Shown: piece after piece, positions 1 through 64,000 of the stretch
Layout of the letters: each line of letters starts with the position of its first letter
Numbering within the stretch: the stretch's first letter is position 1
Source of the DNA: Mobula hypostoma
Lineage: Eukaryota
Direction of reading: 5' to 3'
Assembly: GCF_963921235.1 (NCBI RefSeq)
Contig: NC_086097.1
Span: 159,714,001-159,778,000, forward strand
Length of the DNA: 64,000 nt
Translations under genes and position numbers: made by a program
Notes under the pieces: generated by a model
Databases searched by the model: none
Seen by the model: the letters and a program-made list of their open reading frames with translations, nothing else
What the model was told of the DNA's origin: nothing

Positions 1-1074
1 ATTTCAAACATTCTTCTTCTCCTTTGAAATTCAGCACAAGGTAAGGTTTTAACAAAATCTAGTGCCAAGCAAATCGTGCAGATTCCAAAATGATTCACAG
101 TAATGGGTTGATGGTGAACTTCAATGAGCATGAGTTTGGTGTTTGAAGTATTATCAGAAAACTCATCATTTACATGCAGATAGACTGCAGATATGAAGAG
201 TTTTTTAAAATTTAGTTTTTGTGCTTTTGTACTTGCTTTCATCAATGTTGTTTTTCTCTAGCCTGATTTTTCTGCAGTTCACCCAGCATAGTTTAATTCC
301 ATTTAGCTGCAAGAGAAATTTCTAAAGAGTGACATTCTTATGTAGGACAACAGATCAATTAGTCTGCTACTCAAGATTGAGGCAAACCAGTAATTATTTA
401 ACAATTCTGTAGTTATTAATACAGATGACTATCTTCTGGTTTGTTTTCAAATATTTAGGAAACTCTGACATGGAAAGCCATTGAAGTTGAAAAGTATGAA
501 CTCCTAAATTCCAAATAGTTCATTTGTGACATCTTACTGCTTCCTATGAAGGCTAACAGATGTTAAAGCTATCATTAATATAAAAACAGTTGCTCATTAG
601 CTGACAGTTAATTGCATGCAATGTTTTGTGATACAATTCTGCTTCACTAATGGCCCGCATGACACTATTATAAGTGCATTGCATCATTATAAGATAGCAA
701 AATGATGTCTCATGTGACATATAAAAAGTGAATGGAGTCTATTCAGCACCTGATGTAGCTATGTAGATGATCTCATTATAAGATAAAGCAGTTGATGGAT
801 TCCACTCACACAGAAAGGAAATGTGCTTTCCTTTGCTTTGGTAACAAATTTTACCAAGACTCTGCAGCAGCAAAAACTGTAATTATTTCATATTTTCTTT
901 GACAATGAAAATAATCTATAAACACATTACGTTCCTATTCTGAATTTTGCTACTCCTACCTTCTTTTGACCATGTTTTTTTGTTTGCCCTTCTCAATATA
1001 TAACTGCTCCCATTCACTCATGGACCAGATAATGTTGTTTACAGTTTAGCCCCAAGGTCACTTTGGGTTTACAA

Positions 1075-1260
1075 TGAGACACCTGCCTCTTTCACTCACC
1101 TAGAAGTTTGACAAGTTTCTTTTGTCTCCTTCCCAGTTCTGATGAATGGTCATTAATCTGAAATATTAATTCTGTTCCTCTTGTGAAAGAGGCAGCCTGA
1201 CTTGTTGACTCTTTCCAGCATTTTGTTTTTATTTTCAATTTCCAGCATTTGCACTTTGTT
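1075..1260 (+). mobile_element. Decayed Penelope-like 3' terminus with degenerate hammerhead motif
   Basis: agttCTGATGAatggtcattaatctGAAAtattaatt (1135-1171) followed by gcctgacttgttgactctttccagcatttt...tttccagcattt, the same layout as the tail at 16522-16655. Confidence 0.55.
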
Positions 1261-2508
1261 TTATCTCAGAACCCACTCCACTATGTAATCAATTCAGTTA
1301 ATTTCTGTGTGAAAAGTCCTACCAAACAAAACTTTAGATTGTTTACTGAATTTCATATTTTGGAAATAACATTAAGGATTGGCCTCAGTGTCACAGTATT
1401 AGCCTACTTGGATCTTGAAGTCTGGTGTTCCAATCTCTAAGGTCAAGGTTCATCTTTTACTTCTATGCCACGTTAACAAGTACACTTCTTGGCATAACAC
1501 TTGCTCTGTTACCCCAACAACTGAGAGTTAATTGATTTCATTCTAGTCTTCACTGCCCATAGTTAAGAAGTCAAAGAGACTTATTTGCATACTGTAGATC
1601 CATCATGTTTACTGTTATCTGACAGTGTTAAGTGATTTTGTGTGAAGCCCAACTGCAACTGCAGTCTGTGATCTGATGGTCATTCCATGGGTTTGGAATC
1701 TCACTTTTGGTTGTGTGGATTGCCTTCTTGTCTCAAATAAAATGATTGTATATACAATTCCCCTTCCAAACTCATGAGCTAAAAATACATTTGTCCTTTC
1801 CCTTGATAGGAGTGATTTGCTTAGTTAATTTGATACAAGGAGATGCCTCATATAAATACAAATGCAAAAGCCTTATACAAATACAACTCTTTCTTTTCTG
1901 TTTGGCATTCCTTCTTTTTAGCACAGTGACTCCGCTCGCATCCACACATCTGAGTGTAACTGCACTGGGTGGTTTCCTGCTGCCTCGCACCCCACGATGG
2001 TCAGTAAGCCAGTGTTTCATGTGACACAACTTCAACATTCTCTCCTGGGCCAACAAGTCCAGGCTTGACACTCTAACAACACCAAGTCTACACCATTAGA
2101 CAGTTGCAACATCATACTCCCAGAACAGATCATCTATGTTGGTTCCTGTTGGCATTGTAATGGTATTTATTGGATAATTGCATGCCCAAATCCACAATCA
2201 TAAAGCAGATGGTCTATGCCGACCCATGTCATAGGATGGGTAGATGGGTATATGTTCAAGGCCTCCTTAAATGAATGCAACCTCCCCACTTGACTTCCGG
2301 GAATCTCAGACCAATGACTATTTAAAGTGGAGAAGCAGCATTTAGGCTGTGTCCATACATCACAAGCCCAGAAGGATGAACACTCTCACCTCATAAACTA
2401 CCCATCCTACAGCCCTATTAGGCACCTCTTGCCCCATTTATGGAAGAGGCTTATTTACACGGCGTCGGCAGTCACTTCAGCACCCATAAAGCTAGAGTGA
2501 AGGGAAGT

Positions 2509-2586
2509 CAGCTAATTGGGACAGCTGCTTAATTGAGCCAAAATGTACTAGTCTTGATATGTCCCAATTAACCAGAATCCACTGTA
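2509..2586. mobile_element. Single terminal segment of a Tigger/pogo-like (Tc1/mariner) MITE
   Basis: Ends ...cccaattaaccagaatccactg|ta (CAGTGG-type TIR plus TA) with internal taattggg/cccaatta repeats; partner TIR not found. Confidence 0.45.
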
Positions 2587-3451
2587 TTCACTTTTGTACT
2601 TTCCTCCCCTTTCTCTCCACCTGAAAGCTTGTTTATTTCTATTTTTTTTTCCAATTCTGATATTAGGTTATACATCTCTGTCCTTCTTCCCTATTCCCTG
2701 CTCGGTATTAATTTTTAAAATTTTTCTGGTTATATGGATCACTTCTCAATAGAACTATTAAATAAAAGGCAACTGTCTTGCTAATTGCATTGGTTGGTAT
2801 TTAAAAACATAACCCATCAAATTGTCTAGATGTGATACTGGCTGGTTATCAAATTAGCTGATATCAATTATGTGGCAGGTAGCTGCTGACATTCTCAATG
2901 CTGATGAAACCATGTGTCTGACTATCAAGTGAGAAACTAGTAAAGTTGAGTTTATTGCTCATGGTAAGGTACAGGTGCAATGAAAAATTGTACCTGCTTG
3001 CAGCAGTATCACAGGCATGTACAGTAGATTCAAGCAAAGGACATAACATAACTTATACATACAGTGCCTATAAAAAGTATTCAGCCCCCCTTAGAAGTTT
3101 TCATGTTTTATTGTTTTACAACATTGAATCACAGTGGTTTTAATTTGGCTTTTTTGACACTGATCAATGGAAAAAAAATTCTTTTGTGTCAAAGGGAAAA
3201 CAGATTTCCACAAAGTGATCTAAATTAATTACAATATAAAATGGAAAATCATTGACTGCGTAAGTATTCACCCCCTTTAATATGACACACCAAATCATCA
3301 CTGGTGCAGCCAATTGGTTTTAGAAGTCACATCTTTAGTTAACTGAAGATCAGAATATGGAGACAAGGTGTTTCAATTATTGTAGTAAAAATACACTTGT
3401 ATCTGGAAGGTCAAGCTGCTAGTGAGTCAGTATCCTGGCAAAAACTACACC

Positions 3452-4796
3452 ATGAAAACAAAAGAACACTCCAAGCACTCTGTGAAAAGGTTATTGAAAA
3501 GCACAAGTCAGGAGATGGATACAAGAAAATTTCTAAGTAACTGAACATCCTTGGAGTACAGTTCAGCCAATTATCAAGAAATGGAGAGAATATGTACAGC
3601 TGTAAATCTGCCTAGAACAGGCCATCCTCAAAAGTGAAGTGACCGTGCAAGAAGGGGAGTAGTGAGACCTATGGCAACTGTGGAGAAGTTACAAGCTTGA
3701 GTGGCTGAGATGGGAAAGACTGCACATACAACAACTGTTGCCCGGGTGCTCACCATTTACAGCTTTATGGAAGAGTGACAAACAGAAAAACACTATTGGA
3801 AAAAAACTCGCACAAAATCTTAGAAACATAGAAACATGGAAACATAGAAAACTTACAGCACAATACAGGCCCTTCAGCCCACAAAGTTGTGCTGAACATG
3901 TCCCTACCTTAGAAGTTACTAGGGTTACCCATAGCCCTCTATTTTTCTAAGCTCCATGTACCTATCCAAAAGTCTCTTAAAAGACCCTATCGTATCCACC
4001 TCTACCACCATTGCCGGCAGCCCATTCCACACACTCACCACTCTCTGCGTAAAAAACTTACCCCTGACATCTCCTCTGTCCCTACTCCTAAGCACCTTAA
4101 ACCTGTGCCCTCTTGTGGCAGCCATTTCAGCCCTGGGAAAAAGCCTCTGACTATCCACATGATCAATGCCTTCCTGGCTAGAGTTTGCCAGAAGGCATGT
4201 GGGATACTGTGAAGTCAGCTGGAAGAAGGTTCTATGGTCTGATGAAACCAAAATTGAGTTTTCTGGCCACCAGACTAAACACTACGTTTGGCGTAAGCCA
4301 AACACCACACATCATCAAAAACACACCATCCCATGGTGGTGGCTGCATCATGCTGTGGGGATGGTTCACTGAAGCAGGCCCTGGAAGGCTTCTGAAAGTA
4401 GAGTGCAAAATGAATGTAGCAAAATACAAGAACGTCCTGGAAGAAAACCTGGTGCAGTCTGCAACACAACTGTAACTTGGGAGAAGATTTGTTTTCCGGC
4501 AAGACAATGACCCCAAACATAAAGCCAAAGCTAAACAGAAGTGGCTTAAAAACAACAAAGTTAATGTCCTGGAGTGGACAAGTCAGACTCCAGACCTCAA
4601 TCCAATTCAGAATTTGTGGCTGGACTTGAAAGGGGCTGTTCACTCACGATCCCCATGCAATCTGACAGAGATTGAGCAGTTCCGTAAAGGAGAATGGGGA
4701 AAAATTGCAATGCCCAGATGTGCAAAGCTGATAGAGACCTATCCACACAGATTCAAGGCTGAAATTGCTGCCAAAGGTACATCTACTATATACTGA
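3452..4796 (+). pseudogene. Tc1 transposase pseudogene (frameshifted, interrupted by a CR1 fragment)
   Basis: MKTKEHSK start; VLWSDETKIE, HGGGCIMLWG, QDNDPKH, PDLNPIQNLW (catalytic E position reads Q); fragments in ORFs 4166, 4185, 4614. Confidence 0.9.
3821..4171 (-). mobile_element. CR1 LINE 3' fragment nested in the Tc1 transposase
   Basis: ORF 3925-4251 TRGHRFKV...FFTQRVVSVWNGLP; (tttctatg)n-type tail at 3821-3850. Confidence 0.9.
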
Positions 4797-5089
4797 CTTG
4801 AAAGGAGTGAATATTTATGCAATCAATTATTTTGTGTTTTTACAAACGGTGTATATTTGTAATTAATTTTGATCACTTTGAAGAGATCTGTTTTCATTTT
4901 GACACAAAAGAGTCCTTTTCTGTTGATCAGTGTAAAAAAAAATGCCAAATTAAATCATTAAATCCATTGTGCTTCTCTGTTGTAAGACAATAAAACATGA
5001 AAACTTCTAAGGGGGTGAATACTTTTTATAGGGACTGTAAATGATGTACACATAAGATGGTGTGTAAAAAGACTGTTCAAAACAGGGCA

Positions 5090-6120
5090 TTAAGATATTG
5101 GAGTAGAGTTACGTCATTTATCCCATAGTAGAGGCTGCTCTACCACTTGATCATGGCTGATCCATACCCAGTGGCCACTTTATCAGCTACACCTGTTCAG
5201 CTGCTCATTAATGCACATATCTAATCAGCAAGCACACCGCAACAACTCGGTGCATAAAAGCATGCAGACATGGTCAAGGGGTTCAGTTGTTCAGAACAGA
5301 CATCAGAATGGGGAAGAAATGTAACCTAAGAGACTTTGACCATGGAATGATTCCTGGAGCCCGATCGGGTGGTATGAGTATCTCAGAAACTGCTGATCTC
5401 CTGGGATTTTCACACACAACAGTCTCCAGAGTTTATGGAGAATGGTGTGATAAAGAAACAAACATCCGGTTAGTGGAAGTGTGCACCTTCTGAAAGAGAG
5501 AGTTCAGAAGAAAATGTTCAGACTGGTTCAAGCTGCCAGGAAGGCGGCAGTATCTCAAGTAACCGTGCGTTATAACAGTGATGTGCGGAAGATTATCTCT
5601 GAATGCAGAATTTGTTGAACCTTGAAGTGGACGTGATATAGAAGCGGAAGACATACACTCAATTGCCACTTTATTAGGTACAGGAAATACCCACAGCCTT
5701 CCCCCCCATAACCTCTCACACCCTTACTAATCAAGAACCTACCAACTTCCACTTTAAATATACATAATAAATTGTTCATCATGCCTGTTTGTGGCAATGA
5801 ATTGAACAAATTCACCATCTTCTTACTAAAAAAATAGTAAGAATAGTTCTGTTCAAAGGGACATCCTTCTATTCTGAAGCTTTTCCCTCTGGTTCTACAC
5901 TCTTCCACTCTTGGAAACATCTTCTCCACATCCACCTTGTCTAGGCTGTTCAATGTTCAGTAGTTTTCAATGATATCTTCTTGCAATGTCTGGACATTGC
6001 AATGATATTCTTCTCATATGTTAACCCTTCCATTCCCTGGATCATTTTCATAAATGACCTCTGGACTCTCTCCATTGCCACCATATCCTTTCTTGGATAT
6101 GAGGCCTCAAATTGCAAACA
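5090..6120 (-). mobile_element. Decayed CR1 LINE 3' part, split by a Tc1-derived MITE
   Basis: ORFs 5570-5953 and 5950-6168 (ERVQRSFMKMIQGMEGLTYE; KMVNLFNSLPQ); 3' UTR continues left of 5165. Confidence 0.8.
5167..5691 (+). mobile_element. Non-autonomous Tc1-derived element (left TIR + HTH-coding remnant + second TIR copy)
   Basis: cagtggccactttat TIR; MGKKCNLRDFDHGMIPGARSGGMSISETADLLGFSHTTVSRVY resembles the Tc1 N-terminal HTH; homologous to the minus copy at 59686-60231. Confidence 0.85.
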
Positions 6121-6279
6121 AAAAACAACCACAGGCAAGGCCATATTCATGCAAGAGGTGGTTCCCACTGTCCTGTTGCTAAGGAATGATTAAGACTGAG
6201 CAGATCAGTGAGTTCAAGAACCTGTAGATTGTAGGCGAGTAGCTGTTCATGAACTTGGTATTGTGGGATGTCAGAGTTC

Positions 6280-6780
6280 AAGGGCAGGGAAGTTACGATA
6301 CAGGTTTATAAAACTTCAGCTAGACTACATTTAGAGTATTCCATTCACTTCCAGTTGGCCTATTATTGGAAGGATATGGAGGCTTTGGAGAGAGTGTAAC
6401 AAATGTTTATCAAGAGGCTGCCTGGATTAGGAGGGATGTGCTATAAAGGAGATATTGCACAAACTTAAGTTGTTTTCTCTGGTGTAACTGAAGCAGAAGG
6501 GCAATCTGATAGAGGTTTCTAACATTATGAGAGGCAAAGATTGAGTAGACAGCCAGTATCTTTCTTCCAGGGAGAAAATGTCTCATACCAAAGGGCTTGC
6601 ATTTAAGGTGAGAAAGGAGTTGTGCAGGGCAAGTGTCCCCCCCCCAAAAAAAAACACAGGGAGTGGTGGGTACCCAGGAATGCTCTGCCAGTATTGACGA
6701 AGCAAATGTGCTAGTGGTATTCTAAAACCTTTTAGATAGGCACATAAATGCACAGGGAATGGAAGGATATGGACATAGTT
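6280..6780 (+). mobile_element. Decayed CR1 LINE 3' fragment
   Basis: aggatatggaggctttggagagagtg...ctgcctggattag...gatagaggtttctaacattatgagaggc matches CR1 ORF2 C-terminus. Confidence 0.7.
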
Positions 6781-6804
6781 GTACATACTATGTCAGATGT
6801 TAAG

Positions 6805-7700
6805 TCTCTGAATATCCTGGGCAATAGCAATACCTACATTAAGCTGCTGTTTATTAATTGCAGCTCAGCGTTCAACACCATGATACCGTCAGTACTAATC
6901 AACAATATCCAAAGCCAGGGCCTTTGTACCTCACTCCTGACTTCCTTGACTTCCTCATCGGGAGACCACAGTCAACGTGGATCAGAAATAAGATCTCCTC
7001 CTCACTGACAACCAACAACTGGCCCACCTCAAGAATGCATGCTTAGCCCACTACTCTACTTTCCACACCCACGACTGAGTGGTTAGGCACAGCTCAAATG
7101 CCGTCTATAAATTTGCCTGTGACACAACTATTGGCAGAATTTCAGATAGTGACAAACAGCCATACAGGGGCGAGATAGATCAACTGGTCAAGCTATGTCA
7201 CAGCAACCACTTTGCACTCAATATCAGTAAGACCAAGGAATTGATTGTGGACTTTAGGAAGGGGAGAATCGAGGGAACACACACCAGTCCTCGCTGAGGA
7301 ATCAGTAACGGAAAAGGTGAGTAGTTTCAAGTTCCTCTGTATCGACATCTCTGAAGATCTATCCCGGGCCCAACATGTCGATGGATTTACAAAAAAAGAC
7401 AGAACAGCTGTTCTATTTTATTCTGAGTTTGTGAAGACTTAGTTTATCACCAAAGACTCTCACAAATGTTGTAGATGTACTGTGGAGAGCATTCTATCCA
7501 GTTTCTTCACCATCTGGAATGGAGGAGCCACGAAACAGGATCAGAAGAAGCTGTAGAAAGTTAAACATTCAGTCAGCTCCATCATGGGCACTATCCTCCC
7601 CAGCATCAAGAATAGCTTCAAAAGACGATACCTCTGAAAGGCAGCATCCATCCTTAAGGACCCCTGTCACCTAGGTCAGGCCATCTTCTTATTGCTACCA
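6805..7700 (+). mobile_element. Decayed Rex1/Babar-like LINE RT region
   Basis: YIKLLFINCSSAFNTMIPS, VYKFACDTTIGRIS, ALNISKTKELIVDFRK, EKVSSFKFL across ORFs 6748, 7079, 7245. Confidence 0.8.
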
Positions 7701-7701
7701 T

Positions 7702-8575
7702 TAGCTAGGGTGCTTAAAACTTTTGCACGGTACTGTTGTAATTTTATGTATTGCACTGTACTGCTGCAAAAAAGTATATAATTACATATATGACTGATGT
7801 TTAGCCTGATTTTGATATGGGTCTCTATTGTGGACTGAGAGCTGGAAGGGGGCAGGGAGAGGAGAGTCATCGTCAAAGCTGCACTTGGAGTATTGGCAAC
7901 AGTTATATGCCCCATAGCTCAGAAAAGATGGGTTGTCATTGAAAAGAGTCCAGAGGAGGTTCACGAGGATGATGCCAGAAATGAAGGGGGTTAACATAGG
8001 AGCATTAATACCTTTGTGCTGTACTCACTGGAATTTAGAAGAGTGCAGGGGCATCTCATTGTATATTTAAAATGGAAGTTCTTAGTTTCCTGATTGGTCA
8101 GGGCATCAAAGGATATCGCGAGAAGGCAGGTGTAAGGGATTGAGTGGGATCCAGTATCAGCCATGATGGAGTGGTGGAGAAAACTCAATGGGCTGAATGG
8201 CCCAATTCTGCTCCTATGTCTTATGGTCTTATGGTAAGGAATGGGGAGAAAGCAGAAAGCACCAGGGAGACATTCTGTATGATCATTAAACCAATGGTTT
8301 GGAATCAAATGACCTTACCTGGTGGCTCAGGGCTCAATGTTTCTGACCCACACTATCCCCTGCCCCTGGCACTCCTTCTCAGCCACCTGTCCCACACCCC
8401 TTCTTTGGCACTCCACCCTTGTCATTCCCAACATCCTTTGCTCCCACCAGATTTACAAACTCACTCTCCACTCCACGTTGACAAATACAGTACTATGCAA
8501 AAGTCTTTTATATATATACACACACATACACACACATCTATATACATATACAGATAAGACTTTTGCATAGCACTG
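7702..8575. mobile_element. Composite Tc1/mariner-type MITE with cagtactgtgcaaaagtc-like TIR copies
   Basis: acttttgcacggtactg (7719-7735), cagtactatgcaaaagtctt (8488-8507) and aagacttttgcatagcactg (8556-8575); the 8488-8575 module is flanked by TA on both sides. Confidence 0.7.
7870..8233 (+). mobile_element. Internally deleted CR1 3' fragment nested in the MITE
   Basis: gaaaagagtccagaggaggttcacgaggatgatgccag...gggctgaatggcccaattctgctcctatgtcttatggtcttatgg tail. Confidence 0.75.
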
Positions 8576-8689
8576 TACTTATTGTAGTTTATAGTTTAAT
8601 ATTATTATTATGTATTGCAATATACTGCTGCTGCAAACAGCAAATTTCACAATATATGCCAATGATATTTAACCTGATTCTGATTCTGT

Positions 8690-10320
8690 TATGTTCTGTT
8701 TGGTGACATACCAAATCTTCTTAAGCATCTAAGAAAGTAGAGGCACTGGCATGGCCTCTTCATGATTACATCTTTGTTCTGGGTCAAGGACTAATTATCT
8801 GAGATATTATAACCCAGGAACTTGAAACTGTTAACTGCCTACATCCAATGCACCAATGAGAACTGATACAGTGACTTTGCTTTTCCAAAGTCCGTGATTA
8901 TTTCCTTGGTTTTGTTGACTTTGGGTGAGATATTATCATCATAGCCCCATTCAACCACGTGTACTATTGCACTTCTGTATGCTAACATATCACCACCTGT
9001 AATTCAGCCTATAACAGTAGTGTCATCCGCAAATTTAGACAAGGTTTTCTAACTATGTTTAGCCACACAGTCACAGGTATAAAGAGAGTACAGGATGGCT
9101 TAAGCACGCAGCCCTGAAGTGCATTTGTGTTGACAGTGTTACGTACCCTGTAACTGGGTTGCCAAACCAGCAGAAATGAACTCTTAGTTGGAGTCTGGTT
9201 AACAGAAACTAATAAAGTTTTATTACAGAAATAAGCAACACAGTACTCTAATCGTTGGGATATAAATGCAACAGGTTAGCAATGATAAAACATACATGTA
9301 CACAGAACTAGGGTAAGAGGAATCAATCAAGCTCTATCGCAGTCTAGGGGTAAAATGATCAGTCTCAAGTGACGCAGAGTTCAGTTCAGCTTAGTACAGT
9401 TCGCAGTAATCGCTGTTGTGCCGTTGGAGAGAGAGATAGAGATAAAGATATTCAAATCTGATTCAGCAGACCTTTGATGTTCTTCGCAGTTAGCTCTCGG
9501 GCGGACCCTTTATTATGTCATCTGTGGCCACCGACTGTGACCCCTCCTCTCCGGATACGACCGTTCTTCCGCGGTGAACCCGGCACCCAGGCAAGGGCGG
9601 ACACACACACCAGGTTCCTGCCGATCGTACCCTTTTACCCTGTGCATCTATCATCGGTTCCCACGATCAGACCTCCAACTCCTACCAACTTGTGGGGGCA
9701 CACCGCTCTTCCAGGGTCTCATTATCTCGTGATCTCATGGTGTCTGTCGTGCCTTAGTGAACGCGTTCTTTTTATCTCCCTGCTGGGGTATCGCCTATCC
9801 ATCAAACTTTAAACAGTTCAGGTTCAAAGCAACCGATCTGTCAATATTCTGAAATGTGTTTCTTTCTCGTTAATCTCTCTCTTCTCTCTTATTAGCATTT
9901 TGAATATTTCTCCATTGTCTCTCTTATCTCTCTCATCAGCATCAATCTTCTGATAACTTGGTTTGTCATCACAACAGTCAATCAGAAGGAGATGTTATTA
10001 CTGATCCCTAGTAATTATGGTCAACCCAATAAAGATGCCAAGAATCCAATGACAAAGGGAGGTACACAGTTCCAGGTCTTGGAACATTGTGATAATTTTG
10101 GAGGAAATGATTTCATTGATCGTCAAGCTACATTCAAGCCTGACATACCAGAATTGAGTGAAGAACCAGTGAAACAGATGCGACTCCAGGTAAATTGAAG
10201 CAGTACAGGAAAATTTTGAAGGAGGAGTTGATTCACATCAAAGCATTTCATTATGCTGGATATATGTACTACCGTATGGTAATCATTGACATAGGTCACC
10301 ATGTTCTTTCTGGGAATTAG
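8690..10320 (-). mobile_element. Old Rex1-like LINE remnant split by a solo LTR
   Basis: gtgtcatccgcaaattt (KFADDT on minus) at about 9020; sequence resumes after the LTR at 9978. Confidence 0.6.
9137..9973 (-). mobile_element. Solo LTR (Gypsy-type), 837 bp
   Basis: TG...CA termini (tgttacg...catcaca), 4-bp TSD acag (9133-9136, 9974-9977); homologous to 58344-59200; AATAAA and TATA-like signals read on the minus strand. Confidence 0.9.
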
Positions 10321-10344
10321 TATGATGGACTACAAGAATAATTG

Positions 10345-10890
10345 AGGATAAAAGTTGGGAAATCATGTTGCATCTGCACACGACTTTGGTAGGAGCATTA
10401 TGTGCAGTTCTGGTCTCTGCATAATCAGTAATCAGAAGGATGTGGAGGCTTTGGAGAGGGTGCAAAACAGGTTCACTAGGATGTTGCTTGGATAAGAAAC
10501 TTTTAGCTATAAGGAGAGGCTGGATAAACTTGAACTGCTTTCTCAAAAGTTTCAGAGGGTAAGGGGTGACCTGATAGAGGTTTATAAAATTAAGAGAGGC
10601 ATCAATAGGGTAGATAGCCAGAGTTACTTTTTCCCCCAGAGTGGAAATATCAGTTACTAGAAGGCATAGATTTATAGAGATGTTTTAGGGTTTAAAGTAT
10701 ACTTACAAGGCAAGATTTTTTTTTACACAGAGAAGTGGTAGGTGCCAGCTATATGCTGCCAGATGTGGCGGTAGAAGCAGATACAACAGCAACTCTGAAG
10801 AGGCATTTAGGCAGGAGTATGAACTGGCAAGGGATGGAGGGATACGGGTCATGTCCAAGCAAGTGGGATTATTTTAAATTGGCTTCAAGG
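10345..10890 (+). mobile_element. Decayed CR1 LINE 3' fragment
   Basis: tgtgcagttctggtc...ggatgtggaggctttggagagggtgcaaaacaggttcactaggatgttg. Confidence 0.75.
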
Positions 10891-11399
10891 TTGCAGCGTG
10901 ATACTTTCCTATGTTCTTTGTTCAGGTTCCATGTCTTGAAGAACAGTATGAAAGACTAGAAAACAATGAACTGGGTACAAAAATATATGACAATATGGAG
11001 AGGACCGTGAGGAAGGTTCCAAAGTGTAAATGGGAAATGAAACTGGAGATCATGATAGGATTCATTTCCTTGCTACTATTTGTTTCATTTGTTAATTAGA
11101 CTAGAGCTCAGAAATTCCAGGTTTCGTTTGCTGTTGGTTACAAAAAATTCTAATTGTTACCAGCCAACCAGTAATTGTCCAAATTAATTTTTCTCAGTTT
11201 CATGAAACAACCATACAATTAGACCCTTGTATGCCCCAGGGACTTTGGCAATGATGATCATTGCTGCAATGTGCTTTGAATAAAATACATTTCTGAAATT
11301 ATGCAGTGGCGGGGAACACTATCTGATACAACAAATTACAAAAGCACAGCCTCTTGAGCTATGTTACAACCTTTTCAGCACACCCAAATGGATTGAAGC

Positions 11400-11600
11400 A
11401 TCTGCACTAATAAATTCTTGAGACATCAGAGGTATTAATATTTGTAGAATAATATCTACTCAAATATTGATGCAGTGTACATTAAGAAACACTTAATTCA
11501 TGTGATCCAATAACCAAAAAGCTGTCTGTGCACTTCAAAAAAGTAATTTGTTGTGTGAAGTGCTTTGGGATGTTCCTCCTGAATAATTGCAGGAGTTATT
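11400..11600 (+). mobile_element. Possible ancient DeuSINE (SacSINE/AmnSINE-like) 3' remnant
   Basis: cacttcaaaaaagtaatttgttgtgtgaagtgctttgggatgtt resembles the recalled DeuSINE tail. Confidence 0.35.
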
Positions 11601-12889
11601 TTTAAATTGATAACCTACTGTTTCAAAATACATGCTAATAGTGGTCAAAGAAGTACGCTGATAAATGTTCTTCCTGCTGATTTAACACTAATGTTTCGCT
11701 TAAAACTGTGGTTCAAACTCAAACTGTCAGAGGGTTCATCAGACAATTGCTGGAATAAAAAGCTCACTCTCTCCAAGTTCAATTAGCAATGTCCAGTGTT
11801 TCACAAAGCTATGCATGTGTGATTTTCAATAGTTAGCTGGGTTTGGTAGCATTTTCCTTAACTTCCAAATATTTGGTAATACAAGATATTATTTCCATTG
11901 GATACTCAGTGAAAAAGTATTCTGTTTGAAATTGTTCCTCCCATAGTCAAACTTCACAACCACAGCCATCTCACAGGAGAAATTTACTTGTGTAGGCAAA
12001 CATGTATTAAGTGCGCATCTAACTCAAAGATAATTAAGTGGTCTAATGGTTCTACATTAAAGGCAATATTGTGACGTCCACAGATAAAAAATTATCATTA
12101 TCGGGGTATGCTGCGAAGAACCAATGGGACTTTTAATTAACTTTGAAACAAAACTGTGAATTCCAGAGCACTTACTCATATAAAATCACAAACCAATGAT
12201 TCTCTAAAGCTTTTGGAAATATAAGTGTCCAAAAATAATTTTCTGGCATGAAATCTACTCACAAAATGGTGCTAAACACAAAAAGTTCCAATCAAAGCAC
12301 CTTTGAGTGATAACATTCAAAATGACATCCATTTGAGATAATAATGGACTAATTCAATTAGTCTGGAGCGAGAGGATTAAAATTAGTATGTCACAAATTC
12401 TGTGTTTTGGGAAGGTTGGGATGGAGGGGAGCCGAGGGGAGGTTAGGGAATGGTAGTAGATTGTGTCAATCAATTGTTAGCATGAATTTTGTGCTTTAAT
12501 AAAGAAACATTCTGGGACACATTTCAGAAATGCAAGTGAACTGGCGATGGGTTTGATCACTGTAGACATGAGAAGAAACTTTTTTGAAATTATCATTAAG
12601 GTGAGTTGTGCTTGAAATCAACTAGTGTTAAACAGGACTATGCATTACATAGTTTTTAAAGTTAAAGGAATTATGTTGAAGAAAATAAATATTAGTATCT
12701 ATTTGGTACTCATAGTACAATAACCCATCAAAAGAATGTTACATTGTTCTGCTATGTGAGATTTGACTAGTTTTACCCCATGCAGATATATTCAGGTTGG
12801 ATTCAGGATTTATGGTTTAAGAGGGAAGGTGAAAATCACCAACCTACACCAGGCTGAAAGAAAAGGTTACTACTACATCATTCTGACTT

Positions 12890-13092
12890 GGTACTGCTGT
12901 TCTTTGGGTTTCCTTCAGGTGCTCCAGTTTCCTCCCACAGTCCAAAGATATACTGGTTGGTAGGTTAACTAGTCATTGTAAATTGTTCTGTGATAAGGCA
13001 GCATTAAATCGAGGGTTACTCAGCAGTGCAAATCAAAAGGCTGTAAGCGCCAATTCCGCACTGCATCGTCATTAAAATAAATAAATAAATAA
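12890..13092 (+). mobile_element. V-SINE/HE1-like SINE (5'-truncated)
   Basis: V-domain gggtttccttcaggtgctccagtttcctcccacagtccaaaga; (aaat)n tail. Confidence 0.8.
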
Positions 13093-16000
13093 GCTATATG
13101 GGTCAAAGTCATGACTCTCCCATGCCAACATCCCTATTTGAGTTTTTTCACATCAATGTCTGAAATGGTCCAAGAAAGAGGAATTTCACTATGAACAAAA
13201 ATATAGCAGAAATATAATATAAAACAAAAATATAGACCCATACACTTGAGTTTACAACAATAAGAGAGAAAAATATTTTTGCTATATTTTGAATTTTGAA
13301 GAATAATCTTACAAAGTCAAAGTTTCTAAAGGGGACAGCAGCTTTAATGCTGTGGGAGAGCCTAGAGCTTAGGGCATTGTATCAGTAAGAGAGGTTGGAA
13401 ACTTATCACCTGGAAGAGAGTAGATTTCATTTGTTAGAGGTTGCAGAAGTTGGGAATTCTCTATGATGGGATTAGCAGATGTGGAATAAGCATATTCAGG
13501 ATGGAGATAAACAAATTTAGCATCTTGCTTCCCCCAAGGTAGATAATTTCAAAGATTGTAACCACCTCGAGGGCAAATCCTTCCTCATCTCAACTACAGT
13601 TTGTTGATCTCTGACTCTATTACAGCCTTAGTCCTTGGCACTTTCATGGTTTTAAAACCGATCAAGTCTCTCAGGACCTTTGATACCGTAAGGGTTGAGG
13701 TACTCAGACAGAAAGGTAAAGTTGAGAAGTGTCATATCTTACCAGGAGCTTCTTCGAGTAGCTGCCTGGTCCTCTCTCATGCCTATTTATTACATTCTTA
13801 CAATTTTGAGATCACACAACTGAATTGCTAGGCAATAGGAATCCACAAGAAGATGGTGCTAGAGAAAAACGCTACTAAAAGTGATGTCCTCAGGACAGGT
13901 AACAAAGCAATTCTGTTCACTTCTTTTACATCTTCTTTTTATTTCAGATATGATTCTGCCTCTGTTAGTGCTTGTAGCTTACACTCTGGTGGTGTGATTT
14001 TGGGCCAACTGGCCGATCTGGTGCTTTGCTGTCTCCAAGAGTATTCCATGAGGTTGTGACCAAAGTGTACAAGTGTACATGGAGGTCAGGAAGCCAAGAG
14101 ATGGGGTGCAAGCCCATAATCTCTCACCGATCTCACTGATTAAAACGCCGGGGAAGATTAAAATCATTGAGGTGGGTGCAGAGGCTGAGTGAGTGTTCAA
14201 CACCATTTCCGAGCCCCTTGCTCGCTGCTGCCGGAGAAGATGCCTGCCTGTGGCAGTCTTACTTTCTCTGCTACCAAGAGAAGATCCTTGCATTTGAGTG
14301 ATCTCCCTCTCCCTTGATGCTGTTCATGGATGGTGCCAGAGCAAGGTTTAATTGATGTGGATTGTAGATTTGGACTCAAATTCAGGTTTATGATGAGTTC
14401 TAGCTCCAGTCGCTCTTTTGTGTTACTATTTTTGGGCAATTTTTGAATAGGGGCAGCCTGAAGATAATAAACACTGAACTGGCCATGGTTCTTCTTTGCT
14501 TCGTGACTGTGGGGAAGATCAATTTTAAGGTTGTATACTACATACGTACTTTGATCATATATGTACTTTGAATCTTTTGGAATCTTGAATGTGAAAGTAG
14601 AAAGAGGCTTAAGTGTATATCATGTCTTGCAAAATCCATTTATTTTTTTTTAAAGGGTGAGCTGCAAAATCAGAATGTTTCTACAAGGCTATAATAACTG
14701 AATCTGAATATTCATAGATTCTAATGTGTTTTGGAACAATAAGAGCATGCATAGTTTTTAACACCACAGTATGGTACATGATCATCATTTTTATTTTAAA
14801 GTAATGATAGTTATTTTATTATCTTTAAAATAAAATATTAATCTTTCAAAAATAAATTAATTTTGGATTATGATTAAATGCAATTAAAGATTTTGGAAAA
14901 TGTAGATTGTATTGCTTCAAGTCATAATGCAATCGTTATGCCACTTATTTAAATTAAGAGACATTGGCTGCTATCGATTCTTAGAGAATTTGAGATATTC
15001 CAATTTTTTCCCTTCCTGTCAGCAATGCTCAATTGCATACTGCTAATTCCCGGAGGTCTTTGATCTCACAAATTGCATTTTAAATTAGAACTGACAATTC
15101 AAAGTAAAACACAGACATATGAATAAAGGAGCTGATGGATATTTGGCAGTAGGTCAGATTTTAATTTTGCACTGAATGACTACTTCAGACCTGGCGCTTG
15201 TAGATATGACCGTCTGTTATATGAATTGATTCTTTTTTGCAGGGGGATAACAAAATGCTGTTGGAGCAGTATGTTGACACAACCTAGACTGCTATTATGG
15301 AAAAATCCTGTAGCAAATGCTTCTTCTTTGCAGGTATATAAACAAAATTTTGCTTAATCTACAAGAAGTTCATCCTTAGCTGTGGGATACTGCAGTCTCT
15401 CAGAAGCCTAAAAAACTTAATATTTTAATCTTTTACTTGTCTGTCAGCCAAGGCTGAAGAGAAAGCTGTCTTGTGTGGCTGCTTTTCAATTGTAAGTGCT
15501 GATTTGCATTAGACAGCACAGATTCCCATCTTTAAAACTTGTGGATTAATTTAAATTTAAAATGTAATCCTGGGTGATTTTGTGGAAGAATTAGTGAACA
15601 ACTTGCGGTAAGGGGAGAAAGATTAATGAGGCATTAATATCCAAAAGATGATTCACTTTGGCAGTTTAATTCTGTAAGGTCAAAGCAGATCTGCTCTCTG
15701 CCTGTAACTGACAGCTAGGTAGCTTGAAAGGAAGGTTAGTAGGTCTCAGGAAATTTGTCCCTTAATTGATTGGCTTCTTTTTAATTATACTGGAGTAAAA
15801 TGTTTCTCCCATGGTGCAGCCATTTAAGTTAAAATATTTTTCAATGATTGACATCTAGTATATGATAACAGGTGAATCAAAAAACAAATTTTTGAGAGTG
15901 AGACACTGTCCACGGTATCATTTTCTTGTTTCTCTCATATTGTGTTCTTACTGTACAGGTACACAGTATTAAGAACGTATGATAGCTGCAATGTGAGGAT

Positions 16001-16521
16001 AGACTCCTATATTCTATAAGAGGGCAGATACTACAGATAGTCTCTGTAATGGAGGAAGGAGTGAATTCAGTTGACTGATAAATTGCATTTTTCATGATTA
16101 GTAGATCCTTTGGAATATCACACTTTATTAACCTCTCACTATTTAAATAGAATTCTTCTTCATTTTTCATACAAAAGTGCGGTATATCCTCCCTTTATAC
16201 TCAAGCATTCTGTATGCTAAGTTTCCATTTTGGGTTACCCTATCACTCTCTGCCAGGAACGATAACCAGACCAAACTAATTTATCTTTTTTTCCCTATAA
16301 TTCAACTATTTCATTACAATAATTACATTCATATGTTGTGATTCAGTTTTAAACTTCGATTATTATACCCTGATGTGGTCTTACTCCAGTTTGCTTTAGG
16401 ATTCGTTTCCGAGCCTCTCCAGCTCTTGGCTCCATCCCTCCCCCTCCTGTCTGCTCCTATCATTTTGGATCTCCCCCTCCCCCTCCAACTTTCAAATCTC
16501 TTACTCACTCTTCCTTCAGTT

Positions 16522-16557
16522 AGTCCTGACGAAGGGTCTCGGCCTGAAACGTTGACT
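16522..16557 (+). ncRNA. Minimal type-I hammerhead ribozyme, copy 1 (GUU triplet, predicted cleavage after 16553)
   Basis: AGTC CTGACGA AGGGTCTCGGCCT GAAA CG TT GACT: stem I agtc/gact, core CUGANGA and GAAA, stem II, palindromic AACGTT at stem III. Confidence 0.85.
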
Positions 16558-17005
16558 GCACCTCTTCCTAGGGATGCTGCCTGGCCTGCTGCGTTCACCA
16601 GCAACTTTGATGTGTGTTGCTTGAATTTCCAGCATCTGCAGAATTCCTGTTGTTTGCGTTTTTAAATTCACTATTGCGAAGCCTCTTCCGGTGATGCCTA
16701 CACTGAAGAAGTTTAAATCTTCTCTTTGACGGAGTTCAGTGAAACCATCTCTCACTGCTCCCCATCTGTAATTTCTTCGGCTCTTCAACTTTTCGACCAC
16801 ATTTTGACTCAGACTCGCTATTACAGCCATATATCCTTTCTTGGAACGTGCCTCCATCGCCAACTTACTCCAGTTGGCTTTAGGATTCATTTCCGAGCCT
16901 CTCCAGCTCTTGGCTCCATCCCTCCCCCTCCTGCCTTCTCCTATCATTTTGGCTCTCCCCCTCCCCCTCCAACTTTCAAATCTCTTACTCACTCTTCCTT
17001 CAGTT

Positions 17006-17041
17006 AGTCCTGACGAAGGGTCTTGGCCTGAAACGTCGACT
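17006..17041 (+). ncRNA. Minimal type-I hammerhead ribozyme, copy 2 (GUC triplet, predicted cleavage after 17037)
   Basis: AGTC CTGACGA AGGGTCTTGGCCT GAAA CG TC GACT. Confidence 0.87.
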
Positions 17042-17428
17042 GCACCTCTTCCTAGAGATGCTGCCTGGCCTGCTGCGTTCACCAGCAACTTTGATGTGTG
17101 TTGCTTGAATTTCCAGCATCTGCAGAATTCCTGTTGTTTGGTCTTAATTGTTGGTGGCTTTTACCTAGTATGAATTTGGATCTGATAAAACCTTTACCTT
17201 TACCTGTGCTTTCCCTCCCTAATATTTGTTGAGGCCCTATCCCTGATCCTTGTTATTTTATTTACATGTACACATATCCCAGCCAAAGCTGAAGTGAATA
17301 TACCTTCTTTCTTTAGTACAAGCGCCATATTCTATGAATTAAAACTCATACGACAGGTCACATAGTTAAGCCTCCAATCTGTCAGTGATAATACTAATTT
17401 ATGCATTACCCAATTAATGGGAGAAGGA

Positions 17429-17648
17429 GAAGATGGCAGCATGATGCAGCGCACGTGCCACTCCAGTGAATGATTTTTGTTATGTGTCAAGTAGGGTACC
17501 ATGCACAATTCTGATTTGATGGAGACAGATGTGAGAGTACGGAGGAACATCTGGAGAAACTTCTGAAGTGCCCGCTTTACTGCCGGTGCTACTGTGTGGT
17601 CCGGAATCTCTGGAGGAGAAGGCCCCGAATCCTTGGCTTTGCTTGTTT
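17429..17648 (+). repeat. 5' part of an interspersed repeat beginning with a YY1-like AAGATGGC motif
   Basis: gaagatggcagcatgatgcagcgc..., GC-richer than flanks, cut at 17650 by a SINE; family recalled, not verifiable here. Confidence 0.4.
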
Positions 17649-17649
17649 C

Positions 17650-17890
17650 TATATTTATTTTAATTATTTTTATTTATTTAGAGATAGAGCACAGAACAGA
17701 CCCTTCCGTCCCAATGAGTCGACCACCAGCATACAACCTATTTTAACACTAGCCTAAACACAGGACAATTAAAAATGACCAATTAACCTGCTAACCAGTA
17801 TGTCTTTGGACTGTGGGAAGAAACTGGAGCACCCTGAGCAAACCCATGTAGTTCACCAACAGAACATACAAGCCTCCTTACAGACAGTGC
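17650..17890 (-). mobile_element. V-SINE/HE1-like SINE
   Basis: tctttggactgtgggaagaaactggagcaccctgagcaaacccat is the reverse complement of the V-domain; (tatt)n tail. Confidence 0.8.
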
Positions 17891-18799
17891 TGTAATAGAA
17901 GCTTGTTGCTCATTCAACTTCTGTTATGGACCCCAACAACAATTAGCTGCTTATCCATATTCGCCATTAACCCGCTGTTTCAGGAATATGTTTTTGAGTT
18001 CCAGAATCAGGAAACCACGTAGACTTGAGATTTCCCAAACATGACTGGGGAGTAAAGCATTTATTTTCTCCTAATAGTATCCTCTGTCATTGTGTCCATC
18101 ATAATCCTTCTACCAAATTGTGCCATAGTCCATTTGCCCATCCTCAACATGAGCACGTGCCTCCCAGTTTGACAATAGCAATCAGAGACCCTCTTTCACT
18201 TATCTTCTGAGCAGTGTTATTTTCAGCTTCACGTTCCTGTACCTAACCTCTCACTCATCACTAATTGATTATGAACATCTCTTGGGCTGGAATATTTAGA
18301 TAACTCTCCCTCACTCTAATCTATCTCAGTCTGTACATCATGGACAACTCTGAAGTGACATTCCTCAAGCAGATAAACCTTACATTTGAGTGGAGCTCGT
18401 GAAGCTATGGTGATACAGAGTGAAGTTAGCTCTCCTGTTCCATTTTCATTCCAAGAACAATAGATATTCACTTTTGATTTGTGTGTTTTTTTTATCCTAA
18501 TTGTGTTTTTTCTTGTAGAAAAAGTGTTAAATTATGATTTTCTTGTGAAAGCTGCTTATAAGCTGTTATGCACCTATGATGCTGCTGCAAATAAAATTTT
18601 CATTGCTGCAGAGTGTGCATGTACAGTACTTGTGCATATGAAAAAAAATTCAAGTATTGACTAATTAGATATAATTAATTCACATTACTTAGTGTACATT
18701 TATTGATTTAAGTCAAAGGAAGTATTTTAAGAAATCTGATTTCTCACTCTTGGGAAATTCTGCCCAATCTATCTCTAATACACCCAGTTAAATTTGAGA

Positions 18800-19000
18800 T
18801 CTGTATCTTAGCCCAGAAGAACTTTGGGCCATGTTTTGAATAACTCCACTGGACCCAAGAGTCCATTTAACATTTCATCCAAAGTACAGCACCATCTACA
18901 ATATTCCCTTAGTGATGCTTACATGTCAGTTTAAATGTAATGGACACCACCTGGAATTTTGCTTGTACTTACGACCTTAGAAGTGAGAGTGCTTCCAACA
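18800..19000 (-). mobile_element. Possible ancient DeuSINE remnant
   Basis: tttaacatttcatccaaagtacagcacc...tgtcag...gtgagagtgct resembles the recalled Deu-domain/SacSINE consensus. Confidence 0.4.
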
Positions 19001-20029
19001 GGGGAAATCTAACAGCTGGAACTATAAATACAGCATAGGAATAGTTCTTTTTAATGCCCATGACTGAAATTCCCTCGAGAGGAAACTTATGAGGATTTAG
19101 TCACGCAAACTGTACAACTAAGATTATTTTGCTTCAGCGCTTGAAATCATTTTTCCATAATATTAGATGTGCCTCACTAATGTAATGATACAGTATATTA
19201 ACATGCATCATTGAGAAAAGCAGTGTAATCTTTTTGTATTCTTTTAAAGAACTTAAATCTAATGTTTGATCTTGCCTGCCTCATCTATCGCTTGTTTCCA
19301 GTCTTAAGTTAATCAGATTGTCCGTCACATTCACATTCTGCATATCAGGTGGAGTAAAAGCAAGTTCTAAAATTCACTCCCATATAAAAGAGGAAGATAA
19401 AAGATGGAAGATGGACATTGTTCAGTCTAGTTCCACCTTGGAGATATTCAATGACTCTACCTCCAGAGTTCTCCAGTAAGATATTTCCAAAGAAAACTTA
19501 CTGCCTGAAATGTCAATAACCTTATGTTGAAACTGTGCCCTTTGTCTAGATACCTACACAAGGGAAACATTCTCATGATCTACTTTGATAAATCTTCTTT
19601 GATGATAGTTCTTCATTGGATCTTATTTATTTCAATAAGATCATCCTTCACTTTTTCTCAGCACAAATCTGCTAGATTTTAAGCCCAGTATGTTTGACCT
19701 CTGTTCACAGACCAAATGCCTTATTCCAGAAATCAACCTGGTAAGTATTATCTGCATTGTGTTAAAAACAAGTATAACCCTCTTTAAATATGTGGAACAC
19801 AACAGTTCTTAGTACTCCACATACTGTCTCACCTGTGGCCTATAAGGATCATAACAACTTACTTATTTTTACTTAAAACCTAATTAAAATGCAAATACTA
19901 GAAATGTGAAATACAACAAAAATGTTGTAAACATTCAGCAGGTTAGAAAGCATCTGCGGCAAGAGAAGTCAGAGTCATAGGGAAATACAGACCAAAAACT
20001 TTAGCTCTACAGTCCACCATGTGATGCTG

Positions 20030-21333
20030 GTTGTCATGTACACAAACTCAAGCTGTTGCCATGGGCACAAGCATGGGCTCCAGATATGCCTGCCTTTTCA
20101 TTGGCTAAGTAGAAGAGTCCATGTTACAAACCTTTCCTGATAATTCTCGCCAACTCTTTCTGTGCTACACTGACTGACAGCATTGGTGCTGCTTCATGCG
20201 CCCATAATGAGCTTCTCACTTTCATCAACTTTGCCTCCATTTTCCACCCTCCCCTTAAATTCACTTAGTCCATTTATGACACCTCTCCCTCCTTTCACGA
20301 TCTCTCTATTTCCATCTCTGGAGACAAACTGTCTAGCGACATCTTTTAGAAACCTACCGATTCCCATGACTTTCTAGACTATACCTCTTCCCACCCTGTC
20401 TCCTGTGAAAATATTATTCCCTTTTCTCAGTTTCTTCATCTCTGTGGCATCCATTCACAGGATGAGGCTTTCCTTGTCAGGACATCACAGATAACTTCCT
20501 TCTTCAAATAACAAGGTTCCCCTTGTTCCGCCATTGATGCTGCCCTCACCCGCATCTCCTCCATTTCCTAGAGATCTGCACTCACCCCACCTTCCTGCCG
20601 CCTTAACAGGTATAGGGTTCCTCTTGTGCTCACCTACCATCCCTTGAGACCCCGCATCTAACACGTTATTCTCCGCAGTTTTTGCCACCTTCAATTGGAT
20701 CTTGCCACCAAACAACTTTACCTGCCCCCGCTTTCCACTTTCTGTAGGGCTAGCTCCCTCCGTGATTTCCTTGTTCATTTGTTCCTCCTCACTAATCTCC
20801 CTCATGGCAGGTATCCCTGCGAGTGACCAAAAGCTACATCTGCCCACTACCTCCTCCCTCACCTCCAGTCAGGGCCCCAAATAGTCCTTCCATGTGAGGC
20901 AACACTTCACCTGCTAATCTGTTGGGATCATCTACTGTATCTGGTGCACCCGATGCCTCCACTACATTGGTGAAACCAGACATAAATTGGAGGACCGCTT
21001 TGCTGAGAACCTCTGCTCCATCTGCCAAAAGAGGAAATTCCCAGTGGCCAATCATTTTAATTCCTATCCCCATCCCTATTTCAACATGTCGGTCCATGGC
21101 CTCCTCTTTTGCCACAGTGAGGCTGGAGGAGCAACAGCTTATATTCCATGTAGGTAGCCTCCAACCTAATGGCACAATATTGATTTCTTCCCCCTTCCTT
21201 TCCAGTCCTGACAAAGGACCTCAGCCTGAAATGTTGATTGTTTATTCAACAGCTGCTGCCTTACCAGCTGAGTTCCTCTGGCATTTTGTGTGTGTTGCTC
21301 TGGATTTCCAACATCTGCAGAATCTCTTGTGTT
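20030..21333 (+). pseudogene. Decayed Penelope-like element (RT + GIY-YIG remnants, hammerhead tail)
   Basis: gccatgggcacaagcatggg (AMGT.MG), RVPLVLTYHP-like and RLEEQQLIFHVGSLQPNG segments homologous to ORF 39021-40322; degenerate HHR at 21204-21239. Confidence 0.85.
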
Positions 21334-23445
21334 TATCATGTACCCATCTATAATAATTTCATTTATTAACACATAGTCTGTAGTTTTCTCTGGTAATTCA
21401 CATGCTTGCTTAGATACTTAAACATTATGAGAGTTTAATGGCCCTTCATCATATCATTCTTAGTGCTGATGAAGGGTCTTTGACCTGAAACATCAACTGT
21501 TTTTGCATAGTTGCCCCCTGAACTGTTGAGTGTTTCCATCATTTTCACTTTGATTCTCCAATGCCCTTACAATAAAGGCTGGAACTGGAATCCATTAATT
21601 TTCCTAATTACCTGATGCACTTGCATACTAACTTTTTTGGGTTCAGTGCACTTGGACCCTCATATCCCTTTCTATACTGCATTTTACTGCCGAACTCCAC
21701 TATATATATTAAAAAAAAACACTTGCTTCTTCATTCTTCCTTCCAAAATGGAGAACTTCACTCCCCTCCCCCTATTTTACTTAATCTGCCAAATTCTTCC
21801 CACTTACATAACCCACCGATAACACTTTGTAACCCTGCCCCCCCCGCCACTAGTTGCTAACCTACTTTTGTATCAATTGCAAATTTAGCTACAGAACAGT
21901 CTGTGCCTTCATTCAAGACATCAGTAAAGTTTGTGAATGGTTTCCCTCCAGGTTCTGATGGCCAATTTATCCTAAGTATCAATTCTATGAATTTGCTGCT
22001 CCCCTCGCCATGTCATTATGGGGGAGGAGGGAAACACAAGGGAATACTTTTGATCAAAACTGGGAGAAAAGGATGACACAAGTACTGTTGGTGCTACTGA
22101 GGAAAGCTGCTAAAAGGTGATTAAGAGACAAATAAGGCTGCTTAAGTGAATTTCGGTCAACACTTTATAAACCCTCAATCTGTTCTCCTGACTTCCCATT
22201 CCTGATGTCCACAATCAATTCCGTGACCTTCCTGAATTTGAGTATGACTTTGTCATTGTGACATCACTCAAGTGGCTGCCCATCTCATTTCTGAGAATCT
22301 CCTCATTGCCCTCGGTGATATTACCAAAAACAGAGTATCATCTGCAAATTTATAGATGCCATTATAGTCTGCATCAAAACTGGCCATGTTTATAAATATT
22401 CTAGAGAACACAGCATAAAAATTGGTACGTGCATAAGTAACTAATATAGAAGCTGAATTATTACAAAAATATTTTATGAATATTTATGCGAGAATTGCAA
22501 TAGGCTTTCATAAAGTCATCCTCGTTTGAATTAGGGAGGTTGGTAAGAAATAATTATAGTTTCATTAAAGGTTACATTCAGACAGGTTTGAATTTTTGAG
22601 GTGTTCAGCATGAGGTGAGTTTGTAAGTAGAGTACATTAATATTAATTCAAGTGTTTTCCTTTCATCCCACTGAAATAGCAGTAACTCAATGTTGGCTGC
22701 AAGGGAGAGCAAGATTATTGATAGTAATTTAATAATTTCTGTGCTAAACTATGCATGTGAAAAAATACAGAAGTTGTCAGTGAAGAAAACACCAATAGTC
22801 TTTCCTTCATTATCAAAATTCTGACCTAATGAGATGTTTCTATGTTATTCAAGTTTCGGAATGGTTTGTAGCTTCAAACGATCAGTTTCTGATTCAGAAG
22901 TAGATGATCCAAGAATTATTTTAAAGTAATTCTGGAGGAAAAAAATGTCACATGAATGTGCCTCTACACTGATTGCAGTCTGTCACTGATTATAATGGTC
23001 ATCATGCAGAAATAAAAGTGCTTGAAATAATCTGCATTCCAGGCAGCATCTATGGTTAATATTCAGTGACGCCATCACTAGACACATTTTCCCTTTTTCT
23101 TTACTTTTGGAACATTGAAGGGTTACTATTTGTACATCACTCTTCTTCTCTCTTTCCCCATTGCATCATCCCATACAACTCAGAAGACAGAGCTTCTGAT
23201 CTTTAACTTTTCACTATTCGACTAATTCGATGATTCACATCTGCCTCTTCCAATCAGGGCTTATGTTATAGTCTCTTCTACACCAGAGGAATAAAATAGA
23301 CTGGTGACTGCTTTCTGGAACACCTCCACTCACGCTGCAAGAGTGACCCTGAGCCTTCTCATGCCTGTCACTTTAACTCCTCATCCCTGCTCCCCATGAC
23401 ATTTTTTTTAAATCTTTGGTCACTTATACTGCTCCAATGAAAGCA

Positions 23446-25517
23446 TGACCCTAAATCAAGGAAGGTAGTGCACCCGTGGCTGACAAGAGAAATTAGGGAT
23501 AGTATCAATTCCAAAGAAGTAGCATACAAATTAGCCAGAGAAAGTGGCTCACCTGAGGACTGGGAGAAATTCAGAGTTCAGCAGAGGAGGACAAAGGGCT
23601 TAATTAGGAAGGGGAAAAAAGATTATGAGAGAAAACTGGCAGAGAACATAAAAACGGACTGTAAAAGCTTTTATAGATATGTAAAAAGGAAAAGACTGAT
23701 AAAGACAAATGTAGGTCCCCTGCAGACAGAAACAGGTGAATTGATTATGGGGAGCAAGGACATGGCAGACCAATTGAATAATTACTTTGGTTCTGTCTTC
23801 ACTAAGGAGGACATAAATAATCTTCCAGAAATAGTAAGGGACAGAGGGTCCAGTGAGATGGAGGAACTGAGTGAAATACATGTTAGTAGGGAAGTGGTGT
23901 TAGGTAAATTGAAGGGATTGAAGGCAGATAAATCCCCAGGGCCAGATGGTCTGCATCCCAGAGTGCTTAAGGAAGTAGCCCAAGAAATAGTGGATGCATT
24001 AGTGGTAATTTTTCAAAACTCGTTAGATTCTGGACTAGTTCCTGAGGATTGGAGGGTGGCTAATGTAACCCCACTTTTTAAAAAAGGAGGGAGAGAGAAA
24101 CCGGGGAATTATAGGCCGGTTAGCCTAACGTCGGTGGTGGGGAAACTGCTGGAGTCAGTTATCAAGGATGTGATAACAGCACATTTGGAAAGCGGTGAAA
24201 TGATCGGACAAAGTCAGCATGGATTTGTGAAAGGAAAATCATGTCTGACGAATCTCATAGAATTTTTTGAGGATGTAACTAGTAGAGTGGATAGGGGAGA
24301 ACCAGTGGATGTGGTATATTTGGATTTTCAAAAGGCTTTTGACAAGGTCCCACACAGGAGATTAGTGTGCAAACTTAAAGCACACGGTATTGGGGGTAAG
24401 GTATTGGTGTGGGTGGAGAATTGGTTAGCAGACAGGAAGCAAAGAGTGGGAATAAACGGGACCTTTTCAGAATGGCAGGCGGTGACTAGTGGGGTACCGC
24501 AAGGCTCAGTGCTGGGACCCCAGTTGTTTACAATATATATTAATGACTTGGATGAGGGAATTAAATGCAGCATCTCCAAGTTTGCGGATGACACAAAGCT
24601 GGGTGGCAGTGTTAGCAGTGAGGAGGATGCTAAGAGGATGCAGGGTGACTTGGATAGGTTGGGTGAGTGGGCAAACTCATGGCAGATGCAATTTAATGTG
24701 GATAAATGTGAAGTTATCCACTTTGGTGGCAAAAATAGGAAAACAGATTATTATCTGAATGGTGGCCGATTAGGAAAAGGGGAGGTGCAACGAGACCTGG
24801 GTGTCATTATACACCAGTCATTGAAAGTGGGCATGCAGGTACAGCAGGCGGTGAAAAAGGCGAACGGTATGCTGGCATTTATAGCGAGAGGATTCGAGTA
24901 CAGGAGCAGGGAGGTACTACTGCAGTTGTACAAGGCCTTGGTGAGACCACACCTGGAGTATTGTGTGCAGTTTTTGTCCCCTAATCTGAGGAAAGACATC
25001 CTTGCCATAGAGGGAGTACAAAGAAGGTTCACCAGATTGATTCCTGGGATGGCAGGTCTTTCATATGAAGAAAGACTGGATGAACTGGGCTTGTACTCGT
25101 TGGAATTTAGAAGATTGAGGGGGGATCTGATTGAAACGTATAAGATCCTAAAGGGATTGGACAGGCTAGATGCGGGAAGATTGTTCCCGATGTTGGGGAG
25201 GTCCAGAACGAGGGGTCACAGTTTGAGGATAGAGGGGAAGCCTTTTAGGACCGAGATTAGGAAAAACTTCTTCACACAGAGAGTGGTGAATCTGTGGAAT
25301 TCTCTGCCACAGCAAACTGTTGAGGCCGGTTCATTGGCTGTGTTTAAGAGGAAGTTAGATATGGCCCTTGTGGCTACAGGGGTCAGGGGGTATGGAGGGA
25401 AGGCTGGGGCAGGGTTCTGAGTTGGATGATCAGCCATGATCATAATAAATGGCGGTGCAGGCTCGAAGGGCCGAATGGCCTACTCCTGCACCTATTTTCT
25501 ATGTTTCTATGTTTCTA
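23446..25517 (+). mobile_element. Young 5'-truncated CR1 LINE
   Basis: Uninterrupted ORF2 frame, short 3' UTR, (tttctatg)n tail at about 25495-25517. Confidence 0.95.
23468..25420 (+). CDS. CR1 ORF2 reverse transcriptase, 650 aa open frame (APE domain and true start missing)
   Basis: KSPGPDGLHP, NYRPVSLTS, YLDFQKAFDKV, SGVPQGSVLGP, KFADDTKL, RPHLEYCVQF, FFTQRVVNLWNSLP. Confidence 0.93.
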   Translation: MHPWLTREIRDSINSKEVAYKLARESGSPEDWEKFRVQQRRTKGLIRKGKKDYERKLAENIKTDCKSFYRYVKRKRLIKTNVGPLQTETGELIMGSKDMADQLNNYFGSVFTKEDINNLPEIVRDRGSSEMEELSEIHVSREVVLGKLKGLKADKSPGPDGLHPRVLKEVAQEIVDALVVIFQNSLDSGLVPEDWRVANVTPLFKKGGREKPGNYRPVSLTSVVGKLLESVIKDVITAHLESGEMIGQSQHGFVKGKSCLTNLIEFFEDVTSRVDRGEPVDVVYLDFQKAFDKVPHRRLVCKLKAHGIGGKVLVWVENWLADRKQRVGINGTFSEWQAVTSGVPQGSVLGPQLFTIYINDLDEGIKCSISKFADDTKLGGSVSSEEDAKRMQGDLDRLGEWANSWQMQFNVDKCEVIHFGGKNRKTDYYLNGGRLGKGEVQRDLGVIIHQSLKVGMQVQQAVKKANGMLAFIARGFEYRSREVLLQLYKALVRPHLEYCVQFLSPNLRKDILAIEGVQRRFTRLIPGMAGLSYEERLDELGLYSLEFRRLRGDLIETYKILKGLDRLDAGRLFPMLGRSRTRGHSLRIEGKPFRTEIRKNFFTQRVVNLWNSLPQQTVEAGSLAVFKRKLDMALVATGVRGYGGKAGAGF

Positions 25518-26504
25518 CATTTGTTATCGTCTTAAAGACATCAGAGTAAATTCAACAATTTCACGTAGCCAATCTTTCCATTTCTGATATACAAATCACC
25601 AGCCTGAAACATAATTTTCTGTCTCCAAAGATGCTGTCCCACCTGGACAAGTATTCCAGAATTCAATATTTTTGTTTGAGATTTGCAGTGTTTGCTCCTT
25701 CAGTTTTATCTCACTACTCGAAAATTCTTCTTCTCCCCTCCCCCACCTCACTTCTCAGTTTTCAGTCACCACCTCCTATTCACATCTCCTCTCAAAAAAT
25801 CATCATTAACAAGCCTTCACCACACATGTCATTAACCCTTTCCTAGCTCTTACCCTATTACTATGTTCTTCCCCTCCTTCCCACTTTTCAGCAATTGAAA
25901 ACCTGCTTCTTTTCGAACTTCTCTCAGTCATGGTGAAAGTAATCTACTTCCTACGGGTAACTCGGTTTCTTCCCCATACAGATGCCAGCAGACCTACGGG
26001 CTATTTTCAGAACTGTCTGTTTTTTAAATTTCAGGTATCCATTTGTAAGAAATTAAAGGGACAGTTACGTTCCAGTTAGAATGCCAGTTAAGTTCACTGC
26101 ACCAGATGTATGCTGTTACCCACCTGTAAGTGTCCATATCCTCAGTCATCTACAAACAGAAACAAACTTGTTCCTTTAAGTATCAGATGGGCAGAGACTA
26201 GAAAATTAAAGAATGCCGCAATCAATTTTTGTCAACATGTTGGGAAAAATGTTAATCTGTTTCAATTGTTGATGGATTGTAAATCATTAGTCTCATTTAA
26301 ATGTGTGTGAATGCCCAAACTTAAAATGCCAGAACCCTTCAATTGTGATCATTTAATGTCTGGAATGGTGACAGAAGCAGCAGGCCATTTGTTAGCACTA
26401 ATGTTTCTCTGGAGTGAAGGATGCTGAGGGATGACCTTATGAAGGTTTATAAAGTCATATGGTGAATGGCCAGTCTTTTCCCAAGGGTGGGGAAACCTAT
26501 AACT

Positions 26505-26771
26505 TCTATTTATTTATTGAGATACAGTACAGGATAGGCACATTCATTCCTTTAAGCCGTGCCGCCCAGCAATCCCCAATTTAACCCTCGCCTATTCACG
26601 GGATAATTTACAATGACCAATTAGCCTATAATTGTGTCTTTGGACTGTGGCAAGAATCCTAATCGATCATAGGGAGAATGTACAACCTCCTTACAGACAA
26701 CAGCAGGAACTGAACTCAGGTCGCAGGTACTTCAAAGTGTTATGCTAACCATTATGCTACTGTGCTGCCCC
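26505..26771 (-). mobile_element. V-SINE/HE1-like SINE
   Basis: tttatttattgagatacag tail; tctttggactgtgg; tRNA-like head tgaactcagg...gctaaccattatgctactgtgctgccc. Confidence 0.75.
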
Positions 26772-27169
26772 AGACTAGAAACTAGAGGATATTAGTTTTC
26801 TCTAGCTGAACTGTGATACAAAAACATATCGCTCTTTCATTCTGACATTCTATTCAAATGCAACAGAGTATGAAGGAAACAATCCCACAACCATTATTTT
26901 GTCAATAGTGATCAATTAGATTAAAGCGCTGTAATCAAAAAGTCAAACACAATTTTCTATTTCAAATCTCGAAGTATTAACTTTACTAACGTGATAGGTT
27001 TAGGGGTAATTGATTTATTATCATCACAAGATGCAGTGAAAACCTTGTTTTACCTACCTTCCAGACAAATCATTGCAAACAGAAGTACATTAAGGTAGTA
27101 CAAAGAGAAAAATGCTGGATATAGGGTTATTGTTGCAGAGAAAGTGGAGTGCAGGCAGACAAGTAAGAT

Positions 27170-27420
27170 TTTATTGTTTATTTATTGAGATACAGAATGG
27201 AAAAGGCCCTTCCGGCCCTTTGAGCCACTCTGCCCAGCAACCTCCCAATTTAATCCCAGCCTAATCATGGGACAACTTACAATGACCAATAAACCTAGCA
27301 ACTTGGGCTATGGAGGTTACAGGGAATGTCTGAACTGTTTACAGGTAGAAGCGGGAATTGAACCCAGATCGCTGGTACTGTAAAACGTTGTGCTGAGCAC
27401 TGTGCTGCTGTTCTGCCCAC
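27170..27420 (-). mobile_element. V-SINE/HE1-like SINE
   Basis: Homologous to 26505-26771; gggaattgaaccc is a B-box on the minus strand. Confidence 0.75.
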
Positions 27421-27849
27421 AATGTAAATGCCCTGACCAGGAAGACTGAGAAATCAATCGTCTATCTTTATCATGTAAGAAGTCAGTGCAAGATTCTAGT
27501 CTCAGCAGGTTAGAATCTGACCTTCAGGCAGAGAGTGCATATTTTCAATCTTTTGGATCTTCTGCCTGTGGAAAGGGAGAGAATAACTGGGTGGGAGCTG
27601 GGGGCAGTCTTTGATTATGTTGGTCCCTATACTGAGGCATTAGGAAATGTAGACAGAGTGTAGGAGACTGGAGCTGATATGATGAAGAACTTCATGGTGA
27701 CTGCTATCGGAGCTGCCAAGCATAAGTCATTAAGGCATGTTTCCTTATTTTTCTTTGCAATCTTTGGATTGTGTAGAAACAATGGAATGTGCATAATTAG
27801 GCACTTGGCCAGGTCCAATAAAAAAGGTTAGGTATAAGGCAGGCAGACA

Positions 27850-30140
27850 TTTTTTTTGGGGGGAGGGGGTCAGTGTTAGAGTGGGGAGTTGAGGCTTTGG
27901 CTTATTGAGGCCTAGGAAGGGTGGAGGCCATAGGTAGAATCTTCTTGTTATTTATTCTTTCTTTCTTATCCCACATTTAGAACAGTAGGGGTGCCAGACA
28001 GATCAGTGGAACCCGCTTCATGCAGGCTATTGGAAGGCAGGGAGACCTCTAGTGTCCCTGATGACAACAACTGCAGGGGCTGCATCCAGCTGCAGTTTCT
28101 AAAAGACTGTGTTAAGGAATTGGAGCTGGAAATGGATGAACTCTGGATCATTCGGGAGGCTGAAGGGTTGACAGACAGGACATGCAAGGAGGTAGTTACA
28201 CTCAACGTGCAGAACCCAGGAAACTGAGTGACCGTCAGGACAGCAAAAGAGGATAGGGAGCCAGTTCAGAGAATCCCTATGGCCATTCCCCTCAATAACA
28301 GCTCTGGATTCCATTGGGGAAGGGATGACCTAGCAGAGGAAAGGCACAGTGACCTCTGACATGGAATCCGGCTCTGCAGCTCAGAAGAGAATTGGGGAGG
28401 AGACAAGCCACAGTGATAGGGGATTCTGTGGAAGAGAAAGAGATTCCCAGATGCTATGTTGCTTCCTGGGTGCCAGGGTCAAGGACATCTTGGATTGAGT
28501 TCACAGCATTCTTAAGTGGGAGGGCAAGTAGCCAGAGGTTGTGCCACATTGGTACCAATAACGTGGGTAGGAGGGGTGATAAGGTCCTTCAAAGTGAGTT
28601 CAGGCAGTTAGGTGCTAAGTTAAAGACAGGACCTCCAGGGAGGTGACCTTGGGATCACTACCCATGTCACATACTAGGGAGCCCAAAAATTGGAAGACCA
28701 TGCAGTTTTACAAATAGTTAAAGAGACGGTGCAAGAGGAAGGACTTCATATTTTTGGATCATTCCAGAGAAGTGAGACGTGTACAGGAGAGACAGTTTGC
28801 ACATGAACAGCAGAGGTCTAATATCCCAGCAGGAATGTTTGCAGGTGCTGCTCTGAGGGGTTTAGAGTTTCAAGGGGATGAGAACCAGTTTGCCAGAACA
28901 GTTAGTGGACAAAGACGTTATTAAGCCTACATACAAGTTAAGGAATCAAAAGGTTGAACATGGTGGGAATAATGTTCTAAGCTGCATATGTTTCAATGCA
29001 AGGAGTATTGTAGGAGCGACAGATGAGCTTAGGGCATGGATCAGCGCGTGCAATTATGACATTGTAGCCATTAGTTAGACTTGGAAGCAAGAGAGGCAGG
29101 ACTGTCAGTGCATGTTCCTGGGTTCTATTGTTTTAGACATGACAGAGCGAAAGAAACTAAAGGGGAAGTGGTGCCGTTATTATTCAGGAAAATATTATGG
29201 CAGTGCTCAGACAGGACAGACTAGAGAGTTAATCTCGGGAGGCTTTACTGGTAAAACTGAGGAATAAGAAGGGTAGGACCATGTTAATGGGATTATATTA
29301 TAGAACCCACATCAGTCCACAGGATTTGGAGGAGCAAATTTTCAGAGATATCACTGTTACAAGAAACATGATGTTGTGATAGTAGATGATTTTAACATTC
29401 CACATATTGACTGGGATTCCCATACTGTAAAAGGGCTGAATGGGAAAGATTTTGTCAAATGTGTTCAGGAAAGTTTCTTTAATCAGTAAATAGAAGTCCC
29501 AACTAGAGAGACTGTGATATTAGATCTTCTATTAGGGAATGAGACCCGGCAGGTGACAGAAGTTTGTGTAAGGGAACACTTTGCATCCAGTGATCATAAT
29601 GCCATTAATTTCAAGGCAATTTCGGAAAAGGATAAGACTGGGCCTCAAGTTGAGATTTTAAATTGGAAAAAGGCTAATTTTGATGCTATCAGAAAGTATC
29701 TGGTAAGTATGGATTGGGACAGGTTGTTTTCTGGCAAGGTTATACTTGGTAAGTGGAAGGCCTTCAAAAGTGAAATTTTGAGAATTCAGAGCTTGAATGT
29801 GCCTGTTAGAATAAAAAGCAAGGACAATAGGCTTAGGGAACCTTTGTGTTCAATGATATTGAAACCCTGGTTAAGAAAACAAAGGAGGTGGACAGCAAGT
29901 AGGAACAAATAAGGTACTTGAGGAGTATAAGAAATGTTAGAAAAAAAACTTAAGAAGAAAATCAGGAGGCCTAAAAGAAGACCTGAGGTTGCTCTTGCAG
30001 ACAAGATGAAGGAGAATCCTAAGGGTTTTTACAGATATATTAAGAGCAAAAGGATAGCAAGAGATAAAATTGGTCTTCTGGATAATCAGAGCGGTAATTA
30101 ATTTATGGAGTTGAAAGAGATGGGGGAGATCTTAAACTGA
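27850..30140 (+). pseudogene. Decayed CR1 5' half: ORF1 (zinc finger/coiled-coil, SGNH esterase) and ORF2 APE endonuclease
   Basis: CRGCIQLQFLKDCVKELELEMDELWIIRE; VIGDS and HIGTN; CFNARSI...YDIVAIS; ILDLLLGN...SSDHNAI. Confidence 0.88.
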
Positions 30141-30144
30141 TTAA

Positions 30145-31930
30145 TTGGAATCTGGTATGGTTGCGAAAGAGTGGAAAATTACAAATGTCACTCCACTCTT
30201 TAAGAAAGGAGGAAGGCAACAGAAAGGATATTATAGACCAGTCAGCCTGACCTCAGTGGCTGGGAAGATGTTAAGTCAATTGTTAAGGATGAGGTTATGG
30301 AGTACTTGGTGACACAGGACAAGATAGAACAAAGTCAGCATGGTTTCCTTAAGGGAATATCTTGCCTGACACACCTGTTAGAATCCTTTGAGGAGATTAT
30401 AAGTAGTATAGATAAAGGGATGTTGTGGATGTTGAATATTTGGATTTTCAGAAGACCTTTGACAAGGCGCCACACATGAGGCTGTTTACCAGGTTAAGAG
30501 CCCATGGTATTACAGGAAGGTTACTGACATGGTTAGAGCACTGGCTGATTGGTAGGAGGTAGTGAGTTGGAATAAAAGGATCCTTTTCTGGTTGGCTGCC
30601 AGTGACTAGTCATGTTCCACAAGAGTCAGTGTGGGGGCTCCTTTTTATCCTGTATCGCAATGATTTAAATGATGGAATAGATTGCATTTGTGCCAAGTTT
30701 AGAGATGATATGAAGATTGGTGGAGGGGTAGATTGTGTTGAGGGAACAGGAAGGCTGCAGAAGGACTCAAACAGATTAGGAGAATAGGCAAGAAAATGAA
30801 AAACAATGTTGGAAAATGTATGGCAATGCACTTTGGTAGAAGAAATAAGAGTGCAGACTATTTTCTAAATTGGGAGAATATCCAAAAGCCTAAAGGTAAT
30901 ATATATATATCCTAATATTCAAAGGGACTTGGCAGTCCTTGTGCAGGACCCCTAAAGGTTAACTTGCTGGTAGAGTGGGTGGTGAGGAAGGCAAATGCCA
31001 TGTTAGTGATCATTTCAAGAGGTCTAGAATACAGGAACAGGGATGTGATGCTGAGGCTCTATAAGGCACTGGTGAGGTGTCACCTTGAGTATTGTGAACA
31101 GTTTTAGGCTCTTTATCTAAGAAAAGATGTGCTGGCCTTGTAGAGAGTTCAGTGGAGGTTCACAAGAATGCTTCCAGAAATTAAAGGGTTATCATATGAG
31201 GAACATTTGATGGCTCTAAGCCTGTACTTGTTGGAATTTTGAAGGATGGGGGGGGGATCTCATTGAAACCTATCAAATGTTGTAAGGTCTAGACAGGGTA
31301 GATGTGGAAAGGATGTTTCCCATGGTGGGGGAGTTGAAGTCAAGAGGGCACAGCCTTTGGATAGAGGGAAATTCATTTAAAACAGATGTGGAGAAATTTC
31401 TTCAAGTCAAATCAAGTCGCTTTTATTGTCATTTCAACCATAACTGCTGGTACAGTACACAGTAAAAACGAAACAACAATCCTCCAGGACCATGGTGCTA
31501 CATGAAACAACACAAAACTACACTAGACTATGTGAAACAACACAAAACTACATTAGACTTCAGGCCTACACGGGACTACATCAAGTGCACAAAACAGTGC
31601 AAGACAGTACAATAATTAATAAACATGACAATAGGCACAGTGAAGGACAAATTACAATATAATAATAAATGATGTAAATGTAAACACTGTAAACCTTTTG
31701 CCAGAGGTTGGTGAATTTGTGGGATTTGTTACCACAAGCAGTTGTGGGCCAGTTGTTAGGTGTATTTAAGGTAGAGATTGATAAATTCTTGATTGACCAT
31801 GGCATCAAGGGTTATAGGGAGAAGGCCAGGGAGTGGAGCTGAGGAGGGAAAAAAGGATCAGCTATGATTGAATGGCAGAGCAGACTCGATGGGCCAAATG
31901 CCCTAATTCTGCTCCTGTGTCTTCTGGTCA
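30145..31930 (+). mobile_element. Decayed CR1 ORF2 RT and 3' end
   Basis: QSQHGFLKGISCLT, VPQESVWG...AKFRDDMKIGG, 3' UTR ending ctaattctgctcctgtgtcttctggtc. Confidence 0.85.
31402..31695 (-). mobile_element. Short retroelement 3' tail (Rex1-like) inserted in the CR1
   Basis: caagtcaaatcaagtcgcttttattg tail; internal direct repeat tgaaacaacacaaaactaca(c/t)tagact x2; splits CR1 aatttctt|..gccagagg. Confidence 0.6.
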
Positions 31931-32559
31931 TACGAAAATTACCCAACATTGCGGGAAGGCTAAAACTGTGAAAGAAGTGATTTAGTGTAGAGAAATGTGA
32001 GGTCATCTACATCAGTCAGATTGTCAAATAAGAGCTTATGTGTGAGCATGAAAAATAATGATGACTACTGTAATATTGATGCTTCAATATTAGACTCCTT
32101 AATACTCTTTCAAGGCGATCGAGATCTAAATGGAAGTGGTGTTCAATTGGACTGAGCTTTGATAAGATCACCTCTGGACTACTGTATGTCCATTTAATTA
32201 AGCTAAATAAAAATTAAGTGGTTTCTATAATGCAGAGCTTATCCACATCAAAATGTCTATGGCTATGGATTGAGTTGAGCAGGTATTCAACCAGCTAAAT
32301 CTCCTAAAGGAGAGTACAATCAGGTACATAATCTCCTATTAAACAAAGAAAAAGAAAGGTTTAAAAAAATCATGTAAACATGATACAGTTTAGCAGCAGA
32401 TTAGTAAACTGTCTTACTTTTTCAGAATGTGTGTGGTTTTGGTAAAGTTTAATTTTCAATGCAAATAAAGTTAAGTTACTGCTACTAATTGTGCTCCATT
32501 ATCTTCAGTAAGTGTATTCATTGGCTAGTACCAAAACAAGAAGCAAGTATGCTCTAAGG

Positions 32560-32626
32560 GAGTGGTTCCCAACCTTCTTTATACCGTGGACCATTAACCA
32601 AGGGGTCCCCAGGTTGGGAATCACTG
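32560..32626. mobile_element. 67-bp hAT (Charlie-like) MITE
   Basis: TIRs gagtggttcccaacct / aggttgggaatcactg; perfect 8-bp TSD ctctaagg (32552-32559, 32627-32634). Confidence 0.9.
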
Positions 32627-32659
32627 CTCTAAGGAGAAACTCCAGATGCCCAGAGTAGA

Positions 32660-34310
32660 AATATTAGCTGCAGAAATCTACAACAAACATTTATTTTTGA
32701 GTGAAAACAAGCAGTGGGAAAACTCAACTGGTCAAACAGCATCTGTAGAAGCAAAGGGATAGTTAATGTTTCATGTTGAGGTCCTGCATCAGACTGAGAG
32801 TGTAGAGAGAAGATAACCAGGATATAGAAGTGAGAGAATGATGAGGCAGACACAAGTAGTCAATAGCAGATGGAGTGAGGGAATATGGGCAGATAGAATG
32901 AGGTAGGAAATGAGAACCAAGTGTAACCGAGTGACCGTCGGATCTTATTCAGTATTGTTAAAAGTGTACTTAGGCATCCATCTGGGTAATGATAGAACAG
33001 TTGTCTGTGCCTTTAAGGGAGATGGTGATGTCATTACGCACACGCGGGATAGTGGGGATACCACTTTGCTTCTGCTGAAGATGTGGTAGGGCATTGGAAT
33101 TGGTTCCTCCCGAGGCTGGGCATGGTGAGGAAAGGTGAGCATTAACTGGCAATATCCATGTGAATTTGTTTATTCTTGTTGGCGGATCGAGAATGTCGGT
33201 AATTTGACATGTTTTACATGTGGATGCTTTAGATTTCCACAAGTAAAGAAATCAATGCTGGGTAGCACGGCTTATACCAAGTTCCTCAGCATCCAAATAG
33301 GTCAGTCTTCTTGTAATTTAACTACCAAGCAATACCTTGTAAAAGTTGTGCCAAAATGTACCTTTTGTCTAACTTTATTGTATCCGGACTGATTGTGCAT
33401 GTAACCACGTAACATGAATGTTTAGTCTCTGTTCGGAAGTTCAGCACGTGTGTACGTCTTACATGAGATGTATTCACTTACATTTTTCACTGTTATGTAT
33501 AAAATGCAGGGTGGGTGGGATTCTAATGTTGTTTGTATTGTGTTCCTTCAGGATTGCCACTACCGTATTTGTACTGGTATTGGTTCTAGTATTTTTATAT
33601 TGCATACGCAATTCTGTCCATACACAAGGGTGTGAATCAGAAGTTAAGCTGAGATTGTAATGGCAAGAACTGGTTGTAAATTCACTCGTTTTGTTTCGCG
33701 ACCCTCGTCGGGCACTTTACACATAAAAAACCGATAAAGGAATTAAAACCCAAAAAAGTCTTTGTTGTCCTGAGTGTGTACTTTTCCCCAGGCTACACAA
33801 ATAAGTAAGAAATTCAGGTGGATAGATATGTAGCTGATAAGCAGGTGGAACTTGGTGGAGGTGAATCTTGGTAGTGGAATGGTGGGGTTGGGTTGAGAAG
33901 CGAGAGTTGGAAAAGATGAAAAACGAAAGAGAATGAGAGTGGACTGGTGAGAGTAGGAAAGAAATACAGGAGGTATGGGATACCAAAGATTGGAAAATAC
34001 GATGTTAGTACCACTGGATTGATGACTACCAAAGCTAAACATAAGGTGTTGTTCTTCGAGCTTGCATTCAGCCTCTCTGTGGCAGTGAAGAAGGCCATGG
34101 ACAGACAAGTTGGTGTAGGACTGACAAGGGGAGCTGAAGTAGCATGTAATCAGAAACCCAAGATGGTTGTTGTGGATAAGAGCACAATTGCCTAGACTAT
34201 GCTTGGTCTTACCTATGTAGAGGACACCACACCATAAGCACCAAATGCAACAGACCAGTCCAGGTTGGAGTCTCTGCCTCAGGAATTCCTGTCTCACTTA
34301 AAAGGGCTAG
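32660..34310 (-). pseudogene. Old Penelope-like 3' remnant (GIY-YIG, purine-rich UTR, degenerate hammerhead) split by a putative solo LTR
   Basis: ORF 33743-34297 GLVCCIWCLWCGVLYIGKTKHSLG...KLEEQHLMFSFGS; minus-strand agtCTGATGcaggacctcaacatGAAAcattaact at 32761-32795. Confidence 0.8.
32922..33797 (+). mobile_element. Putative solo LTR, 876 bp
   Basis: tgtaacc...ggctaca termini, ATTAAA near 33742, imperfect 4-bp TSD caag/caaa, CpG-richer than flanks, interrupts a Penelope-like UTR. Confidence 0.65.
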
Positions 34311-36594
34311 TTAGATCATCTATTCTTGATGTGGTTTGCAGTTTATATAACTTTTTCTACTCATTTCGGTTTGTGGACATTTCTGGTGAGATTAGATTTG
34401 TAACCATTCTTAGCTGCCCTTAAGGAAGTTGAATTAAATTACCTAGTCTGTCAAATGAAAATACTTGTATTTCCGTGAGATACAATGCTCCGACATTTTG
34501 GATAATTAAAAAGGTCAAGTCCATATCATACATGATTTGTTAATGACTAGAAAATTTTAAGGAATAAGAGATCCCTGTATGTTGATATACAAATTATAAA
34601 TAACTAAAAGGATGACTAAGTCTTTAGAAACTTCAGGGACAATTTAGAGGCTTCAAGGCACTTTACATATTTTACATCATAGGTGGTTCTCAAAAAGATA
34701 TATTAGATTGCAAATGTTTTCCTCACCCAACTTCCCCATCCCAAGTGAAGCTTCTAGTGAAGCCTTCCTCAGGAAATGCCCAGTCAAATCCAAGATAACT
34801 CCTCTATTGAAGCGAGGCATGTTTAGTTGCCTCTGGATAAGCACCGATGTGCAATATTATAACAATCTGTGATAATAAAGTTGTCCATCAGTGCTAGTTT
34901 CTTGCTGCTTTGTTGATTCTCCATTTGGATTAATAACTTGTCTTAAGTTCCAAGCTTTAATATTAACTAGCAGTATAAGAATTGCAACAAATATCAATGG
35001 ACATTGATATTTTACACTTTGGCAATGTCCCCAAGACAATCATGAAGGGTGCAAGGCCAGGGGAGTATGAGTTTTTGCCTCAAAAGTAGATTTCTCAGAG
35101 TCATTTTTTTGAGAAAACTCTTTTTCACTAACAATACTATCTCCCATCCAACTTCTCTTGCCCTCAGCCTTGTTTTTTTTGAGGTCACCAGGGTCCCCAC
35201 TGCCAGGTTTGCTTCTTGGCGGAGACTGATACTAAGTCAAGCAAGATACAAAGATAGGAAGTTCATTCTAGAAAGAACAAAACAAGTACAGAAAAGTAGT
35301 TCAGAAATCACAGATGCAGGAAATTCCTGAGCTAGAATTATTTAGGAGACAGTCACTATTTGGAAAATGACAGAAAATCGGAGGAGGGAGGCCATGAACA
35401 AAATTGTGACATCCTGAACCGAGGGGAATTATAAGTGGTTACAGACAGATATACTACTAGGATAAGAGTGGCAATTCTCAATAATTCACCTAGATACGCT
35501 TTTTAATTCAAGTTATTGGTTGGAGTTCCAGTAGTGTAATGGCATCCTGCCAACTAGGTGAAACATTAGACATTATAAATACTGTACGTCAGTCAATGGT
35601 ATTGGCTAGAATCAGTGCAGCAACGAAGCTTTAAATCCTTCCTGATGTTTTATGTCTTTACTACCCTATTCTTTGGTCAATATTTCGAAGTATTAAATTC
35701 CTCCTCCACTTCAGTCAAATCTTACTGCAGACAACTTTTTGACCTGGCTGTAATAATAACTGAGCAGCAGAAGATGAAGCAAAAGATCGGTGGGAAGGTG
35801 GTCAAATTGGTAAGGCAGCATCCTGTGCTGTGTTGAAGCTGGAATAAATTAACATGTTTATTAACAACTTGGATGATGCAATCAAAGGCAATATGTTTCT
35901 AATGACATAATGATAGAGGTCATGGAAACAGTGCATATGGAAGCATAAAGTGACAAGAACCTGATAAACTTAGTGGCCAATCTATAGCAATTTGATATCC
36001 AAACAGAAATAGGTCACTTATTTGGACCCAAGGACTGATTTATCAGACTATTTTCTAAAGCCAGGTACGGTAAAGATGCAAAACGACTGAACTGCTCATC
36101 TTTATAGACCTTAATTTATCCTGGAGCATTACAGAAAATGATCAAGGAGACTAATGTAATTCTGTCCTTTACTCCTGGAGGACTAAAACAAGAGAGATCT
36201 GAAGCTGCGGTTTTGGTACGTCTCTACAATACCAATCAAGGTTAGGAGGCTGTCCAAAATTTTGTGCGAGGAGATGGATATAAAAGAAAACTGTAATGTA
36301 TTTTCTTGTTCTCACACCTCACAGGATGAACTGTTAGTGGAAAGTGACTACGTGATCACTTCCAAGAGAAAATATATCTGTCCTCTGGAGAATTTACCAC
36401 TTTAGAGTAAATGAATAATCCATGGTACTTAAACTATGACTGCAATGTCTGAACTGAATTAAGGTCTCAATAGAGTTGTGTTTGTCATGTTTACAGTGGG
36501 TTGCATTGAGGTGAAGGCTACGCAGCTTATTGAAAGGCTAGACTAGGAAGACAGGTAAGGATTTGATAGGCACATGACCAAAAATTACAACATT

Positions 36595-36905
36595 CTTCCC
36601 CATCATAAAGGACAGTCAACACATGGGACATGATCTCTTCTGATTACTACCTTCAGGGAGGAGGTACAGAAGCCTGAAGACCCACACTCAAGTCTAGGAA
36701 TAGATTCTTTCCCTCTGCCATTAGACTTCTAAATGTACCATGAACCCATGAACTCTATCCCGCTATTCCCTTTTCACCCATTTAATTTATTTTTATTTTA
36801 ACTTCTAGTTTTTTATGCTCTGCACTATACTATTACCAAAAACCAACAAATTCCATGGCATACAGTACGTCAGTAACAATAAATTTGATTCAGAATTTGA
36901 TTCAA
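36595..36905 (+). mobile_element. Rex1-like LINE 3' end remnant
   Basis: ctcttctgattactaccttcaggggaggtacagaagcctgaagacccacac...tttgattcagaatttgattc. Confidence 0.6.
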
Positions 36906-38687
36906 CTTTTGCTGATATGCTAACATGCAAGTCAGGCACGAGGACCACAATGTTGGACCGAGGACACTTGGGAGTCCCTAGTTGTAGAACATTATAACTT
37001 GGGGTTGTAGGATACTATAAATTCTAAACATTCTTTTATGCCCTACATTAAGGGCTGGTGAGCTCACAAGCTGATCATTAAAAACAGCTCCCGTTGCACA
37101 ATTAAAGTCAGATTTTTGTTCACTTCCCTTTATATCAGCTGTTGCTTCCCTACTGTTGGTTTATAGTTAGTTACAAGCATTGAGTTAATATAACTTGCTC
37201 ACTGGTAAATATAGATAGGTACATGATGGTCAGCATAGACACTTTTGGAAAGGTAGTATGTCATCTCCCCTTTCAAGATTTCATATATCGGAGGAAGTTA
37301 AACTAACTTTGGTATCCTGCTGCAATTATTCCATCTGTTAGAGCTATTTTTAATACCATTATTTTCTTGCTTTTCTATTATAATTTAACTAAGCCTTATC
37401 CTGCAGATGTGACATCTGCTTGCCCATTTTTATGTTGATGTACTCTCAAAATTTTGATCAAGTCAGGCCAAGGGACTAATCTTTACATTTCATATTTTCT
37501 ATTTCATTTCAGATAATTCCTCACCAACTGTGCCCTCTTTATAAAAGCCACCTGTGAAGGCCTTCTATGTTAAATAGAAAAAAAACCATAAAATCTGGCA
37601 AATAAGCTCTGGAAATTTATAACTCTCCTGGCACCAAGACTATGTGTGTGCATATGTTTTGATTAAGTGTATTGGTTAACACAAGGGATAGGAAAGATAT
37701 GCAAGTTGTGGTTAAATATCAACATGACTATCAAGGACTATCTAAGTAAGTATACTATGGGGGTCAGAACAATGCAAACATTATACCTGAGAGAAATGCA
37801 GAATTGCAAATGCTTTTATTGTCGCACTCAAATGATTTTTCTCTCCTCCCAAGTATGGAGAGCCATTGGAACTCCCAGAGCAATTCATACCCTGAGCATA
37901 TTGTTTGTTGCAAATTAAGTTGCATCAAAGTCTCGTTAGAAAGGGAAGCTCCATAAAAGCCTTGCAATGTAGCCCTCTAGATTCCAGAGTCTAGAAAATA
38001 ATGAAATGTCCTCTAATAGAAAGGCAGATGAACATGAGTATAAAGCCAAAACTACAATTATATTTTCCAGACAACACTGAAAATCCCAGCACACCTTTAA
38101 AGGCCAGTGCAGCCAACCATCCTGTGATTATGTTATGTAAGCCAACTGCCTGGGAAGGATCTGTGAAACTGAGCATCGTGCCAATCTGTGAGGCATCAAA
38201 AGGATATTATGGTTTGTGCACATGAGTAGTAAATCCTTCAAATATATTGAAGCTTTTGCTCATTCAAAATGAAGTGTGAAAGAGGGTCAAGTAGCTCATT
38301 TCCAAAAGAACACATTCAGTGTATCGATGAAAAACAAATCAAAAACTGCAGATGCTGAAAACCTGAAACAAAATTTTGCATGGAGGAGGTTTAAAGGAGT
38401 GAAAGGCAAAGGCAGAACTAAAGGATCTGGAGAATATATAAAAATTCAAAGACTCAGAGGGTGTAAATTAGAATGCAGGTATAAAGGGAAGCATGGGCTG
38501 GTTCTGGGGCTGCAAAAAATATGTAAGTAAGCACGTAGATTCTGAATATATTGTGGCAAATGATGGAAAACCAATGAAATATGATCAGGAAACAACAGGA
38601 ATTCTGCAGATGCTGGAAATTCAAGCAACATACATCAAAGTTGCTGGTGAACGCAGCAGGCCAAGCAGCATCTATAGGAAGAGGTGC

Positions 38688-38723
38688 AGTCGACGTTTCA
38701 GGCCGAGACCCTTCTTCAGGACT
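38688..38723 (-). ncRNA. Minimal type-I hammerhead ribozyme in the Penelope-like 3' terminus
   Basis: Minus strand AGTC CTGAAGA AGGGTCTCGGCCT GAAA CG TC GACT. Confidence 0.85.
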
Positions 38724-39020
38724 AACTGAAGGAAGAGTGAGTAAGGGATTTGAAAGTTGGAGGGGGAGGGGGAGATCCAAAATGATAGGAGAAGACAGGA
38801 GAGGGAGGGATAGAGCCGAGAGCTGGACAGGTGATAGGCAAAAGGGGATACGAGAGGATCATGGGACAGGAGGTCCAGGAAGAAAGACAAGGGGCGGGGG
38901 TTGACCCAGAGGATGGGCAAGAGGTATATTCAGAGGGACAGAGGGAGAAAAAGGAGAGTGAGAGAAAGAATGTGTGCATAAAAATGAGTAACAGATGGGG
39001 TACGAGGGGGAGGTGGGGCC

Positions 39021-40322
39021 TTAGCGGAAGTTAGAGAAGTCGATTTTCATGCCATCAGGTTGGAGGCTACCCAGACGGAATATAAGGTGTTGTTCCTCCA
39101 ACCTGAGTGTGGCTTCATCTCCACAGTACAGGAGGCCGTGGACAGACATGTCAGAATGGGAATGGGATGTGGAATTAAAATGTGTGGCCACTGGGAGATC
39201 CTGCTTTCTCTGGCGGACAGAGCGTAGATGTTCAGCAAAGCGGTCTCCCAGTCTGCGTCGGGTCTCACCAATATATAAAAGGCCACATCGGGAGCACCGG
39301 ACGCAGTATATCACCCCAGTCGACTCACAGGTGAAGTGATGCCTCACCTGGAAGGACTGTTTGGGGCCCTGAATGGTGGTAAGGGAGGAAGTGTAAGGGC
39401 AAGTGTAGCACTTGTTCCGCTTACACGGATAAGTGCCAGGAGGGAGATCAGTGGGGAGGGATGGGGGGGACAAATGGACAAGGGAGTTGTGTAGGGAGCG
39501 ATCCCTGCGGAATGCAGAGAGTGGGGGGGAGGGAAAGATGTGCTTAGTGGTGGGATCCCGTTGGAGGTGGCGGAAGTTACGGAGAATAATATGTTGGACC
39601 TGGAGGCTGGTGGGGTGGTAGGTGAGGACCAGGGGAACCCTATTCCTAGTGGGGTGGTGGGAGGATGGAGTGAGAGCAGATGTACGTGAAATGGGGGAGA
39701 TGCGTTTAAGAGCAGAGTTGATAGTGGAGGAAGGGAAGCCCCTTTCTTTAAAAAAGGAAGACATCTCCCTCGTCCTAGAATGAAAAGCCTCATCCTGAGA
39801 GCAGATGCGGCAGAGACGGAGGAATTGCGATGAGTGGATGGCGTTTTTGCAAGAGACAGGGTGAGAAGAGGAATAGTCCAGATAGCTGTGAGAGTCAGTA
39901 GGCTTATAGTAGACATCAGTGGATAAGCTGTCTCCAGAGACAGAGACAGAAAGACCTAGAAAGGGGAGGGAGGTGTCGGAAATGGACCAGGTAAACTTGA
40001 GGGCAGGGTGAAAATTGGAGGCAAAGTTAATAAAGTCAACGAGTTCTGTATGCGTGCAGGAAGCAGCGCCAATGCAGTCGTCGATGTAGCGAAGGAAAAG
40101 TGGGGGACAGATACCAGAATAGGCACGGAACATAGATTGTTCCACAAACCCAACAAAAAGGCAGGCATAGCTAGGACCCATACGGGTGCCCATAGCTACA
40201 CCCTTAGTATGGAGGAAATGGGAGGAGCCAAAGGAGAAATTATTAAGAGTAAGGACTAATTTCGCTAGACGGAGCAGAATGGTGGTAGAGGGGAACTGAT
40301 TAGGTCTGGAATCCAAAAACAA
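39021..40322 (-). CDS. Penelope-like RT (C-terminal part) + GIY-YIG endonuclease, 433 aa open frame, 5'-truncated
   Basis: GVAMGTRMGPSYA, FLRYIDDC, VYYKPTDSH, C..NKC.TC linker, GVIYCVRCSRCGLLYIGETRRRLGDRFAEHL, HFN, RLEEQHLI; frame extends upstream to PHQEGLKAL. Confidence 0.93.
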   Translation of the reverse strand: MFLDSRPNQFPSTTILLRLAKLVLTLNNFSFGSSHFLHTKGVAMGTRMGPSYACLFVGFVEQSMFRAYSGICPPLFLRYIDDCIGAASCTHTELVDFINFASNFHPALKFTWSISDTSLPFLGLSVSVSGDSLSTDVYYKPTDSHSYLDYSSSHPVSCKNAIHSSQFLRLCRICSQDEAFHSRTREMSSFFKERGFPSSTINSALKRISPISRTSALTPSSHHPTRNRVPLVLTYHPTSLQVQHIILRNFRHLQRDPTTKHIFPSPPLSAFRRDRSLHNSLVHLSPPSLPTDLPPGTYPCKRNKCYTCPYTSSLTTIQGPKQSFQVRHHFTCESTGVIYCVRCSRCGLLYIGETRRRLGDRFAEHLRSVRQRKQDLPVATHFNSTSHSHSDMSVHGLLYCGDEATLRLEEQHLIFRLGSLQPDGMKIDFSNFR

Positions 40323-40393
40323 GCGTAGAGCTTTGAGACCTTCCTGATGGGGGACTTTGTTTCACCATATCCAGGAAAGATGCACGCTGAATG

Positions 40394-40910
40394 GGACAAC
40401 GCTGAGGATATTCTATGAGTCTGTGGTGGCCAGTGTGATCATGTTTGCTGTTGTGTGCTGGGGCAGCAGGCTGAGGGTAGCAGACACCAACAGAATCAAC
40501 AAAGTTATTCGTAAGGCTAGTGATGTTGCGGGGATGGAACTGGACTCTCTCACGGTGCTGTCTGAAAAGAGGATGCTGTCTAAGTTGCATGCCATCTTGG
40601 ACAATATCTCCCATCTACTACATAATGTACTGGTTGGGCACAGGAGTACATTCAGCCAGAGACTCATTCCTCCGAGACGCAGCACAGAGCATCATAGGAA
40701 GTCATTCCTGCCTGTGGCCATCAAACTTTACAACTCCTCCCTTGGAAGATCAGACACCCTGAGCCAATAGGCTGGTCCTGGACTTATTTCCTGGCATAAT
40801 TTACATATTACTATTTAATTATTTATGGTTTTATTACTATTTAATTATTTATGATGCAACTGTAACGAAAACCAATTTCCCCCGGGATCAATAAAGTATG
40901 ACTATGACTA
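40394..40910 (+). mobile_element. 5'-truncated Rex1/Babar-like LINE
   Basis: LRIFYESVVASVIMFAVVCWG...RKSFLPVAIKLYN; aataaa + (tatgac)n tail; 6-bp TSD tgaatg (40388-40393, 40911-40916). Confidence 0.85.
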
Positions 40911-41299
40911 TGAATGTTGAAAAGTAAAAAGTCTAATCCTATAATGCCCTTGGCTATGGAGAAAGTTCCAGGTGGCTGGAGGATGACAAATAGCTATAAA
41001 ATAATACCACAGAGAACGAGGTCCTTCAGCCCTTACTAAACATGATATTCATGATAAAGTTCTTCAGTAAAGAAAAGGTAACAACTGGGTACTGTTCATT
41101 GAAACTTCTAACATTGGCAAGATGGATGTAACAAAGACTTTTTTTCCATCAGGTGATTCGTCTAGAACCAGGGGTCACAGTCTAAAATTAATATTGCAAT
41201 CCATTTAGAACTGAGATAAGAGAATTTTTTTTTACTTAAATGGTGGTGAATCTTTGGAATTCTTTATGACAAAAGGTTCTGTCATTGAGTTCATTAAAA

Positions 41300-42449
41300 T
41301 AGAACATAGAACATAGAACACAGAATAGTACAGCACAGTACAGGCCCTTCAGTCCACAATGTTGTGCCGACCCTCAAACCCTGCCTCCCACATAACCTCC
41401 CACCTTAAATTCCTCCATATACCAGTCTAGTAGTCTCTTAAACTTCACTAGTGTATCTGCCTCCACCATTGACTCAGGCAGTGCATTCCACGCACCAACC
41501 ACTCTCTGAGTAAAAAATCTTCCTCTAATATCCCCCTTGAACTTCCCACCCCTTACCTTAATGCCATGTCCTCTTGTATTGACCAGTGGTGCCCTGCGGA
41601 TGAGGCGCTGGCTATCCACTCTATCTATTCCTCTTATTATCTTGTACACCTCTATCATGTCTCCTCTCATCCTCCTTCTCTCCAAAGAGTAAAGACCTAG
41701 CTCCCTTAATCTCTGATCATAATGCATACTCTCTAAACCAGGCAGCATCCTGGTAAATCTCCTCTCTACCCTTTCCAATGCTTCCACATCCTTCCTATAG
41801 TGAGGCGACCAGAACTGGACACAGTACACCAAGTGTGGTCTAACCAGAGTTTTATAGAGCTGCATCATTACATCGCGACTCTTAAACTCTATCCCTCCAC
41901 TTATGAAAACTAACACCCCATAAGCTTTCTTAACTACCCTATCTCCCCGTGAGGCAACATTCAGGGATCTGTGGACATGTACCCCAGATCCCTCTGCTCC
42001 TCCACACTACCAAGTATCCTGCCATTTACTTTGTACTCTGACTTGGAGTTTGTCCTTCCAAAGTGTACCACCTCACACTTCTCCGGGTTGAACTCCATCT
42101 GCCACTTCTCAGCCCACTTCTGCATCCTATCAATGTCTCTCCGCAATCTTTGACAATCCTCTACACTAACTATAACACCACCAACATTTGTGTCGTCTGC
42201 AAATTTGCCAACCCACCCTTCTACCCCCGCATCCAGGTCGTTAATAAAAATCACGAAAAGTAGAGGTCCCAGAACAGATCCTTGTGGGACACCACTAGTC
42301 ACAATCCTCCAATCTGAATGTACTCCCTCAACCACCACCCTCTGCCTTCTGCAGGCAAGCCAATTCTGAATCCACCTGGCCAAACTTCCCTGGATCCCAT
42401 GCCTTCTGACTTTCTGAATAAGCCTACCGTGTGGAACCTTGTCAAATGC
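41300..42449 (-). mobile_element. Fairly young 5'-truncated CR1 LINE nested in an older plus-strand CR1 remnant
   Basis: ORFs 41961-42383 (SGVPQGSVLGP, KFADDT) and 41374-41916; (agaacat)n tail; host CR1 at about 41090-41300 resumes at 42450. Confidence 0.9.
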
Positions 42450-42816
42450 ATTGATGGATTTCTGAATATTGTGGGAATCAATGACCAGGGGGATAGAGCA
42501 GGATTACTGAGCTGAGGTAGGAGATCAACCAGGCTTTTGATGAATAGCAAAGCTGCCCCAAATGCCCCAAGGGTTAACTTCTGCTTCAGTTTCTACGTTC
42601 TTAGGTCAGTCACCAATGTTCAGTAGTGAATGCTTTTTCACAACTGCAAAGTTTGTGTCATCTACAAACTCCCCACAAGCTAGCATCAGAGTGGCTGCTT
42701 TTTCTTATTGTATTCAAAATGTGCAGATGATATAATTCTTATCAAGTTAGTAAGTATGGAAGTAGCTGACTTCAGGAGGACTTGGGCAGACAATGGCAGA
42801 TTTATTGGAAAGCAAT

Positions 42817-44620
42817 TAAGACCACTTAGGAGCAGACTTGGCCTATTTGGTCCATCAGACTGCTTAGCCATTTCATCATGGCTGATCCAATTTTCCTCTC
42901 AGCCCCAATCTCCTGCCTTCTCCCTGCATCCCTTCATGCCCTGACCAATCAAGAATTTATCAACCTCTGCCTTAAATATACATAAAGAATTGGCCTCCAT
43001 AGCTGCCTGTGACAAAGACTTCCAAAGATTCACCATTCTCTGGCTAAAGAAATTCCAACTCATCTCCATTCTAGAAGGATACCCCTCTATTCTGAAGCTA
43101 TGTCTTCTAGTCTTAGACTCTCTCACCAAAGAAAACATCTTCTCCACATCCACTCTATCAAGGCCTGTCACCGTTCGATAGATTTCAATGAGGTTACACC
43201 TCATTCTTCTGAATTCTAGTGAATACAGGCCCAGAGCCATCAAATGCTCTTCATATGACAAGCCATTCAATCTTGGAATCAGTTCTGTGAACCTCCTTTG
43301 AACCTTTTCCAGTTTCAGCACAAGGGGCCCAAAACTCTTCATAATACTCTAAGTGAGGCCTCACCAGTGCTTTATAAAGTCTCAACATTACATCCTTGCT
43401 TTTATATTCTAGTTCTCTTGAAGTGAATGCTAATAATTTGCCTTCCTCACCACAAACACAGACAGCAAATTATCCTTTAGGGAATACTACATAAGGTTTC
43501 CCAAATCCCTTCGCATCTTAGTTTTTGTATTTACTCTCTGCTTAGAAAACAGTCAACCTTTTCATTTCTTCTACTAAAGTACATGTCCATGCACTTCCTG
43601 ACATTGTGTTCCATCTGCCACTTCTTCCCCATTCTCCTAATCTGTTCAAGTCCTTTTGTAGCCTCCCTACTTTCTCAAAAGTATCTGCCTCTCCACCTAT
43701 ATTCATATCATCTGCAAACATTGCAACAAAGCCATCAATTCCATCATCCAAATCACTGTCATATAACATAAAAGGAATCAGTCTGAACACAGACCCCTGT
43801 GGAGCATTATTAGTCACTGGCAGCTAAACAGAAAAGGCTCTATTTTCTCCCACTCTTTGCCTCCTGCCCAGTAGCCACTGCTTTATCCATGCTAGTATCT
43901 TTCCTGTAATACCATGGGTTCAAAGCTTGTTCATAGCAGCCTCATGTGTGGTACTTTGTCATGGGCCTTCTGAAAACACACAACATCAACAGATTCTGCT
44001 TTCTCTATCCTGCTTCTTATTTCTTCAAATAATTCCAAAAGATTTGTCAAGCAACATTTTCCCTTGAGGAAACAATGCTGACTATGGCCTATGTGCTTCC
44101 AAGTAACTTGAGACCTCATCCCTAATAGTTGACCCCAATATCTTCCCAACCACTGAGGTCAGACTCATTGGCCTATAGTTTCATTTCTTCTGCCTTTCTC
44201 CCTTCTTGGAGTGACATTTGCAATTTTCCAGTATTCCGAACCATTCTAGACTCAACTGACTTTTTAAAAGTCATTACTCCACAATCTCTTCAGCCACCAC
44301 TTTCAGAACCCAGGGGTCTACACCATCTCATCCAGGTAACTTATCTACCTTCAGATATTTCAGTCTGCTAAGAAACTTCTCCCTTGTAACTGCATACTCT
44401 TCATGCCCCCTGACACCTGGAACTTTCACCATACTGCTAGTGTCTTCCACAGTGAAGAATGATACAAAATACTTATTCAGTTCATCTGCCATTTCCTTGT
44501 CCCCCATTATTACCTCTCCAGCATCGTTTTCCACTTGTCCGTGATCTACTCTTGCCTCTCTCTTACACTTTATGTATCTGAGGAAACTTTTGGTGTTCTG
44601 TTTAATATTATTAACTACTG
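42817..44620 (-). mobile_element. Decayed CR1 ORF2
   Basis: ORFs 42899, 43542, 43931 and 44328 with FADD, FQKAHDKV, KVDKLPG and FFSQRMVNLW motifs. Confidence 0.85.
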
Positions 44621-44994
44621 TTAAGCGTGAAATGTTGCAATTTGGGAATACGGCAGCATAATTTGGTACTGCACTAAGGGGCATGAAAGAGTAAAGGGAC
44701 CTTGAGTTATTTCTACATAATTCTGTGAATGCTGGGCAATCTGCAGAACCAGATAAGACAGTACATCTGATAGTGGGCTTTGCCAAAAGAGGAGGCCTCA
44801 GCTCAAGTACTGAAAACACCATAGTTTGGGAAGAATACAAAGAACCTAAAACAGGTGAAGGGAAATTCTAGAACAGTAAAAGAAAAGAGACTTTAGTTGT
44901 GGGGAAAGGTGAGAGAATTTGTTTCATTTTATCTCCATAAAACACAGAAGTAAGGGAAAAGGTAAAAGAAGAATCCAGATTTACAAGGGATAAA

Positions 44995-45640
44995 TTGAAT
45001 TGAATTGACTTTATTACTTACATCCTTCATATACATGAGGAGTAAAAATCTTTACGTTACGTCTCCGTCTAAATGTGCAATGTGCAATTATGGTAATTTA
45101 TAATAAATATTATGTACAACAGGATAGTCAATGTAACATAGAAATACAGTTGCATCAGCATGAATTAAGCAGTCAGATGGCCTGGTGGAAGAAGCTGTCC
45201 CGGAGCCTGTTGGTTCTGGCTTTTATGCTGCGGTATCGTTTCTTGGATGGTAGCAGCTAGAACAGTTTGTGATTGGGGTGACCTGGGTCTCCAATGATTC
45301 TTTGGGCCATTTTTACACATGTGTCTTTGTAAATAGCATGAATAGTGGCAAGTTCACATCTACGGATGCGCTGCACCGTCCGCAACACTCTGTGCAGAGT
45401 CCTACGATTGAGAGAAGTTCGGTCAAATAAGATGTCTATAGGGGGTAGCCTGTCTCCACTCCTCCTGTGGTCCACAACCAGCTCCGTTGTTTTTGCGACA
45501 TTGAGGGAGAGTTGTTTTCTTGATACCACTGTGTCAGGGTGATGACTTCTTCTCTGTAGGCTGCCTCATTATTATTTGAAATTAGGCCAATCAATGTAGT
45601 GTCGTCAGCAAATTTAATTAGCAGATTGGAGCTGTGGATG
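44995..45640 (-). mobile_element. Rex1/Babar-like LINE fragment with internal deletion
   Basis: LIKFADDTTLIGLISNNNEAAYREEV, SLNVAKTTELVVD; (attga)n tail at 44995-45010. Confidence 0.85.
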
Positions 45641-47825
45641 TCTATGGATAGAGATGTTTTCACTAGTTAAATAATTGGAAAGTGAAGGTTGTGCACTAAT
45701 ATATAAAATTACTAAATATGGAATGAAGATAAACCTAACCATATGGAAGACCGATTTTAAAAAAACTGAAAGGAGGTTTCTGAAGAGCTGGTGCAATCAG
45801 ATTCCAGAACGATTGATATCAACTTGCGAAGGACTAATTTGCAGAATAATGAACAAATTAATAAAGGCCATGCAGCTAATTGGGTCTAAACCTGTCAGAC
45901 CTGGCATAAGCATAATGATCAATAATTTATTCTTGTACATTTTCTTTCTTTACTCATTGGTAAGGCCCTCACTGATTGTTGTAATCAGAGTGGTTTGAAC
46001 ATTTGAAGGACATTCAAGAATGAACAACATTGCTGCGGATCTGGAGTCATATAGTCACATGATTATGTTAACAGACTGGTAACACAGAGATATGAGTTCA
46101 TTTGTCACCTTAGAAGCAGTGAGATTTAAATTCAGGAAGTTATTTGGAATTTATAGAAAAATAAAAGCTAATGTTAATAATGTTCTACCAGAATAGAGTA
46201 CCATGAAAATTGTAACCTGCATTCACTGAAATCTGAAATTAGGGTAGAAAATACTGTACACTCAGCAAGTTAGGCATCTGTGGAAACACAAATGGAGTCA
46301 ACATTTCTGGTTGAAGACAATCTTTGGAACTTTCAACTTGAAACATCGATTTTATTTCGTTCAAGCAATTGTACCAGTTGGTTCATTCAAGTCCTTCCGG
46401 CAGAAAAATCTGCCACGCTTAGCCAGAATAGGTGATCTTATAGAGATCTATAAAGTCAGCAGTGACTTTCACTCAGAACTGGGAATCAAGAACTAAAATG
46501 CATAGGCTTAAGGTGACAAAGAGATTTACAGGAGCCGAAGGGGCAACTTTTCACCCAGAGGGCTGTTCATACAGTAGCTATCATCTTTGTCTATGTGATA
46601 TAAAGATTTCCTGATTATTCACAGAAGTAGATATGCTAGTGAGCTCTCTTTTGTATAATAATGGAGTGTAGTAATACTTTAGAAATGTGAAAGATGATGA
46701 AAGAAATGGACATGCACTTTTCAAAGTTTAAATGCGCTATCTTAATGATATACACTGCTGGATTTGAGATTAAATCAAATGGGTGGGCTTTAGTCTTAGT
46801 GAGTATCCTGGTGCAAACTGATTTCTCAGAATCAAACAGGATCAATAGGGTCTAGAGGAAATCAGGATTTTTGAGACTGAGCTGTTAGTTGATAGATGTT
46901 CAGATCAGAAGAGTGAATACATTTAACTACTTTACCAGCAGATAATATGTAGTTAACAGAAAAGGCCAAGTGAAGCATTGAGAAGTCTTAGAAAGGTCAA
47001 AAGAGAACAGAACAAATATATCAGAGTGGTAGCAAATGTGAACACCAAAGAATCTATCTCATTAATTTCTTCAATATAAACTGCTTTATATTTCTGGATT
47101 TAAGAAATTGCTCAAGCTGCTAATGAATAGCGTGAAATGAATGAACACATGAAAAATACTTGAATGGATTTAGAGAAAAGAAACAGATGTAAGTTATTGG
47201 AGTGAGAACATTACTCAGATATCCATCAAATTTTATATTTTGCAGCACTCTATAATTTCTGGGAAGATATCCAAAAAATCTGAATTTATAGATATCATTA
47301 GTACAGTTTTTGATAAGGAAATGATTTGACTTGTAATGGATGAAATGACTCAATGATTTTCCTTAAGGTTCATGTGGAGAGGTTGCCTTTCATTAGCACA
47401 TTTTTAACGCTGTACGTTTTCCACAGCAGATGGCCACCTCATGCCTAAATTGTAGTGACTCTGGGAAAATAATCAAGTCTAGGTGGGAAAATACACAATG
47501 CATTGGCCGTCTCTAATAAGCACCCCTGACTACACCTCGAACCCCAACCTTTCTTGCACCTTCTTGGCAGCTACAATGCGAATTTTTCCTGCTGAGACTG
47601 TACCAGCTTCGCTAACTCCATTCATTTCAAGGGAGAGGAAAGGCTATTAAAGACTGAAACAAGTTTCCAGGCATCTACATTTTCTTTACTGTTTATTAAG
47701 TGTCTTAATGCTTAATATTTTAATAATTCAGAAGGAAATGTATAAATATTTTAGAAAGTGTGTTAGCCTAGGGGTATAGCTTGTTAGAACAATTCTGTGG
47801 GAGCTTTAGGCTTTCATTACACTAG

Positions 47826-48400
47826 GTTTCTGATGCATCAACGCTGTCTTCGAAACACCTTAAATATCAGCTGGGAAGATAGAAGAACCAATGTCAGTGT
47901 GCTAAATGAAGCAAGGACATCAAGCATTGAAGCCTACATCATCAACAACCAACTAAGATGGAGCGGTCATGTTGTTCAGATGAAAGACGAATGTCTGCTG
48001 AAACAAATCTTCTGCTCTCAGCTTAAAGAAGGCAAACATAAAACAGGTGGACAACAGAAGAGATTCAAAGACGTCTTAAAAGCCAACATGAAGAAATGTA
48101 ACATCAACATCAACAATTGGGAAGCCAATGCCAAGGACAGGAAACTCTGGCAAGCCATCATCCGAGAAGGAACAGCACTTTCGAAGCCAACAGATGTGCA
48201 AAATTAGAAGAAAAGGGAAGAAAATGGAAAGAGAGGCAGCAACAACCAAAGCCCGATCTGCCATCTGGAACTACCTGTCCTGAAAGCGAAAGAACTTTCA
48301 AAGGCAAGATTGGACTCATAAGCCACTTGAGAGACCACAAGTAGATCAACAGAATGAAGACCATCATCCTCGACCTCGAGGGATAGCCACGATGACGACG
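47826..48400 (+). mobile_element. 5'-truncated RTE-clade LINE
   Basis: HQRCLR..ISWEDRRTN..QLRWSGHVVQM..GGQQKRFKD; degenerate C2H2 end (CPESERTF..GLISHLRDH); gatgacgacg tail; 9-bp TSD ttacactag (47817-47825, 48401-48409). Confidence 0.9.
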
Positions 48401-50109
48401 TTACACTAGTGGATTTGGTGGTGAGTGAGCAGTGAGCATGGGCAGTTTTTTGCTCTGAAGAAGTGAGAGCAACGAATTCTCCATATGGGTCTTTCCATAC
48501 TTGCTGTTTGACCTGCTGAGCACCTTCAGCGTCTTTATGTGTTGCTCTCAAGAAGTTTACAGCCTTTGCACAGTGGTCTTCTGGTTAATTGTCTTTTGTT
48601 TCATTTCAGGAGGTGGTCATATTCGAAACCAGAAGTATGATGGAACTTAGACCCTTTGTGAAATGTAAATATAGACGTTTTTAGAAATATCACCATCTTC
48701 CAAAATTTGTTGAGAGATTTTATGTTGGTGATCTAACATCAACCTGGTAGGGTAGCCCTGTTTTTCTCTCAAGTTCCTGACAGACTAGTTGATTATTTCA
48801 ATATTTCTGATTTCTAATACCTGGAATACTTTGTTTCTAATCCATTTTGAAAGGAATGCACATTAGTTGAAAGTAAGTGAAATGTTAATGACTGGTTAAC
48901 AACTCAGAGTAGATCATTTACAGATTAACCCCACTAGAATGATAAGAAAATGCTTTACCACAGGTTGTTCTGTAAATGGTGATAATAAAGGCTGCTATCA
49001 GTCATATCATCAATGACTACTGCTGGTTTAATGATGAACATTTTGCTGTCATTTCATCTTTAATTGTGCGTAGCATGTGTCTTTATGCAAGAAAGATCAA
49101 AGAAAAAACATTAGCTATTTTCACACTATAGATAAATGCTAATAGATGTATTTTCATTTCTAGTCTATTTTAGGTTTTATTACTCAAATTTTACTCGCAT
49201 TACGAAGCATTTAGTTGCCCAATAATATACATTGTTTTTCATTCTGATAAGTTTCCAAGTTGCCCATCTGTAAGTGTTATTACATTCAAAATCTTCTCAC
49301 TTGTGTGACAAAATTGTACTTATAACTTATTATCTGCACAGCTTGGGTTCCTTCATGTCAAGAGACTTCTGCAATTTGTAACCTATCTGGCCACTATCAC
49401 ACCACCTGTGTTGTTTCCCTTCTCACCCCCACGGCCAACCAAGCCACTTATTCTCCATTCCCTTCCTGAGTATTTTGTCATGTTTGAATTTCATTTTGTC
49501 CGCTAACCTTTGGACTCACAGCCTCACTAGTGCTTAGCCATCTACTGTCAGATCTACCTGAAGCATGTCAAATACCTCAAACTCTTGACTAATAATAACA
49601 AGTGGCTAGTGAGTCCATGAAGTCTATTTTGCTTCCTTACAAACCAGTTGGTTCCATTCCTTTCTCCTGCTCTATCCCTGCACATTATTTTCCCTCAAGT
49701 GATTACCCAATAAGAAACTGATGATTTCATTTCCGCCAGCCTTACAGGTAGTGATCTCCAGATCATACCCTTTCTCTCTTATCTTACCACACCTTTACTC
49801 AGTATTGTTTTCTATTATTCTCAATATGTCCTTGAAACAATTTCTAATGGGAGCAGCTCCTCCTCACTATGATAATTCCATGATAAATTTTTTCACTGTG
49901 CAGCTCTCCAGCGTTCTACCACATTTCTCATTCCCTGTATGAACTCTTTGCTGTTATCTGTCATCAAGCCTTGGATAACCTGCAACTTCATCCAATTATT
50001 GGTTCCATATTACCCCACCCTATCTCTCTCTATGCTTCCAGCTCATTCCCATTACCCTATTAGCTACTTTCAGCATCTGGTGACTCTGTAACTTCTGTCT
50101 CAGAGACTA

Positions 50110-50770
50110 ATTTCAGAACATCATTCAGGAGGGTGATTCATTACAAGGCATCAGGCCCTGTTGATGTACCTGGCTGGGTACTCAAAACCTATGACAACCA
50201 AAGGACTTGAATATTCAAGGACACCTTCAACCTCTCACTGCTGCACTCTGAGTTTCCCACCTGCTTCAAAAGGGCAGCCTCCATACTGATGCCCAAGAAG
50301 AGCAGGGTGAGTTGCTTCAATAACTATCACCCAGTCGCACTTTTGTCTGACATAATGAAGTGCTACTAGTGGTTGGTTATGGCTAAAATTAACTGCTGCT
50401 TGAGCAAGGACCTGGACCCACTACAATTCACTTACTGTCACAACAGGTGACAGTGGACGCGATCTCACTGGCTCTTCACTTAAACTCGCACCACCTACAC
50501 AACAGTAATAGATACATCAGGCTGCTGATTATGAATTACAGGCTAGCATTCAACACCATCATCCCATCTGTACTAATTAACAAGCTTCAAGACCAAAAAT
50601 GCCTGACGCAGGCCTCTCATGGTCTGAGTCACGTTCCCTCCCTCCCCTCCCCAAGACCTGGGACCTCCCTCTGAAACTGGATCTTGGACTTCCTCATCAG
50701 TGCACATCAGCAATAACAGCTCTTCACTGGCAGTCAACACAGATATTCCTCAGAAATGCATGCTCAGGGC
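50110..50770 (+). mobile_element. Decayed Rex1-like RT fragment
   Basis: TVDAISLALH...YIRLLIMNYRLAFNTIIPSVLINKL; gacctggacccactacaattc (DLDPLQF). Confidence 0.75.
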
Positions 50771-51409
50771 CTTGGATCCTGCACTGAGTCTGACCTATAG
50801 GTTGGGAAGTTGCAAAACAAAAGAGGCTTCAGATAGACCACTGGACTTCAGCTGTGGAACAAACTGACTGTTCACATCCTCTGAATCTGCCAGTGTCATA
50901 GACAGTCACATTTAACAGAATATGTGTGATTAACTTTAATTTAAGCGTCTGAATGACAAAGTTTCTTTTTTGAATAGCAAACAGCAAGATCCTGCTCATA
51001 ATCTCAGGTTGAACTGAATATTTTATAATGTCAGTCCTCCATTCCACATTAAGCTGAGTCCACATAGTCTTATCAGAAATGTAGTCTAACTCTGCCTCTT
51101 CATATCACTCAACTCAAACCTGCCTCAGTTTTTTACCATCTTTCAGAACGGCGCAGATTAAAAAAAACCTGATAAGAGGATTATGTGTCCCAACTTCGAT
51201 GGGGACTGTTAACTTGGAGAATAGCGTTTGAAATCAGCAAAAGTACTGGCATGATGAAGGGTTCGAGGGACTAGATAAAGACTACAGCAAAAAGAAATGT
51301 TAGCAATCATCAGCAAGTCAGGCAACATCTGTGAGGAGATTACTTCAGATTAATAAAATATCATGAAAGGTCATTGACCTGAAACATGAACTCTGTTCTT
51401 CACACATGT

Positions 51410-52760
51410 TAGCCGTTTTAATTCTCTGTTCCATTCCCATGCCAGAATGTCATTGTTTGACCTCTTCTATTGCCAGAGTAAAGCTAAATGCAAACCAGAG
51501 TAACAACACTTACGTTCTTCCTGGATAGTCTACAACCCGCTTGCATAAACATTCAATTTTCCAACTTTCAGTACACTGCTCCCTTCTATCCCTTTCTTTT
51601 CCATCTTGATCTATCGAGTTCCTATTACAACCACCCTAGTCCTTATAACTATGTCTTTCTCCCCTCCTCAACCCAATCCATATACTCATTACTGTCACAC
51701 TTCTCCCACTGGTTTTCCTCCCCCACCATTCTCATCTTCCCTCTCCAGCTACATACTTTGCTCTCATCTTCTGTCCTTTGTCACTGCCACTTATTGCCTT
51801 ACACTGTTTCCTCTCTGTCCTCCCCCAACTACCCTTCATCCCTCCTCATCTTATTCCACCTTTCACCTGCCAGCTCTTGCTCTGCTCTTTCCCCCACCTT
51901 TTTATACTGGCTATCTTCCCTCCATTTTTCAGACCAGATGAAGGGCCTGGACCTGTCCATTTCCTTCCGTAGGTGCTGCCTGACTCGTTGAGTCCAGCAT
52001 ATTGTGCATTTCTTCACAGATGGTGCCTTTCTCCATATATAGATGAAAAGGATGTTCAACTTTTTATCTACAGTACTGCATCTGCAGTACTTGGTTGGAA
52101 TAATCTGAGGACCCCCCCCCACCCCACACCTCAGAAAGTACTCATTCATTTAATTTACACTGAAGCTTTAGGAACCCGGTTGAAACTAACACAGTGTTTA
52201 TCTCACCATAGCCTCCTCTACTACAAAGATGAGGCCAAATTCAGATTAGTGGAACAGCACCTCATATTCTGCTTTGGTAGTCTCCAGTCTGACAACATGA
52301 ATATTGATTACTTTAAATTTCTAGTTGCCACCCCCCTCCCAATAGTTTTCCCTTGATCCCACTGTCCCCATTTCCCCATCTCTTTCCCCTCTCCTGCAAT
52401 CATGATCTGCCCTTCCTTCATGCATTCCTCCTACTCATTCCCCTTTTCCTTTTATTCCATGGATCACTATCCTGTCTAGTCAGATTCTACCTTCTTCAGC
52501 CCTTTGAAACTTTCAGCTATTACCTCCCACCTTCTGATATTATTCCCACTCTACCCCTTCCTCTCCTACCTATCACCTCCCTCACCTGAATCTACCTATT
52601 ACCCACCAGCTTTGCTCCACCCCTTCCCCTACCTTTCCATACTGGCTATCTCTCCTTTCCAGTCCTCATGAGATGTTTCAGATGAAGTGTTGACTGTCCA
52701 TTTCCATCCATTGATGCTGTCCGATGTTCTGAGATTCTTCAGCTATCTGTGTGCTGCCAC
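51410..52760 (+). mobile_element. Two successive old Penelope-like 3' remnants (about 51410-52010 and 52200-52760)
   Basis: FFLDSLQPACINIQFSNF and RLVEQHLIFCFGSLQSDNMNI GIY-YIG ends, each followed by a C/T-rich tract and a degenerate HHR tail. Confidence 0.7.
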
Positions 52761-53143
52761 CAGGTACATTAACGGATTTGCCACAAAGCTATTGCAAGTA
52801 CATTGCCAGACTGATACACAAGCCTTTCTGGCCTCTGTTTCCTGTGAACATGAGGCAGTCAAAATGTCCTATGAATTAGACAAGCAACTGTTACATAAGC
52901 AACATAAGCATTTTGTGGACATAAACATCTGTCCTCTCAAGTCTGCTGTGCAATTCAATAAAGACCACAGCTGATTTGATTGGGAATTCAACATCACTTT
53001 CCAATGGTTTCTCATACTTCTTGACTTAAGTACTTCAAATATCTCATTTTCCACGTAAGTATACTTGCTGGTCTTGAGAATTCCCAACACTCATAACCTT
53101 CTGAGAGAAAATTTTTCTCCTGTTCTCAGTCTGAATTGGATTG

Positions 53144-53395
53144 TGTTGTGTATTTAATATTTCAGTAATATTTGAGTAATATTATAAATATATTGTCTAA
53201 TTAAGTATTCTTTGTTGTTTACATATTTCTTTATGGGTTATATGTAAAAGTACTGTACATGAATGGCAGACATCATTATGCCACCACATCAAATGTTCAT
53301 GCCTCACCAAAGTTAAAATGAAACTAGGCATGTTAGCCCCAGCTCCATGTTTTTCTTTCAATTAGTTTTTGGTTTCGTAGTTACAAAACATAACA
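53144..53395 (+). repeat. Gypsy 5' LTR
   Basis: tgttgtgtat...aaaacataaca, colinear with 59270-59515. Confidence 0.92.
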
Positions 53396-53396
53396 G

Positions 53397-53406
53397 TGGC
53401 AACAAG
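53397..53406 (+). promoter_or_regulatory. Primer-binding site, CpG-decayed TGGCGACGAG (tRNA-Ser GCT type)
   Basis: tggcaacaag 1 nt after the 5' LTR. Confidence 0.6.
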
Positions 53407-54493
53407 TAAGTTTTAAAGTAAACCCAAGATGTTCAAATGTTTAAAAAAAGTGCAGTACCACTTTCTTCGCAAGACAGAAGAAAGGGTTGAGTTTTTTTTA
53501 AAAAAGCTCATCATGTTGTTTCCTTGGAAAAGGAGAGATGGTCAAGTTTTAAAAATATGGCAGGAAATAGACAAGATTCAAGAGTTCATTAACAGTGACA
53601 ACTGGGTAATAATAATCATACATTAAAAAAAACAGAAATGGCTGGCTAAATCAGAAAGATAGATGCATTTAGTTGTACAAGAGATAATTGTATATTGAGA
53701 GAATTGGCCAGTATTTTGGAGCAAATGAAAAAATCATAGAGAAATGAGTGCCAGTTTTACTGAGTGTAATAGGTGGGAAAGCAAACAGTTTGCTTAGAAG
53801 TTTAACTGCTCCAACCAAGCCAGCCAAAATTAGCTTTGCTAATATAGTGAAATCAGTGCAGGAACATTTGGAAACAAAACCATTGTTGGGTACAGAACTC
53901 ACTAGCTTTTCTAAGTGGAATCAAAAGAAAGGGGAGTCCATTTCAGTGTGTTTTGCTGAATTGAAGAAATTGCCCAAGCGTTGTCATTTCAGTGTTGGGA
54001 TTAATGATGTTCTGAGAAATTGTTTGGTTTGTGGAATTTTAAAAGAAATTATTCAGAAGTGGCTTGTAACTGAAGCACAACTTGTATTTAAAAGTACGGT
54101 TGAAATTACTGTATTGGGGAAACAGCAGAGACACAACTGAGTTGCAGTCAGAAATGAACGTGAGAGTGAACAAAATTGCAAGGTCAAAACAGAAACTGGC
54201 CTGGCCAAACAAACTGTGTTACCATTGTGAGAGGTGCTCACAATCACCAGACCGATACAGGTGTAAAGGCAAAACTTGCAGAAAATGTCACAAAGACATA
54301 TACAAGAAGTATGTCAGGCAGACAAAAATAATTGGAATGCACAGAGAGAGAAAAAAAGATAAAAAGTCAAGTTTCAGTTTCAAAAAGAGCACTATTCTGC
54401 ATGCTGTAGACACAAAATCTGAAAATGATGAGCATGACACAAGACTAAGTAGTGTTGAGACTTACTGTGTGAAAATTAACAACAGACAAGCAA

Positions 54494-54669
54494 ATCATAA
54501 ACAGGATAAATTCTGCAGATGCTGTAAATCTAAAGCAACACACACAAAATGCTGGAGGAACTCAGCAGGTCAGTAGCATCTATGGAACTGAATAAACAGT
54601 TGATGTTTCAGGCCAGGGCCATTCTTCAGGACTGGAAATAAAGGGAGAAGAGGCCAGAATGACAAGGAG
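54494..54669 (-). mobile_element. Penelope-like hammerhead tail inserted near the Gypsy gag/protease boundary
   Basis: ctgcagatgctg...gctggaggaactcagcagg; minus-strand agtcCTGAAGAatggccctggcctGAAAcatcaact at 54598-54633. Confidence 0.8.
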
Positions 54670-55513
54670 TATGGCTTAATCCAGAAGTAAACAGCAAAAT
54701 GCTATTGGTCACTGACTCATCTGTTTCAGTCGTTCCACAAAATGAGTTTGAATGGCACATCAAAGATACTTAATTGAATCCTGCAGCTACCTGAGAACTT
54801 ATGCGAAAGAAAAGTTAACTTGTGGGAATGACGTTCCTAACAGTGAAGTCCAACAACTAATATGCCACATTGGGCTTGTATGTGGTAAAAGCAGGAGGGC
54901 CAGAACTGTGGGGGCATGATTGAATGAGACAACTACAACCAGACTGGAGATCCTTTTGCTATTTGCATGCCAGATCCTCTGCAATACAATCAATTGAAAT
55001 CGAATTAAGAAAGGTACTAGATGATGACACAGCAGTGGTCTAGGATGGCATTGGAAAACTCGATCATATCAAGGGTATAACAGTGCTAAATGAAAATGCT
55101 ACAGCCAAGTTTTACAAAGCCAGTCTGGTTCCTTATACCATCCGTGATAAAGTAATGTGTGAGGTAGATCAAATGGAGGCTGAAAGAATTCTTTCCAAAG
55201 TTGAGTGTAGACAAAAAGAATGGGTCTGTCAGGGTCTCTGCTGATCTTAAGGTTGTCACCTACCCAGTACTGAAAGTAGATCAATTCCCTCTGCTTGGGA
55301 TAGAGGATATCTTTGCAAATCTCTCTGGAGAGCCACACTTCAGCAAAGTGGACAGCTAGACTTGGAAGCAAAATGTTTCTCACCATAAATATTCACAAAG
55401 GGCTTTATTGCTGCAATAGGCTTATCTTTGGAATAGAATCTGCACCTGCACTCTGGCAGAAAACTATGGACCAGGTGCTGCAAGGCTGCCCAGGCGCTTA
55501 GTGTTACCTAGAT

Positions 55514-56146
55514 CAGTGGTCCCCAACCTCCAGGCCGCAGACTGATACCGGGCTGCAAAGCAGGCAGGGGTGCAGTGGTAGCCGGAATGCACCCAGCACA
55601 TCTTTAAGAAAAAAGCCGAAATAAGCAAGCTAATTAATTAGGTGCCGCCCGGCACGTAACTGTCAGCCCAGATCAGAGGCGATTGCCGATTTCACATGCT
55701 CTACACGACGTTCACTCCTTTTTCCAGGGCGCTGGAGCCTTTAGCTGTTCCATTGTTTGGTCAATTTAAATGCCAGCCCAGACAGGCTGAAAAGACAGGG
55801 CTGTCAGGATCGAGGTAACATGTTGAATCTACACAATCTTCTAAAAATGTATAGGCGCTGCTGTGCTTTCTTTGTAATGACAGTTACATGCTGGTCCCAG
55901 GAAAGATCCTCTGACACTTTTCAGAAAGAGAAACATCAATCCTTAATGCTGAAGAATTTAAAGTTATTGATCCTCTCCACCTCAGTTCCTCTAATAAAGA
56001 CTGGCTTCTGGGCGGCACCTAATTAATTAGCTTGTTTATTTTGGCTTTTTTCTTAAAAATGTGCTGGGTGCACTCTGGCTACCACTGCACCCCTGCATGC
56101 TTCGCGGCCCGGTATCGGTCAGCACCCCAGAGGTTGGGGACCACTG
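55514..56146. mobile_element. hAT (Charlie-like) non-autonomous element with about 135-bp inverted termini
   Basis: cagtggtccccaacctc...gaggttggggaccactg; TSD acctagat / acctag(ca). Confidence 0.9.
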
Positions 56147-58343
56147 ACCTAGCATTGTTACCAGTAAGGATGACAAGAAACATCTCCAAAATCTCAAGAC
56201 AGCCTTAACAAAATGAGAATGTAATGGGCTCAGAGCACGATGCAGCATGTGTGAATTCTTTAAACCAAACATCAATTACTGTGCTCACACCATTGACGCA
56301 CAAGTTTTTACAGAAGTGAGCTGAGAAATTTCAAGCAGTGGTGGATGTCCCAAGCCCAAAGGATGTATCACAGTTGTGGTCCATTTTAGGATTTATCGAT
56401 TACTTCAACAGGTTGCTGCCAAACCAGGCTACTGTGCCCCCCACCCTGCAAACTCCTTACTATAGATCAGGAAGAAATGGCAATGGACAATGTAGCGTGG
56501 GGTGGCTTTCCAAAAGACAAAGGAAATGGTGACATCAGACACTGTACTCACACATTATGATCCACAACGTCCAGTGGATCTTACATGTGACGCCTTGTCT
56601 TATGGTATAGGTGCAATTATGTCACATGTTATGAGCGGTGGAAGTGCCACTGCAGAGAAAAGTTACACATGGATTGACAGAGAGGCCTTGAATCTGGTTT
56701 GGGATGTAAAACATTTCAACCAGTACCTGTATGGGAGAGAGTTTACCCTCATTACTGATTATCACCCACAATTGTCCATTTTCAATCACAGAAGGGTGTT
56801 CCACTAAGAGCAGCAGCACAAATGCAGAGATGGGCTCTGTTTCTAGGAGGACACAATTACAGGATCAAATTCAGGATGATGACTAATCATGGAAATGATG
56901 ATGGATTGTCCTGTTTGCACTTGAAAAGGAAATACGTGAAAATTTTACCAAAGAGGACACTCATCTTGGTATTCTCCCTAATGGAATCAGAAGTTTCCCT
57001 ATTATGTCAGGAGATGATCCATAGCAAAAAAGATCCTTCACTATCTTAAGTCTACGTGGCCACACAAAATAGCTGAAATGTACACAGAAATTGCGGTTCC
57101 CCCACTTTCACCAGCACCCTTGACTGGAGTTGCCTTATGTGGGAACTGAGAGTGGTTATACCATCCGAGCTGAGAGCTAAGTGTTAGAGGAGCTACATGG
57201 CAGTCATCTAGCCATGGTCAAAATGAAAGCACTTGCTCAAAGTTTTATCTGGTGGCCTGGGATAGATCAACAGATTGAGCAGCTTGCCATGCACTGTTCA
57301 GGATGCCAACATGTCCAAAAGATGCCATGAGTAGTGCCTCTCCATCCCTGGGAATAACCTGCATTTCACTGGCAGATGATTCACATGGATTCATGGGCAC
57401 AGATTTCTTGGTTATAGTGAATGCAGTACATAGTGGCCAGAGTGTTCCCAATAGCCTCCATGACAACCTCGCACACTGTTGATGTGTTGAGACACCTATT
57501 CTCATGGACTGGTGTTCCAGAACACTAACTGTCGTGGAACAGTTATATCATTCCTGAAAATGAACAGAATAAGATGAATTACATCTGCACTGTACCACCC
57601 AGCTAAAAATGGCTTGTCAGAAGGGTCTGTCCAGAGTCTAACTAGCGTGCTGCAAGCAATATCAGCAGAACATGCTACACAGACACTGAATCAGAAGTTT
57701 GCTAATTTCCTTCTTGCATATTGCAGTGCAGCACACTCCACAACCAACAACCCACCAGCTATGTTGTTCCTGTGTCATCCCTTGCTTTCAGTGAACATAG
57801 AACAATGAAAACCTATGCTTAGATCTCCTCAAACTCAATCTTAGGAGGAGTATGCGGGACAGACAGTTGAGAGGAAGTGGAGGCTGTTCAAACAAGGAGG
57901 TTTGATGTTGTACTCCTGGACAAGCAGACCAGACAAAGTGCTACAGAGATGACCAAGAGTGAGTTCTTGGAAAGATTATGGACAGAACTGGACCACCCTC
58001 CTGTACAATGGAGACTGTGTCTAATATCATCTGGAGACAGCACATCGATCAGTGGTGGAGAGCAGAATCAATTGTTAGAGAGGAAAGGTGGCCAGAACTG
58101 TCAGAACCACTTCCTGCTGTCCCAGAATCAACTCCTATAAACACCATGGTGAGGGCCCGGAACCCTAGACTGTTCCACAGCCACAAGTCTCAAATGTAAA
58201 ACAGAGTGACCCCCTTTGACAGGAAAGTCGTTATCCCAAAAGAGTAAGAAATCATCCATGCAAGTGCCTTAGGCCTGAAAATTTTAAGTTTGCTATGCAG
58301 TGGATTTCAATATAGTTGTTTTATTATATATCATATTATGTAT

Positions 58344-59200
58344 TGTTACGTACCCCGTAACTGGGTTGCCAAACCAGCAGAAATGGATCACTCAGTTGGA
58401 GTCTGGAGTACTAGAACTAAGAAAGTTTTATTAAAGAAACAAGCAACACATTAATCGAAAGGATAATAAATGCAACAGTTCAGCGATGATAAACGCACAT
58501 GTGCACAGAATTAAGATAACCGCATCAATCAAGCTCTATCGTTGTCTAGGGGTAAATGACCAATTTCAAAATGACTCAAAGTTCAGTCCAGTTTGTAGTT
58601 CAGTTCGCAGTAATCGTTGTCATGGCGATGGACAAGGTGGGGAAGAGAGACATAGAATAGGAACAACTCATCATTCAGCACAGCTTCACTCACAGACCAG
58701 CGAGATGGCTCACAAACAGCATTTGGGCGGGTCCTTGGTGATGTCACCTGAGGTCACCGACTGTGGCCCCTCCTCCAGATGCGGTCGATCCTCTGCAGTG
58801 AACCCGGCACCCAGGCAAGGGCGGACACACACCGGGTTCCCGCTGATCGTACCTTTCCACCCTGGTCGTTGTCTGGCACTTCTCACCCACTCGTGAGAAG
58901 CGTACCGCTTCCAGGGTCTCGTTACCTCGGGTGGCGTGTGTGTCTGTCTTAGCGAACCTGTCCCTTTTTATCCCCCTGCTGGGGTATCGCCTGTCCATCA
59001 CTTCAAACAGTTCAGGGTTCAAAGGGGGAGCCGCTCCAGACAGCTCTTCCTCCCACATCCCTTCATTACACATCTCCAGACGCTGCTCCATTGTTCCTTA
59101 TCTCTCCTTCCCCTGAGGGCAGGTGGCAGACCAACTGCTGATGCCACTGATGCTAGCCCAGGCCAGCAAACATCTTAATTTTATGTGTATTCTCGTAACA
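58344..59200 (-). mobile_element. Solo LTR, 857 bp, same family as 9137-9973
   Basis: tgttacg...cgtaaca perfect 7-bp inverted termini; 4-bp TSD gtat (58340-58343, 59201-59204). Confidence 0.92.
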
Positions 59201-59260
59201 GTATGTATATGTATTTAAATTAAGATATATTCTATATTGAGTTGGAGTTTATAGCTAAGC

Positions 59261-59269
59261 AGGGAGGGG
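59261..59269 (+). promoter_or_regulatory. Polypurine tract
   Basis: agggagggg immediately before the 3' LTR. Confidence 0.75.
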
Positions 59270-59515
59270 TGTTGTGTATCTAATATGTCAGTAATATTTA
59301 AGTAATATTGTAACTATATTGTTTGATTACAGATTCTTTATTGTTTACACAATTCATTATGGGCTATATATAAAAGTACCTGAATTGCATATGTCATTAT
59401 GCCACCACATCATATATGCATGCTTCACTAAAGTAAAACAAAACTGGACACATTATCCCCAGCTCTATGTTTTTCTTTCAATTAATTTTCTATTTTGGAG
59501 TTATAAAACATAACA
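59270..59515 (+). repeat. Gypsy 3' LTR
   Basis: tgttgtgtat...aaaacataaca. Confidence 0.92.
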
Positions 59516-59685
59516 GGTTGTCTCTTATTCTGAAAACATACATCATCCTTTGAGATACTCACACAGGGGTATTCTTACCATCCATTCTGCTCATTCTCCT
59601 CAGATTCTTTATCAATAAACTCATGTTTTCAGTTTAAGTTCATAGAGCATACCTCTAGTTTCAATCCCCATCTATAAGCAAGATA

Positions 59686-60231
59686 CACTCAGCTGGCACT
59701 TTATTAGGTAATGACTGTAGCTAATAAAATGGCCACTGAGTGCATGTTTATGGTCTTCTGGTGCTGTAGACCATGGTTCAACATATTGTTCATTCAGAAA
59801 TGTTTTTCTGCACACCACTGTAGCAATGTGTGGTTATTTGAGTTACTGTCATTTTCCTATCAGCTTGAATTAGTCTGGCTATTCTCCAACCTCTCTCATT
59901 AACAAGGTGTTTCTGCCCACAGAACTGCTGCTCAAAGGATGTTTGTTTTCCTTTGTTTTTTTGCACCATTCTCTGTAAAATGTAGAAACTGCCATGCATG
60001 AAAATCCTTGGAGACCAGCAGTTTCAGAGATACTCAAACCACCCTATCAGGCACCAACAATCACTCCATGATCGAAGTCAGTTATATCACACTTCTTCTC
60101 CATCCTGATGTTTGACCTGACAAATTTCTACATGCTTTTATGTATTGTTTTGCTGCCACATGATTGGCTGAATAGATATTTGTATTAACAAGCAGGTGTA
60201 CAGGTCTACCTAATAAAGTGGCTACATAGTG
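59686..60231 (-). mobile_element. Non-autonomous Tc1-derived element with a terminal TIR hairpin
   Basis: TA-flanked; homologous to 5167-5691; hairpin cactcag..ctttattagg...ctaataaaatggccactgagtg at 59686-59742. Confidence 0.85.
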
Positions 60232-60240
60232 TATATCAAT

Positions 60241-60384
60241 CTTCCTTCAGTTAGTCCTGACGAAGGGTCTCGGCCTGAAACGTCGACTGCACCTCTTCCT
60301 ATAGATGCTGCCTGGCCTGCTGCGTTCACCAGCAACTTTGATGTGTGTTGCTTGAATTTCCAGCATCTGCAGATTTCCTGTTGT
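60241..60384 (+). mobile_element. 144-bp Penelope-like 3' terminus insertion (hammerhead + tail)
   Basis: Near-identical to 16994-17137; perfect 14-bp TSD tagtgtatatcaat (60227-60240, 60385-60398). Confidence 0.93.
60253..60288 (+). ncRNA. Minimal type-I hammerhead ribozyme (GUC triplet)
   Basis: AGTC CTGACGA AGGGTCTCGGCCT GAAA CG TC GACT. Confidence 0.87.
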
Positions 60385-61989
60385 TAGTGTATATCAATTT
60401 GGTTTGGTATTTCAAGACGTTGAGAATTTTCAGTAACAAGCAAAAAGCAATTAGATTGACCAAACATTTTCCTTTGTGGTTGACTCGGAGATTAAGCCTG
60501 GGGCATTTTGCTTTGTATGGGTCAATACCATATTGTGTGGAGCACATACTCATTAAGCAAAAGGGTATTCTTGAAATTTTCATTGAACTTCATGTTCTGC
60601 CTTCCCTTCACCTATCATTTTTCTAAGATAATCATGCTTAGGCTTGTCTGCGTTGTTGCCAATAAGTGAATATATTACTCTCTGTAAAAGCTGGACAGGC
60701 TTTCTAAAATCTTGTGGTGTTCCTGATTAAAATGTAAAGTCAGATGACACTTATAATATGTTTTTCCTCCCATCAGCCTTCCGCGATTAATTGTATGAAA
60801 AGGCAAAAAATTATGTTTTGACAGGCATGCAAGTGGATTACATCCAGTGATCCATGTAAAAGCCTTCTGGCAAAGTGAGTAGGTGTTGGACTGAAGTGAA
60901 GGTCCAAACTGTTTTCCTCTGAGGCATTTTGCTTTCAGAGTAAAGCAGCTGAGCACCAGGAATCCCATATCAATGAATTATATAGCAGGAAAGATGTGCT
61001 CTCTGTGCCAGCAATGAAATGGTCCTGTCTGCATACCCACTTGTATCTCCAACTGACCTCTCAAAGGAAAATTACGGGTTTTATATTTTTATCCACTCCT
61101 AAAAAGTGTGGTTCTCTGGCAAGGTCTGTATTCAATACACACTGTCAAGGGACTGAACAGTTCAAGAACGGGGATGGTAAAACAAAAAGCCAGGAAACTT
61201 TATGCAGGAAGAAAGAACTTAATGAAGATAGGCCATTCAGCCTATTGTAGGTGGGGGCATCTTGGTCAAAAATCTATTCAAATTAGCTCAGTTAATTCAG
61301 CTTCTAACATCATTTTGTGTAGTATTTATTCTGTTACTCAAAATAATCTCCTGAAGTTCTCTAATATCTGCTTCCTCCCATGATTCACAGACAAAGGAAC
61401 CTTTAATAAACATTAGTGTAGATATACTGTAATTTTAAGGACAAATTGCAGAGAATGGTATGACTTTGAAACATTTATGTACATGATGCTACAATGAATT
61501 AAGAGTTAGTACTCTGTATTTTCAATAAAGGATGGCCAGTTGCTTGCTTTACTTTTGTGTGTCCTTACATGAACAAGTACAAAACGTCTGAAGATACTGC
61601 TTTGGTAATGGGAATAGGGTGTCACATTTGGAGGGAGTAGTGAACCTGTTGTGAAGAAAATAATGAAGTGAGATGAAGCCGGCAGGCATTGGATATGGCA
61701 GATATGTCAATGAGCGCAAAAGATATAAGGGAATTCAACCAGTGCCTTGCATGTAGAATGAGTGGAAATATTCTTGAGAAGAAATTATGTTGTTGAGGGC
61801 CTGGGGGATTACACTAAAGAAAAATGCAGCACTGTTTTTGATTATCAGAACGAGACTTTGAGTGTACCAATGCATCAAACTGGAGATGAGATAGGATATG
61901 ACTTTTTCAAGAACTACAAGTTTTGGTACGTGCATTCAGAGATCAGATAAAATGGTTGGGGTATCGTGCTCAGACAGAAGACAAAAAAT

Positions 61990-62500
61990 GTATTTGATCT
62001 CCAGATCATTGGGCCTTTCATAACTCTTCCTTAATAATACGGATTAGAGGGCATGTACTATAAGAAGAGATTGAACAAGCTTGGATTGTTTTCTCTGAAT
62101 GACAAGGCTGAGGGGAGATGTGATAGAAGTTTATAAGATTATGGGAGGCAAAGATAGAGAGCCAGTATCTTTCTCATAGTGGTGAAATGTTTAATACTAG
62201 AGGACATGCATTTAAGGTGAGAAGGGAGAAGTTCAAAGGAGGTGTATGGGACAAGGTTTTTTTTTAACCCAGTGTGAGTATTTTGGGTAGCTGCAATGCA
62301 TTGCCAGGGGTGGTAGTGGAGGTCTTCAAAGCCTCTTAGATAAACACACGAATTTTCAGAAAATGAGGGATATGGAAGTTGTGTCGGCAAAAGGGTATAT
62401 ATAGTTTAGTTAGGTGTTTAATTACTAGGTTAATTAATTCAGCACAACTTTGTGGAGTGAAGGACAACTTCCTGCAACTCACTGTTCAACATTTGATGCT
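61990..62500 (+). mobile_element. Decayed CR1 3' fragment
   Basis: ggattagagggcatg...ggctgaggggagatgtgatagaagtttataagattatg...actagaggacatgcatttaaggtgag. Confidence 0.7.
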
Positions 62501-62996
62501 GTTAGATCTGTTCTGTTTAAGGAACTGATGGGTAAAATCAATCGGTACTGTCAAAGCTTTACTCTGGTCTCCAGAACATAAGGCTATTGGTTATATATGA
62601 CTTGATAGCCCTGGGAAGATGTGCAGACTTACAGTAAATGCTGCTCAGCCCCTGGAGTTGCAGTGGCTTGATATAGGAAACCATTAATTCAAAGGAATGC
62701 TGGGAGTTGACACTTGGTTCATTTAATTTCTAAATTGTAGCATCCTGTTGACCCCTGAGAATTCCTGGTCTATAACTGCTCAAAATGGAGAAGGAACACT
62801 TGGGGTGCAGCAGGAAGAGTAGACCACCATACAAATAACCACTGTTTGTCCCATCCATGGAACTGTTTGCACTTTGGTCTGATTGACCATCTCAGAACTT
62901 ATAAAACTAGAGGGAAACAAGTCTTCCTCGAACCCAAGGTTGTCAAAGAAACAGGCATATAGTAAGGCAATATATTTTTTCCTTCATGATATAATG

Positions 62997-63128
62997 GTAC
63001 ATGGAGCTTGGAAAAATAGAGGGCTATGGGTAACCCTAGATAATTTCTAAAGTAAGTACACGTTTGCACAACATTGAGGGCCGAAGGGCCTGTATTGTGC
63101 TGTAGGTTTTCTGTGTTTTCTATATTTC
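62997..63128 (+). mobile_element. Short CR1 3' end, similar to 3821-3965 minus
   Basis: gtacatggagcttggaaaaatagagggctatgggtaaccct...gaagggcctgtattgtgctgta; 7-bp TSD tataatg (62990-62996, 63129-63135). Confidence 0.8.
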
Positions 63129-63139
63129 TATAATGCAGG

Positions 63140-63390
63140 CCAGTAACTGGTGCTGGGTTCAAACCTGCCCTCTGGAACTTTTGTTTGGAGTTTGCACATT
63201 TTCCTTATGACTGAATGTGTTTCTTTCTGGTGTCCTGGCTTCTCCCCACATCCCAATGGCCACTGCTTAATTGTCCCTAATGAGAGGTAGAATCTGAGGG
63301 TGGGGAGGGGGGTGGTGCAGAAGAAGGCACGATGAATAAAATGGTATTACTGTAGCATCACCAAAAGGCCTGTTCCCCACTTTATCCCTC
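63140..63390 (+). mobile_element. Decayed V-SINE/HE1-like SINE
   Basis: B-box gggttcaaacc then ggagtttgcacattttcc...ttctccccacatcccaa. Confidence 0.65.
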
Positions 63391-64000
63391 TGATGCTATG
63401 ATCATTGGCTTGCTCAATGTGGCAACACATTTGACCAGTGTCCAGAAACTGGACAGCAAACATATTTTTGGTGTGCGAAAACTACACTGAAGTTAGCATT
63501 AGTTCCTGATCAGAGGTCAGCAAAACAAAGGATGAGATTTGGATGCCCTTTCATGTGATTTGTAAACTTCTAAAGGTATTGAAATCAAAACTGCACATTT
63601 TGCTACTAGTCAGTTTCACAGTAGCATGGTTTTCACATACTGGCCCATGGATAAAGGATCCATTTCATTAAAGATGACTCTGATAGCATTCTGCCAAGTG
63701 GGGATGGGATATACAGGTAGAGAGAAGCGATGGAGAATGATGTGATGTGATTTAAGTATGGGCTAGACCCCCTAAACTAATAAAGAACTTGGAGCAAGTT
63801 CTGATTAATGGTGATTAAACTCTATCAGCCGGTTGTCATAACCCTACTCTGTGGTGCAGGTGGGAGAAATGCCTATTATTATGTTAAGTTTGCCCAGAAT
63901 TATGTTTTATATTATGCTGATGTTTTAAAAAATAGAACAAACAGACTTTCCCTCATCCATTTTCTGGGAACAGCTCTGTGAAGAATAAACAATTGCCGTG

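What the first reader, a model, noticed from the sequence alone, without database searches (positions are those of the whole stretch)
16381..17138. Retrozyme-like non-autonomous Penelope derivative: 484-nt unit bounded by tandem hammerhead ribozymes
Seen: two hammerheads exactly 484 nt apart (predicted cleavage after 16553 and 17037) inside a single TSD-flanked insertion (tggtctta). The unit joins the Penelope 3' terminus (from tccagctc at 16418/16902; matches 38590-38828 minus) to about 245 nt of other sequence, and the fusion junction occurs twice. Known: Penelope-like elements carry minimal hammerheads, and retrozymes are small hammerhead-flanked non-autonomous elements that give circular RNAs. 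Inference: double self-cleavage would release a 484-nt monomer that could circularise. The 1.57-mer is what reverse transcription around a circle, or template re-entry, by the autonomous RT would leave. I cannot tell from the sequence whether this family is already catalogued.
Basis: partly seen in the sequence, partly recalled or inferred. Interest (0 to 1): 0.88.

Follow-up and report, generated by a model that had tools for sequence, protein, structure and literature searches.

The report
Re-copied Penelope fragment with twin hammerheads
This is a single old insertion in which a Penelope jumping gene's copying enzyme seems to have gone round the same short scrap of its own RNA more than once; it is not a spreading ribozyme family, but the genome holds many such one-off repeats, which may show how retrozymes are born.

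Summary
The sequence facts hold: two minimal hammerheads 484 nt apart, one 8-bp target-site duplication, one junction present twice. Two parts of the reading do not. The "other sequence" is the 5' start of the parent Penelope ORF, so the unit is a 3.5-kb element lacking 86% of its middle. The junction occurs only at this locus in 3.48 Gb, so there is no family and no parent copy.

The locus belongs to a wider class. I parsed 79 other-or-same short insertions (units about 260-670 nt), mostly with private junctions. In 20 the same junction recurs within one insertion; in 4 the second arm runs on undeleted. One doubled insertion has no hammerhead at all. Best reading (0.6): the Penelope reverse transcriptase starts internally on a short RNA spanning the pLTR/ORF boundary, jumps from its 5' end back to its 3' end, and re-copies it. 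Hammerhead cutting is not needed. Some sister loci are 2-4-mer arrays that fit a published retrozyme definition; this one does not. Cleavage and circular RNA are untested. The scan earlier noted a 278-nt unit of this kind elsewhere in this genome.

The parts
16376..16383 (.). Left target-site duplication; last 4 nt double as microhomology with the element (5' attachment)
16380..16419 (+). About 38 nt of the Penelope ORF 5' region, ending in junction 1 (last, truncated pass)
16418..16656 (+). Upstream pLTR arm: 3' UTR, hammerhead and tail
   Evidence: 95% to 38590-38831 minus
16520..16559 (+). Minimal type I hammerhead 1; predicted cut after 16553; triplet now GUU by a CpG change
16657..16903 (+). 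First ~247 nt of the autonomous element after the pLTR, with the broken N-terminal ORF piece (candidate ATG 16694, three stops in 69 codons)
16902..16903 (+). Junction 2: 2-nt microhomology joining the ORF start to the 3' UTR; about 3,030 nt of the 3,516-nt monomer absent
   Evidence: monomer length from two copies 3,516 apart on C2
16902..17140 (+). Downstream pLTR arm (first pass), ending at the long-tail end of the family
17004..17043 (+). Minimal type I hammerhead 2; predicted cut after 17037; GUC intact
17139..17146 (.). Right target-site duplication
38590..40361 (-). Separate 5'-truncated copy of the parent family (RT C-terminal part, CX4CxxC linker, GIY-YIG-type domain, pLTR with hammerhead); used as natural reference
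60236..60386 (+). Separate 150-nt 3'-end copy of the family with intact hammerhead and its own TSD

Best explanation
One retrotransposition event made the whole 1.57-mer. The template was a short RNA covering about 240 nt upstream and 245 nt downstream of the pLTR/ORF boundary. The autonomous element's RT, primed by nicked target DNA, started internally at the tail site, copied upstream through an uncut hammerhead to the RNA's 5' end, jumped by 2-nt microhomology to its 3' end, copied the whole 484 nt, made the same jump again, and stopped 38 nt later by pairing 4 nt with the target. Shown: anatomy, private junction, same haplotype in both copies, TSD, recurrence of the pattern genome-wide. 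From the literature: internal start at two tail sites, priming on both strands, no need for hammerhead cleavage (PMC11167929, another PLE clade, in vitro). Inferred: the short RNA, its fixed ends and the repeated jump. A covalently closed version of the same fragment cannot be told apart at this locus; I lean to linear. The copy has since decayed neutrally.
For: (1) Junction private: 2 matches, both here. Three further multi-junction loci tested genome-wide are also private: trimer L161 3 of 3 matches at one locus, tetramer L168 4 of 4, L177 2 of 2. (2) Both copies identical at 14 of 14 subfamily sites; 1 of 115 other copies has that haplotype. The 8 differences split 4 and 4 and no private change is shared. 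(3) Of 79 short-unit insertions, 20 carry the same junction in two or more arms (17 automatic; L102, L114, L131 by eye), 4 have a second arm that runs on undeleted, 55 are uninformative. (4) Units are short-biased: 17, 32, 10, 11, 7, 1 insertions in six 31-nt bins from 272 to 672 nt, against 2.7 to 24.5 expected for uniform deletions (chi2 186). All ORF-side breaks lie within 110-286 nt of the boundary. (5) L177 is TSD-flanked, has its junction twice and no hammerhead. (6) 3' ends are bimodal about 35 nt apart; in L082, L093 and L101 the inverted arm has the long tail and the direct arm the short one, so both are separate RT starts. (7) Arms that stop at the junction point: L081, L088, L125, L164 within 2 nt, L166 and L175. 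(8) TSD of 8 nt or more in 53 of 87 insertions against 4 of 300 swapped-flank controls.
Against: No RNA intermediate was observed. In L086, L101 and L131 (partly L093, L103) the arms share a junction but differ in subfamily haplotype (5-9 of 12-13 sites agree), so one template alone cannot explain them. In L099 and L106 the jump lands about 175-180 nt into the ORF of a long copy, so the landing site is not always an RNA 3' end. Some junctions are shared by 2-3 loci (20 of 79 under a loose match), so parent-daughter copying or repeated use does occur. The stop-at-junction count is post hoc and weak once the hot spot near the hammerhead is removed. The bins need two exact 17-mers and cover only part of the length range. 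One assembly only: a parent could be lost or unassembled.
Confidence: 0.6

Rival explanations
1. A deleted parent copy existed first. Its transcript (linear, or the hammerhead-cut 484-nt circle the first reader proposed) was mobilised in trans, and the parent was later lost or is missing from the assembly.
For: Explains identical junctions directly. Shared junctions exist: 2 loci and 3 loci; the two C18 copies also share private substitutions. Circle-templated, more-than-unit copying is proposed for PLEs (PMC4209133, Discussion) and retrozymes (PMC7229834, Discussion).
Against: No parent for 4 of 4 multi-junction loci tested as private. A 20 to 4 ratio would make most short units daughters, yet no junction was seen at more than 3 loci. 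L177 cannot come from a hammerhead circle. Units joining just after the cut site do so 4-14 nt downstream, none exactly at it (5 of 12 hits).
Confidence: 0.24
2. The jump happened once; the second arm picked up the junction by switching onto the first cDNA or its second strand, or by later gene conversion, rather than by re-reading the RNA.
For: Haplotype-mosaic arms in L086, L101, L131. In tetramer L168 one variant is shared by units 1-2 and the other by units 3-4, which points to some DNA-level copying.
Against: At this locus the arms are in direct orientation and identical in haplotype; a cDNA cannot template a same-strand repeat without a second-strand step that is not described.
Confidence: 0.1
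3. Post-insertion DNA events: an ordinary deletion, then unequal crossover between pLTRs, then a second deletion ending exactly at the TSD.
For: Microhomology deletions of PLEs are known (PMC3846280, passages); unequal crossover is the route proposed for retrozyme arrays (bioRxiv 10.64898/2026.07.22.740005, Discussion). The 4-nt overlap with the left TSD could also mark a deletion.
Against: Needs three events with the TSD intact; predicts shared private mutations (0 seen against 8 unshared); cannot make inverted arms with the same junction and a different tail or the short-length bias.
Confidence: 0.06

Closest known systems
Endonuclease-bearing Penelope-like elements, partial tandems with pLTR, tail and minimal hammerhead (PMC8557442 passages; PMC4209133 parts 1-2 of 4; PMC11167929 parts 1-2 of 4)
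   Same: Truncated upstream copy plus downstream copy, 3' end at one of two tail sites, TSD, minimal dimer-type hammerhead in each pLTR; parent has the CX4CxxC linker that PMC8557442 gives for Neptune/Nematis.
   Different: The repeated unit is 484 nt rather than 3.5 kb, and it carries a private junction twice. I found no description of this in the passages read.
Metazoan non-LTR retrozymes (PMC7229834 part 2 of 6, passages, Discussion; bioRxiv 10.64898/2026.07.22.740005 parts 1-3 of 5)
   Same: Short non-coding unit with a type I hammerhead per unit, PLE origin, TSD longer than 4 bp. The preprint already proposes PLE origin and reports chondrichthyan families averaging 363 bp, near the fullest bin here (352-382 nt).
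   Different: Single locus, 1.57 units, minimal rather than canonical hammerhead, weakly structured monomer, no expression data. The unit includes the ORF start and appears to arise during reverse transcription, whereas the preprint suggests local amplification of the terminal sequence by unequal crossover.
R2 SIDEs, short internally deleted elements (PMC3414825, abstract only)
   Same: Ribozyme-bearing 5' and 3' parts of an autonomous retroelement joined, no ORF; template jumps seen in vivo.
   Different: SIDEs are propagating families at a fixed rDNA site with an HDV-type ribozyme; here many independent junctions, few shared.
Repeat synthesis by template jumping: DRT2 and telomerase (PMC12039810, passages)
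   Same: An RT holding one RNA and re-copying a bounded part of it into tandem cDNA.
   Different: Those are programmed, fixed templates; here the ends vary and the process is inferred only. Analogy, not membership.

Membership tests
Metazoan non-LTR retrozyme | Type I hammerhead motif in each unit | tested here: met
   Own minimal descriptor, two hits, 0 in 50 shuffles; Rfam models do not match
Metazoan non-LTR retrozyme | Canonical hammerhead with stable helix III and loop contacts (PMC7229834) | tested here: not met
   Minimal PLE type: no helix III, ACGU palindrome; predicted folds do not give the hammerhead
Metazoan non-LTR retrozyme | Tandem array called by TRF with at least two hammerhead units (preprint's definition) | tested here: not met
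   No TRF call here, also with settings close to the preprint's; 7 of 9 sister loci tested are called
Metazoan non-LTR retrozyme | Multi-copy dispersed family | tested here: not met
   Junction at one locus only
Metazoan non-LTR retrozyme | No protein coded; TSD longer than 4 bp | tested here: met
   Broken ORF piece; 8-bp TSD
Metazoan non-LTR retrozyme | Highly self-paired monomer | tested here: inconclusive
   z = -1.86, 6 of 100 shuffles fold as well
Metazoan non-LTR retrozyme | Self-cleavage; abundant linear and circular monomer RNA | not testable with these tools
   Needs in vitro transcription and RNA data
EN+ Penelope-like element insertion (partial tandem) | pLTR with minimal hammerhead, 5'-truncated upstream copy, tail end, TSD | tested here: met
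EN+ Penelope-like element insertion (partial tandem) | ORF with RT and C-terminal GIY-YIG | tested here: not met
   Absent from this copy; present in the family (look-alike clusters carry RVT_1 and GIY-YIG in part of their members; Pfam scan itself gave no hit)
Neptune/Nematis-type PLE (parent family) | CX2-5CxxC linker before the GIY-YIG motif; clade placement by RT tree | tested here: inconclusive
   Linker CX4CxxC seen in ORF 39021-40361 (motif); no tree built
SIDE-like non-autonomous derivative | Joined 5' and 3' parts propagated as copies in trans | tested here: not met
   Joined parts yes; propagation of this junction no; seen for other junctions at 2-3 loci

The most novel reading that the evidence does not exclude
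The Penelope RT has a telomerase-like ability to re-copy a short RNA held around its internal start site. This one process would explain how pLTR partial tandems regenerate and would create, in single insertion events, hundreds of independent hammerhead tandems of retrozyme size. This genome would then be a retrozyme nursery: dimers to tetramers with private junctions (L152, L157, L161, L168), a few already copied to new sites, with this locus a stalled 1.57-mer.
Probability: 0.4. Interest if true: 0.75.

Novelty: new variant of a known kind. Interest (0 to 1): 0.5.

Why it matters
How PLEs regenerate their pLTR tandems was called unexplained (PMC2377424, Discussion passage), and the step from PLE to animal retrozyme is argued from co-occurrence and trees only (2026 preprint). 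Private junctions act as barcodes of single template molecules. They let one ask from genome data whether arms come from one template and whether the hammerhead is needed, and they give a direct bench test with the published in vitro PLE system. The locus itself is probably a dead, neutral insertion; its value is as an example of the class.

Tried and rejected
Family hypothesis: rejected. The nearest look-alike junctions (L035, L080) differ by 3 and 5 nt, and L035 is of another subfamily haplotype. A special 484-nt size: rejected, neighbouring bins hold similar numbers. Splicing or back-splicing: junction ends are not GT-AG. Rfam: no hammerhead match at either threshold. Pfam: no hit for the parent ORF or the antisense ORF 16516-17160; the antisense ORF was set aside. 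Thermodynamic folding does not give the hammerhead as monomer or dimer, which says little for such motifs. Expression: no RNA holder listed. Two runs guessed to be RNA were laid as contigs; they had no cover on the unique flanks and no listed piece across the junction; neither result is evidence either way. Empty site: not found, the second organism carries the insertion. Excess of junctions exactly at the hammerhead cut: not seen. Symmetry of the two breakpoints around the start site: considered, dropped because fixing unit length produces it. Literature searches gave no paper describing repeated private junctions in PLE insertions; the library lacks most subscription papers, PMC5785218 was not held, and the preprint's supplements, which list its chondrichthyan families, were not seen and may include units like these.

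Full report
Observation. The region holds a 277-nt direct repeat, 16380-16656 and 16864-17140, 484 nt apart, with 8 differences. A minimal-hammerhead descriptor of my own finds cores at 16526 and 17010 with predicted cuts after 16553 and 17037, two more hits elsewhere in the window and none in 50 shuffles. Rfam has no match. An 8-nt duplication flanks the whole. The upstream hammerhead's cut triplet is GUU; 193 of 212 descriptor hits in the fetched loci (overlapping loci included) read GUC. That GUU cleaves less well is recalled knowledge, not tested.

What the 'other sequence' is. A search of the own genome with 16657-16900 gave 1996 candidates, 40 scored, 30 fetched. In 29 of 29 other loci the pLTR 3' end lies directly upstream. 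None has this junction; 28 continue into the ORF, which in long copies reaches RT motifs, and one has a different deletion. Two copies 3,516 nt apart on C2 give the monomer length. So the unit is the last 239 nt plus the first 245 nt of an ordinary PLE. The family is huge: 32,886 exact copies of the hammerhead 36-mer, but only 880 of a 23-mer from the ORF start. The parent ORF in the window has a CX4CxxC linker before its GIY-YIG-type motif, the Neptune/Nematis mark in PMC8557442 (passages); no tree was built. Earlier scan notes call the host a ray; I did not check this.

Is it a family? The junction 27-mer with up to 1 mismatch occurs twice in 3.48 Gb, both here. The junction-spanning DNA search scored 40 of 1849 candidates and found related but different junctions. 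The two copies agree at 14 of 14 subfamily sites, a haplotype found in 1 of 115 other copies, against 56% mean agreement between loci. Each copy has 4 private changes and they share none, so the duplication is as old as the insertion. A DNA run of a second organism from another study has a contig over 15900-16443 with 12 differences; it bridges the left boundary and runs 25 letters past the upstream junction, and another reaches 21 letters into the right end, both short of the tool's 31-letter rule. The insertion is thus shared and old.

The wider class. Gapped patterns (ORF-start 17-mer, gap, pre-hammerhead 17-mer, both exact) gave 21, 34, 11, 12, 8 and 1 hits for unit lengths 272-302, 352-382, 441-471, 472-502, 503-533 and 642-672. 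Of these 87 hits 86 were fetched; merging hits of one insertion left 79, this locus included. Counts per bin (17, 32, 10, 11, 7, 1 after removing L088 and L102, whose true units are shorter) are far from uniform deletions of a 3.5-kb element (chi2 186). Interpolating over unsampled lengths suggests very roughly 150-300 such insertions; this is an estimate, not a count. In 20 of 79 the same junction recurs within the insertion (17 automatic; L102, L114, L131 by eye), in 4 the second arm runs on undeleted (L104, L118, L132, L139), and 55 are uninformative. Of the 17, 15 had no partner among the 79. Genome-wide tests confirm privacy for L161, L168 and L177. Two junctions already seen as shared occur at 2 and 3 loci. 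TSDs of 8 nt or more flank 53 of 87 insertions tested, against 4 of 300 controls. TRF of 9 sister loci as tandem arrays (1.9-4.4 copies) but not this locus.

Mechanism. PMC11167929 (parts 1-2 of 4 read) shows for a Poseidon element in vitro that RT starts internally at two sites marking the tail, needs RNA downstream of them, primes on both target strands and does not need hammerhead cleavage. The 79 insertions end at two positions about 35 nt apart, matching this. An RT that starts in the middle of a short RNA must jump to copy the downstream part; doing so twice gives exactly this locus. Three observations favour this over a hammerhead-released circle from a parent: no parent is found; L177 repeats its junction with no hammerhead between its TSDs; and several arms stop right at the junction point, as at a physical RNA end (L081, L088, L125, L164; L166, L175), though that count is post hoc. 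In L082, L093 and L101 the inverted arm carries tail sequence absent from the direct arm, so it is a second RT start, not a fold-back.

Against this reading. Arms of L086, L101 and L131 share a junction but not a haplotype. L099 and L106 re-enter a long template. L168 shows paired variants suggesting DNA-level copying. Some junctions are shared between loci. A circularised fragment cannot be excluded here. All of this rests on one assembly and on exact-match sampling, with no RNA intermediate seen.

Comparison and novelty. It works like a PLE partial tandem in miniature and resembles a retrozyme in layout. It fails three retrozyme membership tests (multi-copy family, TRF array, canonical hammerhead). 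PLE origin of animal retrozymes is in print (bioRxiv 10.64898/2026.07.22.740005, parts 1-3 of 5 read), as is circle-templated tandem formation as a proposal (PMC4209133; PMC7229834) and non-autonomous multicopy PLE derivatives in Chlamydomonas (PMC8557442). Six searches found no account of repeated private junctions or of units built from pLTR plus ORF start. An earlier scan note read a 278-nt unit in this genome as a rare by-product; I agree that it is a by-product, but such units look common among copies that retain the ORF start. Verdict: new variant of a known kind, interest 0.5; the value lies in the class and the testable mechanism, not in this decayed copy.

Noticed in passing
L168, G000:C12:195.329 Mb: TSD-flanked array of 4.4 units of 233 nt, four hammerhead cores plus an inverted arm, private junction: the best retrozyme-like candidate seen.
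   Followed up: partly
L161 (C75), L152 (C22), L157 (C50), L115 (C5), L122 (C12), L102 (C2): Dimers and a trimer of 262-359-nt units with their own junctions.
   Followed up: partly
C50:7.32 and 8.15 Mb; C18:110.35 and 111.72 Mb; C5:188.9 and 196.2 Mb: Several loci that share a junction lie on one contig within 1-8 Mb and appear to have different flanks; may be local hopping or one RNP inserting twice. Other shared pairs are on different contigs.
   Followed up: no
L086, L101, L131: Two arms share a private junction but belong to different subfamily haplotypes.
   Followed up: partly
L166, L172, L175, L176, L177, L026: Units whose 3' part starts 4-14 nt after the predicted hammerhead cut; possibly copied from cleaved RNA.
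   Followed up: partly
L099, L106: Long copies with an upstream re-entry about 175-180 nt into the ORF.
   Followed up: no
window 21204-21334, 21460-21499 (+), 54500-54648 (-): Older, diverged PLE 3' ends with hammerhead-like remains (74-85% identity).
   Followed up: no
window 23441-25420 (+): Open 659-codon frame of a LINE-type reverse transcriptase; CR1-like by recalled motifs, not tested.
   Followed up: no
L154, L155 (C22:125.13 and 125.27 Mb): Same insertion with the same TSD twice: a segmental duplicate, not a second insertion.
   Followed up: no
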